DNA of 64,000 bases. It comes from Promethearchaeota archaeon (GTDB taxonomy: Archaea > Asgardarchaeota > Lokiarchaeia > Sigyniarchaeales > SOKP01). The stretch spans positions 1-64,000 of the forward strand of contig JAHPZI010000015.1 of the NCBI GenBank assembly GCA_019058295.1, read 5' to 3'. Position 1 is the stretch's first letter; every line of letters begins with the position of its first letter. Positions 1-64,000 of this stretch are shown one piece after another. Under the pieces are notes generated by a model. It was given only the letters and a program-made list of their open reading frames with translations. It did not search any database and was not told the DNA's origin. The translations under genes and the position numbers were made by a program.

Positions 1-240
1 AGAAGCTAGCGAAAGATTTAAACCCCATAACTGGGTTTAGTACCTACCCAAAATTAAGGAATAGATTAGATCAAAGGTGTATATCTTACTTCTCGAAACT
101 CTTTTTCTTGAAAATCATCATTAATTCTCTTTATCAGAGTATATATAATTAAAAAAATGGAAAAAAGGATTAGAAAAATGGAAAAAGAAACATACTTCAT
201 AAATAGGAAAATAATATAAACAAATAAAATAGTAAAGGGT

Positions 241-371
241 AAAATCGTGGCATTGAAATGTTAGGTCTCGAAACAATTATATCTCAGATATATCGGGCTA
301 TTAGTCGAATAACCAGATACGTCCAAAATAACACAGGTTTCAAGCACTAAGCATTCCAATGCCACAATTTT
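241..371 (-). ncRNA. Candidate structured ncRNA domain (long terminal stem with internal hairpins)
   Basis: 241-274 pairs with 337-371 (about 30 bp). Four C/A mismatches on the + strand become G.U pairs on the - strand. Inner hairpin GGUUAUU/AAUAGCC. No ORF. Confidence 0.55.
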
Positions 372-381
372 TTTTTCTTTT

Positions 382-448
382 AACGCTCAATTAAGTCGAA
401 TCACCTACAGAGGTGACGAGGAATTGAACCTCATCGACTCTTGAGGTT
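382..448 (-). ncRNA. Candidate tRNA-like three-way-junction RNA with canonical T-arm
   Basis: Minus strand reads CUCAA-GAGUCGA-[UGAGG UUCAAUU CCUCG]-[UCACCU CUGU AGGUGA]-U-UCGACUU-AA-UUGAG. Confidence 0.6.
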
Positions 449-470
449 GAAATATTAGTATCAAACTGCA

Positions 471-486
471 TATTTATATTTATCGG
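471..486 (-). promoter_or_regulatory. Putative archaeal BRE + TATA promoter for the ncRNA candidates
   Basis: Minus strand CCGATAAA-TATAAATA lies about 25-30 nt upstream of the structured RNA start (~448). AT-rich background lowers specificity. Confidence 0.45.
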
Positions 487-511
487 AAATTAAAAAAAAA
501 ATCATCTCTAC

Positions 512-1618
512 TTACTTTTTTGTTTTGAACGAAAGCAACTTTTTAAACCAATTAATTTTTTTGGTGTTCCACTCACTAACGTTATCCACAATAAGTTGTT
601 CAATAAATCCCCTTGATAGTAATTCCTTTATTATATTTTCGCCATTTTCTGTTCGAATAAGTATCATTGAATATCCTTTTGGTGCTCCAGATGCGCCAAC
701 GCTAATGTCTGTAAATCGAGCAGTGAATTCATCACATTCATGGCAATGATTTCTTACAGCCGGATCTAACGTTTTAATATCTAGTTCAAATTCTTTATCA
801 TCTTTAGTTTTGATAAAGAAGTTCTTTTTAATCCATGTTTTTTTGATATCAGTAGGAGGCACCTTAGTTTCCTTCTTTATAATCTCATATAATTGACTAT
901 AATTAAAATTTTCAAAACAAAATAGGCCAATAATGTATTTTATAATATGTGCTGGTTTTATATGCATCAATTTCATTTTGCTTAATGCTCTACATTGACA
1001 AGGGGTTCCTATAAAAGCCAGATGTAATTGATCAACCTCATAGACTCCCAATTTTTCAAGGATTTCTTCAGATAAATCATATAATTCCTTTAAAGGTAAT
1101 ATTTGAGAAGAGATAGAATAACGCGTTCCAGCAGATTTTAACAGATAATTCTTATCATATATGATTTTCGGGATTGGTTCAAAATTTTCATCGCATTCTG
1201 AAACTATAGCTGCATCAATCATATGTTCCTCGAACAAATAAGTTAAAATTGTTGAGACTATTCCACCATCTTGTCCTACATTCTCGATTGCCTTATTCGT
1301 TGTTTTAGCTGCGATGACATCAAGAACCTGTCCTATTTCATCCTCAACACAGTAAGCTTGATTTAACTTATCTAGTAAAGGGGAGGTTTGAGGGCAAATA
1401 AAATAACATAGTCCGCACTCTCTGCAATTTTCAGCATTTTTATCTGATTTAAATTTAGGTGAATAATTTTCCATCTCAATAACATCAAAACTCTGACTTT
1501 CACAATATGCTATACAAGCACCACAAGCACAACAAAGATTGGATTTAATGATATCATTTTCGAGATCTTTAAACGTTTTTACATCTTCATTAATTTTTTT
1601 AAATTTAGGTTCAATCAT
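512..1618 (-). CDS. Coenzyme F420 hydrogenase/dehydrogenase beta subunit family protein (FrhB/FdhB/FpoF-like) with N-terminal 2x[4Fe-4S]
   Basis: CCACGACIAYC and CRECGLCYFICP ferredoxin motifs; GQDGGIVS, AGTRY, GTPCQ, IGLFC, CHEC..DISVG FrhB motifs. Confidence 0.9.
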   Translation of the reverse strand: MIEPKFKKINEDVKTFKDLENDIIKSNLCCACGACIAYCESQSFDVIEMENYSPKFKSDKNAENCRECGLCYFICPQTSPLLDKLNQAYCVEDEIGQVLDVIAAKTTNKAIENVGQDGGIVSTILTYLFEEHMIDAAIVSECDENFEPIPKIIYDKNYLLKSAGTRYSISSQILPLKELYDLSEEILEKLGVYEVDQLHLAFIGTPCQCRALSKMKLMHIKPAHIIKYIIGLFCFENFNYSQLYEIIKKETKVPPTDIKKTWIKKNFFIKTKDDKEFELDIKTLDPAVRNHCHECDEFTARFTDISVGASGAPKGYSMILIRTENGENIIKELLSRGFIEQLIVDNVSEWNTKKINWFKKLLSFKTKK

Positions 1619-1637
1619 AATTTACTTTCCTTTAAAA

Positions 1638-4600
1638 TTAATTGGCTTCAGCTTTTATTTTACCACTTTTTTTAGGAATTTTTGATTCTCCTAATTTTTT
1701 TATTTTTTCTGTGAACGCTGAAATACTTTCTGAAAATTTCTTGCCTTCACTTGCAGATATTTGATGGATTTCGATTCTTTCTTCTTCAATTCCAATCATT
1801 TTTAATAAATTCTTTAGGTGGTCCATTCTAAGATAAGCTTTTTCATTTCCACTTATATAATGGCAATCACCTACATGGCAACCAGAAATAAATACGCCAT
1901 CAGCACCTTCTGAAAATGCGCGTAATATATAACTCTTAGACATGCCTCCAGTGCACATGACTCTTATAACTCTTACATTTGGAGGGTATTGATACCGACT
2001 GACTCCTGCTAAGTCAGCACCTGCGTAGCTACACCAATTACAGAGAAACGCGACAATTCTTGGACTCCACGCTTCCTCAACGACCTGAATTGGGCCATCT
2101 GCAACTTTGAGAGCTTCATCAACCATAGGTTTAATTTGTTTATTTCCAAAGTGGCTCATAGTAATGGCAGAAGCAGGGCATTCAGCAAAACAAGTACCGC
2201 ATCCTTTACAAACAGCTTTAATAACATGAGCCTTTTTTCCACTAGTTGTAAATATACCTAGTTGTTTCGTGTCTTCAATTAATTCAATAGCATTAAATGG
2301 GCAAATCTCAACACATCTACCACATCCTAAGCATTTCTCTTCATTTACAGAGGATGTGACTCCTTCTGTTTCTAAAACTTCTTTAGATAATATTGTGACA
2401 GCTCTAGAAGCAGCCGAATTTGCCTGACCTATGCTCTCACTTAAAGTTGCGGTACCGCGTGCAGTTCCACATAAAAAGATTCCATCTGTTGCGAAATCAG
2501 AGGGTCTCAATTTAACATGAGCTTCTAAAAAGAAATTATCTTCATTAAGAGGAACTTTTAATTTCTTGGCTAATTCTGAATTTTCTTCAGGTGGAACGAT
2601 ACCAGCGCTTAGAACAATTAAATCAGAATTGATATTTATTATCTCTTTACTTGGAGTTACAACCTCAACACGGAGTTGAGAATCTTCGGGATTAATCTCT
2701 GGAGGATTTTTTTCATCAAATCTAAGGAATATTACTCCTTTCTCACGGGCCATTCTATAGTATTTTTCTTTGAACCCATAAGTTCTGATATCCCGAAAAA
2801 GTATTGTAACATTTATAGCTGGATTAAGTTCTTTTATTTTTAATGCATTTTTAATGGCTTCGGCACAGCACATACGACTACAATAAGGATGATCTTCATT
2901 TCTAGAGCCAACGCATTGAATCATTACGATGGAGCGTAAATTTTTGATATTATCTTTCTTAGAAAATAAAAATTCTTCTAATTTTGATTGTGTAATAACT
3001 TTATCATTTTGACCAAATAAATATTCATTATCCTTGGGTTCGTATTCATTTGCTCCTGTAGCGACAATGATTATTCCATGTTCAAAATTTGTAGTTTCTT
3101 TTTCTTCACCATGGGTTATTTCAGTTGCAAAATTACCGATATATCCCCCAATGGAATTAATGTTAGCTTTAAGAAAAACCGTGATAAATTTATGATTATT
3201 TACTTTTTCTATTAAATTACTAAGAAATTTTTGAACATTATCAGTTTCTAGAGTTTGGTATATTTTATTAGCAAATCCTCCTAATTTTTCACTCTTTTCA
3301 ACTAAATAAGTTTCATAGCCTTGATCAGCGAGATTTAAAGCAGCAGTCATTCCCGCTATACCTCCGCCAATAATCATTCCTTTATGAATTACATCTACTT
3401 TTTGTTCTTCTAAAGGTATTAAATTTCTAGCTTTAGCTACAGACATTCTTACTAAGTCTTTTGCCTTTTCTGTGGCTTCTTTGGGTTCATGCATATGAAC
3501 CCAAGAGCATTGATCTCTTATATTTGCTAAATCAAAAAGGTATTTATTTAATCCAGCTTCTCTAATGGTTGATTGGAATAAAGGCTCATGTGTTCGTGGT
3601 GTACATGAAGCAACTATTATCCTATTTAAATTATATTCTTTAATTCTATCTTTCATATTTGCTTGAGTATCCGCCGAACAAGTATATAAGTTTCTCTCAG
3701 CATAAGCTACATCCGGTAAGGTAGCAGCATATTCAACAACTTCAGGAACATTGACAACCCCTCCAATATTTATTCCGCAATGACAAATGAAAACGCCTAT
3801 TCGAGGAGGGGCATCACCAAAGTCTATTTCCTCGGGAAGATCTTTCTCCGTAATTTCAGTATTTCTCACATTAGATAAAAGAACATTAACTGCTCCTGCT
3901 GCGGCACTAGCTTCAATTACTGTTTCAGGGATATCCTTTGGCTCTGAAAACATGCCGCATACATAAATACCCTTTTTAGAGGTCTGTACTGTGTTGAATG
4001 TATTAGTTTTACAAAAACCATACTCATTTAATTCTATACCTAATTTCTCTGTTAATTCTTTTGCACTATTGGGAGGCTGTGCTCCAATTGAAAGAACTAC
4101 TAGATTAAAAACTTCTTCAACAATTTTTCCCTCTTCCGTTTCATATCTGATTATCAGGTCTTTAGTATCTGGTATTTCTTTAAGAGAGGAGATTCTACTT
4201 CGGATATATCTTACTCCATATTCATTTTTTGCTCTTTCAATATATTTATCAAAATCCTTTCCACATGCCCTTACATCCATCGTAAAAATAGTGGGTTCTA
4301 CTATGTCCATATGTTCTTTAGCAATTACGGCTTCTTTCGCTGTATACATGCAGCAGACAGAAGAACAATATTCAATACCAATGCGATTATCCCTTGAACC
4401 AATACATTGCAAGAAAGCTATTTTTTTAGGAATAATACCATCAGCTGGTCTAAGGATTAAGCCAGAATGAGGACCACTAGCGCTTAAAATCCGTTCAAAT
4501 TGTACACTTGTAACAACATTTAAGTATTCACCGTAACCATAAGTTTTTAGAGGAGTGGGGTCGTATTCATCATATCCAATGGCTAAAATAATAGCTCCAA

Positions 4601-5153
4601 TATTAAGTTGAATTAATCTATCTTCAAGCTCATAATCTATTGCTTCGGCTTTACACACTCCTTCACAAATTCCACAGCCAATACATTTTTTTTTATCAAT
4701 AGAAAAAACTAACGGTACTGTTTGAGGAAATTTTGCCGAAATAGCCGCTCTATTTGAAAGCCCTGCATTAAATAAATCTATTGCCTCTATAGGACATTTA
4801 AGAGCGCACACTCCACAACCTGTACATTTATTTTGATCAATGTAAAATGTCTTTTGTTTTATATCTACAGTAAAATTTCCTGCTTCTCCTTCGACTTTTT
4901 CTATCTGAGAGTTAATTAAAAGATCTATATTATTATGTCTTCCAGCTGCTACTAATTTAGGTGCAAGGATACAAATTGAGCAGTCATTTGTAGGAAAAGT
5001 TTTATCTAATTGAGACATAATCCCCCCTATACCCATCGTCTTTTCAACTAAATATACTTTGTATCCAGAATCGGCGAGATCCATGGAAGCCTGAATACCT
5101 CCAATTCCCCCTCCTACTACTAAAACTGCACCGACTTTTTCCATGCTTTTCAC
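1638..5153 (-). CDS. hdrA: Double HdrA + MvhD fusion (fused QmoA-QmoB-like flavo-iron-sulfur protein)
   Basis: Two GGGIxG FAD sites, QLDKTFPTNDCS, CHCG, CTPRTHE, two QCxGSR..CSxxCC motifs, ferredoxin inserts, C-terminal MvhD (CNWCSYAGAD, RVMCTG, GCHVGDCHY). Start may be ATG at 5144. Confidence 0.93.
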   Translation of the reverse strand: MKSMEKVGAVLVVGGGIGGIQASMDLADSGYKVYLVEKTMGIGGIMSQLDKTFPTNDCSICILAPKLVAAGRHNNIDLLINSQIEKVEGEAGNFTVDIKQKTFYIDQNKCTGCGVCALKCPIEAIDLFNAGLSNRAAISAKFPQTVPLVFSIDKKKCIGCGICEGVCKAEAIDYELEDRLIQLNIGAIILAIGYDEYDPTPLKTYGYGEYLNVVTSVQFERILSASGPHSGLILRPADGIIPKKIAFLQCIGSRDNRIGIEYCSSVCCMYTAKEAVIAKEHMDIVEPTIFTMDVRACGKDFDKYIERAKNEYGVRYIRSRISSLKEIPDTKDLIIRYETEEGKIVEEVFNLVVLSIGAQPPNSAKELTEKLGIELNEYGFCKTNTFNTVQTSKKGIYVCGMFSEPKDIPETVIEASAAAGAVNVLLSNVRNTEITEKDLPEEIDFGDAPPRIGVFICHCGINIGGVVNVPEVVEYAATLPDVAYAERNLYTCSADTQANMKDRIKEYNLNRIIVASCTPRTHEPLFQSTIREAGLNKYLFDLANIRDQCSWVHMHEPKEATEKAKDLVRMSVAKARNLIPLEEQKVDVIHKGMIIGGGIAGMTAALNLADQGYETYLVEKSEKLGGFANKIYQTLETDNVQKFLSNLIEKVNNHKFITVFLKANINSIGGYIGNFATEITHGEEKETTNFEHGIIIVATGANEYEPKDNEYLFGQNDKVITQSKLEEFLFSKKDNIKNLRSIVMIQCVGSRNEDHPYCSRMCCAEAIKNALKIKELNPAINVTILFRDIRTYGFKEKYYRMAREKGVIFLRFDEKNPPEINPEDSQLRVEVVTPSKEIININSDLIVLSAGIVPPEENSELAKKLKVPLNEDNFFLEAHVKLRPSDFATDGIFLCGTARGTATLSESIGQANSAASRAVTILSKEVLETEGVTSSVNEEKCLGCGRCVEICPFNAIELIEDTKQLGIFTTSGKKAHVIKAVCKGCGTCFAECPASAITMSHFGNKQIKPMVDEALKVADGPIQVVEEAWSPRIVAFLCNWCSYAGADLAGVSRYQYPPNVRVIRVMCTGGMSKSYILRAFSEGADGVFISGCHVGDCHYISGNEKAYLRMDHLKNLLKMIGIEEERIEIHQISASEGKKFSESISAFTEKIKKLGESKIPKKSGKIKAEAN

Positions 5154-7576
5154 TCCTTAATTGAGATAAATTTTGGAATATCTTCCGATATTTCTTTTAG
5201 ATCAACTAATCCTCTCGCTCTTAAGGCAACGATATGATTCAAAATCACATGTGGTTCAAGTTTAATTTTCTTTGATATTTCAGGGACAGACATCCCTTCA
5301 TCTTTGATTATCTCTATTATTTTTTGACGTATATACTCATTTTCAATTGCATCAGTTAAAATCTTCTCAAACTGGTCTTCAGGAATAACTTCATTATAGA
5401 CATTCCCATCTGAAATAATTAATCTCTCTCTCCCAAATAAAGTTCTGATTCTTGAATCAGATAAAACCGATTTAATAGAATTTAAATTTTCAATAACTTC
5501 ATCTTTAGTTTCTTTATTTTTAATTGGTGAAGGACCTAATTTACGAATATGATCAGTAAATTCATTTACTAATTTAGCAAACTGAACTCCTTCTGATGCA
5601 GAAACCCAATCCAAACGTAAGCGTTCTGAAAACCCAGATAATTTCAATAATTTCATTAAACCATTTATTTTTATTTCTGCTTCATAATTACCGTTTATAT
5701 AATGACAGTCTCCAAGATGACAGCCTAAAACAAGAATTCCATCAAATCCATTCAAAAAAGCTTCTGCAATAAATAAAGGATCAACCCTTCCACTACACAT
5801 CACTCTAATAACTCTGAGATTAGGAGAATATTGGATTCTGCTCACACCTGCTAGATCCGCACCAGAATAAGAGCACCAATTACATAAAAAACCTAAAATT
5901 TTTGGTTCATATTCAGGTTCTTGACTTTCCTCCACAGGAGCAATTTGAGATAAAATTTGATCTGAAGTGAAATGATGAATTGTAATCGCATTTTCCGGAC
6001 AAGTAGCACTGCATACACCGCATCCTTTACATAAAACCTGATTTACTATGATCTTATCCTCATCATTTTCAGAAATTGCATTATATGGGCAGAGTTTTAT
6101 ACAGACATTACAGGAAATACATTTTTGTTGGTCAATCTCTGCTACGGCCCCCTCAATTTCTAAAACATCTCTAGATAAAATCCGGCTTGCCCTGGAAGCT
6201 GCAGCATATGCTTGGGAAATGCTATCGCGAATATCAGAAGGCCAATGAGCGGAACCGCATATAAATATTCCGTCTGTTGCGAAATCAGAGGGTCTTAATT
6301 TTACGTGTGCTTCTAAAAAGAAATTATTGTCTTGCTGTGGTATTTTTAACATTTTCGAAATCGAGGTAGAATCATCTTGGGCGATAAGTGGTGTTGATAA
6401 TACAACTAGATCATAAGGGATATTAATTTCTTCATTTCTTAAAACATTATACACATTTATTTGATTGTTTTTTAGGGTTGGAGGTTTCTCCAAGGAATAT
6501 TTAATAAATACGATTCCTTTCTCTCTCGCTTTTCTATAATAATCCTCGTAGATTGTGCCATGTGTTTGTATATCTCTATACAATATTACTATATTTGAAT
6601 TTGGATTAATTTCTTTAATTAACATAGAATTTTTTAAAGCAGTCATGCAACATATATTAGAACAATAGGGTCTCTCTTCATTTCGCGCTCCAACACATTG
6701 AATCATTACAATATTTTGATCATCTACTTTATTATTTTTTAATAATAGTTCTAATTCTAATTGAGTGATAATATTTTTGCCATTATAACCGAATAATCCC
6801 TCAGGAGTAAGTACTTTTGCACCTGTTGCTACAATTATTATTCCCGCTTTTATTTTAGATATTTGATCATCTTTTTTAACGGATATTATGAAATTTCCTA
6901 TAAATCCTTCAACTTCAATTGGAATAGCTGAAGTAAAAACTTTGATTTTTGGGTGACTTTTTACTAATTGAGTAATTTCTAATAGATTTGAAGCATCCTC
7001 TTGGATGGGAAAAACCTTATTTAGCGATTTTAAATTTCCACCTAGCTCTTTTTCCTTTTCTATAAGAGTTGTTTGAAAACCTTGATTTGCTAGATTTAGA
7101 GCAGCATTCATCCCGGCAATCCCAGCTCCAATAATTAAAGCAGATGGATTTACATCTACTTTTATCTTTTCTAGAGGCTCCAATAAAACAGCCTTATTCA
7201 CGCCCATTAGAATTAAATCTTTTGCTTTTTCAGTTCCTCTTTCAGGTTCTTTCATGTGAACCCAAGAATCTTGTTCACGAATATTTACCATTTCAAATAA
7301 ATAGGGATTCAAACCTGCCTCCTGGCATGTTTCTCTAAATAACGGTTCATGAGTCCGAGGTGTGCAGGAAGCAATAACAACCCGATTCAAATTATACTTT
7401 TGAATACTCTTTCTAATCTGAGATAATCCAAGTTCAGAGCATGTATAAATGTTATTGGTTGCATATACAACATTTGGTATTGTTTTAGCATATTCTGTTA
7501 TACTTTCAATATCTAAAACACCTCCAATATTTGTACCGCAATGACAAATGAATACTCCAACTCTTATATCTTCCAT
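5150..7576 (-). CDS. hdrA: HdrA-MvhD fusion (QmoB-like) with C-terminal winged-helix extension
   Basis: GVFICHCG, CTPRTHE, GAGIAG, QCVGAR..CSNICC, 2x[4Fe-4S], MvhD motifs CNWCSY/CSGRV/GCHLGDCHY, then MSVPEISKKIKLEPHVILNHIVALRARGLV. Confidence 0.92.
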   Translation of the reverse strand: MEDIRVGVFICHCGTNIGGVLDIESITEYAKTIPNVVYATNNIYTCSELGLSQIRKSIQKYNLNRVVIASCTPRTHEPLFRETCQEAGLNPYLFEMVNIREQDSWVHMKEPERGTEKAKDLILMGVNKAVLLEPLEKIKVDVNPSALIIGAGIAGMNAALNLANQGFQTTLIEKEKELGGNLKSLNKVFPIQEDASNLLEITQLVKSHPKIKVFTSAIPIEVEGFIGNFIISVKKDDQISKIKAGIIIVATGAKVLTPEGLFGYNGKNIITQLELELLLKNNKVDDQNIVMIQCVGARNEERPYCSNICCMTALKNSMLIKEINPNSNIVILYRDIQTHGTIYEDYYRKAREKGIVFIKYSLEKPPTLKNNQINVYNVLRNEEINIPYDLVVLSTPLIAQDDSTSISKMLKIPQQDNNFFLEAHVKLRPSDFATDGIFICGSAHWPSDIRDSISQAYAAASRASRILSRDVLEIEGAVAEIDQQKCISCNVCIKLCPYNAISENDEDKIIVNQVLCKGCGVCSATCPENAITIHHFTSDQILSQIAPVEESQEPEYEPKILGFLCNWCSYSGADLAGVSRIQYSPNLRVIRVMCSGRVDPLFIAEAFLNGFDGILVLGCHLGDCHYINGNYEAEIKINGLMKLLKLSGFSERLRLDWVSASEGVQFAKLVNEFTDHIRKLGPSPIKNKETKDEVIENLNSIKSVLSDSRIRTLFGRERLIISDGNVYNEVIPEDQFEKILTDAIENEYIRQKIIEIIKDEGMSVPEISKKIKLEPHVILNHIVALRARGLVDLKEISEDIPKFISIKE

Positions 7577-7580
7577 TTTA

Positions 7581-8879
7581 TCACCGCCTCATAATAGTTT
7601 CAGCTGCTCTTGCAGCAGCACCACTCGCATCTACAACTGAAGTTGGGATATCCATAGGTTCCCTGCAAGCGCCACATAGAAAAATGCCTTCCTTTGAAGA
7701 TAATTGAGGATGATAAGTATCACCTTTAAAGAAATTATATTTATCAAGCTCTATTCCTAAGGTTTCTGCTAATTCCCCAGCATCCTTCTTCGGAACCATG
7801 CTTGCTGCTAATATTACCATGTCAAAAGTTTCTTGTTTGATTTTGAAAGTATTAATATCCTCATAAATGACAATTGGATTTTTCTCTTTGTCCTCAATAA
7901 TTTTCGTAACTTTTCCTTTAGTATACGTTACATTATAATCTTCATTTCCTCTTTTAAGGTATTTTTGAAAGTCTTTTCCGGATGCTCGAAGATCTATATA
8001 AAAAATAGTTGATTCAATTTCATTATCATGTTCATAAGCAATCATGGCTTCTTTTGTTGTATACATACAGCAGCAAGTGGAACAATAAGGATTATTTCTA
8101 ATATCTCTGGATCCTACACAATTTATAAATGCTAATTTCTTAGGTTCTTTTTTATCAGAAGGTCTAACTAAATGCCCATTTAAAGGACCAGAAGCGCAAA
8201 TTAATCTTTCAAATTCTAAACCTAACACAACATTTTGTATTCTACCATAACCTAAGCGAGGTAATAATGATGCATCGAATACATCGTAACCAGTCGCAAT
8301 TATTATTGATCCCACATTAAACTCGAGTTCTTCATCCTTTTCTGATAAATCTATAGCACCTGGACCACAATTAGCAGCACATAAGCCACAGATCCCATAT
8401 TCAAAATAAAGACATTTTGTATCATCAATTCGATATACTAATGGTACAGATGATGGAAAAGCAATGTAAATTGCTCCATGACTCTTTAAATCTACATCAA
8501 ATTTGTTGGGAATTCCTCTAACAGGACAAATTTCAGCACAATCTCCACATCCGTTACATTTATCTTCTTTAACATATCGAGCTTTCTTAAGCACCTTAAC
8601 CTTAAAATTACCTGCTTCCCCCGAGATCTCTTTTACTTCTGATAATGTGTGTAGTGTTATATTAGGGTGACGATAACATTCTGCTAGTTTTGGAGACAAA
8701 ATACATATTGAACAGTCATTTGTAGGGAAGGTCTTATCTAATTGTGCCATTCGCCCTCCAATACATGAATCTTTCTCCACCAACTCAACTTTAATTCCTC
8801 TTTCAGCTAAGTCTAAAGAAGCTTGAATACCCGCAATGCCACCACCAATGACTACGACACTTTTAGATTCATCATCCAT
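7581..8879 (-). CDS. hdrA: Short HdrA-family protein (QmoA-like)
   Basis: GGGIAG, QLDKTFPTNDCS, CNGCGDCAEICP, CVGSRD..CSTCCC, PMDIP. Confidence 0.92.
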   Translation of the reverse strand: MDDESKSVVVIGGGIAGIQASLDLAERGIKVELVEKDSCIGGRMAQLDKTFPTNDCSICILSPKLAECYRHPNITLHTLSEVKEISGEAGNFKVKVLKKARYVKEDKCNGCGDCAEICPVRGIPNKFDVDLKSHGAIYIAFPSSVPLVYRIDDTKCLYFEYGICGLCAANCGPGAIDLSEKDEELEFNVGSIIIATGYDVFDASLLPRLGYGRIQNVVLGLEFERLICASGPLNGHLVRPSDKKEPKKLAFINCVGSRDIRNNPYCSTCCCMYTTKEAMIAYEHDNEIESTIFYIDLRASGKDFQKYLKRGNEDYNVTYTKGKVTKIIEDKEKNPIVIYEDINTFKIKQETFDMVILAASMVPKKDAGELAETLGIELDKYNFFKGDTYHPQLSSKEGIFLCGACREPMDIPTSVVDASGAAARAAETIMRR

Positions 8880-9068
8880 GAAGATTCACTGAATAATTTA
8901 ATTTTAATCAAAGGTGTTTCATTTTTTATTCAATTATTTTTTCCTATTTGAATATCTTTCTTCTACTAAGTCGAAAATAATTCATAAATTAAAATTTTTG
9001 TTATTATAATTGAAAAGCTTAATCATTTGATAGTATTTAATAGAAATATCACTCTAAATACTTCATGC

Positions 9069-10316
9069 TTATACGAAAAAGAGTAATTTTCCAAGAAAGC
9101 TCGCCAAATCAATAACTTTTATCCGATCATTTAACTTTCCAGATTCCTCATCTAAAGAGGGTTCAGTCAAGTAACAATTGAAGTGTGTTAAACATTTTGG
9201 GCAAGGAACGATTAAATATTCGGCTCCTGTATCGATAGCTTCTTTGATACGATTTTGCCTTAATATACGAGTAGATTCATTACAATTCATAAATGCTGAA
9301 ACTCCACAGCAGTTTGCATCGTCTTTGATATTTTCCATCTCAATTAATTCAACACCAGGTATTTTTTTCAATAATTCTCTTGGAGCATCATAGAGTTTTC
9401 CACCTAAACGCCCTAATCTGCATGAATCGTGATATGTCACTTTAACTTTTAATTCTTGGGGCAATCTAATATTTTCAAGGATTCTTTCTTTCAAAAAAAA
9501 TTCTGAGAAATGGAATACTTCAAAATCAAAATCTTCTATAACTTTTGGATAATCAAATTTCCAAGTTCTATATCCTTCCGCACACCCTAAGATGATTGTT
9601 TTAACCCCGGCATCTTTATATAGTTTGACATTAAATTCCGCAAGCTTTTTAAAGGTTTTAATATCTCCTTTACCCCACAGAATGTCATGACCACAACATT
9701 TTTCATTTAAAACAACAGGAGCAATCCCAGCCTCATTAAGTAGACTAATTATCGTTTTGGGGATACTTATATAATCTATATCCAATTTATAAAAAATATC
9801 CCCCATTAGAGGGATACACCCAATAAAATAAGCAATTTCACCCGAATCTTTTATTTTTAATATAGTACCTTCCAAAAATTCCAATTTATTTGGTTGTATT
9901 TGATCATCAGCCATAATTCTTGAAATTAATGGAAAAACCTCATCATGAGTTTCACATTGAGCAATCTTTTCTAATTCAGATTCGTCTTTCTTTATTGATT
10001 TTCTTAGTTCTAATACTAATTCAGGAATTCTTACACCAACATCATCATGAGTCATTGGACAGTAAATAGTGCATTGACCACATGTAAGGCAATTCCAAAT
10101 ATTATTATTTTGTAAAGTCTCTTCTAATGGCAAATAGCTTAAATCTATTATCAAATTTCTTGGATAAAATAAATCAACAAGAGATAATGGACAAACATTT
10201 ACACAACGATTACAGCTATAACAATAATTTGCATTAGCAACTATTTTTTTAATAGCTTCACTCGAAACGATATTATTTTCCTTCTTCCTTCCTTCTTTCT
10301 CTTTAGATTCAGTCAC
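9069..10316 (-). CDS. HdrD/BamD-like Fe-S oxidoreductase (HdrC-type ferredoxin + two CCG domains)
   Basis: CYSCNRCVNVCP, WNCLTCGQCTIYCP, YFIGC..EKCCG..GC, TYHDSC..NCCG..PCPKC. Confidence 0.9.
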   Translation of the reverse strand: MTESKEKEGRKKENNIVSSEAIKKIVANANYCYSCNRCVNVCPLSLVDLFYPRNLIIDLSYLPLEETLQNNNIWNCLTCGQCTIYCPMTHDDVGVRIPELVLELRKSIKKDESELEKIAQCETHDEVFPLISRIMADDQIQPNKLEFLEGTILKIKDSGEIAYFIGCIPLMGDIFYKLDIDYISIPKTIISLLNEAGIAPVVLNEKCCGHDILWGKGDIKTFKKLAEFNVKLYKDAGVKTIILGCAEGYRTWKFDYPKVIEDFDFEVFHFSEFFLKERILENIRLPQELKVKVTYHDSCRLGRLGGKLYDAPRELLKKIPGVELIEMENIKDDANCCGVSAFMNCNESTRILRQNRIKEAIDTGAEYLIVPCPKCLTHFNCYLTEPSLDEESGKLNDRIKVIDLASFLGKLLFFV

Positions 10317-10482
10317 TTTTTTAGATGATAGTTCTTAAACTAAATAAATTTAATTAATAACAAATTTTATATACTTTTATTTTAGAAATAAGTATTATAA
10401 TATAAAAAACATAAAATTATTTATAAAAGAAATAAAATCTAACAAATTTGAACTTGGATTTAAAATTAAGGAGATTAATTAT

Positions 10483-11202
10483 ATGGGACTTTATCAAATG
10501 GATATGGCAAGATTTCTTCAAGTTTATGTTGCTCAAGGATTAATTTGTGTATTTTTTTTAATTTTGGCATATTTAATTCTCAAACGGGGTAAACAACGTT
10601 TAAATTTAATGCTAAGTGGTTCATTTATAACAATTGCGGTCGGATTATCTTTAAATTTTATATACGCCCCTATAACACATCCACAGTTAGAATTAATTGT
10701 GCTAATATTATATTATTTGACGATTTTTTTCATATTTCTTTACCCAGCGTTTCTTTTATGTTTTGTGTTAATCTTGCTAAAGTCAGAAAAAATCATTACG
10801 ACTTCAAAACAAAGTATAATTATTATAGGCTATGCTGTAATATTATCTTGTATGGTATTTATTCCAAATGGGGTTGTTATTAATGCCAGTACTAATTGGA
10901 AGCCTGTGTGGAGCTGGTTTTACTTTGCTTATGTAATGGTGGTTGTTACTCTCGGATTTATCCCCTCTTATTATATTTCATTTAAAATTTATAAACTATT
11001 TGAAGACGAGCAAATAAAGGAGAAATGGAGATATTTCCTAATCGGATTAATCGGGCTTTATATCTTTGCTTCCGGAACTTTATTATCTAATACGTTAAAC
11101 ATTCAAGCTATTAGAAACATTTGGAGTGTTATCTCGTTTGCATTGGTGATTATTTCACCATACGCCGTCTATAAAGGCGTAGGGAAACAGATTGGAGATT
11201 AA
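10483..11202 (+). CDS. Uncharacterised 7TM membrane protein (HisKA_7TM-like, no output domain)
   Basis: Seven hydrophobic segments; basic residues after TM1, TM3 and TM5; paralog of the next gene. Confidence 0.8.
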   Translation: MGLYQMDMARFLQVYVAQGLICVFFLILAYLILKRGKQRLNLMLSGSFITIAVGLSLNFIYAPITHPQLELIVLILYYLTIFFIFLYPAFLLCFVLILLKSEKIITTSKQSIIIIGYAVILSCMVFIPNGVVINASTNWKPVWSWFYFAYVMVVVTLGFIPSYYISFKIYKLFEDEQIKEKWRYFLIGLIGLYIFASGTLLSNTLNIQAIRNIWSVISFALVIISPYAVYKGVGKQIGD

Positions 11203-11210
11203 TATTACTA

Positions 11211-11226
11211 TTTTTTTTTTTATTTT
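11211..11226 (+). terminator. Oligo-T archaeal terminator candidate
   Basis: T11 run 8 nt after the stop codon. Confidence 0.5.
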
Positions 11227-11389
11227 AGAAAAATTTTATTTAGCAAGGAAAGAAGATCAATACCATTTTTGACCAAAATTAGATTAACTTATCTTTAATT
11301 CATGCTTATTTTTTAGAGAAAAATTTATAACAAGATAGTTCTTTTTGTTTATTTAAAAAAGATATAATTATTAAAAAGGGATAAGATTT

Positions 11390-12097
11390 ATGGTACTTTA
11401 TGATTTTGATATTCCTCGGATTATTCAAGTTTACATCGTTCAATTAGGCATGGGAATTTTTTATTTTTTCATTGGTTTGAAGATTCTTAAAAGAGATACC
11501 AAACGGTTAAATCAGCTTTTTGCTACATTTTACATATTATCTGCTTCTGCAACCATAATAAATGTGATTTACGCTTCGATTTTTATCAATCCGGCGGTAA
11601 AAATATTGCATTTTTTAACATACTTTTTGTTCTGCTTCGCTATAGTTTATTTGTTGATTTTTAATCTAATTATCTTAAAATCAGAGAAATTATTTACCAT
11701 TAAAAAGCATAACATTATTGCTGGAACTTACGCTGTTTCATTACTTGTTTTAATTCTTATCCCGGGGGGAATTACAATTAACAAATCAACAGATTGGAAA
11801 CCAGTTTGGTCTCTACCATTTTTAATTTATGCACTAATAGTTATAAGTTGTGCAATTATCCCAACAACCTATTTTTCAATACAAATCTATAGAGAACTTG
11901 AGGATAAAATTGTGAAAAAAAAATGGACTTTTTATATCTTAGCAACTTTAATATATTTTGCTATCCTATATGTGGCTTCTATTTCAAATTTTCTGAACGA
12001 TCCAACATTTAGATTAATTACGTCATTTGCAATGTTATCTTTATTCGCTACTGCATATTTATTATACTATGGAGTAGGGAAACAAATAGGAGAATAA
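11390..12097 (+). CDS. Uncharacterised 7TM membrane protein, tandem paralog
   Basis: Shares RxxQVY, LKSEK, INxSTxWKPVWS and YxGVGKQIG with 10483..11202. Confidence 0.8.
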   Translation: MVLYDFDIPRIIQVYIVQLGMGIFYFFIGLKILKRDTKRLNQLFATFYILSASATIINVIYASIFINPAVKILHFLTYFLFCFAIVYLLIFNLIILKSEKLFTIKKHNIIAGTYAVSLLVLILIPGGITINKSTDWKPVWSLPFLIYALIVISCAIIPTTYFSIQIYRELEDKIVKKKWTFYILATLIYFAILYVASISNFLNDPTFRLITSFAMLSLFATAYLLYYGVGKQIGE

Positions 12098-12204
12098 AAT
12101 TCTTGGTTTTTTTTTTCTTTTATCTTAAATTTTATTTTTACTAATAAACATAGTTACATATTACAATTACTTTTTAGTTCTGTTTCTAAAAATAATAGTA
12201 TAAG

Positions 12205-12552
12205 ATGTCGGATGAACTCGTTCGCATTTGGGGAATAGGACCAGTGGCAGCCTCAAGACTAATTAAGGCGGGGATTACAACTATTGATCAGTTGGCTGCT
12301 GCGCAACCCACGGAATTGGCGTTTGTTAAAGGAATAGGGATTCCATCCGCTAAAAAAATAATCGCTAACGCCAAGCATTTAATGACCCTTGAGAGAGGCC
12401 TCACGATTGTATTAGACCATATCAAAGCTAACTTCGTGCAAAATTGTCCTAAGTGTGGAGGAGGTATGGAGGAGAAATACATAATATTAGGCCCTGAACG
12501 AAGAATATCCGCTTATCAATGCAAATTATGCAAATTCTACTTGCCTCGCTAA
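12205..12552 (+). CDS. Helix-hairpin-helix (RadA/Rad51 N-domain-like) protein with C-terminal zinc ribbon
   Basis: IWGIGPVAASRLIKAGITTIDQLA..VKGIG..AKKII, then CPKCGG..YQCKLC. Confidence 0.75.
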   Translation: MSDELVRIWGIGPVAASRLIKAGITTIDQLAAAQPTELAFVKGIGIPSAKKIIANAKHLMTLERGLTIVLDHIKANFVQNCPKCGGGMEEKYIILGPERRISAYQCKLCKFYLPR

Positions 12553-12569
12553 AAGATCACGCTTTATTT

Positions 12570-13532
12570 TCACATTGTAGTCCAAACTTGGAATAAAACT
12601 ATAAATGAAATAGCATAAAGTGCCAAAAAAATCGCTCCTGCTTTTTTATCTACTTTTTGTCTCCAACAAACAAGAGCAATTACTATGAAACTAGCAAACA
12701 TTGTGTATAAGATAGCAGGCATAGCTAACTCGGCAGATACAGGTTGTGGAAAAAAGATTTGTCCTATTCCAATACTTAAAGTACAATCAACAATACAAGA
12801 TCCAATTATATCTCCAATGGCCATATTATAATGCTTTCTCTTTAGAGCTGTGATATCAACTGCCAATTCAGGGAGAGAGGTTGCAAAACTGAGAAAAACA
12901 AAACTGATAATAAACTCTTGGACTCCCAATTCCATAGATATTGTTATTACAGAGAGAACTATCATAAAAGAACTAATAGCGATTCCGGCAAAACCTAAAG
13001 CTGCTAATGTTGCGTGATATTTCTTACTTCTATCTGTTTTTGTTATTACTAAATCTATACACTCAATAATACTATCTTTAGTTACGTTATAAATAATAAT
13101 TGAATAAAATACTAAACTAACTACTACGAATATTGCGTCTAATCTTGTAAAATAACCTTTAGATATTATCGCATAAATTACAAAAAGAGCTATTAATAGG
13201 CATGCCCCAAGTACAATAAATTCTTGCCTTCTTACCTTAAAGGATCCACATACCATTGGTAGAAGCCCAAAAACTAAAGTAATTTGTGCCAAACTTGAAC
13301 CAATAGAATCTCCCACATCAATATCAGCATGACCCATGGAGCTCGAGATAATTGAGTTAAAAATCTCTGAGATATCAGTACCAATAGCGACAAGAGTCAC
13401 TCCTATAACCAAATTAGATATTCCTAATTGAGCCGCTAATGTAGCAGAATGTTTAACTGCAATATCACTGGAGTATACAATAATAATGACTCCTAAAATA
13501 AAAATAAATATAGATAGGGTGATTACAAACAT
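12570..13532 (-). CDS. Ca2+/cation antiporter (CaCA, YrbG/NCX_Mj-like)
   Basis: About 10 TM segments; alpha repeats GVTLVAIGTDISE..GDSIGS and ATSLPE..GDIIGS. Confidence 0.88.
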   Translation of the reverse strand: MFVITLSIFIFILGVIIIVYSSDIAVKHSATLAAQLGISNLVIGVTLVAIGTDISEIFNSIISSSMGHADIDVGDSIGSSLAQITLVFGLLPMVCGSFKVRRQEFIVLGACLLIALFVIYAIISKGYFTRLDAIFVVVSLVFYSIIIYNVTKDSIIECIDLVITKTDRSKKYHATLAALGFAGIAISSFMIVLSVITISMELGVQEFIISFVFLSFATSLPELAVDITALKRKHYNMAIGDIIGSCIVDCTLSIGIGQIFFPQPVSAELAMPAILYTMFASFIVIALVCWRQKVDKKAGAIFLALYAISFIVLFQVWTTM

Positions 13533-13759
13533 CGTATTATAAAATCCTCTTCAAAAAGATTTCTATCCTTTATTTTTTAATGCTTTTAAATTAGAACTAT
13601 ATTAATTGTACTAATTTCATTATGATATAGATGTGGCTCTCTTAAGATTATTACATCATCTTATGAATTAATTACTAAATATCCTCATTAAAAATATTGT
13701 ATCTCCATCTATTTCATTGGATTAAAAATATTTAAATGTTGACTTTCTTAGGATTAAAA

Positions 13760-14515
13760 TTATTTTTTTATCCTTTTTATTAATTCTGTAAAAATTTCTC
13801 CAGCTTTGCCCATTAAAAAAACATCAGCCAGATTATCCATCATTGTATTTTCCCTATTAACGAATATTACATAAGCTCCGTGATTTTTAGCGATGGTAGG
13901 CATAAAATTAGCGGGAGATATAACTAATGAACTTCCAACCATTAAAAAACAATCACAATCTCTACAAGCATTCATAGCGCCGTCAAGAACACTTGTAGGT
14001 AGAGATTCTCCAAACAACACTACTTTAGGTTTTATATACCCTGAACACTCACACACAGGATATTCGACACTTTTTGTATCCACATCGTCATAGGCAAATT
14101 CATTCCCACATTTAACACAATGTAATATTCCATAAGCCCCGTGTAACTCATATATTTTTGCGCCATAGGATCCGCTTCCTGATTTTTGATGAAGCATGTC
14201 AATATTTTGAGTAATTATTGCTTTTACCTTTCCTATTCTTTCCAATTCTGCGATAGCTTTATGAGCATAACTGGGTTCAGCATCGGCAACAATGCCTTCT
14301 AATTCTTTATGCATTTGCCAAAATTTTGAGGGATCTTGCAGGAAATATTGATAACTTGCATAGATTGAAGGGTCATAACGGCTCCAAAGCCCTCCTTCAC
14401 TTCGAAAATCTTCAATTCCCGATTCTGTAGAAATTCCTGCTCCTGAAAATGCTACGATATGATTTGACTCTTTTATAATGTCTGCTGCTTTTGATATCTT
14501 TTCTATCTCAATCAT
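13760..14515 (-). CDS. cobB: Sir2-family NAD-dependent protein deacylase
   Basis: GAGISTESGIEDFR, TQNID, HG, CxxC..CxC, KPKVVLFGE, GSSL. Confidence 0.95.
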   Translation of the reverse strand: MIEIEKISKAADIIKESNHIVAFSGAGISTESGIEDFRSEGGLWSRYDPSIYASYQYFLQDPSKFWQMHKELEGIVADAEPSYAHKAIAELERIGKVKAIITQNIDMLHQKSGSGSYGAKIYELHGAYGILHCVKCGNEFAYDDVDTKSVEYPVCECSGYIKPKVVLFGESLPTSVLDGAMNACRDCDCFLMVGSSLVISPANFMPTIAKNHGAYVIFVNRENTMMDNLADVFLMGKAGEIFTELIKRIKK

Positions 14516-14684
14516 TAATAAAAAAAAGATTTTTTACTTATTCAATCTTCTGACAGATATTTAGTTCCTCATTATTCCGAGCATTAAAAAAATTAAAAAA
14601 TGAGATCTATTCTTTATTGGTCATACTTAAATGTTTACTAATAATAATAAAAAATATAGATAATAATTCAGAAAGTGAAAAATA

Positions 14685-16334
14685 ATGTTTAGCTTAAATC
14701 CACATAAGAATAAAGTATTAGGTATAACTTTTGTCCTTGTCTTGTGCCTCACGGTATTAACAGTATCATCCATCTCAACACCTTTTTCTGTTGATGTCGC
14801 TGCTGGATCCAAGGAAGCAGACTCCTTAAGCACTCCATATTGTAATGGAGCGCCCTGTGGTTGGGCGTGGATGTCAGGGAATAAAACCGCAATTGAATAT
14901 GGCGTATATGGCACGAAGGGAGTTCCTGATGTGGCGAATTATCCAGGAGCTAGATGTAAGTCTCTTTCTTGGACGGATACGAATGGAAGTTTATGGTTAT
15001 TCGGAGGTGGTGGTTTTGCCGAATCAGATTTCGGGTATTTGAATGACCTCTGGAGATTTAACATCACCTCAAAGGAGTGGGTGTGGATATCAGGAAATAA
15101 AAACGCTGGTGAACATGGTATATATGGCACGAAGGGAGTTCCTGATATGGCGAATTATCCGGGAGCTAGAAGTGAATCTGTTTCTTGGAATGATACGGAC
15201 GGAAATTTATGGTTATTCGGAGGAGTTGGTTTTGCCGAATTAGGTGGTATAGGATTTTTGAATGACCTCTGGAGATTTAACATCACCTCAAAGGAGTGGG
15301 TGTGGATGTCAGGAAATAAAACCATACAGGAATTTGGCGTATATGGCACGAAGGGAGTTCCTGATGTGGCGAATTATCCGGGAGCTAGAATTGATTCTGT
15401 TTCTTGGGCGGATACGGACGGAAATTTTTGGTTATTCGGAGGAGGTGGTTATGCTGAATTAGATAGTGGGGCTTTGAATGATCTCTGGAGATTTAACATC
15501 ACCTCAAAGGAGTGGGCGTGGATGTCAGGGAATAAAACCGCAGATGAAAATGGCGTATATGGCACGAAGGGAATTCCTGATATAGCGAATTATCCAGGAG
15601 CTAGAGCCTTTCTTGTTTCTTGGACGGATTTGGATGGAGATTTATGGCTATTCGGAGGACAAGGTTATGCCGAATCAGGTGGTACTGGGCAGCTGAATGA
15701 CCTCTGGAGATTTAACATCACCTCGAAGGAGTGGGCGTGGATGTCAGGGAAAAACATCTTAGATCAAAATGGCAAATATGGCACGAAGGGAGTTCCTGAT
15801 ATGAAAAATTATCCAGGAGCTAGACACAATCCTGTTTCTTGGACAGATACGAACGGAAGTTTATGGTTATTTGGAGGTGATGGTTATCCCGAATCAGGTA
15901 ATTTAGGGTGGTTGAATGACCTCTGGAGATTTAACATCACCTCAAAGGAGTGGGCGTGGATGTCAGGGGATAAAACCAGAAATGAATATGGTGTATATGG
16001 CACAAAGGGAGTTCCTGATTGCGCGAATTATCCGGGAGCTAGAGAGTCTTCTGTTTCTTGGACAGATACGAACGGAAGTTTATGGTTATTCGGAGGTAAT
16101 GGTTATCCCGAATCTGGTCTTGATGGGTATTTGAATGACCTCTGGAGATTTAAACCTGGCTGTATTGAAGAATCGCAACCAGGTGGGCAAATTCCAAGCA
16201 TAGATGATGACGACGATGATGATGGCGAACAAGCAATACCAGTCGGTAATTTTTATCTATTATTTATCGTGGTTGGAATCGTAGGCGGAGTAATGTATTA
16301 CAAAAAGAAGCATTCCATCATGAAGGATCGATAA
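14685..16334 (+). CDS. Secreted six-bladed Kelch-type beta-propeller with Loki-CTERM-like membrane anchor
   Basis: N-terminal signal peptide; six PGAR..LWLFGG..LNDLWRF..W units; D-rich linker; IPVGNFY + TM + KKK tail. Confidence 0.88.
   Translation: MFSLNPHKNKVLGITFVLVLCLTVLTVSSISTPFSVDVAAGSKEADSLSTPYCNGAPCGWAWMSGNKTAIEYGVYGTKGVPDVANYPGARCKSLSWTDTNGSLWLFGGGGFAESDFGYLNDLWRFNITSKEWVWISGNKNAGEHGIYGTKGVPDMANYPGARSESVSWNDTDGNLWLFGGVGFAELGGIGFLNDLWRFNITSKEWVWMSGNKTIQEFGVYGTKGVPDVANYPGARIDSVSWADTDGNFWLFGGGGYAELDSGALNDLWRFNITSKEWAWMSGNKTADENGVYGTKGIPDIANYPGARAFLVSWTDLDGDLWLFGGQGYAESGGTGQLNDLWRFNITSKEWAWMSGKNILDQNGKYGTKGVPDMKNYPGARHNPVSWTDTNGSLWLFGGDGYPESGNLGWLNDLWRFNITSKEWAWMSGDKTRNEYGVYGTKGVPDCANYPGARESSVSWTDTNGSLWLFGGNGYPESGLDGYLNDLWRFKPGCIEESQPGGQIPSIDDDDDDDGEQAIPVGNFYLLFIVVGIVGGVMYYKKKHSIMKDR
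14862..16153 (+). repeat. Six tandem intragenic repeats of 216-219 bp
   Basis: Anchor gaatga(c/t)ctctggagatttaa at 15041, 15260, 15476, 15695, 15914 and 16133. Confidence 0.95.
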
Positions 16335-16342
16335 TCGAAATC

Positions 16343-16361
16343 TTTTTTTTTTTTACTTTTT
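16343..16361 (+). terminator. Oligo-T terminator candidate
   Basis: T12 run just after the Kelch gene stop codon. Confidence 0.5.
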
Positions 16362-16436
16362 AAATTCCCCACATTGAAATATCGTTTTCTGTCATTTGAA
16401 AATTGTAGATAGGTTCTGCATTCTCCCTTAACTTAT

Positions 16437-17840
16437 CTACTCAATCTTTTGACAGATATTATCAATTTTTTGTATAGTTTCATCAACAATTTCGTCCGTG
16501 TGTAGAATGCAAGTGTAGAACCTGCTTCCTGCTACAGATATGATTTCTTGATCCACTAATGCAGCTCCCATCTCGCCCATAAAGTCCTTTCGTACAGGAA
16601 TTTGGCCTACTTGAGTGTTGTCATCCAAATCTAATCCAAATACGCAACTGGTGTGAAAGTGTACGGTACCACCATAGTTATAGGAGAACCATGGTAACTC
16701 GTATTTCTCAAAAACTTCGTTTAAACCTATAGCTAATCGATTTGCAGCATGACCAGCTTTTTGAGTTGCATTAGTTTCTTCAACAAACTTAATAGCGTGA
16801 TATGCTGCCGCACATGTTAAGGGGTTTGCCGCTATAGTTCCACCAGTATAAGCTCTTTTTCCACCACTAACTCCAGCAGCACATAGACTCATTACATCAG
16901 CTCTACCTCCTATAGCAGCCGCAGAGGGGAAACCATGGCCAACAATTTTTCCAAACACAGAAATATCTGGTTTATAACCGAAATAAGCTTGACCTCCGCC
17001 CATATGCAATCTAAAAGCACATACAACCTCATCAGAAATCATTAATGTCCCATTCTCGTGACATAATTCCTCAACTTCTTTATTAAACTCAGGTCTAACT
17101 GGATTAGCTCCAGATTCCCCTCCCATTGGCTCTACTATTACAGCTGCGACCTTTCTTTTTTCTTTAAACATTTCTCTTAATGCTTCAATATCGTTTGGAG
17201 GGACAGATTCAGTAAATTTTAACACGGGTTTTGGAATTCCGTGAGATTCCAGCATTTTTGTTCCCGGAACGTGCATATCATAGACGAGCTGATCGCTCCA
17301 TCCATGGTAGCTCCCCCCAATTTTAATGATCCATTTACGATTTGTGAAAGTTCTTGCTATTCTAATTGCTAGCATATCAGCCTCTGTACCTGATTGTAGC
17401 CATCTGACTATCTCACATGATGGAAAATGTTTCTGTAATTGTTCTGCTGCGAGATACTCGTATTCATGAGTGATTCCATGACAAGGACCAATTTCCTTAA
17501 TTACGTCAGTGACTTTATCAATCAACGGTTTATATTGATGCCCTAAAATAATGGGTCCTCCACACATAAGGTAATCTAAAAGCTTAACATCGTCTATAGT
17601 TTCCATCCAACAACCGTAAACTTTCTTACTCTCTAAAGGAAAAGGAAAATTAAAAGCAAGATTGTGCTCAACTCCACCAGGAATAATTTTGCGCGCTCTA
17701 TAATAAGCATCTTTAGATTTAGGGTGGTTTTTATGATATCGTTCTATTATTCCTTTTAACTCTTCAGGTTTAAACTTTCTCATTGGAGAACTAACGATAT
17801 TTTTAATTTTCGCAATTTGATCTTCATATTTCATACTCAA
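16437..17840 (-). CDS. Class III PLP aminotransferase (GSA-aminomutase-like, substrate unknown)
   Basis: GPIILGH, SGTEA, YHGWSD, IVEP, DEVV, FGK (PLP lysine), GGT..NP. Confidence 0.85.
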   Translation of the reverse strand: MSMKYEDQIAKIKNIVSSPMRKFKPEELKGIIERYHKNHPKSKDAYYRARKIIPGGVEHNLAFNFPFPLESKKVYGCWMETIDDVKLLDYLMCGGPIILGHQYKPLIDKVTDVIKEIGPCHGITHEYEYLAAEQLQKHFPSCEIVRWLQSGTEADMLAIRIARTFTNRKWIIKIGGSYHGWSDQLVYDMHVPGTKMLESHGIPKPVLKFTESVPPNDIEALREMFKEKRKVAAVIVEPMGGESGANPVRPEFNKEVEELCHENGTLMISDEVVCAFRLHMGGGQAYFGYKPDISVFGKIVGHGFPSAAAIGGRADVMSLCAAGVSGGKRAYTGGTIAANPLTCAAAYHAIKFVEETNATQKAGHAANRLAIGLNEVFEKYELPWFSYNYGGTVHFHTSCVFGLDLDDNTQVGQIPVRKDFMGEMGAALVDQEIISVAGSRFYTCILHTDEIVDETIQKIDNICQKIE

Positions 17841-17997
17841 TTTTACTCAACAACCCTTATATGGCTATTTTAACATATTTAATTTAAATTTAAATTATAA
17901 TAATAAAGAAATAAAATCATGAAAAAATAAGGTTTTGGTTTAAAAAAATAAATAATATTTACAAACATTCAAAAAAAGATCTAAATTAGTATTATTT

Positions 17998-19617
17998 ATG
18001 TCAAAAACTGAGAAGAAATTTATTTTAGCAATAGATCATGGGACTGGGGGACCAAAATCAGCTATTGTGTCAACTCATGGGGAAGTACTTGAATGGGCAT
18101 TTCAAGAAGTACCTCTACATGTGTTTAAAGGTGGTGGAGTAGAGCAAAATCCAGATGATTGGTGGAACGCAATTCTAAAAACATCTAAAAAGGTTATTGA
18201 TAGTGGACATGTACCAGTTGAAGATATTGTAGGAATTTGTAATTCAAGTCAATGGAGCGGAACAGTACCAGTAGATAAGGACAGAAATCATCTAATGAAT
18301 GCAATAATATGGATGGATACACGAGGAGCTCCCTATGCAAGAAATATTCATAAAGGTTTATTGAAATTTTCTGGTTATAATATTAAAAAAGCACTATCGT
18401 GGGTAAAAAGAGCTGGAGGCGCCCCTACTTTAAGTGGTAAAGATCCTATAGCTCATATATTATGGATAAAGCATGAACAACCAGATATCTACGAAAAAAC
18501 TTTCAATTTTTTAGAACCTCAAGATTATATAAATTTAAAATTAACTGGTAAGTTTGCATCTTCATATACAACTATAGGGATTCATTGGCTGACAGATATA
18601 AGAGATATTAACAATGTTAAGTATTCAAAAAAATTACTTAAAATGGCACAGCTAGATAAGAGTAAATTACCTTCAGATTTTGTAAATTCTACAGATATTT
18701 TAGGTACAATAACAAACGAAGTAGCAAATTCATTAGGATTAGATAAAAATACAAAGGTAATTGCTGGAGCGCCGGACGTTCCGACGGCAGCAATAGGTTC
18801 TGGTGCTGTGAGAGATTATGAAACTCATATATATATCGGTACATCTGATTGGGTAATTTGTCATATTCCCTATAAAAAAATGGATATGTTCCATAACATT
18901 GGCTCTATCATTTCTGGAATCCCAGGAAGATATATGATAATCAATGAACAGGAAATAGCTGGAGGTAATTTATCTTTTTTGAGAGACAAAATCTTATACC
19001 ATAAAGATGAACTTTTAAAAGAAGAAGCTGTACCTGATGTATATAAAATTTTTGATCGAATAGTAGAATCTATTCCAGCAGGTTCAAATAATCTTATTTT
19101 TACGCCCTGGTTAATAGGTGAAAGATGTCCTGTCGATGATCATACGATAAGGGGTGGTTTATATAATATATCGTTAGAAATGTCGCGTGAACACTTAATA
19201 AGAGCAATATTTGAGGGCGTTGCGTATAATGTGAAATGGGCTTATATTTACGTCGAGAAATTAATTAAGAAATTTATTAAAAGAGAACGCCGGGAAAAGG
19301 ATATTTTTACTCCAGATGTAAATATAATTGGTGGGGGAGCACAGAGTAATGTTTGGTGTCAAATTTTTGCTGATGTTCTTAATAGAAAAATTAAACAAGT
19401 AAAAGATCCTATTCAAGCAAACGCTCGCGGTGCAGCATTTATCGCTTCAGTTGGACTCGGATACATAAATTGGGATGATATTCCAAAATATACTCAAATT
19501 TCAAATATATATACACCAAATCCTGAAAATCGAGAGATTTATGATAAACTCTTTATAGAGTACCTAAATATTTATAAAACTATGAGAAAAACTTATAAAC
19601 GCTTAAATAAAGATTGA
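17998..19617 (+). CDS. FGGY-family carbohydrate kinase (xylulokinase-like)
   Basis: AIDHGTGGPK, VEQNPDDWW, IIWMDTR, GTS, GERCP, RAIFEG, IGGGAQS..W.QI.AD. Confidence 0.9.
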   Translation: MSKTEKKFILAIDHGTGGPKSAIVSTHGEVLEWAFQEVPLHVFKGGGVEQNPDDWWNAILKTSKKVIDSGHVPVEDIVGICNSSQWSGTVPVDKDRNHLMNAIIWMDTRGAPYARNIHKGLLKFSGYNIKKALSWVKRAGGAPTLSGKDPIAHILWIKHEQPDIYEKTFNFLEPQDYINLKLTGKFASSYTTIGIHWLTDIRDINNVKYSKKLLKMAQLDKSKLPSDFVNSTDILGTITNEVANSLGLDKNTKVIAGAPDVPTAAIGSGAVRDYETHIYIGTSDWVICHIPYKKMDMFHNIGSIISGIPGRYMIINEQEIAGGNLSFLRDKILYHKDELLKEEAVPDVYKIFDRIVESIPAGSNNLIFTPWLIGERCPVDDHTIRGGLYNISLEMSREHLIRAIFEGVAYNVKWAYIYVEKLIKKFIKRERREKDIFTPDVNIIGGGAQSNVWCQIFADVLNRKIKQVKDPIQANARGAAFIASVGLGYINWDDIPKYTQISNIYTPNPENREIYDKLFIEYLNIYKTMRKTYKRLNKD

Positions 19618-19637
19618 AATAATTAAAAAAAATAAAA

Positions 19638-20501
19638 GTGAAGAAAATGACGAAACAAGAATTAATTGAAGAACAACCCTTTAAGGGAAAAATAGCCATT
19701 ATTCCTGGTGGTTCTAAAGGTATGGGGAAGGCTACAGCCAGAGATTTTGTCCAGTTGGGGGGTAGTGTATGTATTATAGCAAGGGGCATGGAAGCCTTAA
19801 AAGAAACTGAGGAAGAATGCAATAAATTAAAATCTGATGATTCTCAATTTGTTGAAATTATTTCTTGCGATACTACAGACATGGAAAAGTTAAAGCCACT
19901 TTTAACAGATTTTATAGATAAACACGGAATACCAGATTATTTATTAAATTTTGTTGGCTATGCTATTGTCCAATATCTTGAAAAATTAACCCTTATAGAT
20001 TTTAAACAAAATATGGATGTGGATTATTATGGCCAGTTAGTCCCTACACTAATAGTTATGCCTTATTTCATGGAAGCTAAAAAAGGATACATTACTTTTA
20101 CATCTTCAGTAATGGGATTTATGGCATTAATGGGTTATTCAACATATTGCCCCTCAAAATTTGCTGTTTTTGGTTTAGCAGAAGCTCTACGTCATGAATT
20201 ATTACCTTATAATATCAAGGTTTCAATACTTTTTCCAACAGATACCGATACACCCGGATATGCTGAGGAAAATAAAACTAAACCAGAAGAATGTAAAATA
20301 ATGTCTGCAGTAGGTACAGTTATGACAGCGGAACAAGTTGCTGAAGAATTCATCGATGGCCTTTTAAATGAGCGTTTTGAAATTCTACCAGGTGAAGCTG
20401 CTGTCCAAATGAAAGAGATGAGAGAAAATCCAGATCAGATTCGGGGGGTTCTTGATAGTCTTTATAAACGCGCTAGGCGTAAAATAAAAAGAAAAATTTA
20501 A
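19638..20501 (+). CDS. SDR, 3-ketodihydrosphingosine reductase (KDSR/Tsc10)-like
   Basis: GGSKGMG, TSS, YCPSK and the KDSR-type FPTDTDTPGYAEENKTKP motif. Confidence 0.82.
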   Translation: MKKMTKQELIEEQPFKGKIAIIPGGSKGMGKATARDFVQLGGSVCIIARGMEALKETEEECNKLKSDDSQFVEIISCDTTDMEKLKPLLTDFIDKHGIPDYLLNFVGYAIVQYLEKLTLIDFKQNMDVDYYGQLVPTLIVMPYFMEAKKGYITFTSSVMGFMALMGYSTYCPSKFAVFGLAEALRHELLPYNIKVSILFPTDTDTPGYAEENKTKPEECKIMSAVGTVMTAEQVAEEFIDGLLNERFEILPGEAAVQMKEMRENPDQIRGVLDSLYKRARRKIKRKI

Positions 20502-20534
20502 TTTTTTTATTTTTTTATTTTTTTATGAGAAGTC

Positions 20535-21002
20535 TTATTTTTTCCTTCTCCTCTTTACTGTTTGCTGAGCTTCAAGTAATATTCCAAAAGTCTTTTCTGT
20601 ATCAAAATATGCAAACCATTGTTTACCAACTTTACCAGTCTGTACTACTTCGATACCTCTTTTCTTAAATTCATCCATAAAAGCTTGTAAATCTTCAACA
20701 TATATGCCTATGCTATGAAGGCCTTCTTTTCCTTCCTCAATAAATTCCTTATAAAGACAATCACCACTTATCCATTGCTGTAGCTCAATTTGTACGTTAA
20801 GCAAGCGACTAAACGCAAAATCCAATATTACTGATACGTCCTTGCCTCGAAATGTAGCGTCTTGATGAGGGATGTTTTCCATATGCGCGAAGGTAGGGAT
20901 CCCGTATATTTCTTCCATAATTTTCGCTTGTTTTTTAATGTCCTTATACACATAACTTAATTGTTCTATTTTTAAATTCCCTAAATTAAAAATTTGCTCC
21001 AT
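20535..21002 (-). CDS. VOC-family protein (methylmalonyl-CoA epimerase/glyoxalase-like)
   Basis: QLSYVYKD, QIELQQ..Y.EF....EGLHSIG, AYFDT..GILLE. Confidence 0.8.
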   Translation of the reverse strand: MEQIFNLGNLKIEQLSYVYKDIKKQAKIMEEIYGIPTFAHMENIPHQDATFRGKDVSVILDFAFSRLLNVQIELQQWISGDCLYKEFIEEGKEGLHSIGIYVEDLQAFMDEFKKRGIEVVQTGKVGKQWFAYFDTEKTFGILLEAQQTVKRRRKK

Positions 21003-21174
21003 TTTTAATCATTTAAACAAGTTAATTAATTGATTCAATTTATTATTCTTTTATTTATATAACTTTTTAAAAATATTCATATTCTCAAAAAATTGAACAA
21101 AATATTAAAAAAAGATATATATCAATAAATAAAAAACAAAATAGAAAAAATAAAAATAAGATTTTTTTATAGTT

Positions 21175-23022
21175 TTAGCCTTTAATTTTTTTACCCTTTT
21201 CCATTTTATCCATATCTTTCTCTTGCAAGACCCTACGTTGCACCTTACCTACGAGATTTATAGGTAACCTTTTCACAAACTCAATATAGCTAGGACTTTT
21301 CCATTTTGCCATGTTTTCTTGGCACCATTTCTTCAAAGTTTCAGCATCAATATCTTTATCAGCCTTGTACTCTTTTTTAAGAGTAACCCATGCTTTAACC
21401 GCTTCTCCAGTCATTTCATCTGGTAAACCCGCCACAGCGGCCTCATCGATCATCTCATGGTTTCCCATGAGCTCTTCAACTTCTTTTGGAAAGACAGAAT
21501 GACCAGATACTTTTATCAGAGATTTTTTCCTATCTCTAATTTCACAATATCCTTGTTCATCCATAAATCCGATGTCTCCTGTCAATAACCATCTTTGTCC
21601 CCCCCATTCTTTAATATTGTCTTCAGTTCCACCTATGTACCCTTTCATAACTTGTGGCCCAGCAATACAAATTTCACCTGTATGTTCCACTCCAAAATTA
21701 CCTTTTTCAGGAGTACCATCGCAAATTGGTCCTGCTTCGAAATTTGCAGGATCAAATATAGCCCAATCTGTGCCAGGTAGCGGTAGCCCTAACTTTCCTA
21801 TCTTATATGGGCCCCAAAAAGGCGCGATACTTACAACTGGGGAAGTTTCAGTTAGTCCATATCCAGATCTTATTGGACAAAAGATTTCTTCAAATGGAAT
21901 TCTTACATAGTCATGAAGTGGTCCTGCTCCTTGATTAGCATATTTTAATTTTTGCCAAAAGTCGTATTTTCTCTTAAATTCTTCAACACCCATCTTTTCG
22001 ACAAAATCAGTTAATCTTTTAAACAACATTTCAACCCCGACATAAATAATTCCTTTTGGAGCATCTATTTGATTAACTGTGCTACATAAATCTTCGTCTG
22101 AAGGAGGTCTAGGAAATAATAGCATTGGCATACCCAACGATAATCCACCATTCATTACGCAAGTCAATCCAAAACTATGGAAAAATGGGATACTTCCAAT
22201 TGAAATAATTCCGGGTTCTAGATTTACCCAAGGTTTTATCATATGCAAATCGGAAATTAAATTTGCATGAGTTAGAACAGCTGCTTTTGGTAGTCCTGTG
22301 GTACCTCCTGTCATTAAATAGCATGCCGGATCGTTCCATGGATCAATGTCTACTTTTATTTCTTTTGCTTCTGTTTCTTGAATTACTTTTTTCATTCTGT
22401 ATAATTTGAACTTATGATCCTCAGTTAATACTACATCACCCGATTGATCTGGAACTGCTTCTCTTAATCTGGCAAATGTTTCTGGTTCGGCTGTGACAAA
22501 ATCTAAAACATCAGTTGCAATTACATGTTCCACCTTAGTCCTCCCTAAAACCTTTTGGATTGATCTCCAAAACATATCCAACATTATAAAAACTTTAGCT
22601 TCCGTAATAGTTAACTCATGTAATAATTCCATAGGTCTGTAAGTTGGATTAACTCCAGCAGCTATCGCTCCTATATACATACAACCCATATAAGCAATAA
22701 CAAAATTAACAGAGTTAGGTAGGTCAATAGCAACTACATCCCCTTTTCTTATCCCGATGTCGTATAGAAAAGTTCCAAACTTTTTCGCATAATCCATTAA
22801 GGTTCTCATTGTAGTTCTCTCTAAATATGGACCAAGTGCAAAGATGCATATGTCTTTATCCCATAAATCTAATGAGTTTGATTGTCTCAGAAGTCCTTCG
22901 TGTAAAGATTCAATATGTACATCTTCAATTTCATATACTTGTTTTGGCACACCTTCAGGCCAATGTCCCCCAGTAAACCAAACTTTATTTTCATCTACAT
23001 GAAAATCTCTCAAACTAGTCAT
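21175..23022 (-). CDS. Long-chain fatty acid-CoA ligase (AMP-forming)
   Basis: MTGGTTGLPK, GYGLTE, GPQVMKGY, TGDIG, DRKK, GKV. Confidence 0.9.
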   Translation of the reverse strand: MTSLRDFHVDENKVWFTGGHWPEGVPKQVYEIEDVHIESLHEGLLRQSNSLDLWDKDICIFALGPYLERTTMRTLMDYAKKFGTFLYDIGIRKGDVVAIDLPNSVNFVIAYMGCMYIGAIAAGVNPTYRPMELLHELTITEAKVFIMLDMFWRSIQKVLGRTKVEHVIATDVLDFVTAEPETFARLREAVPDQSGDVVLTEDHKFKLYRMKKVIQETEAKEIKVDIDPWNDPACYLMTGGTTGLPKAAVLTHANLISDLHMIKPWVNLEPGIISIGSIPFFHSFGLTCVMNGGLSLGMPMLLFPRPPSDEDLCSTVNQIDAPKGIIYVGVEMLFKRLTDFVEKMGVEEFKRKYDFWQKLKYANQGAGPLHDYVRIPFEEIFCPIRSGYGLTETSPVVSIAPFWGPYKIGKLGLPLPGTDWAIFDPANFEAGPICDGTPEKGNFGVEHTGEICIAGPQVMKGYIGGTEDNIKEWGGQRWLLTGDIGFMDEQGYCEIRDRKKSLIKVSGHSVFPKEVEELMGNHEMIDEAAVAGLPDEMTGEAVKAWVTLKKEYKADKDIDAETLKKWCQENMAKWKSPSYIEFVKRLPINLVGKVQRRVLQEKDMDKMEKGKKIKG

Positions 23023-23195
23023 AATTTTTTCACTTTTTTATCTTATTAATTTTTTTTTATAAATTTTTCTATATTATGTATTTTTATGGTTCTTATATAA
23101 TAAATTATTTACTTGATCACTTTAAAAATTTTAAAGAGCCTTCATTAGGTATTAATTTTAATAGAGTAAATAAATCGAGGTTAAATTAATTTAAA

Positions 23196-24053
23196 ATGGG
23201 CTTTAAAGATAACCTTAAGGAAAAATTACATAACAGTTTAACTCAAGATGAACTTCTATTACTTCCGAGAGGTTTTCAGACATTAGGAAAGGTTATGATT
23301 TTAAAGTTACAGCCAAAATTATTAGAAAAAAGAAAAATAATCGCAGATACATGTTTAGAGATACTTCCAAAGATTAAATCGGTTTATCTTAATTTGGGAA
23401 AAGTTAAGGGAAAGTTTAGGCAACCTGAAAAAATTGAATATTTGGCGGGAGAAAATAATCCAATAGTAGAACATACGGAACATGGTATTCGTTATATCTT
23501 TGATATTACAAAAATTATGTTTAGCAAAGGAAATCTAAATGAGCGAAAGTATTTAGCAACATTAGTTAAAGATGGAGAAATTATTGTAGATATGTTTGCT
23601 GGAATTGGATATTTTTCCTTACCGATAGCAAAACACTCCTCTGTGGAAAAAATATATAGCATCGAACTTAACCCAGATGCGTATGAATTCTTAGTTAAAA
23701 ACATTAAACTTAATCATTTTGAGGAAAAAATAGTTCCGATACATGGAGATTGCAGAAATGAGGTTGTAAGACTTAGCGAAACAGGATTAAGAACCGATCG
23801 TGTAATAATGGGTGTATTTCCTGCCCCAAAAGACTATATAAAAGAAGCACTTTTATTAGTAAAGGATTCTGGAACCATCTTTCATTATGAGGGTGTTGTC
23901 GAAAAGGAAAACTATAGGCAATTATTTGATGAATTTAATGAGATCGCTGAACGTCAGAATCATCAATGTAAATTATTATCGAAAAGATTTGTTAAAAGTT
24001 ATGGTCCTAACCTCTATCACGTGACATTAGATATAAAAGTTAAAAAATCATAA
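23196..24053 (+). CDS. Trm5/Taw2 (Met10-like) tRNA position-37 SAM-dependent transferase
   Basis: H.EHG..Y.FD..KIMFS.GN..ER, DMFAGIGYFSL, ELNP, DRVIMG, VKSY.P. Confidence 0.85.
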   Translation: MGFKDNLKEKLHNSLTQDELLLLPRGFQTLGKVMILKLQPKLLEKRKIIADTCLEILPKIKSVYLNLGKVKGKFRQPEKIEYLAGENNPIVEHTEHGIRYIFDITKIMFSKGNLNERKYLATLVKDGEIIVDMFAGIGYFSLPIAKHSSVEKIYSIELNPDAYEFLVKNIKLNHFEEKIVPIHGDCRNEVVRLSETGLRTDRVIMGVFPAPKDYIKEALLLVKDSGTIFHYEGVVEKENYRQLFDEFNEIAERQNHQCKLLSKRFVKSYGPNLYHVTLDIKVKKS

Positions 24054-24161
24054 CTAAAAGAAATTCTTAAATTATTGAAAATAATTGATATTATAAAAAG
24101 ATCAAAATAAAAAAATATTTTAAATCAGAATATAATAAAATTAACAAAAATAAATGTTAAA

Positions 24162-25451
24162 ATGCAGAAAAAAGGAACAATAGCTCTTGATTACAGCCAT
24201 AACAATAAATTAATAGTAGAAGATTCAAGTTTTCAAGATTTCACTAACTTTTTATTCACTTCGGGTTATAAGCTTGGGAAAATCCAAGCGGGATTTGATT
24301 CTTTAAAAAAATTAGAACAATATGATTGCATTATACTATCATCTCCTAATAATTCTAAGTTATCAGAGAAAGAAATCGAAGTATTGGAAAAATATGTACG
24401 TCAGGGGGGAAACATTTTAATGTTGAGCTCAATGGGAGGGGATCAAACAAATAGAACAAATTTAAATGAGCTTACAAATTATTTTAGATTTTATTTCGTT
24501 TCTGATACTGTTGAAGATAGCATGAATTATGTTAACCTTCAAAGGAGACCTCTAATAACCAACATTACACCTCACATTATAACTGATCAAGTAAAAAAAA
24601 TAGTATTTTCTTCTGCCTGTTCGGTTAAAGCAATGGAGTTTCTTGAAGATAATGAAGATATTAAAGTTGAGATCGTCGCAAATGGCGGATTAAATACATG
24701 GCATAGGGTTTATGATGGAAAAGATTGGATTGAAGAAGATAGCCCAAAAATTCCATTATTGGTAGTAGTTGAATATTATGAGGGAAAAGTTGTTGCTATT
24801 GGAAATTTGAGCATGTTCTCTTCATTAGGAAGTGAATATGGGTTTTCGGCTTTTGATAACAATTTATTAATTGCCAATATCTTGAAATTCTTAACGTCAG
24901 ACGTGATTTCAGAAGGAAAGCTCATTACTATAAATTTAAACTTGGATTTATTTCACTGGACAAACAAAGTTCTTAAAGATCAAGATTGGGAAGATGTTTC
25001 AGATGTGATTAATCTAGCTGTAAAATACTTTAAAGATAATTATTCTGATGCAATTAAAGAAATAAAAAGGATAAGGGAAGAAAAATTAGCAAAGAAAATC
25101 GCATATGAAAAGTCTAAAACAAAGATAGAAGAAGAGACTTCCGAAGAGAAAATTTTAGAAATGATTCCTGTTAGAAAAAGAGAAGATCTTGAAGATATTA
25201 TTGGTGCATTGGAAGAAGTAACTGGAGAAAAATATGAAATGACAATAGATTTAGATGAAGTGGAGGAGAAAGCTGTAGAAGAAAAATTTATAGAAGTAGG
25301 TGGTATAAAATACACTATTGAAGAGACTAAATTATTTAAAAGGGAAACCAGCAAGAATGCCATCTGGCATGGTAAACCAACCAAGGGTTTTAAAGAGTGG
25401 CTCGAAGAGAAGAGAAAAAGAGAAAAAATATCTGCTAAGATAAAAAAGTAA
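24162..25451 (+). CDS. GIFT (GldG/IFT52-like) domain protein with RHH-like segment and charged tail
   Basis: ALDYSHN, YDCIILSSP..LSEKEIEVLEKYVRQGG, NLNEL, GKVVAIG..MFS, DNNLLIANI. Confidence 0.65.
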   Translation: MQKKGTIALDYSHNNKLIVEDSSFQDFTNFLFTSGYKLGKIQAGFDSLKKLEQYDCIILSSPNNSKLSEKEIEVLEKYVRQGGNILMLSSMGGDQTNRTNLNELTNYFRFYFVSDTVEDSMNYVNLQRRPLITNITPHIITDQVKKIVFSSACSVKAMEFLEDNEDIKVEIVANGGLNTWHRVYDGKDWIEEDSPKIPLLVVVEYYEGKVVAIGNLSMFSSLGSEYGFSAFDNNLLIANILKFLTSDVISEGKLITINLNLDLFHWTNKVLKDQDWEDVSDVINLAVKYFKDNYSDAIKEIKRIREEKLAKKIAYEKSKTKIEEETSEEKILEMIPVRKREDLEDIIGALEEVTGEKYEMTIDLDEVEEKAVEEKFIEVGGIKYTIEETKLFKRETSKNAIWHGKPTKGFKEWLEEKRKREKISAKIKK

Positions 25452-25455
25452 AAAT

Positions 25456-26871
25456 GTGATTATGGACAATTTTTTGTTTGTTCTAGGAAGAAACTTTAGG
25501 CTTTCACTAGCAGAACTTGATAATATTCTTAAAAATTCTCAATTTAAAGGTCGAATTATAGATTATTCAGCTAATATAGCTGTCGTAGAATTTATTAGTC
25601 TACACAATGATAAATATTATATTAATAAATTAATGGAACTTCAATTTTTATTAGGGGGCTGCCAAAAGATAGCAAAAATTTACGATTTCATTAATATTAG
25701 AGATATACATAATGCCTTTCCGTTAAAAATTGATAAATATAAATTAGTAGAGAAAGCTAGAAAAAAGATCTTACATATTTTAGGAAAAGTTCTCGAACAA
25801 ATATTCCCTAAATTGAAAAGTCAGAGCATATTTTTTGCCGTATCAATTTATCCCAATCTATTTGAAGATGAATACTACTCGAGAGTCTTAGTGAAGCATT
25901 TTCTTCCCTTTCTAAATAAGGAAATTATGAACATATTAAAGGAAAAAGAAGTGAAAAAATCGCTATATTACGAATATCCTGAAGAAAATATAAAATCTGG
26001 TAATCTCAATCCTATTTTTCCACATCATCTTATAAAATATGGATTATTCAATGAAGATAGAGCTGAAATTATATTCGGTTTCACAGAAGAAGGGGTTTAC
26101 ATCGCAAGAACTTTTACAGCGGACGATCCAAACTTCAAAAAGAAAATTGACGAGGAGAGACCTTTTAAGGAGTTTAAAAGTAGTATTTCCCCAAAATTAG
26201 CGTTAATGATGTTTAATTTTTTAAATTTATTTCAGGAAAGAGAGACGAAAAAAATCTTGGATCCATTTGTTGGGAATGGAACAATATTATTGTTTGCCTT
26301 ATTACAAGATTTTCAAATATACGGAGCAGATTTCGATCAAGCAAAGATAAATAATACGATTCGAAATATTATTTGGTTATTGGAGGAAATAGAAGAGCCA
26401 ATTCCTCCTAGAAGCCTACTTGAGGAGAGAATTCAGAATATTGACATTGGAGACTTATCAAAGCATTTTCAACCAAATTTCTTTGATGGAGTTGTTACTG
26501 AACCTTCTTTAGGCCCGTTTTACAAGAATAAACCCTATTATATACAAGCAAAAGATATCATAGATACCGAATTAGAACCTTTATATGTTCTAATTTTTAG
26601 AGAAATATATAAAGTATTGAAGCCAAAAGGAAGGATTTGCATAACGGCACCGATTATTGAAACTATTGACGGTGGAGATATACAATTAAATGTTAATAAA
26701 ATCGCAATAAATAATAAATTCCAGCCAATTAATATGATAGATTCAAAAAGAATTATTAATAAATCAAATATTAAACTTCAATTTCAAAAACAGGATTTAA
26801 AAAACCTAATTGATGCAAAGAAAGACCAGATTCTAAAAAGAAAAATTTATGTTTATGAAAAGCAAGATTAA
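25456..26871 (+). CDS. Trm11-like THUMP RNA methyltransferase
   Basis: FVLGRN..LS.AEL, LGG..KI, D.ERP, SISPKLA, LDPFVGNGT, VTEP. Confidence 0.75.
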   Translation: MIMDNFLFVLGRNFRLSLAELDNILKNSQFKGRIIDYSANIAVVEFISLHNDKYYINKLMELQFLLGGCQKIAKIYDFINIRDIHNAFPLKIDKYKLVEKARKKILHILGKVLEQIFPKLKSQSIFFAVSIYPNLFEDEYYSRVLVKHFLPFLNKEIMNILKEKEVKKSLYYEYPEENIKSGNLNPIFPHHLIKYGLFNEDRAEIIFGFTEEGVYIARTFTADDPNFKKKIDEERPFKEFKSSISPKLALMMFNFLNLFQERETKKILDPFVGNGTILLFALLQDFQIYGADFDQAKINNTIRNIIWLLEEIEEPIPPRSLLEERIQNIDIGDLSKHFQPNFFDGVVTEPSLGPFYKNKPYYIQAKDIIDTELEPLYVLIFREIYKVLKPKGRICITAPIIETIDGGDIQLNVNKIAINNKFQPINMIDSKRIINKSNIKLQFQKQDLKNLIDAKKDQILKRKIYVYEKQD

Positions 26872-26880
26872 TGAGTATTT

Positions 26881-27546
26881 ATGAAGTATGAAGAGGTTCT
26901 AGATAAAATTGAGAGCGTACTCCAAGGAGAAGCTCATTTAGACGAATTAGCTAAAAGAAAACGAGACCCATTTAAGATTTTAATTTCTACAATATTATCT
27001 GCTCGAACTAGGGATACTAACACAAGAGCAGCAACAGAAAAGTTATTTGCTAAATATAATAAACCCCAACTTATCGCAGAAGCAGATTTGGAAGATCTAG
27101 AAGAACTCATAAGATCTACAGGATTTTATAAAGTAAAAGCTGCCCGAATAAAAGATGTATCCAAAATAATTCATGAAAAATATAATGGTAAAGTTCCTGA
27201 AAATTTTGAAGAGTTAATAAATCTACCTGGAGTAGGTGCTAAAACAGCTAATTGTGTCTTGATATATGCTTTTGATATTGATACCATAGCTGTTGATACT
27301 CACGTGCATAGAATCTCTAATAGATTGAAATGGGTAGATACCAAGAAACCTGAAGAAACTGAGGAAGCATTAAAAAATTTAATCCCTAAAAAAGAATGGA
27401 AAAGAATAAATAGACTATTTGTTAAGTTTGGACAGGAAATCTGTATGCCTATTAATCCAAAACATAATATTTGCCCGATAGAGAATATTTGCCCTAAAGA
27501 TTTTTCAATGGAAGAAGAAAGAAGAAGAAAGAAAAAGAAAAAATAA
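26881..27546 (+). CDS. nth: Endonuclease III
   Basis: LISTILSART.D, LPGVGAKTA (HhH-K), VDTHVHR, C-terminal FeS motif. Confidence 0.93.
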   Translation: MKYEEVLDKIESVLQGEAHLDELAKRKRDPFKILISTILSARTRDTNTRAATEKLFAKYNKPQLIAEADLEDLEELIRSTGFYKVKAARIKDVSKIIHEKYNGKVPENFEELINLPGVGAKTANCVLIYAFDIDTIAVDTHVHRISNRLKWVDTKKPEETEEALKNLIPKKEWKRINRLFVKFGQEICMPINPKHNICPIENICPKDFSMEEERRRKKKKK

Positions 27547-27551
27547 CTCTA

Positions 27552-28130
27552 TTAATAATACTCTTCATACCTTTTTTTTCGTTTGAAGATATAACCAAAT
27601 AAAACTCCACCGGCTAATCCAAAAATATGAGCCCAATAATTTATTCCCGGTTGGAAAGACATAATTATGAAATAAGCAATATATATTAAACTAAGCCCTA
27701 TAAGAGATGGTTCTTCTCTCATAAAAAATATAAACGCAGCACCAATCAAGCCAAATATAGCACCCGAAGCGCCTAAACTTATAACATAGAGCGGTAATAA
27801 TACTAATGAGAAGAGATTTCCAATTAATCCTGAAATAAAATAGATTATTAAATACTGATATCGAGGAAAATTGTTTTCGATGGCAGCCCCAAATATTAAT
27901 AACGCAACCATATTAGAAAACAAGTGTAATCCATCAGCATGAAGGAACATGGATGTTACAAGTCGCCATAGTTCTAAATCTTCGATAACTTTCGAATTTA
28001 TTTGAGCTAAAGAAAGTAGATATTCTACATCTAAAATTAAATTAAAAACAATAAAACAGATGGTATTAACTGAAATTAACAAAAGTGTCACTTTTGCTTC
28101 TTTAAAGCCTTCAGCATCTAAAACCATCAA
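27552..28130 (-). CDS. Rhomboid intramembrane serine protease
   Basis: WRLVTSMFLH..HL.SN, GASG (Ser), AHIFG (His). Confidence 0.93.
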   Translation of the reverse strand: MMVLDAEGFKEAKVTLLLISVNTICFIVFNLILDVEYLLSLAQINSKVIEDLELWRLVTSMFLHADGLHLFSNMVALLIFGAAIENNFPRYQYLIIYFISGLIGNLFSLVLLPLYVISLGASGAIFGLIGAAFIFFMREEPSLIGLSLIYIAYFIIMSFQPGINYWAHIFGLAGGVLFGYIFKRKKRYEEYY

Positions 28131-28329
28131 GATAATTAAGAAAAAGCTAAAAAAATTAATAATATTACTATAATTAATTATGGAAAGATATAATAGTGAT
28201 TTTTATCTTTATTTTTTTAAAGTATTAGAGGTTTTTTTAAAGATTTCTTAATTGAATTGATTAATAATATAGAGCTAAAATTCGAATATAACAAATTATA
28301 AGTGATTTCCGCTGAGTAAAGGTAGAAAA

Positions 28330-29634
28330 TTGTTTGCTTGTTCTGATTGTGGTAAAGAGATCCATGAAAGAGAGATCATTTATTTAGAGCGAAAACCCTA
28401 TTGTAAAGATTGTTATATTAGAAGATTATATGAAATAAAGAAAGATCTTTTATTAAAGAATCTTATAAAAAATCAATATTTGCAGGATAAGCGACTTATT
28501 GCAGCTTTTAACGAAGTACCTCTTGAGGAATTCATTCCAAAGGAATATGTAGATCCGAACAAAATTTACGAAGATATTCCAAATCTTTTTTATTACGATA
28601 AACCAGAAAATTATAGAACAATATCTGCTCCTCATATGATAACGATTATGCTACAAGGTTTGGCTTTAAAGGAAAACGATGATTTATTAATATTAGGGGC
28701 AAAGAGTGGATATATTGCAGCACTAGCTCATATATTGGCACCCAAGGGAGAGATTATAATACTTGAAGCCAATTCTGAAATTGCGAAGATAACAGATGAT
28801 AATTTAAAGAAGTTGAATTTACACGATAATATAACTGTAAATATCAAGAATCCTCTTGAAGGAATGCCAGAATTAGGCCCATGGCAAAAAATTTTAGTGA
28901 CAGGCGCAATTAAACAAGAACGTATTCATCCATTATTAAGTCAACTTGATCCTAAAGAAGGAGTGTTATACGCCCCCATTGGGGAAGATTTTATCCAGAT
29001 CTATACACAAATTCTCAGAATCGAGGAAGAATTCTATGGAAAAAAGCAACTTCAAGTTCGCTTCACTCCCTTAATGACTCAAGTCGAATTAGATGAATTG
29101 GAATTGATTACAGATTTCGAACTTTTAGATGAATTTGAAATAAAGGATGATCCTAATAAAGTTGATCAAACTCTTAGTAAAGTCAAAGAAAAAATAAGCA
29201 TAAAATATGCTTCGAGTATCTTTGATGATATTGAATTAAAACCGCAACCTAAGTTTCATGTAATTAAGGAGAAAATTTTAGATGAGCAAAGAGAGGAGGT
29301 TCTTACTTCTTTAGAAAATATTGAAATAATTATTGCAAAATTGAAAAAAGAAGATAATATTGCCGGTTGTTTTGATTTTATTGACGATATAGAAAATCAA
29401 CTCGAAAACCTAAAAAATTTCAAGAAGGATTTTGATATTAAAACAAAAAAAATCCAAAACTTTCTAAATCAAATAAGAACGTGTAATATTGTCAGAAAAG
29501 AATTAAGGACAGAAAATATTTCTAAATCTGATCTCATAGATAAGGAAATGGAGATTGTAAACAAACAAATTGAAAAAATTAATGAGCTAAAGCAATTACT
29601 TAGTAGCGAAATTGAAAGAATTAAGAAATTATAA
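28330..29634 (+). CDS. Protein-L-isoaspartate O-methyltransferase-like protein with N-terminal C4 zinc finger and C-terminal helical region
   Basis: AF..VP.E.F, Y.D.P, TISAPHM, SGY.AA, ILVT.A, VRF.PL; TTG start. Confidence 0.75.
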   Translation: MFACSDCGKEIHEREIIYLERKPYCKDCYIRRLYEIKKDLLLKNLIKNQYLQDKRLIAAFNEVPLEEFIPKEYVDPNKIYEDIPNLFYYDKPENYRTISAPHMITIMLQGLALKENDDLLILGAKSGYIAALAHILAPKGEIIILEANSEIAKITDDNLKKLNLHDNITVNIKNPLEGMPELGPWQKILVTGAIKQERIHPLLSQLDPKEGVLYAPIGEDFIQIYTQILRIEEEFYGKKQLQVRFTPLMTQVELDELELITDFELLDEFEIKDDPNKVDQTLSKVKEKISIKYASSIFDDIELKPQPKFHVIKEKILDEQREEVLTSLENIEIIIAKLKKEDNIAGCFDFIDDIENQLENLKNFKKDFDIKTKKIQNFLNQIRTCNIVRKELRTENISKSDLIDKEMEIVNKQIEKINELKQLLSSEIERIKKL

Positions 29635-29655
29635 TCATAAATTAAGGTTATCTTT

Positions 29656-30372
29656 ATGGTTTTAGAATCTATTGAAATTATTAATGGAATTTTGGGCATT
29701 ATATATGTTATTGTCTCCATAGTTATTGGTATAAGGCTCATGACTAAATATTTTCAAAATAAAAATACGATATTTATTTATGTAGGATTAACATGGATCG
29801 GTCTATCAACTCTTTGGCTAGCAGCCAGTATATCTTTTGTATTGGCTCTCACAACTGGCCGTGGGCTTCCCCCAATACCATATTTTTTAATAGGAGTATC
29901 ATTGATTCCATTCTTTTTATTCACGTGGATGATTGCATTTAGTTCGCTTGTATTTGAATATTATAAAAAGATTGTTCTTGGCGTTTTCGCAATTCTTTGT
30001 ATGATACTTGAAGTAATTTTCTTTTATCTGCTTTTCACTGACCATTCAATGATTGGAGTACAAAATACTCCCATTGATACAGATTGGGGTATTTTTATGA
30101 CAATTTATCTTATTTTAGTAATAATTATTGCTTTAATTACTGGAGGTTTATTCTCTTATAAATCTATGATATCTGAAAATCCAGAAATTAGGTTAAGAGG
30201 AAAAGTAATTTTAATTTCTTTTATTATTTGGGCACTTGGTTCTATTATAGATACTATTTTTGAATTTGCTTTAATGAGAACACTAGCAATTTTCCTTTTA
30301 ATAGTTGCTTCTTTCTTATGGTATTTCGCTTTTAATTTGCCAAAATTTTTGAAAAAAAGATTATCAAAATAA
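29656..30372 (+). CDS. Uncharacterised 7TM membrane protein
   Basis: Seven hydrophobic segments, basic loops after TM1/3/5, amphipathic LPKFLKKRL tail. Confidence 0.78.
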   Translation: MVLESIEIINGILGIIYVIVSIVIGIRLMTKYFQNKNTIFIYVGLTWIGLSTLWLAASISFVLALTTGRGLPPIPYFLIGVSLIPFFLFTWMIAFSSLVFEYYKKIVLGVFAILCMILEVIFFYLLFTDHSMIGVQNTPIDTDWGIFMTIYLILVIIIALITGGLFSYKSMISENPEIRLRGKVILISFIIWALGSIIDTIFEFALMRTLAIFLLIVASFLWYFAFNLPKFLKKRLSK

Positions 30373-30395
30373 AACTTATAATATTTTTTTATTCT

Positions 30396-30908
30396 TTATT
30401 GCTTGAGAAATTCTAAAACTGCTTTCATAAAATCAGGTAAATCATCAGGCTTTCTTGAAGTAATCAGATTCTTATCAATTACAACAGGTTTATCCACAAA
30501 AGAAACTCCTGCGTTTATCATGTCATCCTTTATTGCAAAGTAGCTAGTAGCTTTGCGACCCTTTACAATTTTTGCTGAAATTAAAACCCATCCCGCATGA
30601 CAAATAGCTCCAACTAGCTTCCCCTGAGCATTGATTTTTGCTACAAAATCTAATACTTTCTGATTCCTTCTTAAATAGTCGGGATTTTTAGTTCCACCAG
30701 GAATAATAACGCCATCATAGTTGTCAGGATTAGCTTCATTAATAGTTAAATCAGGTCTAAACGGATAACCCCACTTCCCTTTGATTTCCCTTTTTGATAA
30801 ACTAATTAATTCTACATTATGACCAGCTTCTAATAACCTTATCCTTGGATAGTGTAATTCTAAATCCTCATAACCATCTGTAGCCAAAAAAGCTATTTTT
30901 TTTACCAT
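30396..30908 (-). CDS. pfpI: PfpI/DJ-1 family intracellular protease/deglycase
   Basis: YEDLEL.YP, IPGG, AICHAG, ITSRKPDDL. Confidence 0.92.
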   Translation of the reverse strand: MVKKIAFLATDGYEDLELHYPRIRLLEAGHNVELISLSKREIKGKWGYPFRPDLTINEANPDNYDGVIIPGGTKNPDYLRRNQKVLDFVAKINAQGKLVGAICHAGWVLISAKIVKGRKATSYFAIKDDMINAGVSFVDKPVVIDKNLITSRKPDDLPDFMKAVLEFLKQ

Positions 30909-30972
30909 CTTTTACACACCTCTTTAATTTTTTATTTATTAAACTCATTATTTAATCTTGTGATTATAATAA

Positions 30973-31614
30973 TTAAGTTAACGTATTTAAAATTCCAACA
31001 TAAACGATAAAAATTGCTATTAGGATTAATATTACATTGAAAGGTGTTGGAAATAATCTCCTTGGAGTTTTCTGCTTATAATTTTCGTATTTTTCTCCAA
31101 ATTGGGGTATAAGTAAATATTTTTCTTCTAAAAATCCTTCTAATTCTAAAAGTAATATTAAAAAGGGCGTAAGAAGCAAAGTAATAAAAGAATCAAATAT
31201 AAGAGCCAATCCTAAAAATGACATTGCCCATGAAGTATACATTGGATGTCTCATTATTTTATAGGGGCCGTCGGTAATTAATCGAGCCTTACCTTTTGCC
31301 AAACCTCTAATTTTATTAATTTTCATAGCTGAATTTCCAAAATATATCCCCAAAATAACTAATACAATCCCCAAAATTAAAAACATGGTCCACAACTGTT
31401 CAAAATAGCTTTTAGTTCCAAAAAAAGGTTCAAAAAAGCTTGACGTAATAATAGGAATCGAAATAAGTGAAGAACACCATATTATAAGATAAATAATTGT
31501 ATAGATATCCCACCACTTACTAATTTTCCTCTCAGTTTTTAGAAAAATTATCCAATAGATAAAAAAATTCAATAAGAATATAATAACTAGGATAGCAACT
31601 ATTAAAATCAACAT
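30973..31614 (-). CDS. ICMT/PEMT-family membrane methyltransferase
   Basis: LITDGPY..RHPMY, EE..L...FG..Y..Y. Confidence 0.85.
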   Translation of the reverse strand: MLILIVAILVIIFLLNFFIYWIIFLKTERKISKWWDIYTIIYLIIWCSSLISIPIITSSFFEPFFGTKSYFEQLWTMFLILGIVLVILGIYFGNSAMKINKIRGLAKGKARLITDGPYKIMRHPMYTSWAMSFLGLALIFDSFITLLLTPFLILLLELEGFLEEKYLLIPQFGEKYENYKQKTPRRLFPTPFNVILILIAIFIVYVGILNTLT

Positions 31615-31933
31615 TCTTTTGCTAAATCCTCTATTCTTAGGTCTATAATCAGCACTTTTAATTTAATTCTATATTGCCATATATTTATAGTTCATTAAAA
31701 TAATCAATTCTATGAGAATTTTATTGATATTAGACATCTTTCTGACTTGATTTGATCACCCAATCAATTAAAGTTCTCTTTTGTCGGTATAAATCCATTA
31801 ATTTAATAAATTTTTTTGCCTAAAAGCATTCATATTATCAAAGATTTAATAAAATTTCAATGATAAATTTTTTAATTTTTAAATTCTTTAAAGAATTAAG
31901 GATTTTTGAATAGATTATTGCTGATTTTATAAT

Positions 31934-33181
31934 ATGCCAGAACTGTTAGATTTTAGAAATTTACATTACAAGGAGGGGAAAAAAGACCCGAAAAAACTAA
32001 AGTTGCTCACTGCACCACCATATGATGTTATATCAGAAGAAGAACTCATAGAAATGAAAAAATATCCTGAAAATATTTGTCATGTAATTCTTCCAGAAAC
32101 ATATGATGCTGCTGGTAAAAAATTAGATGAAATGATATCTGAAGGAATTCTGGTTACCGAAAAAGACAGATGTATCTGCATTTACGGAATAGACTATACA
32201 AGACCTGACACTGGAGAAAAAATAAGCAGATATGGATTTGTCGGTCTTTTAAAATTAGTTGAAATATTTCCTTCTAATGACGGCGTCATACCCCATGAAG
32301 CAACGTTCAGAAAGTATACAGAGGATAGATTACGAATAATCCAAGAAACAGATAGTAATTTTTCTCCTATTTTCACAATTTACGATGGAAATGGTACAGC
32401 TGAGGAACTTTTTAACAAGTACATTAATAAAAGACCATTTCTTGAAACAATTGATCGAGATGGTTTCACGCATAAGATCTGGGAGGTTTGGGATACAGAT
32501 GATATAAAAAGATTTCAAGAAATTGTCAAGAAACACGACGTAATTATTGCTGATGGTCATCATCGATATATAACTAGCTTGCAACATAGCAAGCAGGGAG
32601 GATGTAATTATATTATGGCTTTGTTCATTGATTTTAATGATCCAGGATTAATTATTTTCCCAAATCATCGATTAATTCATAATCTTCCAGTCAGTTCTAT
32701 AGAAGAATTTAAAGAAAAAGTTAACAAGGAATTTGAGATTGAATTTATCGAGGATATTTCTGAATTTAAAAGAAAAATGGAAAAACTTATCGGTCAACAT
32801 GTTTTTGGAGTCTATTATCTTAAAAATTATTTGATTCTTAGGTTAAAAGACGATATAAGACCTGAAGAATATATGACAGAAATCGAAGGATCAACCGAAT
32901 GGAAAAATTTAAACCTTCCAATATTACATAATATTCTACTTAAAAAATGTATTGGAGTTAAAATGGAAAATATATCATTTATTAAGGGATTAGAGAAAGG
33001 AATAAATATTGTTGATGAAAGAGAGGATATTGATGCTCTTTTTGTAGTAAATCCACCATTATTGGAAGAGATTCAAAAAATTACTAGTTTAGGAGAGATT
33101 ATGCCACAAAAGAGTACATATTTTTTTCCTAAACCTCTCTCAGGCTTAATAATACACCGCCATTCCAATGAAATTGAATAA
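31934..33181 (+). CDS. DUF1015 family protein (ParB-like fold)
   Basis: PPYDVI, PHE.T, DRL, IADGHHR, P.HR, MPQKSTYF.PK..SG. Confidence 0.88.
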   Translation: MPELLDFRNLHYKEGKKDPKKLKLLTAPPYDVISEEELIEMKKYPENICHVILPETYDAAGKKLDEMISEGILVTEKDRCICIYGIDYTRPDTGEKISRYGFVGLLKLVEIFPSNDGVIPHEATFRKYTEDRLRIIQETDSNFSPIFTIYDGNGTAEELFNKYINKRPFLETIDRDGFTHKIWEVWDTDDIKRFQEIVKKHDVIIADGHHRYITSLQHSKQGGCNYIMALFIDFNDPGLIIFPNHRLIHNLPVSSIEEFKEKVNKEFEIEFIEDISEFKRKMEKLIGQHVFGVYYLKNYLILRLKDDIRPEEYMTEIEGSTEWKNLNLPILHNILLKKCIGVKMENISFIKGLEKGINIVDEREDIDALFVVNPPLLEEIQKITSLGEIMPQKSTYFFPKPLSGLIIHRHSNEIE

Positions 33182-33345
33182 ATTTCCATTATAACTTTAA
33201 TTTTATTGTTTTTTTAATCATAGTAAATCTAGTTCTGGCTAAAATTCTCAGAATTTATGCATTGATGTAAGTGTTTTAATTAAGTAAAATTAAAAAATAA
33301 ATAAAAAAAAGAAAAAATATAGTTTTTTTTAATAAAAGAAAGAAA

Positions 33346-35475
33346 TTACACATAATTTTTTTTGAGATCATTTAGTTTAGATATAATCTCATCGCTAATA
33401 TTTCCCACAACTACTACATTACCCATAGATTTTATCTCTTTAATAAAATGTGCAAATTGATGACGAGCTGGACCTGGGGGTAATTTATCCATATTATCTT
33501 CTAATAACGCACCTAATTCATCGGTTTTTATTCCACCATTAATCTTTCTATAGAATTCATTAAATATCCCATCTATTTCAATTTCTTTTGTTCTCGATAA
33601 TGTTTTACTTATAGATTCAGAAGGAGTACTTGGTTCACCAGAACTATCTCTACCTAAGACTAAAACGTGAGGTTCAGTTCTAGGATAATCTCCTGTACCA
33701 GAGCAATTATAATTTATACTTATTGATTTTCCACCTAGTAATTCCGGAATCTTTATTTTTACCTCAGATTCTTTGCCTTTTTCATGAATAGTACCTATGG
33801 GAGGTGAAAATTCAGTTAAAGCAAAACCAGAGGGAATATCATCCGTTACAACAATATTTTCTAATTCGACATCTCCCTTATTTTGGATTCTAACAGAAAT
33901 ACTAAACTCTCCTTCCGAAAGCCCTGGTTTAACACTTTTAAGTGTTTTAAGCTTTCTCGCAACATATTTGATTTTTATTACAGGTTCTTCAGGAGGACTT
34001 ATTATAAACTCTTTACCTTTTATCAAAACATTTGCTTTTACCTCTACTGGTGTATTATATCTGGCTTCAGGCTTAGGATTTCTTGCTAGAAGAGGATAAC
34101 TCATAGATATTTCAGAATTTGGTGGAACTTGGCTTTTTAAACCTTTTAATCTAATAGAAATTATATGTTTAGAATCTGGATTTTGATCATCTGGATTAAT
34201 CCCAATCGCTTCAATGAATTCTTCCTTATTTTGAATTTCAGCAACCCCTTCCATATTTTTTACCTCTATTTTTAAATCTTTATTAATAAGAGGGGGAACA
34301 AAATCGGGGGGTATTTCATCTATTATTTCAAGATGATCTATGTTTGATGTTCCTAAATTAGGAATGCTATTCACAATAGTCATATCAGTATTAGCGTATG
34401 CGGCTACTTCAGGAGGATTAATCGTTTTATGAATTTCTATGCTTAAAACGTGATAAATGGTTGGTTCCTTTATAATCTCACCTATTACTCTAGTAATTAC
34501 TCCAAATAATGGTGTGAATTCAATTTCAGATGCTAAATCAGGTACATTTTGACCATCAACAAGGAAATCTTTTTCCCATGACTGTTCGGGATCCAGTTCA
34601 ATATTAGGGGTTTCAGAAACAACATTTTCGGAGCCCGTAGGGATATTATGGGAAACTTTAACATTTTCAAGTCGTACTTTAAATTCAGAATCATTAATAA
34701 ATTCGACATTACAATCCCAAGTTGCGGGATTAGATCCTTCCTCTCTAGTAACTCCGCTCATTGAGTCCGTTTCTCCTCGCACTTCTGGTTTTATCATAGT
34801 TAGTATTTTATTATCGATTAAATAATTGACTCTCAAATTACCTAAAGTTTGGTCCTTTCTTTCCTTCACATTAACTACACAATACACCTCAAGAGTGGCG
34901 GTTTCTTTTTGAGGTAAATTCTCTATTTTCCAAGTTAATATCTTTTTTCCTTCTTCTTGTCCTAATTCAGCATTTCCAAAATTAGGGGATTTAATTTCAA
35001 TATCTTGGAGAAGTGGAGGCATTTCTTTCGTTACTGTTATTTCAGTGAACGGTATTTCCAAGGTATTTGTAAGGTCGATTTTTAAATTGCATTTATTTGT
35101 GTTCTCGTAAAGAAATGCGTTATTAATTTTACCTGAAATATCTCTTTCAGCATCAAATGTTTCAATGACTTTTAAGCAAGGCTCCTTTAAATTTTGAATT
35201 TCATATTCCTGTTTAAATTCCTGATCAGGATTTATGGCACCTACATTTAGCTCTTTACTTAAATTAGTATTTATAGTTTCTTTTAAGTCGCAACTTAAAT
35301 TCCATAGCCTACTTTTCTGAGATGTATTTTTAATCAATAAAGTCCCTTTTCCTTTAATCTCTTTTATATCATGTGCACCAGTTGCCCCTATCTCTGTTGG
35401 GGATAACACTGTATCTTCATAATCAGTTATATCTATAACGATTAAATTTTTTAATTCGCTCATTTTTTTAACCAT
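33346..35475 (-). CDS. Cytoplasmic beta-sandwich protein with putative N-terminal mu-homology domain and DUF11/Ig-like domains
   Basis: No signal peptide or TM segment; strand pattern parallels AP-mu/delta-COP MHD (see findings); later VRIQNKG..LENIVVTDDIP repeats. Confidence 0.55.
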   Translation of the reverse strand: MVKKMSELKNLIVIDITDYEDTVLSPTEIGATGAHDIKEIKGKGTLLIKNTSQKSRLWNLSCDLKETINTNLSKELNVGAINPDQEFKQEYEIQNLKEPCLKVIETFDAERDISGKINNAFLYENTNKCNLKIDLTNTLEIPFTEITVTKEMPPLLQDIEIKSPNFGNAELGQEEGKKILTWKIENLPQKETATLEVYCVVNVKERKDQTLGNLRVNYLIDNKILTMIKPEVRGETDSMSGVTREEGSNPATWDCNVEFINDSEFKVRLENVKVSHNIPTGSENVVSETPNIELDPEQSWEKDFLVDGQNVPDLASEIEFTPLFGVITRVIGEIIKEPTIYHVLSIEIHKTINPPEVAAYANTDMTIVNSIPNLGTSNIDHLEIIDEIPPDFVPPLINKDLKIEVKNMEGVAEIQNKEEFIEAIGINPDDQNPDSKHIISIRLKGLKSQVPPNSEISMSYPLLARNPKPEARYNTPVEVKANVLIKGKEFIISPPEEPVIKIKYVARKLKTLKSVKPGLSEGEFSISVRIQNKGDVELENIVVTDDIPSGFALTEFSPPIGTIHEKGKESEVKIKIPELLGGKSISINYNCSGTGDYPRTEPHVLVLGRDSSGEPSTPSESISKTLSRTKEIEIDGIFNEFYRKINGGIKTDELGALLEDNMDKLPPGPARHQFAHFIKEIKSMGNVVVVGNISDEIISKLNDLKKNYV

Positions 35476-35580
35476 CGTGTATTAGTGTCTTATGTTATAT
35501 TTTTACGATAACATTTTAGTAATAATAGTCTTAGTAAATATAAACTTATGCAAAAAAAAATATTTAAATAAATCATTTTT

Positions 35581-36429
35581 ATGAGAGACAATGCGTCATT
35601 TTGGAAAATCGTTGAAAAGTATAATAATCTAATGAATTCCGCAATAATAGGTCCTAATTGTGTAGACTCTAACATTTGTAGAGGTGATTGCTGTTCAATT
35701 AAGATTGATATACCTATGGTTTTAGCTAAAGAATATATTAAAAGAGGCTATGCGAAGAAAAAAGATTTTATTAGAAGCGATGTTTTTAGCTTTCAATTGA
35801 GGTTTGATGAATCTACAGGGAAATGTTTTTTATTCGATAATGCTATTAATGGGTGTAAAGTACATAATTCTGGGATTAAGCCTCCACAATGTTGGATTTA
35901 TCCCACAAATTTCTCTAATCCTGAGAATAAAGAGATTAGTTGTAAAAGAGCAAAAGGATGGAAGATAATTAATTCTGAAAAAACAATGAAAGCAGAAAAA
36001 TTGCTTCAAAAATATGTTTTTTTATGTCGACTTGAAGCAAAAAAAGAACTAAATAAGGTTAACAATAGAATAGGCAAAAACCAGACGGGGGATTCGAAGA
36101 ATATTATTAAATATTTAAAAAAAAGATTAAAAAAAATCCCCCCGAGTCAATTAGGCGGCTTTCAAGATACTTGGGATCGTTTTCAGGTATTATCTGCTGA
36201 AGGATTATCATTACAAATGAAAAAGTTTTGTAAACGTATCAATAAAGAATGCCCATATCGTTCAGCTGACTTTTTAGAATGTAAAGCTATTTGTGAGAAA
36301 ATTGCGAATGAATTAATTATTTTTTTACATAGTAATATAGATAATTATATAAAAAAGGAAGGCCCTGATCCTGAAGGTAAGTATCCGTTATATAAATTAT
36401 TTAACTTCGTTAAAGATTTTGAAGATTAA
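35581..36429 (+). CDS. YkgJ-family (CxxCxxCC) cysteine cluster protein
   Basis: C....C.GDCC, CFLFD...GCKVH...KPPQCWIYP. Confidence 0.75.
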   Translation: MRDNASFWKIVEKYNNLMNSAIIGPNCVDSNICRGDCCSIKIDIPMVLAKEYIKRGYAKKKDFIRSDVFSFQLRFDESTGKCFLFDNAINGCKVHNSGIKPPQCWIYPTNFSNPENKEISCKRAKGWKIINSEKTMKAEKLLQKYVFLCRLEAKKELNKVNNRIGKNQTGDSKNIIKYLKKRLKKIPPSQLGGFQDTWDRFQVLSAEGLSLQMKKFCKRINKECPYRSADFLECKAICEKIANELIIFLHSNIDNYIKKEGPDPEGKYPLYKLFNFVKDFED

Positions 36430-36493
36430 TATGCTCTCAGTCTCAACAAAAGATAATAAGACTGTTAGTAAATTAAAAAAAAAATTTAAATAA

Positions 36494-37315
36494 TTATTCC
36501 CGAAATTTTATATTCAAATCATCTTTTGCCCAGAAATAAGTAGTAATCATATAGAAACCAAAGTAAATTCCTGATATTTCAATTAATCCATCCCATAAAC
36601 ACATCATAATTGCTATACCAATCGGGGCATTGTGCCAACCAGTAGCTTCTTTTCCAATTTCGAATGTATCCGCTATTAGTATTGGTCGAACACCAATCAA
36701 CCATCCTACAAGATTAATATAAGAACCAATTATAGCTAAGAAAATAAATGATGCGAGCGGATATTTAACATCTTCATAGAATTTTAATGCTATAATAAAT
36801 CCTACAATGGTAAAAATAGAAACAAATAGTATCGAAAATAATGATACAGCTCTTCGGCTAACAGTTGCAGATTCTTGGCTTGATATAGTGAATAGAAGTA
36901 GGATTGATGCTAATATAACGAATACTATTGTCAAAATTATAAACTCTTTATCTCTTTTAAATGCTAATAATTTAGCAAAACTATACATTAACACCGTTGG
37001 AATTCCCCCTTCGATTGGACCTTGTAAAAGGGCTGTAGTTGGATATTTTATTTTTATTGACCAAAATAATGTTGGCGGTTCATACCAAGTTCTCCACCCA
37101 ATTCCTTGAAGGATTAATTCGAATATAATCCATAAAACTGAGCTGGAAAGATAAATCTTCCAAAATGCTTCTTCCTCATATTTATACTTTAATATTATTG
37201 ATAAAATTATGAAGATTATGGTAAGAATAAGATATGAGGTAAAATCTATACTCCCCGAATAATATCTTCCAAACCAAATATTTAAATCGCCAGGTTTAAC
37301 TTCCATTTTAATCAC
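36494..37315 (-). CDS. Uncharacterised multi-pass membrane protein
   Basis: About 7 TM segments with intramembrane acidic residues. Confidence 0.7.
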   Translation of the reverse strand: MIKMEVKPGDLNIWFGRYYSGSIDFTSYLILTIIFIILSIILKYKYEEEAFWKIYLSSSVLWIIFELILQGIGWRTWYEPPTLFWSIKIKYPTTALLQGPIEGGIPTVLMYSFAKLLAFKRDKEFIILTIVFVILASILLLFTISSQESATVSRRAVSLFSILFVSIFTIVGFIIALKFYEDVKYPLASFIFLAIIGSYINLVGWLIGVRPILIADTFEIGKEATGWHNAPIGIAIMMCLWDGLIEISGIYFGFYMITTYFWAKDDLNIKFRE

Positions 37316-37466
37316 TCTATTTCATATATTGATAGTTAATAATGATGATTGATAATTAGTGATGATCAAATTTGAATATATGATATCACATACATAATAC
37401 ATTACTATAATACGAATATCCATATAACATTTAAATATCATAAAAAGAATACTTTTATTTAAAAAA

Positions 37467-37832
37467 ATGACGTTAGTTAATAAAAATTTAATTGAATTGA
37501 CGAAATTGGTTTTTTCTGAAAAATATGACTTTATAGCAGAACCACAAAAAATTAAAGGTAAATCTGGAAAGATTTGGACTTTTGATGGTCTTGTAAAAAA
37601 TGCCACTTCATTATTCGGAATCTTTATTAGAGACTGGAAAAGAGAAATAAGTATAACGCAATTGCGACAATTACATAAAGCATGTTTAGATGTCCCAGGT
37701 ATAGAAGGGGGAATTATGATTTGTAATATAATCTCCGATTTTTCTCGTGATTACTCGAATCAATTTGGAATCCAGCTTTTATCTAAAGGGCATTTGATTT
37801 CGAAACTAAGAACCCGCCAATTTCAATATTAA
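37467..37832 (+). CDS. Mrr-like restriction-endonuclease-fold protein, degenerate active site
   Basis: IKGKSG..WTFD, IRDW...I, GGIMI, A/S....GIQL pattern. Confidence 0.6.
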   Translation: MTLVNKNLIELTKLVFSEKYDFIAEPQKIKGKSGKIWTFDGLVKNATSLFGIFIRDWKREISITQLRQLHKACLDVPGIEGGIMICNIISDFSRDYSNQFGIQLLSKGHLISKLRTRQFQY

Positions 37833-37872
37833 TTAGCAAATAGCAAATGGAAAAATAACACGCTAATTAGAA

Positions 37873-38754
37873 CTATATAAATCCACTCGTTTTCAAGCCA
37901 CCTTCCATCCAACTTATCAATAAATGTAAACCAATAATATTCTCCTTGGTATGGATTGTAGAATTTGGAATGTATGTTTCGAGATATTTTGATGCGAGAT
38001 ATTCTATAGATGGATTTTCGCTATACCATTGTATTAATGATTCTTTTACCTTAAAATAGAAGTCCTGTAGCTCATCTAGCAATTTATCAAGAGTCTTATC
38101 ACTCAACACTCCAAAATGTGCCATAGATACTGAATCAATATCTCCTCTCATGTTTCTTAGTCTCTTAAAAGTCTTTAAGAGTTCAGATTCATTAAATTCG
38201 GGTGGCATTATGTTTGGTGCAATAGTGTGTTCATCCCAAAAATACAAAATTGAATCACCAGTGAAAAGGTTTCTATTGTTTTCGTCTAAAACAGCAATTG
38301 AGTCTTGAGTATGCCCAAAGAAATTCAAGACTTTCAAATCCAAACCATTTAAATCGATAACATCTCCTTCTTTTAAAGGGGTTATATCTCCTTCTATAGG
38401 TGGTATCGTATAACCAAATGCCTCATTCATTATTCTTGGATCTTTTAAATGTTTTATGGCATTTTCAGACGCAAGAATTTCAAAATCCCCATTCAATTTT
38501 TTCAGCTTTTCACATGCCTGGACATGGTCCCAGTGGCTGTGTGTTAAAAGTAATTTTTGTATTGGAAATAAACCAAATTCTTTTAATTTCTTTACTACTT
38601 TCCGAGACGCTAACGGTTCGCTCGTGTCAAACATCATACGTTCTCCACCATTTTCAATTATATAAATGGCCATTGTGCCTGGCAAACGAAATAACATACC
38701 ATCAATGAGATATGTATTCTCATTAAACTTTCCTTCATCAGTAATTTGTCCCAT
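37873..38754 (-). CDS. Metallo-beta-lactamase-fold hydrolase
   Basis: THSHWDH, GHT, FTGD, AHFG. Confidence 0.9.
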   Translation of the reverse strand: MGQITDEGKFNENTYLIDGMLFRLPGTMAIYIIENGGERMMFDTSEPLASRKVVKKLKEFGLFPIQKLLLTHSHWDHVQACEKLKKLNGDFEILASENAIKHLKDPRIMNEAFGYTIPPIEGDITPLKEGDVIDLNGLDLKVLNFFGHTQDSIAVLDENNRNLFTGDSILYFWDEHTIAPNIMPPEFNESELLKTFKRLRNMRGDIDSVSMAHFGVLSDKTLDKLLDELQDFYFKVKESLIQWYSENPSIEYLASKYLETYIPNSTIHTKENIIGLHLLISWMEGGLKTSGFI

Positions 38755-39048
38755 TTCATTACCTCTTGTTTTTCGATTTATTATAGATTTATATTTTTTA
38801 TAGATTTATTTAAATATCTTTATATAAAATAAGCTATGTCGAATAAACTTAAAAAGATATATGTTTTTTAGAAATCTAAATTACATTTCTGTTAGGATTT
38901 AGAAGATTAGTGTTAAATTTTAATTGGATAATTCATAGTTTATAAAATATAAATTAAAAATTTTAAAAATTTACATTATTACTAAAATTTATTAGTTTTT
39001 ATCATAAAATTAAATTTGGAATAGTTATTGTTAAGGGATTGAATTCAA

Positions 39049-39597
39049 ATGCAAGATGCTGTGTTTAAACTGTGTATATTCGGGGACGGGGGAGTTGGAA
39101 AGACAACCTTAGTGAACAAGTATCTTACAGGAGTATTTAAAAATTCAACAATGACTATTGGTATAGATTTTCATATAAAAACACTATTAATTGACGGAAT
39201 TAAAGTAAGATTGCAAATATGGGATTTTGCGGGTGAAGAACGTTTCAGATTTCTTTTACCAAGTTATATAGTAGGAGCTTCAGGGGGGATTTTTATGTAT
39301 GATATCACAAGATTTTCAAGCTTAAAAAACTTAAACGATTGGTTAGATGTACTTAATCATGGGGCGTCAGCGATAGAGAACCAAATCCCTATTTTATTGG
39401 CGGGGGGAAAGGCCGATCTTGAGGAAAATAGAGCAATTGATAAAGAATTAGGTTTTGAAACAGCAAAAGAAAATAACTTATGCGGTTTTCTTGAATGTTC
39501 TGCCAAAACTGGGGAAAATGTGGATCTTATCTTCGAAACCATTACTCGAAAAATAATAAAAAAAGCAGGAATCTTTGAAGTAAAACCAACTTTTTAA
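39049..39597 (+). CDS. Rab-like small GTPase (Ras superfamily)
   Basis: FKLCIFGDGGVGKT, TIGIDF, LQIWDFAGEERFR, YDIT, GGKAD, ECSAK. Confidence 0.93.
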   Translation: MQDAVFKLCIFGDGGVGKTTLVNKYLTGVFKNSTMTIGIDFHIKTLLIDGIKVRLQIWDFAGEERFRFLLPSYIVGASGGIFMYDITRFSSLKNLNDWLDVLNHGASAIENQIPILLAGGKADLEENRAIDKELGFETAKENNLCGFLECSAKTGENVDLIFETITRKIIKKAGIFEVKPTF

Positions 39598-39796
39598 ACT
39601 AAATATAAAATATAGATAAAGTAGAAACTCTTTCTTTGATGAACAATGCAATCCATCTTATAAATGCTAAGTTTGATTTAATAAAGGACTATAACCTATA
39701 GAAAATAATTAAAGATCTCTTTTTTCTAAGAAAACCTTTTAAATAAAAAACCAAGATACATTTTAAATCATATAATAAAAAAAGTAAAGGGATAAA

Positions 39797-40528
39797 ATGA
39801 CTTTAGAAAAAAATAATTCAAAAGAGAAAAACGATAAGAGTTTATCTTATCCAACTTGCCATAAATGTAATAGTATAAATTTTTGCACGGTTGGAAGGGC
39901 AAGTAAAATATTAGATAATTGTCCCATGAAAATTTATCCGGAAGTTCAAAAACAAGCAAAAGAACTTTACAAGACGGATGAATTTGTGAAAAAATCAACA
40001 GGAGTTGCATCTATAGTTGAGGCGACAGGTTATATCCACTGGCCTCGCTTAAAAGATACAGTGGAATATGCAAAAGGAATGGGTTATACAAAACTAGGAA
40101 TGGCATTTTGCGTTGGTATGCTTGAAGAAGCTAGAAAAATCGCAGAAATTTTAGAAAAATATGGTTTTGAAGTGAGTTCCGTTTGTTGCAAAACGGGGAG
40201 CGTAAAAAAAACGGCTGTAGGAGTCCCAGAAGAATTTACAATGTTTTCTAAAACGGGCTATACTATAGGCTGGATTACTTGTAATCCTGCAGCCCAAGCA
40301 TTACTTTTAAATAAAGTTAAAACGGATATGAACATAATCGTTGGGCTCTGTGTGGGTCACGATATAACCTTTACTCACCTTTCTGAAGCGCCTGTTACAA
40401 CATTAATCGCAAAAGATAGATCGATGCCTCATAATCCTGCGGGAGTTTTATTTTCTCACTATGGTAAGGAGTTCTTTTCTCGTGAGTTTAAAGAACTGAG
40501 GAGTAAAGAAATGAAAAAAAAAGGCTAA
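39797..40528 (+). CDS. DUF1847 family metal-binding protein
   Basis: CxxC..C..CP, G.AFCVG, SVCCK.G, CNP..QA, GLCVGHD, KDR...HNP. Confidence 0.85.
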   Translation: MTLEKNNSKEKNDKSLSYPTCHKCNSINFCTVGRASKILDNCPMKIYPEVQKQAKELYKTDEFVKKSTGVASIVEATGYIHWPRLKDTVEYAKGMGYTKLGMAFCVGMLEEARKIAEILEKYGFEVSSVCCKTGSVKKTAVGVPEEFTMFSKTGYTIGWITCNPAAQALLLNKVKTDMNIIVGLCVGHDITFTHLSEAPVTTLIAKDRSMPHNPAGVLFSHYGKEFFSREFKELRSKEMKKKG

Positions 40529-40575
40529 TCTCCCATATTTTTCATAATTTTTCTTTTTAGAAAAATATAATTTTA

Positions 40576-41067
40576 TCATAGACTAGTTTTTTGGTTAGAG
40601 ATGCTTCTAACTTTTTTTATCCATTCGGAGAATTCGGGTAAATTTTTTTTAAGGTTATGTATAGGTAAAGCATTTTTCTTTTTACTGACCATTAGAGAAT
40701 CTTTAATTTCTCTAGTGAAATCGTTAAAAGGACTGAGATCTACAATAATTTCATTTTTCAAGTGTTCTCTATACAAGTTGAGAAATTTATGCGCAATTAA
40801 TTCTAATTCATAATTAATAGTTCTTGAACCAATATTTTCATTGGAATTTGCAATAAATAATATATTTTCTTTCTTAAGAATTCCAAAACATTTATATCCA
40901 AAATTTATACTTGTAATCTTCGTTTCAATAATCATTTCAGCAACTTTATTTATGGCACACATTAGACCTCCAAAAAGTTGATCATCAATCTTTTTATTGT
41001 AAACTCGATGATATAAGACAATTCCTGAAATGTCAATTATCCAAATATCTTGTAAAATATTAACCAA
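40576..41067 (-). CDS. Stand-alone longin-like domain protein
   Basis: IWIID.SGIVLY, QLFGGLM.AI, LFI, L..I...F...Y, F..F pattern. Confidence 0.72.
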   Translation of the reverse strand: MVNILQDIWIIDISGIVLYHRVYNKKIDDQLFGGLMCAINKVAEMIIETKITSINFGYKCFGILKKENILFIANSNENIGSRTINYELELIAHKFLNLYREHLKNEIIVDLSPFNDFTREIKDSLMVSKKKNALPIHNLKKNLPEFSEWIKKVRSISNQKTSL

Positions 41068-41341
41068 TTAAGAACCCTTTTTTGTAGATTGAAAATTTTA
41101 TATGATATTCGATCCTATAAAATTTTTGTTTATTTGATCATAAACTTAATTAATTTAAAGTTATGGTATCATTTACATGATTTTATAGCGGCAGCACGAA
41201 CATAATTTTAATCCTAAATAAATTCAATATACCCTACTGTCTAAATAGATAGAGAAAATAAAAGCTACTTTTGAGAAAGATTATTATATAAATTTTTGAA
41301 AAAAAAAAATATTTTAGTGAAAATGTTATTTTATTTTGTCA

Positions 41342-41740
41342 CTATTTCTTTTCCTCTCGTAAGTAGAAATAAATGTCAACAACAATGAGTATACCAACGA
41401 CAATCATATCCATAATTGCGCTTGATAAATTAGCTGCTGTATATCGCACATATGTTAAAGACACAATATCTAGGATCTCTAACATAATAAGCCATAAAAT
41501 CGCAAGTTCAAAGACGATTTTTACATTCTCCCATTCTCCTCTCTTAACTGCGATCAGAGCAAAAATCCCAAGAATTATAATAGTTCCTCCCCAGAGTCGC
41601 AAAAGAGGGGGATTTCTATAAACAGCATTAATTAAATCAGAATATAACTCTGGAATCACCAAGAAAATACATCCATAGACAAAAGCAACGATGGCGTTGA
41701 TTATTAAAATAATTTTCATCTCTTTCGACAATTCTGCCAT
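41342..41740 (-). CDS. Small four-TM membrane protein
   Basis: Four hydrophobic helices; G..FL..P and R..G motifs. Confidence 0.7.
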   Translation of the reverse strand: MAELSKEMKIILIINAIVAFVYGCIFLVIPELYSDLINAVYRNPPLLRLWGGTIIILGIFALIAVKRGEWENVKIVFELAILWLIMLEILDIVSLTYVRYTAANLSSAIMDMIVVGILIVVDIYFYLREEKK

Positions 41741-41966
41741 TCTAATTTTTCACCTTTTATTATTTTTAATAATTTTGAATTTCCTTTTTTTTCAAAAAAA
41801 AAATGCAAATATCAATAAGTTAGATTTTTATATAAATCTTCTTACAAAACTGTCGATATGATAGATTTATAAGAGCCTTTTTGATTGATTAAATCATTTT
41901 AAACTATTTTTATTATAGTTTAACAAGGTATAACGAATAAAATAAAAATTTATCTAAATTTGAATA

Positions 41967-42545
41967 TTGATTAAGATAATGAGAATAGCGATTGATATCG
42001 ATGGCGTTTTAATAGATTTAATGGTAACTTATTGTGAAATTTTTAACGAGAAATATAAAACTGAATATACCAAAAAAGACGTTAATAATTGGGAGTTTTT
42101 TAGAGATTGGAATATTAGCGAAGAGGAATGTTTCGAAATATTTTATCAATTATATGAAAATTCGATGCCAGTTCCTTTTATTGACGAGAGCGCTCCCGAA
42201 TATATGAGGAAATTAAATACTTCGCACGATGTATACATCGTTTCAGCGAGGGAATCTCAGTATAAAGCTCAAATCTTGAAAAAGCTCAATTATCATAATG
42301 TTAAAAAAAAAATCCAATATATTGACCTAATTTTACTCCATCATAAACCATACGATGTGAAAATAAACCAAGATTTTGATGTATATGTAGACGATAATCC
42401 AAACTTAGCAAAATCCATTAGCAAGGTGAAGGAAAGATATTTACTTCTATATGATCAACCCTGGAATCAGAATTTTTATTGTAAGGATAATGTTATAAGA
42501 GTTTTTAATTGGAAAGAAGTATATGAAACGATTAATGAGTTCTAA
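41967..42545 (+). CDS. HAD-family 5'(3')-deoxyribonucleotidase (NT5C-like)
   Basis: IAIDIDGVL, VSAR, K...D.YVDD, QPWN. Start is probably ATG at 41979. Confidence 0.85.
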   Translation: MIKIMRIAIDIDGVLIDLMVTYCEIFNEKYKTEYTKKDVNNWEFFRDWNISEEECFEIFYQLYENSMPVPFIDESAPEYMRKLNTSHDVYIVSARESQYKAQILKKLNYHNVKKKIQYIDLILLHHKPYDVKINQDFDVYVDDNPNLAKSISKVKERYLLLYDQPWNQNFYCKDNVIRVFNWKEVYETINEF

Positions 42546-42682
42546 TTAAACAGCTTATAATTTAGAATTAGATTAGTAAATAATCTGCATTTTTATGTAT
42601 ATTCTCTTCAGCTATATTTTATTAACTCAAAATTTAGTTCTAAACAAGTATTTGCTTGGGATTTTAAAAAAAAAATTAGGAA

Positions 42683-43888
42683 TTAAATATTTTCTATAAT
42701 AACGGCTTCTGATACACCGCCACCACCGCATAATGTTGCCATCCCATATGAATCGCCTCGTTTCTTCATTTCATGGATTAAGGTCACGATGATTCTCGCT
42801 CCAGTACAACCTACAGGATGACCGAGCCCTATCCCCGAACCGTTCACATTTGTTTTCTCTATGTTCCAATTTAGTTGCTTTGCCACTGCTACATATTGGG
42901 CGCCAAATGCCTCATTACATTCAACTAAATCAATATCTTCATATTTCATACCAGCTTGTTTAAGCGCTAAAGGACTGCTATGCATAGGGCCCATGCCCAT
43001 GTATTTTGGATCGTTGCCGATTTTCGCAAAGCTCTTCACATTAATCTTAGCTAATGGGCTCAATCCTAAATCTTGCGCCTTACCATAAGTGGTTACGAGT
43101 GTCAAAGCAGCTCCATCGTTAATACCCGAAGAGTTTCCCGCAGTTACTGTGCCATCTTTCTTGAAGGCAGGAGGTAATTTTGCTAAAGCTTCCATAGTTT
43201 GACCCTGTCTAAAATGCTCATCCTTATCAAATACATAAGATTTTCTCCTTGTTTTTACTTCCACAGGAACAATCTCATCTTTAAATCTACCGGAATTTGT
43301 CGCATTTTCAGCATTATTCTGAGACCTTAATGCCGCCTCATCTTGCATTTGTCTTGTGATTCCATATTTTTCAGCAATAAATTCGGCTGTTAAACCCATA
43401 ATATATCTTTCCTTTGGAGCAAACACCTTACTTCCCGCATGTAAGCCTTCCATTATCCCACATTTCATTTCTTGATTCTGCAATCTTGCTCCAAATCGTG
43501 CTGAAGGAATGTAATAGGCACAATTACTCATGCTTTCAGTACCTCCTGCTAAAACGAGGCTTGATTGCCCAACTAAAAGATCGCACATAGCAGCCCTTAT
43601 TGCCTCCATCCCTGAAATACATACTCTATTTATCGTCATAGCAGGAACTTCAAAGGGAATATCAGCGAGAATAGCACCAACTCGGGCGACATTCATTTCT
43701 TCTTGCGGCTCAAGGCAGCATCCAGACTTTACATCTGAAATAATCGCTGGGTCGATACCTGTTGTTTCAATGCAATCTTTTATTACGAAACTGAGCAATT
43801 TACCTGCATTATATGGTAGAAGCGACTTGCCAAAAGCTCCAATAGCAGTTCTTTTAGCATAACAAATAACTATATCATCATCATTCAT
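42683..43888 (-). CDS. Acetyl-CoA C-acyltransferase (thiolase)
   Basis: NRVCISG, NSSGINDGA, NEAF, GHPVG, CGGGG. Confidence 0.95.
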   Translation of the reverse strand: MNDDDIVICYAKRTAIGAFGKSLLPYNAGKLLSFVIKDCIETTGIDPAIISDVKSGCCLEPQEEMNVARVGAILADIPFEVPAMTINRVCISGMEAIRAAMCDLLVGQSSLVLAGGTESMSNCAYYIPSARFGARLQNQEMKCGIMEGLHAGSKVFAPKERYIMGLTAEFIAEKYGITRQMQDEAALRSQNNAENATNSGRFKDEIVPVEVKTRRKSYVFDKDEHFRQGQTMEALAKLPPAFKKDGTVTAGNSSGINDGAALTLVTTYGKAQDLGLSPLAKINVKSFAKIGNDPKYMGMGPMHSSPLALKQAGMKYEDIDLVECNEAFGAQYVAVAKQLNWNIEKTNVNGSGIGLGHPVGCTGARIIVTLIHEMKKRGDSYGMATLCGGGGVSEAVIIENI

Positions 43889-44231
43889 AACTTATATCAT
43901 CTTTTTGATTTGTCTTATATAATATGTTATTAAACATGAACTCAACAAAAAAAGTTACTAATTTCTAAGAGGTTTCTTTCACATTTTATTTTTATTTTTA
44001 TAAACAGCACATTTACGGTGTTTCCTTACCTTTTAATTTAGAATTAGATTTTTTTATTTGTTTTATATTTCAAGGGATAAAATAAAAATAAAAAAAAAAT
44101 AGAGTTATGGAATTTTTTTCCAATTTTTTTCTCTCGGTTTATTTAAAATTCCACTAGTAAATAATTTTTATCACACTTAAAGAGAAGCAGATTAAATTTT
44201 TACTTTTTTTATTTTTTGTTTCAATTTTTTA

Positions 44232-44483
44232 TTAATAACTTCTTCTTCTAGAATAACTAGGTCGAGGTCCTTTTTTAGTCACTACCACATCGGTTGCTTG
44301 TGGTCCTTTCTTCCCCTCAGTAATATTAAATTCGACTTCGTCTCCTTCAAAAATCTTTTTAAATTCGTCTTCATCCCCTTTAATTCCGCTATAGTGGACA
44401 AATACATCTTGCGACCCGTCTTCCAAAGTTATAAATCCAAAGCCTTTGCGGCTATCAAACCATTTTACTGTTCCTTTTTCCAT
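44232..44483 (-). CDS. cspA: Cold-shock domain protein
   Basis: GTVKWF, KGFGFI (RNP1), DVFVHYS (RNP2), KGPQA. Confidence 0.95.
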
Positions 44484-44692
44484 TATTGTTACCTATTAAA
44501 TGTTCCCTATATAATTTATTTATCATTGTTTCAAAACAGAAACAATCATATCTAAAAAGGATTAGATTTCTAATAAATAATTGTGTTTCTTTTCAAAATT
44601 TTTTTTAAAAAAAATGAATAAAAAAATATTAATAACTAATTCTATGAATTATTACCCATTAAATTTTTTTTTCACGCTATAAATATAAAGAA

Positions 44693-47600
44693 TTATTTAA
44701 TTATTTTTGCTCCACATCGAGTACAGAAATTTTTGCATAACTTTAAATCTGCGCCACATATGGTGCAAAAATGAGGAGATTGTATTGGTTTACTTAGGGT
44801 TTGTGTCGACTGGGTCTCAGAGGGATATGTATGAAGTGTAGGTGGTAGTGTAGGGGATGTTATATCCCTTTCTGGCAATTTTCCTTTTTTCTTAACAATT
44901 TTAATAATTATAAAAGTTCCTGCAACTCCTGCTCCAATGAGAACTGCCGAAATCATAATTAGACTTACCATATCCATATCATCTCCGTCATCGTCTCCCC
45001 CTCCTCCACCTCCTCCTCCACCTCCACTTGGAGTTCTATCACTTCCAGTATCGGTTAATGATACTTTATAACCTAAAACTCTGATATCGTCTATTAACCA
45101 TCCTCTATAATCATTGTCATATTCGTCCCATGTTTCAAAATAAAACATTAATTGAATTAGTCCCATATCAATTAAATCGCTTATATCAATAACCAAATTT
45201 TCCCATGGATCAATATTACTCCAATTGAAATATCTCATATAATAATAACCAGTTTCAAAGGAATAAATATAGAGATAGGAGGTATCTGAGAATTGATCAG
45301 TTTCTCTCCAATGATAAAAATCTAAAAATACATATTCATAGCCAGATATGTTAAATGGAATACTTCTTATTTCTCCATATACTGCATTTCCCGTATCATA
45401 ATTTCCTGTTTCTTCATCTCCAAACCACATCGAATGCGTAGGAGAATGACATGGATAGGGCCATAAACTTCCAGTATCAGTTAAGTGCCAAAGTCCCGAA
45501 ATTAAGTCCCATTTTGAGAGATCATTCTCAAAATTATCTTCGAAAAGAATATCAGGTCCTATTACTTTTGGTCCTAAAAGTGGACCAAGAGAACTTGATC
45601 TTTCAGTATCAGAACAAGCAAACGAGTAACTATATGTTCCTACTTCAGGTAAAGTGATACTATAAATGTATAAACATCCATCCATGTAATTGTTATCCAA
45701 AGGATCTTGTTTAATCATCAAGAATATCATATGATTTATTGTTAGGGTCACATATTCAGCTAGATTATTATCTGCATCTGTGTAAATTACAGAAAATTCA
45801 AAATAAGTAAAGTTTAGATAACCAATATCAGGATCAACATTACCACTGGTCAAGACAGGAGCATTAATATTACCTCCATCAAAAACCGATGGACCAATAA
45901 TAAGCTTGGTTGTATTAGTAAAGAGCCCATCAAAACAATAAAAGAAATACTCATAAATTCCAGGCTGTAAATAAATCAATGATTGATACATACACCCATC
46001 TGTATAATCATCGTCTAGTAGATTTTGTTTTTCCATTGGAAATGCTGTTCCATTAATTACAACATTGATACCATAAGGTCGATTATTGTCTTGATCTGTA
46101 TATAACACACTAAAGGCAAATTCTGTGGTTTGAAATCCTGATGATGGAGAAAGAAATTCATCTGTTAATTTTGGAGCATAATCATTTATAATAATATCAA
46201 ATTCAATATTAGAATCTACGAATGTAAAAGTGTAATCATTAAGATATCCCATAATATCTTCCCAGTAAAATGTTCCATCTAAAAGAATTCCTGTGCTTTT
46301 TTCATACCAAGCAATTCCAGGGGTTTCCAAATCTTCAAGTACCCAAACCTCAACAGGTCCCACTCCAGGCAGATTATATAATAGTTCACTTGTTATTTGG
46401 AAATCATGGTCACCAATACCATCAACAGTTATCGGGATTATATCATTGAGCTCAACATCTGTATGAATCCAAGCAGGCGTATGTGATCCATCAACGAAAG
46501 CAAGAGAGCCATAACAATCTTCGATAATTCTCGTCTGTTTATCAATATCCCAGTAACTTTTACCATAAAAATCTTTCTCCCATTCTACATTGTAAATTTC
46601 ACCTGATTCATGAGAATATCTGAAACTTGAAGGAACATCTGGTTGACCCCAAATGCTGAATAAATGGTTAATATAAAGACCATCGAATATTCCAATCATT
46701 TTTTCCACAGTTGGTCCAGAATAAGGTCCATCGATATCAGTAGACTTGCCATCAAAACAGTTGAAAATGTAACTAAAAGTTCCGATTTCATTGAAGATAA
46801 TATCATATATATAAATACAGCCATCCATGTAATTATTATCCATATAATCTAGTTTTACCATAGGATAAGTCACTGAATTTATCGTTACATTGATATCCTT
46901 TGGAGCGTTATTGTCTGCATCTGTATATATTACTGAGTATCGAAAAACCGTAAGACCTTTATAACCATTATTGGGATTAACTTCTCCATTACTCAGTAAA
47001 GGAGGATTATCATTACTTTTTTCTAAAACTGTTAGATCGGTATATTTCTTAGTGTAATTAGAGTATAAATAATCTGTACAATTGAATGAATACTCATAAC
47101 TTCCCGGTTGTAAATATGTTGAAAATTGATAAATGCACCCATCAGTATAATCATCATCAAATTGATTTTGTTTTTGCATTGGATAAACAGTGTCATTGAT
47201 TATTAAATTGACATAAAAGGGAAAATTATTGTCTTGATCAGAATAATTAACTTTAAATGTAAACTCAGTCATTTGGTCTCCAGATGTGGGATCCAAATCA
47301 ACATCAGTTAATTGAGGCTCATAATTATTCTCGAAACAAGTAAAATATATTGAGAAATCATCAGTCGTATCCGTCAAGCCCTGATAATTATTGTAAAACC
47401 GTGTATCAACGCCTAAATTTAAACCGCAAGTATAACCATAATAAGAGTCTATGTATGAAATATAATCATAATTAAAAATTATTTCCCCTGATTCAAATAA
47501 AACTACTTGGAATGTTCCAACTCTCTCTCCATAATAATGATCCATGTCAACCCATGATACAACCCAAAAATCTTCAAATGATTGAACATAAATCTCACCG

Positions 47601-50600
47601 CTTCCCCACTCAGGATCGAGATCCGCCCAATGAGGTGCAATTAAAAAGTGAGTGCTAGGATCTGCTGAAGGTATTGGTGGAGGAATATATTCATCAGGAC
47701 TAGAATCAGCAAAACTAAGATATCCATTAGACCCTACATATATAGTGGAAAAATTGTGTTTATAGAATTCAAATTCAAATGGTAAAGTTTGTGCGGAATA
47801 TCCATCATCAGATAAGAATAATTCCGTACCTCCTGAGGCATCGATCCAGTTATATGGAAAGTCGATTAACATCATATATTGGTGGAAACTCGTTACATGC
47901 GGTCCTATATAAGGTCCATCTGAACCTAGAAAATCACCATCAGAGCATGTAAAGGAATAAGAGTAGACTCCTGGATCATCTAATAATGTGCTATAAATAT
48001 ATAAACAACCATCCGTGTAGTTATTATCCGTGTAATCTTGTTTATTCATTGGAAAAATATCTGAATTTATTGTCACATTTACATACTTAGGAGCAAAGTT
48101 TTCAACATCTGAATATAAAACGGTATATTCAAATAACGTTGTTCCATTCACACCTCTATTAGGATTAACCTTTCCATTACTCAAATCTGGAGCAAGACTA
48201 TTAGTACCTTTAGAAACCGTAAGATCTGTGTGAGTCTTTGTAAAGTTTATATATTTCCCATCAGAACTTTTAAAATAATAATTATAATCTCCTGGTTGTA
48301 AATATGTCTGAAACTCATAAAAACAACCATCCATGTAATTATTATCATCTGAATCTTGTTTTTCCATAGGATAAGACGTTTCATTAATTAAAACATTGAT
48401 ATATGCAGGAGGATTATCATCAGCATCAGTGTATTCTACATTAAAAGTTAAGAGTGTAGTTTGATCTCCCGATGTGGGTGAAACTGATTCCGATGTTAGT
48501 TTTGGTTCAAAGAAATTAGGTTGAGCCATAAGAGTCGCTGTAGGATCACCAAATAGATTAATTTGATAATAGCACCATCTCATTGCTTCCTGAGAAATAT
48601 AATTAATATTATCTTCCTTAGAATCCTGATTTGCTGGCCCAATTTGAATAATGTTTTCTTTAAAAATTGCATCGAAAAATTGCCGATCGTAGTATTGAGA
48701 CGCACCATCAGTACCGTAAGGATCTCCCCATCCATACCTGCTGTTTCCAATAAATGCAAAAGAACCATTTTCCATATTTACGAGATGTTCTACTATACAA
48801 TCATAATCGTTATACATCATATAAGGATCTCTATTATCAAACGCCCCATCATAACAACCTTGGCTGTAGCCAAAAAAATATTTATCATTTTTAAGGTTAT
48901 CAACATCATCATTATACATTTTTAGAACATAATCATTTGCTGCATGTCCTAGATGATTTATTATGTGGTATCCTTGTTCTATAAGATCTATAATATCATA
49001 TTTATCCCATCTATCAGGATCGATATCACGATCATATATTGTATCTACCGTGAAATCAGTTCCGTTAAAACCAGAAGTTGAATAACCATTTGTGTTGGAA
49101 CCATCTTTTATCTCATCTTTATAATCCGAACCCCACACAGGCCAATAAAGATCTTCTCCAGCCATTAATGCCTTTGATAAATAGGGATCATTAATCATTT
49201 CATGAATAAGTGTTTTCCTAACAAAATTTGCAACTTCTTCCTCGGAATCAACAGGTGCTCTTCCTACATACACTTCAGCATAGAGATCTTCTTCACCAGG
49301 CTCCCCCCAATATCCATCTTCGTCATCATTCCAGGTTCCATCTAATCCAGCATAATATAAATCAGAAGGGATATTACTATCAACATCACCATAAGCAGTT
49401 GCATATAGCCCTCTTGAGGGAACAATTGGACTCTCACTTTCGCCACCTAAATTTGCACCATCTCCATCACCTCCAAGAAGGATATATTGTGTACCCCAAT
49501 CATTATATGCATCAATGATAAAATTCCGTATCTTTTCTTGATTGTCATCACCAAGATAATTAGCGTAAATATATTCGACTGTAGTTATATTTGTGGTAAT
49601 ACCGAGTGATTCTTTATAATCAGCGAGGTCTTGAAAAGTAAAAGCTTCATTTGAGTTCTTTAGAGCCTCATTTGTTATGATGACATAATCGTATGAGGCA
49701 GGTGGTAAACTTAGAGGTGATATTGGAGAATTTTCAAGATTTTTGTTTGAAATATATGTGTCAACGAGTTCTGGATTATCCACAGTTTCTAAGACATGTT
49801 TTTCGTCTCCTTCTCTACCTTTGAATAATGAATTACAATTCATATTTTCAACCAAATTTACTTGAACTATAAAATCTTTAAAGTAAATAATTTTACCAGA
49901 ATATGGAATATATTTCACTGGATAAATATTTAAGATCAGAATTCGATAACCTTTTAATTCATATACTCCCACTATTGAATAAGGTTTATCTGGATGAGGA
50001 TGTCTAGATTGATAAATTACCTCATCAATAGTAAACTCAGGTATTGTATCTATACCAATTCGAATCTGTGCTTGAGCAGGTTCAATTTTATAATTACCTT
50101 CTAATATGTGTTCTTGACCAGAAATGACACTAACTTCATTTAAATCTTTTCCATAAGGTAATAATAACTTTAAAGTTTTAATTGGAAGTTTTGGATACCC
50201 TACTTGTCCAATATTTTCACAGTCATCCATGTATACTCTTTTATAAATGTCACCATTAGGGTATTGGATATCTTCTACTTTTACATCTGATAAGGATAAC
50301 TTAATTTCAATTTTATCTCCATCTAAACTCTTTTTTCCTTGATTTTTGGTTATCCAGGCATTCTCAATTTCACTCTCTTTTTGCCCGATTTCTCCCATGT
50401 TTGAGTTATATTGCTCAGATTCAAGAATAATATTCTCATCTAATTGGTTTTCAGTATTATGATCATCCTCATTGGTTGGAACTTGAGGAATAATAAAATT
50501 AGTATTTAATGATACTACAATAAACAATGACGAGATAATTAAAACTCGAAGTACCTTCGAATTCGATATATTCATTGAGATCTTTGCTTTTTTATTTAAA

Positions 50601-50629
50601 AATAATTGAATATCATGTAAATATATCAT
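44693..50629 (-). CDS. Membrane-anchored C25 (gingipain-family) cysteine protease with Ig-like repeats, NIDO-like and MAM/adhesin-like domains, TM and cytoplasmic zinc ribbon
   Basis: Propeptide G.P.LP; YVIIT, YILLGGD, SDLYY, VGRAP, NHLGHA (His), SQGC (Cys), NLFGDP. Start is probably ATG at 50575. Confidence 0.88.
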   Translation of the reverse strand: MIYLHDIQLFLNKKAKISMNISNSKVLRVLIISSLFIVVSLNTNFIIPQVPTNEDDHNTENQLDENIILESEQYNSNMGEIGQKESEIENAWITKNQGKKSLDGDKIEIKLSLSDVKVEDIQYPNGDIYKRVYMDDCENIGQVGYPKLPIKTLKLLLPYGKDLNEVSVISGQEHILEGNYKIEPAQAQIRIGIDTIPEFTIDEVIYQSRHPHPDKPYSIVGVYELKGYRILILNIYPVKYIPYSGKIIYFKDFIVQVNLVENMNCNSLFKGREGDEKHVLETVDNPELVDTYISNKNLENSPISPLSLPPASYDYVIITNEALKNSNEAFTFQDLADYKESLGITTNITTVEYIYANYLGDDNQEKIRNFIIDAYNDWGTQYILLGGDGDGANLGGESESPIVPSRGLYATAYGDVDSNIPSDLYYAGLDGTWNDDEDGYWGEPGEEDLYAEVYVGRAPVDSEEEVANFVRKTLIHEMINDPYLSKALMAGEDLYWPVWGSDYKDEIKDGSNTNGYSTSGFNGTDFTVDTIYDRDIDPDRWDKYDIIDLIEQGYHIINHLGHAANDYVLKMYNDDVDNLKNDKYFFGYSQGCYDGAFDNRDPYMMYNDYDCIVEHLVNMENGSFAFIGNSRYGWGDPYGTDGASQYYDRQFFDAIFKENIIQIGPANQDSKEDNINYISQEAMRWCYYQINLFGDPTATLMAQPNFFEPKLTSESVSPTSGDQTTLLTFNVEYTDADDNPPAYINVLINETSYPMEKQDSDDNNYMDGCFYEFQTYLQPGDYNYYFKSSDGKYINFTKTHTDLTVSKGTNSLAPDLSNGKVNPNRGVNGTTLFEYTVLYSDVENFAPKYVNVTINSDIFPMNKQDYTDNNYTDGCLYIYSTLLDDPGVYSYSFTCSDGDFLGSDGPYIGPHVTSFHQYMMLIDFPYNWIDASGGTELFLSDDGYSAQTLPFEFEFYKHNFSTIYVGSNGYLSFADSSPDEYIPPPIPSADPSTHFLIAPHWADLDPEWGSGEIYVQSFEDFWVVSWVDMDHYYGERVGTFQVVLFESGEIIFNYDYISYIDSYYGYTCGLNLGVDTRFYNNYQGLTDTTDDFSIYFTCFENNYEPQLTDVDLDPTSGDQMTEFTFKVNYSDQDNNFPFYVNLIINDTVYPMQKQNQFDDDYTDGCIYQFSTYLQPGSYEYSFNCTDYLYSNYTKKYTDLTVLEKSNDNPPLLSNGEVNPNNGYKGLTVFRYSVIYTDADNNAPKDINVTINSVTYPMVKLDYMDNNYMDGCIYIYDIIFNEIGTFSYIFNCFDGKSTDIDGPYSGPTVEKMIGIFDGLYINHLFSIWGQPDVPSSFRYSHESGEIYNVEWEKDFYGKSYWDIDKQTRIIEDCYGSLAFVDGSHTPAWIHTDVELNDIIPITVDGIGDHDFQITSELLYNLPGVGPVEVWVLEDLETPGIAWYEKSTGILLDGTFYWEDIMGYLNDYTFTFVDSNIEFDIIINDYAPKLTDEFLSPSSGFQTTEFAFSVLYTDQDNNRPYGINVVINGTAFPMEKQNLLDDDYTDGCMYQSLIYLQPGIYEYFFYCFDGLFTNTTKLIIGPSVFDGGNINAPVLTSGNVDPDIGYLNFTYFEFSVIYTDADNNLAEYVTLTINHMIFLMIKQDPLDNNYMDGCLYIYSITLPEVGTYSYSFACSDTERSSSLGPLLGPKVIGPDILFEDNFENDLSKWDLISGLWHLTDTGSLWPYPCHSPTHSMWFGDEETGNYDTGNAVYGEIRSIPFNISGYEYVFLDFYHWRETDQFSDTSYLYIYSFETGYYYMRYFNWSNIDPWENLVIDISDLIDMGLIQLMFYFETWDEYDNDYRGWLIDDIRVLGYKVSLTDTGSDRTPSGGGGGGGGGGDDDGDDMDMVSLIMISAVLIGAGVAGTFIIIKIVKKKGKLPERDITSPTLPPTLHTYPSETQSTQTLSKPIQSPHFCTICGADLKLCKNFCTRCGAKIIK

Positions 50630-50875
50630 AAGATCTTTTTATATCTTTGTAAAAAATATTGATGGCAATAGGTACTGATTAATACAGTGGAAAAAATCCA
50701 TAAAGCAGGTATAGAATATCCTTTACCATACCAAATTTCAACACCAGAGTTCTTTGTTAAATTAAAAAATCAATTAGATAAGGCTAAAAAAGATTGAATA
50801 ATTAGTGTTGTTTCCTTTTTTTAACATTTTATAAAATAACTCAAGATAAACCTTATAAAACGCTGATCAACGAAA

Positions 50876-51241
50876 TCAATCGTTAAAATCGCCCAAATCT
50901 CTAAAATGTGAAATGTCGCCAGCTAAGGCTTTATTACAAATGTCAATAATCTTTTCGACAATATTATCCAAAACATTCCAAACTTTTATATAATTATCTT
51001 TATCCTGAAATTTCAAATCAATTTTTTGAGATTCATCGTCAATATAGATTTCCATGGCAATATCTTCATTTAATCCACCAAACATCCTTAACATATCTTT
51101 AAATTCAATTTCAGATGCGAAAGTACCTTTTAACTTTTCGTCACTTTTTACGATTATGCTAATTACCATATCTTTCTCATTTGCTTTAATTCGTACTTTA
51201 TCTTCAAATAATGCTTTTGCGTCTGCCACAAATTTTTCCAT
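50876..51241 (-). CDS. Hypothetical protein
   Basis: 121-aa ORF in its own intergenic slot; no recognised motif. Confidence 0.65.
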   Translation of the reverse strand: MEKFVADAKALFEDKVRIKANEKDMVISIIVKSDEKLKGTFASEIEFKDMLRMFGGLNEDIAMEIYIDDESQKIDLKFQDKDNYIKVWNVLDNIVEKIIDICNKALAGDISHFRDLGDFND

Positions 51242-51290
51242 TTTTATCTACTCATGATATATTTTTTTTTATTGTTTTTTACTATTTTCA

Positions 51291-53126
51291 TTATTTATTT
51301 TTCCTAGGAATAACAGGAAGGTCTATATACGATGCATGAGACTCATTTCGAGATATTGTGATCGTTGGCTTACCTTCACCTTCATCGGGATATTGTTTGA
51401 AGGTATCTTTATCTGCTCCAGCAATAGCGATTCTTAATCTATTACCTTTTGGAATAAGAGCAGAGGTTGCACGAGTTCCAAATTTCACTTCCATTATTTC
51501 GCCGGGTACGACTGGTAGGGAGTCTTTTTTCTTAAAAGAGTGATAAGGGATCAAAGTCTTGTAGGGAGGTTGCTCTGACGATATTTTTCGATGAATTAAA
51601 CGTAAATTTCCATCGGTAATAAAAAATACGTTTCCACTTTCATCCACGGTCTCTAAATATGCATGAATCGCTCCATCTTCGTGTGTGGAAGATAAGAATA
51701 ATGCTATAATAGGATGTCCCGTGATCTCCATATTTTCCTTAAGTGGAGGACTTGTATAAGTTAATAATTTCTTATCTGCTTTAGTTCTATTTGAATAATC
51801 TATTGGTAACCCTAGCAGGGTCCACCACCTATTGAATCTACCTGTTGTTGCTCTAAAATTAACCTTGTAATTATCTTCCCCTATTTTTTCTTCAGGTTTG
51901 GATGTTGATAAGGAGTTATTTTCTGTTAAATACCATCTTTGCCTTTTCTGCCCATTGGGGGGCCAAATTTGTGTCTTTTTCCACTTTTCTTCTCCCATTG
52001 TATAGTAATAAAGTGTTTTACCTTTAATTCCTTCACCATATAAAATTTTATTAAAATAATCAATCCATTTAGTAATGCGTTCTTCAGGGGTGGGAGACAC
52101 TTCAACTTTACTTGGATTTAATGAATTGCCAATGTACATTCCTCCATGATTCCAGTCACCAATTATACATATTTGAGGATTTTCCAAGTTAATGAAGCGA
52201 TTAATAGCAGCATCAATATACCCAGAATCCAGCCATGAAATCCAACTTATAATAGGTATATTTGATTTTTCAAGCTCTTTTTTATAATGGAAAATGGAAA
52301 AATCATCTATTTTTGTTCCATCAGGGAGAATCTCATCCCTAAAATCTCTATCCTTAGTATGGTCGGATACATATTCATTGGTTGAATGCTGTTTTACAGC
52401 TTCATTTAGTTGACTTAGAGCATTATCATTATCTACTGGTTTAACGCCTTTCATGATAAGCCATAAGATCGGCATTAATTGTTTAAATGGTTTTGCATTA
52501 TTGTTATCAAGTTGTTTTCCGAGAAAAGACCAAATTTGCATGAATGCTGAATCATAACAACCTCCAGGAAAAGCAACATCGGTATATGGATCCCAAAAAC
52601 CATGTCCTGGCATAACAGCCTTCACAGCAGGATGATTATTCACTCCAAGCAATTCTGCTGTTGTTCCTGGATAGGAAATACCGTTAGACACTATATTCCC
52701 GTCTGACCACGGTTGACTAATGATCCAATCGGCAATATCTGCTCCATCTTTAATTTCTTCTTTAGAAAAGGGGAAAGATCTGGTCCCATAAGATGCACCA
52801 CAACCTCTCACATCGATGTAGACTATTGCGTAACCATGATTTGTAAATATTCTAGGAGTGGGTAAATTTATTAAAGTTTCTTTAAATATCCATCTAAAAG
52901 GTATACGAAGCTCAGCCGCCCTCCAATAACGTGTTTGATATAATAATGTAGGTATTTTCTTTCCAGCAGATAATCCTTTTGGAATACAGATCGTAGAGGC
53001 AATCTTCACTCCATCACGCATCTTAATGTATTTTGAACTAACTGTATAATCCTCATAATGAATTTTAAGAGTGGCTTCATCTAATACCTTAAAAGGATTA
53101 TTTTCTGAATTATGAATAGCAACCAT
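51291..53126 (-). CDS. CocE/NonD (peptidase S15) family serine hydrolase
   Basis: MRDGVKI, TRY, DVRG.G.S.G, QPWSDG, GISYPG, IGDWNH, RLRIAI. Confidence 0.9.
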   Translation of the reverse strand: MVAIHNSENNPFKVLDEATLKIHYEDYTVSSKYIKMRDGVKIASTICIPKGLSAGKKIPTLLYQTRYWRAAELRIPFRWIFKETLINLPTPRIFTNHGYAIVYIDVRGCGASYGTRSFPFSKEEIKDGADIADWIISQPWSDGNIVSNGISYPGTTAELLGVNNHPAVKAVMPGHGFWDPYTDVAFPGGCYDSAFMQIWSFLGKQLDNNNAKPFKQLMPILWLIMKGVKPVDNDNALSQLNEAVKQHSTNEYVSDHTKDRDFRDEILPDGTKIDDFSIFHYKKELEKSNIPIISWISWLDSGYIDAAINRFINLENPQICIIGDWNHGGMYIGNSLNPSKVEVSPTPEERITKWIDYFNKILYGEGIKGKTLYYYTMGEEKWKKTQIWPPNGQKRQRWYLTENNSLSTSKPEEKIGEDNYKVNFRATTGRFNRWWTLLGLPIDYSNRTKADKKLLTYTSPPLKENMEITGHPIIALFLSSTHEDGAIHAYLETVDESGNVFFITDGNLRLIHRKISSEQPPYKTLIPYHSFKKKDSLPVVPGEIMEVKFGTRATSALIPKGNRLRIAIAGADKDTFKQYPDEGEGKPTITISRNESHASYIDLPVIPRKNK

Positions 53127-53248
53127 CTTTTTTTCATTTCTTTTTAAATTAATTATTATATGTGTAAAAGTTATTTATATAGTTATAATCTTAATATGCT
53201 CTTTTAAAAAAAAATCTTTTTTAGCAATAAAGGTATTTTAAAATTACT

Positions 53249-55702
53249 ATGGTAAGTGAAAAACTACTTTATTTAGATTCTAGTCAACCTATTGAAAAAA
53301 GAGTTGATGATCTAATTTCAAGAATGACAATAGAAGAAAAAGTTGCTCAACTCGGATCTCAATATGCTCCATCATTAATGGAACGGACTGAACTATCTCA
53401 TGATAAATTGAATAGATTAATGGGTAAAGGAATTGGCCAAATCACTAGAATTGGTGGCACTATGAATATAACCCCGGAAGAATCTGTTAAAATCGCAAAT
53501 GGTATCCAAAAATTTTTAAAGGAGCAGACTCGCTTAGGAATTCCTGCTATTGTTCACGAAGAGTGTTTATGTGGGTATACAGCCAAAAATGCCACTGTAT
53601 TCCCTCAAATTATTGGTGTGGCATCGACATGGGAACCAGAATTAGTAGAAGCTATGACAAGAAAAATCGGAGAACAGATGCGTGTCGTTGGTGCTCATCA
53701 AGGATTATCTCCTGTTCTTGATATTGCGCGCGATCCTAGATGGGGTCGCACAGAAGAAACATTTGGGGAAGATCCTTATCTTGTATCGCGGATGGGGGCA
53801 GCTTATGTAAAAGGTCTACAAGGAGTTTCTCTTCAAGCGGGTATAATTGCTACCGGTAAACATTTTTTAGGTTATGGATATCCTCAAGGGGGCAGAAATT
53901 GGGGTCCATCGTTTATCCCTAAAAGAGAATTACATGAAGTATTCGCAAAACCATTTGAAGCTGCAATCCACGAATCTAATATAGGTTCAATTATGAACTC
54001 TTATTCCGAAATTGATGGAATTCCTTGTGGAATTTCTCGTGAAATTCTGACCAATTTATTACGCAACAAACTTGGTTTTAAAGGTATGGTTGTTTCGGAT
54101 TACGTTACAATTGAATTAAACTGTAAAATGCATCGAGTCGCTAAGAATACTACAGAGGCAGCTATCCTTGCGTTTAATGCAGGTCTTGAAGTAGAGCTTC
54201 CAAGAACTGCTGGATTCGGGAGATCATTTGCCAAGGCTGTTAAAAAGGGAAAGGTTAGCGAAGAAGCGTTGAATCAATCAGTTGCCCGTATATTAAAGAA
54301 AAAATTTGAACTTGGATTATTCGATAATCCATATGTTGACGATGATCAGAAAATACTCGCTAATGTCTTTAAGAATCCAGAGAATAAGATTTTAGCAAGC
54401 GAAATTGCTCGTAAATCCATAATATTATTAAAAAATGATGATAATCTTTTACCTCTTAACAAGGACTTAAAATCAATTGCTGTTATTGGTCCTAATGCTA
54501 ATAGTGTTCGTAATTTACTAGGCGATTATACATATGTAAGTCAATTCGAAGCCACTGCGAGTAATGCTACAGGCGTAAGTGAGCTTGACGAGGAACAAGA
54601 TGCTCTATTAAAACAATTATTTGATGATGAAGATCCGGACGCATTCACGAGGAATTCCTACGACATTAAAAGTATTTTAGAAGCAATAAAAGAAAAGGTT
54701 TCAAAAAACACGGAAGTCAATTACGCTAAAGGTTGCGAAATTCAAAGCGATGATAAAAATGGGTTTAAAGAGGCAATTGAATTGTCAAAAAAATCGGAAG
54801 TTGTGATTCTAGTAGTAGGGGAAAAAGCTGGATTGACAAGAGAATGTACGAGTGGAGAATCTCGCGATCGTTCTTCATTAACTTTGCCTGGCGTACAAGA
54901 AGAATTGGTTCGGGAGATTTATGCAACAGGCACTTCAATCGTCTTGATTTTAATAAATGGACGGCCTCTCTCAATATCTTGGGAAAAAGAAAACATTCCC
55001 GCCATATTAGAAGCATGGTTACCTGGTGAAGAAGGTGGTGCTGCAGTTGCCGATGTTTTGTTTGGGGATTACAATCCTGGAGGAAAATTACCAATCTCTG
55101 TTCCTCGAAGTGTAGGGCAAATTCCAATTTATCATAACTGTAAACCTACTGGAGGAATTTCGGTATGGGCATGGAACTATGTAGAAGAAAACACTACACC
55201 TTTATTTCCCTTTGGATATGGCCTAAGTTATACTCAATTTGAATATGATAATTTGGTAATAAATAAGCAAAATGTCGACTCAAAAGGTACGGTGGAAATT
55301 TCTGTTGATGTTAAGAATGTTGGTAAAGTTCGCGGGGATGAAGTGGTACAATTATATTTACACGATAATGAAGCAACAGTTACGCGTCCTCTAGAAGAAT
55401 TATTCGGATTTAAACGGGTAACCTTAGATCCTGAAGAAAAAGCTACAGTTATTTTCACAGTTTCAATGAAACAACTTGGATTTTATAACGAAAATATGGA
55501 ATATATTGTAGAACCCGGGAATGTTAGCGTTTACATAGGGAGCATATTTGGGGATTTTGGACCTGAACTCTTGGAAATGAAGGATCTTTTTGCTCAGAAA
55601 GATGTGAAACTGAAAGGTAAATTTAAAATTATAGGGGAAACTATAGATTTGAGTAAAGATAAGGAATTCTTTTCTAAAATTGTTGTAAAAAAAAAGGAAT
55701 AA
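53249..55702 (+). CDS. GH3 beta-glucosidase/beta-xylosidase (no signal peptide)
   Basis: RLGIP..HEE, RDPRWGR.EETFGED, KHF, VVSDY nucleophile, FPFGYGLSY, Fn3-like C-terminus. Confidence 0.93.
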   Translation: MVSEKLLYLDSSQPIEKRVDDLISRMTIEEKVAQLGSQYAPSLMERTELSHDKLNRLMGKGIGQITRIGGTMNITPEESVKIANGIQKFLKEQTRLGIPAIVHEECLCGYTAKNATVFPQIIGVASTWEPELVEAMTRKIGEQMRVVGAHQGLSPVLDIARDPRWGRTEETFGEDPYLVSRMGAAYVKGLQGVSLQAGIIATGKHFLGYGYPQGGRNWGPSFIPKRELHEVFAKPFEAAIHESNIGSIMNSYSEIDGIPCGISREILTNLLRNKLGFKGMVVSDYVTIELNCKMHRVAKNTTEAAILAFNAGLEVELPRTAGFGRSFAKAVKKGKVSEEALNQSVARILKKKFELGLFDNPYVDDDQKILANVFKNPENKILASEIARKSIILLKNDDNLLPLNKDLKSIAVIGPNANSVRNLLGDYTYVSQFEATASNATGVSELDEEQDALLKQLFDDEDPDAFTRNSYDIKSILEAIKEKVSKNTEVNYAKGCEIQSDDKNGFKEAIELSKKSEVVILVVGEKAGLTRECTSGESRDRSSLTLPGVQEELVREIYATGTSIVLILINGRPLSISWEKENIPAILEAWLPGEEGGAAVADVLFGDYNPGGKLPISVPRSVGQIPIYHNCKPTGGISVWAWNYVEENTTPLFPFGYGLSYTQFEYDNLVINKQNVDSKGTVEISVDVKNVGKVRGDEVVQLYLHDNEATVTRPLEELFGFKRVTLDPEEKATVIFTVSMKQLGFYNENMEYIVEPGNVSVYIGSIFGDFGPELLEMKDLFAQKDVKLKGKFKIIGETIDLSKDKEFFSKIVVKKKE

Positions 55703-55723
55703 AGAATTTTGTTAATTCTTATT

Positions 55724-56791
55724 TTATTTTATGTTACTATATACTGATTTTAATCTTTTTTCTGCTTCATTGACAATAGAACTAATTATATCTGATACAT
55801 TTTCTATGCTATTTATAATTCCAATACTTTGACCTAATAGCACTGCTCCGTCTTCTGTATTTCCTTCGTAAATTAATCGATATGCCTTAGATTCTTTTAA
55901 AAACTCCTCAATCGTCGTTTTCTTTTCCATAGCCATCTTTTCTTCTTTAGACCCTACTTTAGGATGAGTTGCAGCATATGGATTTTTCCATAACCTTATG
56001 GGTCCAAAAGCTCCAGTGGCTAATATCGTATCTTGAGCTTTTGCTGGAGGGACTATCTCTTTGTATGTTTGATGAAATTCGCTTTCAACTGAGGCGATAA
56101 ATCTAGAACCCATCGCAACAGCGCCTGCACCCATAGATAAAGCGGCAGCTAATCCTTGACCCGTAGCAAAGCCTCCACATGCTACAATAGGAAGATCTGG
56201 ATATTTCTGGATAACTTGTTGCAACAAGACCAAAGTACTTACTTCTTCATAGGACTGATGACCCCCACCTTCTGTTCCGGTTACAACGACTCCATCAACT
56301 CCAGTATCTGCACATTTTCCTGCCAGCCATAAAGCGGGAGCGACATGAAAATGCTTTATGTTTGAACCACTTTCTTTTAATTTTTGGAAAGATTTTGTTT
56401 GTGGTAAGACCCTGGAGGATCCGGCACTGGTAATTGCGTATACACATTGTTCTTTAAGTTTTGGATTTTCCATGATAAATTTTGGAATTTCTTTACATAA
56501 CAATGGTGCATCTATTTGTACTCGAGATGTTCTAATATTAAATCCAAAGGGTTTATCCGTGTGTTCTACTACGTACTCCATGTCTCTTTTCATAACTTTT
56601 AAGGTCCTCTCTCTATCTTGCATACTTTCTTTTATAGACTTTTCAAAATCAGAAGCATGACTAATAACACCCAAACCTCCAGCCTCGGAAACCGCTACTG
56701 TTAAATGAGTCGTATTGAAAGGTCCCATAGGTGCAGCAATAATTGGATGTTTAATCCCTAACATTTTGGTTATATTTGTTTCAATTACCAT
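55724..56791 (-). CDS. Nitronate monooxygenase / FabK-like FMN oxidoreductase
   Basis: HPII.APM, AVSEAGGLG, G.EGGGH, GGF..G.G, MGSRF. Confidence 0.88.
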   Translation of the reverse strand: MVIETNITKMLGIKHPIIAAPMGPFNTTHLTVAVSEAGGLGVISHASDFEKSIKESMQDRERTLKVMKRDMEYVVEHTDKPFGFNIRTSRVQIDAPLLCKEIPKFIMENPKLKEQCVYAITSAGSSRVLPQTKSFQKLKESGSNIKHFHVAPALWLAGKCADTGVDGVVVTGTEGGGHQSYEEVSTLVLLQQVIQKYPDLPIVACGGFATGQGLAAALSMGAGAVAMGSRFIASVESEFHQTYKEIVPPAKAQDTILATGAFGPIRLWKNPYAATHPKVGSKEEKMAMEKKTTIEEFLKESKAYRLIYEGNTEDGAVLLGQSIGIINSIENVSDIISSIVNEAEKRLKSVYSNIK

Positions 56792-56989
56792 ACTTTATTT
56801 GCCTCTCTTGATTAATATTTCAAAATTAAATTAATTAAAAATAAAAATCATAATTAAATAAATTATTTGTTTAGATATTGATTATTTTATAGCTTAGTTT
56901 TATTTAACTTATTTTGTCCAAATATTTTTTAGTAATTTATTATAATTTGTTATTAGCTAAATTTTTAAATTGAATTAATATGAAAAACT

Positions 56990-58132
56990 ATGGGTAAAAT
57001 TATGTATTCTAAGCCAAAGAAAATAGGTAATTTAGAAATTAAAAATAGATTTGTTAGATCAGCAACATTTGAGGGTATGGCTACTGAAGAAGGTAATGTA
57101 ACAGAAAAACTTATAAATCTTTATAAAGAGTTAGCGGAAGGGGGAGTTGGATTAATAATTACTGGTTATTCATACGTTCAAAAAAGTGGAAAAGCATTTG
57201 ATAACCAAACGGGGGTCGATGATGATGATTTAATACCAGGGCTAAGTAAAATTGCGAATATTGTCCATGAAAATAGTCAAGATTGTAAAATTGCTTTACA
57301 AATAGCGCATAGTGGTCGTCAATCCCGTCATTTAGAAAACACTTTAGCACCTTCTGCTGTTTTGGATAAATTGACAAGAAAAGTGCCAAAAGAAATGACA
57401 ATTGAAGAAATAAGAGAAACTATTGAAGCTTTTGCTCAAGCAGTAAGGAGAGGAAAAGAAGCAGGATTTGACGCAGTCCAATTTCATGGTGCACATGGAT
57501 ATCTGATTAGTGAGTTTTTATCACCCTATACAAATAACAGAATAGATGAGTATGGTGGGAGTACTGAAAAAAGAATAAAGTTTGTTGAAGAAATTTATAA
57601 GAGCAGTGTAGAATTAGTGGGAAAAGATTTTCCGATTTTAATCAAAATGAATGGTGTGGACTTTTTAGAAAATGGACTTACATTAGAGGAGTCTAAGCAA
57701 ATAGCAGAAAGATTTTCAAAAATGGGTTTTGCTGCTATTGAAGTTAGCGGTGGTATGTGGGAAGTATGTAAACGAAGTAAAAAAGAACTTGGTTGGAAGC
57801 CTACTTTTTTACCTGAAAGCCGAATGTTTGTGGGAACTAAAAATGAAGCTGCCTACAACTTACCTTTTGCTAAAGAAATTAAAAAGGTAATAGATATCCC
57901 ATTAATAGTAGTTGGTGGGATCAATTCACTCGACTTAGTTGAACAAATTTTAACTGAAGGAAGTGCGGATTTTGTTTCTTTATGCAGACCCTTGATTCGA
58001 GAACCTGACTTACCAAATAGATGGCTAAAAGGAATTGGGGAATCTAAAGTTGATTGTATTTATTGTAATAGTTGCCTGTCAAGTTTAGTTACTACAGGGT
58101 TGCGATGTGTTAAAAAAGAACCCTCTGAATAA
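56990..58132 (+). CDS. Old yellow enzyme-family NADH:flavin oxidoreductase with C-terminal Cys cluster
   Basis: KNRFVRSAT, QIAHSG, HGAHGYLISEFLSP, DEYGGS, CIYCNSC..C. Confidence 0.92.
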   Translation: MGKIMYSKPKKIGNLEIKNRFVRSATFEGMATEEGNVTEKLINLYKELAEGGVGLIITGYSYVQKSGKAFDNQTGVDDDDLIPGLSKIANIVHENSQDCKIALQIAHSGRQSRHLENTLAPSAVLDKLTRKVPKEMTIEEIRETIEAFAQAVRRGKEAGFDAVQFHGAHGYLISEFLSPYTNNRIDEYGGSTEKRIKFVEEIYKSSVELVGKDFPILIKMNGVDFLENGLTLEESKQIAERFSKMGFAAIEVSGGMWEVCKRSKKELGWKPTFLPESRMFVGTKNEAAYNLPFAKEIKKVIDIPLIVVGGINSLDLVEQILTEGSADFVSLCRPLIREPDLPNRWLKGIGESKVDCIYCNSCLSSLVTTGLRCVKKEPSE

Positions 58133-58250
58133 CTAAAATTAATAAAATTGTTTTTTTCTTATAACAAATCATAAGTGAGTAAGAAAAAATAGAATTTTTA
58201 AGCTTCAATCTTTTAAAAATATAATAACGCTTAAAAGTGAAATATCAGCT

Positions 58251-64000: not shown

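Follow-up and report, generated by a model that had tools for sequence, protein, structure and literature searches.

The open reading frame at positions 33346–35475 of the window, by which we mean the whole stretch of 64,000 nucleotides that was analysed, encodes a 709-residue protein whose residues 8–340 are confirmed, from the predicted structure and from profile searches, as truly homologous to the mu homology domain (MHD) of eukaryotes, here without a longin domain. In AP mu subunits, delta-COP and muniscins, the MHD is the module that binds peptide motifs or cargo. It reads sorting signals in clathrin-adaptor and COPI coats, and for this reason its origin bears on the rise of vesicle traffic in eukaryogenesis.

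Gene and domain architecture

Judged from its sequence, the reading frame is a genuine gene, carried by a Lokiarchaeia-type Asgard archaeon and conserved in more than 250 full-length homologs from Asgard MAGs, each of about 700 residues and with 50–94% identity to the 709-residue protein. Met5, at position 35463, may be an alternative start because the orthologs begin there. The protein has a predicted pI of 4.96 and is expected to be soluble and, because hydropathy analysis found no hydrophobic segment in it (maximum Kyte-Doolittle mean over 19 residues of 1.13), cytosolic; it contains neither a signal peptide nor a transmembrane segment by the same measure, and in the former respect an earlier note made from the sequence alone had read it correctly. 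The AlphaFold2 model of the protein has a pLDDT of 87.7 and comprises, in order, the MHD, a pilin-like sandwich, a DUF11 domain, a linker and a four-helix bundle, located as follows.

33346–35475, minus strand: whole gene, 709 residues plus stop (open reading frame list and translation)
34456–35454, minus strand: MHD, residues 8–340 (VIA-align, Pfam PF00928 and reciprocal PDB profile search)
34771–35145, minus strand: MHD subdomain B, residues ~111–235, boundaries approximate (the part of the MHD closest in sequence to mu subunits, which a DUF11-type Ig domain model matches as well)
33967–34449, minus strand: pilin/CnaB-like β-sandwich, residues 343–503 (VIA-align; pLDDT ~90)
33658–33966, minus strand: DUF11 Ig-like domain, residues 504–606 (Pfam PF01345, TIGR01451)
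33595–33657, minus strand: Ser/Pro/Glu-rich disordered linker, residues 607–627 (pLDDT <50 at 611–625)
33349–33594, minus strand: C-terminal four-helix bundle, residues 628–709, tentatively of Vps28-CTD-like fold (AlphaFold2 helices, fold searches)

The Ig-like domains, flexible Ser/Pro linker and helical C-terminal domain that the earlier note had read from the sequence are all present in the model, in which the β domains extend to residue 606, the pLDDT falls below 50 between residues 611 and 625, and four helices follow at residues 628–646, 651–664, 669–683 and 692–708. The same note had taken the later β domains to be appendage-like. They are instead pilin-like and DUF11 sandwiches, and the Pfam matches to AP3B1_C and Alpha_adaptinC2 are weak and sporadic. 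The first of the two superimposes on the pilin EbpB (9lj6_A) with a VIA-align Z of 13.9 over 128 aligned residues (345–502 of the model), and SpaD, RrgB and TTHA1873 match it at Z 13.4–13.9. The second is matched by PF01345 at residues 522–591 with E=1.5e-11 and 45.1 bits, above the cut-off of 24.6, and the protein also contains a TIGR01451 DUF11-type repeat match (E=3.7e-6); Pfam finds the DUF11 domain in all 56 of 56 orthologs. The linker varies in both length and sequence across the family alignment, and an 'LPPGP..HQ' loop is conserved in the C-terminal bundle.

Identity of the N-terminal domain

When the model was compared with 48,161 representative PDB chains, MHDs took the first seven places, and they occupy the top 46 rows of the VIA-align PDB listing, outranking Ig and pilin proteins with about 90 more residues aligned. 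The closest match is AP2 mu2 (5wrk_A), with Z 16.4 and an rmsd of 3.1 Å over 223 of 245 residues, residues 8–338 of the model being paired with 169–435 of mu2, followed by mu1 (Z 16.1), mu3 (15.5), mu4 (15.3), delta-COP (14.7), SGIP1 (13.8–14.4) and Syp1 (12.6). Across these seven kinds of MHD, 211–228 residues align with an rmsd of 2.6–3.7 Å, covering 85–93% of the MHD residues from the first strand to the last; all of the alignments are sequential, starting at residues 7–10 of the model and ending at residues 337–340 on the final residue of each MHD chain. Since these are rigid-body alignments that run in sequence from first to last residue, the N- and C-terminal strands must share one sandwich, and this is indirect evidence that the model has the interleaved MHD topology, in which subdomain B would be inserted in subdomain A and the C-terminal strands would return to the N-terminal sheet, where the hairpin at residues 324–336 would pair with β-1 of subdomain A. 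The simple tandem array of Ig domains that the earlier note had named as the outcome that would speak against it is not seen. That note placed the MHD correctly at the N-terminus and gave it an extent of about 230 residues, which is too short, as every structural alignment carries the domain to ~340. Compared with eukaryotic MHDs it has about 100 additional residues, which probably lie within ~236–320, and its pI is 4.8. With the MHD fold starting as early as residue 8, the protein has no longin domain, as the note had also stated, and a search of the whole protein with PF01217 (Clat_adaptor_s/longin) gave no match.

Profile searches point to the same family. Pfam PF00928 (Adap_comp_sub) matches the 709-residue protein with E=6.6e-9 and 35.9 bits, above its gathering cut-off of 31.6, and also matches 18 of 56 orthologs and seven of ten distant relatives, the best of the latter (P0158) scoring 40.9 bits over profile positions 12–236 of 259. 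No match was found when 14 control genomes were screened with the Pfam model, the family-profile search described below being confined to Asgard genomes. Provided that one of these controls, Methanosarcina acetivorans, is rich in DUF11 proteins, the PF00928 match is more than a generic cross-match to DUF11. In the reciprocal direction, a profile built from 47 diverse relatives and searched against 177,635 PDB sequences gave 22 matches, 21 of which are AP mu chains of AP-3, AP-2 or AP-1 (best E of 3.4e-5, 0.025 and 0.29, respectively), with positions 111–225 of the profile aligned to residues 279–396 of AP-3 mu. The resemblance to AP mu subunits first proposed in the earlier note therefore exceeds chance on both the Pfam score and the PDB matches. 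The segments quoted in that proposal are found in the order given, at residues 9–18, 39–49, 90–103, 144–153, 166–187 and 213–228, and four of the quoted pairings reappear in the HMMER alignments: the β-1 'I-D-I-x-E' with 'LFLDVLE' of mu2, 'KelP' with 'IPTP/VHMP', 'lkWeIeeL' with 'IVWKIKRM', and 'IevnYev' with 'ISMNFEV'. W182 corresponds to the invariant Trp that mu subunits have in the 'xWxI' strand of subdomain B; it is among the residues that do not vary within the Asgard family, the others being N50, W58, Y91, E105, N137, E246, W253, N261, W300 and P312. The YxxPhi site of mu2 is formed by F174, D176, K203, W421 and R423; D15 lies opposite D176 in a very weak HMMER alignment (–0.4 bits) and K49 lies opposite K203 by reading register alone, and neither is conserved in paralogs. 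The motifs bound by other MHDs are WxW for delta-COP and DPF for SGIP1.

A competing explanation is that the MHD likeness is convergent, or that of a generic β-sandwich, and that the protein is a plain tandem DUF11/Ig-repeat protein. The sequence similarity is indeed concentrated in subdomain B: the PF00928 matches in Asgard genomes mostly cover profile positions 113–228, and the DUF11 model matches the same subdomain at residues 127–204 (E=0.005), as well as the equivalent region in paralogs (E=4e-11). Identity to solved MHDs is only 9–15%, a phmmer search of the PDB with the single sequence gave no match, the whole-protein profile found no MHD in the PDB and only a spurious adhesin match in the DUF11/linker region, the sub-profile of residues 205–280 found nothing in the PDB, and that of residues 1–120 found only β-1 of delta-COP at a non-significant E=1.3. 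A search of the ESM Atlas with residues 1–342 returned only clusters of the family itself, labelled DUF11. Against convergence stand the sequential alignments to seven MHD kinds over the whole domain, which score above all Ig and pilin proteins, the Pfam alignments that in some members span positions 12–236, the β-1 and β-2 matches to mu2 and delta-COP, which are weak but collinear, and the lack of PF00928 matches in the control genomes. On the model and the profile searches taken together we regard convergence as largely refuted and as highly improbable.

Distribution, gene neighbourhood and possible function

The protein family is already published as a candidate Asgard eukaryotic signature protein (ESP). 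Eme et al. 2023 (Nature 618:992; PMC10307638, Suppl. 4.3.1, Table S3) reported 44 Asgard Adap_comp_sub (PF00928) ESP candidates from a Pfam-based search, with a 'sparse distribution' and without a fused Clat_adaptor_s/longin domain. These candidates are the same protein family as the one described here; the sequence of Lokiarchaeales_AMARA_1S_SDNY010001181_10 in Table S3 is nearly identical to our reading frame from Met5 onward, and the Hel-, Hermod- and Jordarchaeial candidates of that table align with the family alignment. Since Asgard Adap_comp_sub-like proteins have thus been published, the window adds no new kind of protein. The earlier study gave no structure model, domain architecture or C-terminal bundle, and the additions made here are confirmation at the level of the fold, so that the similarity is a full-domain match rather than a marginal Pfam match, the full domain architecture, and a wider distribution. 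The family profile finds members in 167 of 201 Asgard genomes (83%), in 72 of 85 high-quality genomes and in 23 of 27 Asgard families, whereas the PF00928 model finds them in 45 of the 201 (22%), nine of these above the cut-off, and because of this difference the published sparse or patchy pattern is largely an artefact of sensitivity; the family is a core Asgard gene. A prior structural description was looked for in the main texts of Liu 2021, Makarova 2024, Koestlbacher 2026 and a 2026 structural-clustering preprint, and none of these specifically mentions the mu domain.

Our preferred reading, which we consider somewhat more probable than its denial, is that of a soluble cytosolic MHD-homolog protein acting as an adaptor or scaffold, with docking through the bundle in the Lokiarchaeia form; the coat or adaptor role itself we infer from the predicted fold only. 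The MHD, together with a rigid array of two β-sandwiches, would bind short linear motifs or partners such as the cytosolic tails of membrane proteins. In Lokiarchaeia this recognition module would be tethered by a flexible linker of about 20 residues to the four-helix bundle, which would in turn dock it onto another machinery.

Gene context was compared at 23 loci from many Asgard families, and in none of them is a small GTPase, longin, ESCRT, SNARE-like or coat gene a conserved neighbour; this absence of a trafficking or ESCRT link counts against the adaptor proposal. The flanking genes in Lokiarchaeia encode a CxxCxxCC protein, DUF1015, PEMT and DJ-1, and those in other lineages an MBL-fold hydrolase, a PCC-domain protein or a bactofilin. 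The latter three are the sole recurrent neighbours, the MBL-fold hydrolase lying directly upstream and co-directional in seven of 20 distant loci from four families, and they favour a different reading, which we find doubtful: a cytosolic β-sandwich scaffold outside membrane traffic, serving an enzyme, the cytoskeleton or the envelope from inside, whose MHD fold was recruited to cargo sorting later in eukaryotes. The quite different N-terminal modules of the paralogs, including a HeH/SAP-like motif, and the scoring of subdomain B as an ordinary DUF11 Ig domain point the same way, as does the wide occurrence of DUF11 in prokaryotic proteins that have no part in trafficking. Nevertheless, the recurrence of these neighbours could be due to common descent of the genomes sampled instead of to function, every characterised MHD is to our knowledge a binder of proteins or peptide motifs in trafficking, and Asgard archaea encode much other trafficking-related machinery.

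It is also unlikely that the protein plays the part of the medium subunit in a split AP/COPI-like coat, a primitive cargo-selecting membrane coat in which separate longin and HEAT-solenoid proteins would join it in trans. All five AP domains have been found in Asgard archaea, in no case fused to one another (Eme et al. 2023, PMC10307638, Suppl. 4.3.1), the MHD family is near-universal among them, and the genome studied here encodes both a Clat_adaptor_s-like ORF (C17:30314-30721; 24.4 bits against a cut-off of 22.5), its only PF01217-like one, and HEAT proteins that score with Adaptin_N. However, a eukaryotic MHD is held in its complex by its own longin, which the Asgard MHD lacks, and the candidate parts lie on separate contigs with no co-localisation in the 23 loci. 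Adaptin_N also matches control genomes, so that the HEAT proteins are not specific evidence. The longin suggested in the earlier note, the ORF at 40576–41067 of the window, matches Fuz_longin_1 only marginally (E=0.021), and its place in the neighbourhood of the gene is not conserved in the related genomes compared.

Within the adaptor or scaffold reading, what the bundle might dock onto is suggested by fold searches. Its best natural PDB match is the Vps28 C-terminal domain (CTD) in both Foldseek (2j9w_A, the top match, E=0.073, TM 0.54/0.59) and VIA-align (2j9u_A, Z 9.6, rmsd 2.9, 84 of 94 residues), with scores in the grey zone: a designed repeat protein scores equally well (Z 9.7), and as helical bundles stop matching by chance only at Z ~13, a Z of 9.6 and TM of 0.53–0.59 fall within the chance range. 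Among the ESM Atlas matches listed for the bundle are an Asgard PCI/UFM1-ligase cluster (row 5) and a eukaryotic VPS28 cluster (row 7, TM 0.53), and the same genome's own protein of PCI/UFM1-ligase architecture has a Pfam VPS28 match at its C-terminus. Pfam VPS28 (PF03997) gave no match at E<=10 to six C-terminal domains of the family, and hhalign of the bundle against individual Vps28 sequences and an alignment of 30 Asgard Vps28 CTDs gave probabilities of 0.5–3% (3% for the set of 30). The partners of the Vps28 CTD are ESCRT-II and ESCRT-III, and because the predicted bundle fold may resemble this domain they would be the leading, if weakly supported, candidates for the docking target. Yeast two-hybrid data link Loki ESCRT-I (Vps28 and/or Vps23) to the ESCRT-II subunit Vps22 (PMC9192718). 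Complex prediction for the bundle and the same genome's Vps22 homolog (L064:1444-2160) scored 0.00, which speaks neither for nor against binding. Most of the family outside Lokiarchaeia is about 600 residues long and lacks the helical domain, so the core job of the family cannot depend on the bundle.

A bolder extension, which we think improbable, is that this near-universal Asgard family represents the free-standing ancestor of all eukaryotic MHDs, already a cargo-selecting adaptor and wired to ESCRT through the Vps28-C-like bundle in Lokiarchaeia. If true, an ESCRT-0-like, MHD-based sorting route would be older than the longin-MHD fusion behind the AP/COPI medium subunits, and MHD subdomain B would go back to a DUF11-type Ig domain of prokaryotes that became inserted into a different sandwich. 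The Lokiarchaeia form has an experimentally tractable architecture of recognition array, linker and docking bundle, and the 709-residue protein is a good concrete target for finding partners in cultured Lokiarchaeia.

Comparison with known systems

Asgard multidomain proteins that join Vps28-C to Ig domains of adaptin-like type are on record, and a contact with ESCRT-II has been proposed for them (PMC11188069). They (Liu et al. 2021; Makarova et al. 2024) resemble the present protein in combining β-sandwich interaction domains with a small C-terminal four-helix bundle and in being centred on Lokiarchaeia. Unlike theirs, the bundle of the MHD protein has neither a Pfam VPS28 match nor a profile-profile signal to Asgard Vps28 CTDs.

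The C-terminal MHDs of AP-1 to AP-4 mu and of delta-COP (for example PDB 1BW8, 4IKN, 4MDR and 4O8Q) share the same fold over the entire domain, with Z 14.7–16.4, together with detectable sequence similarity, the Trp equivalent to W182 and a collinear order of motifs. The Asgard protein differs from them in its longer MHD, in its two extra β-sandwiches and helical domain, and in the acidity of its MHD, which contrasts with the basic lipid-binding surface of mu2. It also lacks the fused N-terminal longin that characterises AP/COPI medium subunits, so that assembly into a heterotetramer core as it occurs in eukaryotes is closed to it. The protein is not a mu subunit in an AP-like heterotetramer.

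The muniscin- or stonin-like organisation suggested in the earlier note does not hold, since muniscins (FCHo1/2, SGIP1, Syp1) and stonins carry a C-terminal MHD after an F-BAR or stonin-homology region, whereas the Asgard MHD is N-terminal and is accompanied by neither region and by no membrane-binding module. Like these families, the Asgard protein has its MHD outside an AP heterotetramer and is itself soluble, composed of several domains and furnished with a flexible linker.

The MHD protein and its predicted structure

The mu homology domain (MHD) protein is encoded by a single long ORF, found where the earlier note had placed it:

33346-35475, minus strand: MHD protein, 709 aa

The G+C content of the window is ~31%, and the genome is an Asgard MAG of 3.2 Mb that is 79% complete. 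More than 250 full-length homologs (~700 aa, 50-94% identity) were found, all from Promethearchaeota/Lokiarchaeota-type MAGs and every one annotated as 'hypothetical protein'. The MHD protein is acidic, with a pI of 4.96, and lacks any hydrophobic segment (Kyte-Doolittle means over 19 residues peak at 1.13); it is therefore soluble and cytosolic.

A confident AlphaFold2 model built with a 56-sequence alignment has a mean pLDDT of 87.7, with residues 8-606 all-beta, 611-625 disordered and 628-708 forming four helices. Foldseek matched this model to the C-terminal domains of mu2 and mu3 at E~2e-9 with target-normalised TM-scores of 0.56-0.64. When the Foldseek candidates were realigned with VIA-align, the first 46 rows were MHDs, led by AP2 mu2 (5wrk_A; Z 16.4, rmsd 3.1 Å over 223/245 residues, model 8..338 versus mu2 169..435), with mu1 (16.1), mu3A (15.5), mu4 (15.3), bovine delta-COP (14.7) and SGIP1 (14.4) also matched. 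In an independent VIA search of 48,161 chains the top seven were again MHDs, yeast delta-COP (13.3) and Syp1 (12.6) appearing lower down. Each MHD alignment is sequential and rigid-body, covers 85-93% of the target, and runs from model residue 7-10 to 337-340, reaching the final residue of the MHD chain. These alignments indicate, indirectly, that model strands 324-336 share a sandwich with the first strands, with subdomain B between them, and so that residues 8-340 of the model have the interleaved two-subdomain topology that the earlier note had set as its own test. The MHD fold and the absence of a longin domain, both proposed there, hold, the match opening at residue 7-10; the domain itself had been assigned to the first ~230 aa and is corrected to aa 8-340 (window 34456-35454). 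The archaeal MHD is ~100 residues longer than those of eukaryotes.

Sequence homology, distribution and paralogs

Convergence as the source of this likeness is considered very improbable, and homology to AP mu subunits is also seen in the sequences. Pfam Adap_comp_sub (PF00928) matches the MHD protein at E=6.6e-9 and 35.9 bits (curated cut-off 31.6 bits), aligning aa 77-219 with profile positions 86-219, and reaches E<=0.01 in 18/56 orthologs. Distant relatives give better matches over nearly the whole model, as in P0158 (40.9 bits; aa 108-325 versus profile 12-236/259). In the reverse direction, 47 diverse MHD regions, with identity down to ~20%, were made into a profile (A2) and queried against every PDB sequence; AP-3, AP-2 and AP-1 mu accounted for 21 of its 22 matches, with E-values of 3.4e-5, 0.025 and 0.29, respectively. 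Mu pairings proposed in the earlier note recur in these alignments, where they read as the beta-1 strand, 'KelP', 'lkWeIeeL'/'IVWKIKRM' and 'IevnYev'/'ISMNFEV'; its observation is confirmed. With a sub-profile of residues 1-120, the yeast delta-COP MHD was matched at its start, at a non-significant E=1.3. No PF00928 match occurred in the 14 control genomes, among them Methanosarcina acetivorans, which we take to be rich in DUF11 proteins; if so, the match to the MHD protein is not a generic DUF11 cross-hit. Subdomain B (aa ~111-235; window 34771-35145) gives a DUF11 Ig-domain match as well, and in the paralogs P0158, P0161 and P0165 this stretch is matched by PF00928 and, at E=4e-11, by PF01345. 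Such a dual match hints that the inserted MHD subdomain may derive from a prokaryotic DUF11-type domain.

The 44 candidates in Table S3 of Eme et al. 2023 (PMC10307638) include Lokiarchaeales_AMARA_1S_SDNY010001181_10, for which the sequence given there is almost the same as the present ORF from Met5 onward, and the table also lists Hel-, Hermod- and Jordarchaeial family members; the central claim of the earlier note is therefore already published. In the literature searched, no structure model of the family, account of its domain architecture or analysis of its distribution was seen. The additions made here are modest: confirmation at the level of the fold, an architecture with a possible Vps28-C-like bundle, and a corrected, near-universal distribution.

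When 1.84 billion cluster representatives were searched with a profile, 573 relatives were returned at E<=1e-3 in three architectures: ~700 aa with the bundle, as here; ~590-620 aa without it; and 690-1100 aa with an additional helical region at the N-terminus. In 201 genomes sampled from the whole Asgard phylum A2 detected the family in 167 (72/85 of high quality; 23/27 families), the ~600-aa form making up the majority of copies outside the organism's own family, whereas PF00928 at E<=1e-3 detected it in only 45, of which 9 exceeded its cut-off, at loci identical to those of A2. The adaptor-domain distribution, called 'sparse' by Eme 2023 (PMC10307638) and 'patchy' by Koestlbacher 2026 (PMC12962969), is thus largely an artefact of detection sensitivity. 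The present genome carries two paralogs:

L007:748-3096 (contig C16, about 55.3-57.7 kb), minus strand: paralog of 782 aa
L008:614-1495 and L008:1492-2931 (contig C15, about 108.1-110.2 kb, outside the window), both plus strand: split paralog, overlapping ORFs of 293 and 479 aa

No C-terminal bundle is present in the 782-aa paralog, whose MHD is preceded by a ~280-aa extension bearing a HeH/LEM/SAP-like motif (PF12949 E=6e-6). A frameshift or an error in the assembly may have split the second paralog, or the gene may truly exist in two parts.

The C-terminal half and the helical bundle

The MHD is followed by four regions:

aa 343-503: pilin/CnaB-like sandwich (EbpB, SpaD, RrgB and TTHA1873 at Z 13.4-13.9; VIA, 48,161 chains)
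aa 504-606: DUF11 domain (Pfam match at aa 522-591)
aa 607-627: flexible Ser/Pro/Glu linker, variable in the alignment and disordered at 611-625 in AlphaFold2
aa 628-709: four-helix bundle with a conserved 'LPPGP..HQ' loop

Since Makarova et al. 2024 (PMC11188069) described Asgard multidomain proteins with a Vps28 C-terminal domain (CTD) fused to adaptin-like Ig domains, the bundle was modelled alone (pLDDT 74). The best Foldseek match in the PDB was the Vps28 CTD (2j9w_A; E=0.073, TM 0.54/0.59, 18% identity), with 2j9v and 2g3k lower. In an unbiased VIA search the Vps28 CTD 2j9u_A ranked second (Z 9.6, rmsd 2.9, 84/94), level with a designed repeat protein at Z 9.7. The ESM Atlas matches listed comprise the family itself, three small Asgard hypothetical clusters, an Asgard DDRGK/UFM1-ligase/PCI cluster and eukaryotic VPS28 (TM 0.53). 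A protein of the DDRGK/UFM1-ligase/PCI architecture in the present genome is matched C-terminally by Pfam VPS28 and is the unusual Asgard fusion reported by Liu et al. 2021; a canonical Vps28 is also found:

L013:3051-5423 (contig C25), minus strand: DDRGK + E3 UFM1-ligase + PCI + C-terminal Vps28-C protein, 790 aa
L012:1453-2109: canonical Vps28, 218 aa

PF03997 did not match the bundle even at E<=10, and hhalign against Asgard Vps28 CTDs, as single sequences and as a 30-sequence profile, gave probabilities of 0.5-3%. Helical bundles can reach structural scores of this size by chance, and the bundle is for these reasons only tentatively called Vps28-CTD-like.

Gene neighbourhood and comparison with known adaptors

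The MHD gene is monocistronic and is flanked by a divergent gene for a 282-aa CxxCxxCC protein and a convergent DUF1015 gene, with PEMT and DJ-1/PfpI farther out; Lokiarchaeia retain this order at 52-68% identity. When 20 loci from other Asgard families were compared, no neighbours recurred except an MBL-fold hydrolase, a PCC-domain protein and a bactofilin. In seven of these loci, from four families of distant Asgard genomes (L044, L047, L048, L049, L052, L053 and L063), the hydrolase gene (Lactamase_B_3, ~230 aa) is the next gene upstream of the ~600-aa MHD gene and has the same orientation, at gaps of 39-146 bp. The window (37873-38754) and locus L002 likewise have an MBL-fold gene 2-3 kb away from the MHD gene. 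No conserved GTPase, longin, ESCRT or coat neighbour was found in the Lokiarchaeia loci or in these 20. Further genes noted in the genome are:

39049-39597, plus strand: Ras-family small GTPase (PF00071 E=4e-45)
40576-41067, minus strand: longin-like ORF, 163 aa (Fuz_longin_1 E=0.021, marginal)
C17:30314-30721, plus strand: Clat_adaptor_s (sigma/mu-N longin) match inside a 384-aa ORF (24.4 bits, cut-off 22.5)

The first two, ~1 kb apart with a DUF1847 gene between them, show no synteny with the MHD gene in related genomes. An AP-like coat assembled in trans is judged quite unlikely: the other AP-type parts, the Clat_adaptor_s-like ORF and Adaptin_N-scoring HEAT proteins, are on other contigs, and the former, the sole Clat_adaptor_s match in the genome, is unlinked to the MHD gene.

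To our knowledge, all characterised MHDs bind short motifs or partner proteins, and by analogy the N-terminal array would do the same; a scaffold outside trafficking is considered unlikely. In Lokiarchaeia, the architecture and the tentative fold match suggest that the bundle would dock this recognition module onto another machinery. The eukaryotic Vps28 CTD is a link to ESCRT-II/III. For this reason, and because Y2H connects Loki ESCRT-I (Vps28 and/or Vps23) with Vps22 (PMC9192718), ESCRT-II/III would be the leading candidate target.

The interpretation in the earlier note is partly supported: the fold and the missing longin domain stand, and the coat role is putative. Mu subunits carry a longin domain whereas the MHD protein has none, and it is ruled out as a mu subunit on that account. 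The proposed muniscin/stonin-like organisation is likewise rejected, as muniscins and stonins have a different domain order and the MHD protein has no F-BAR domain.
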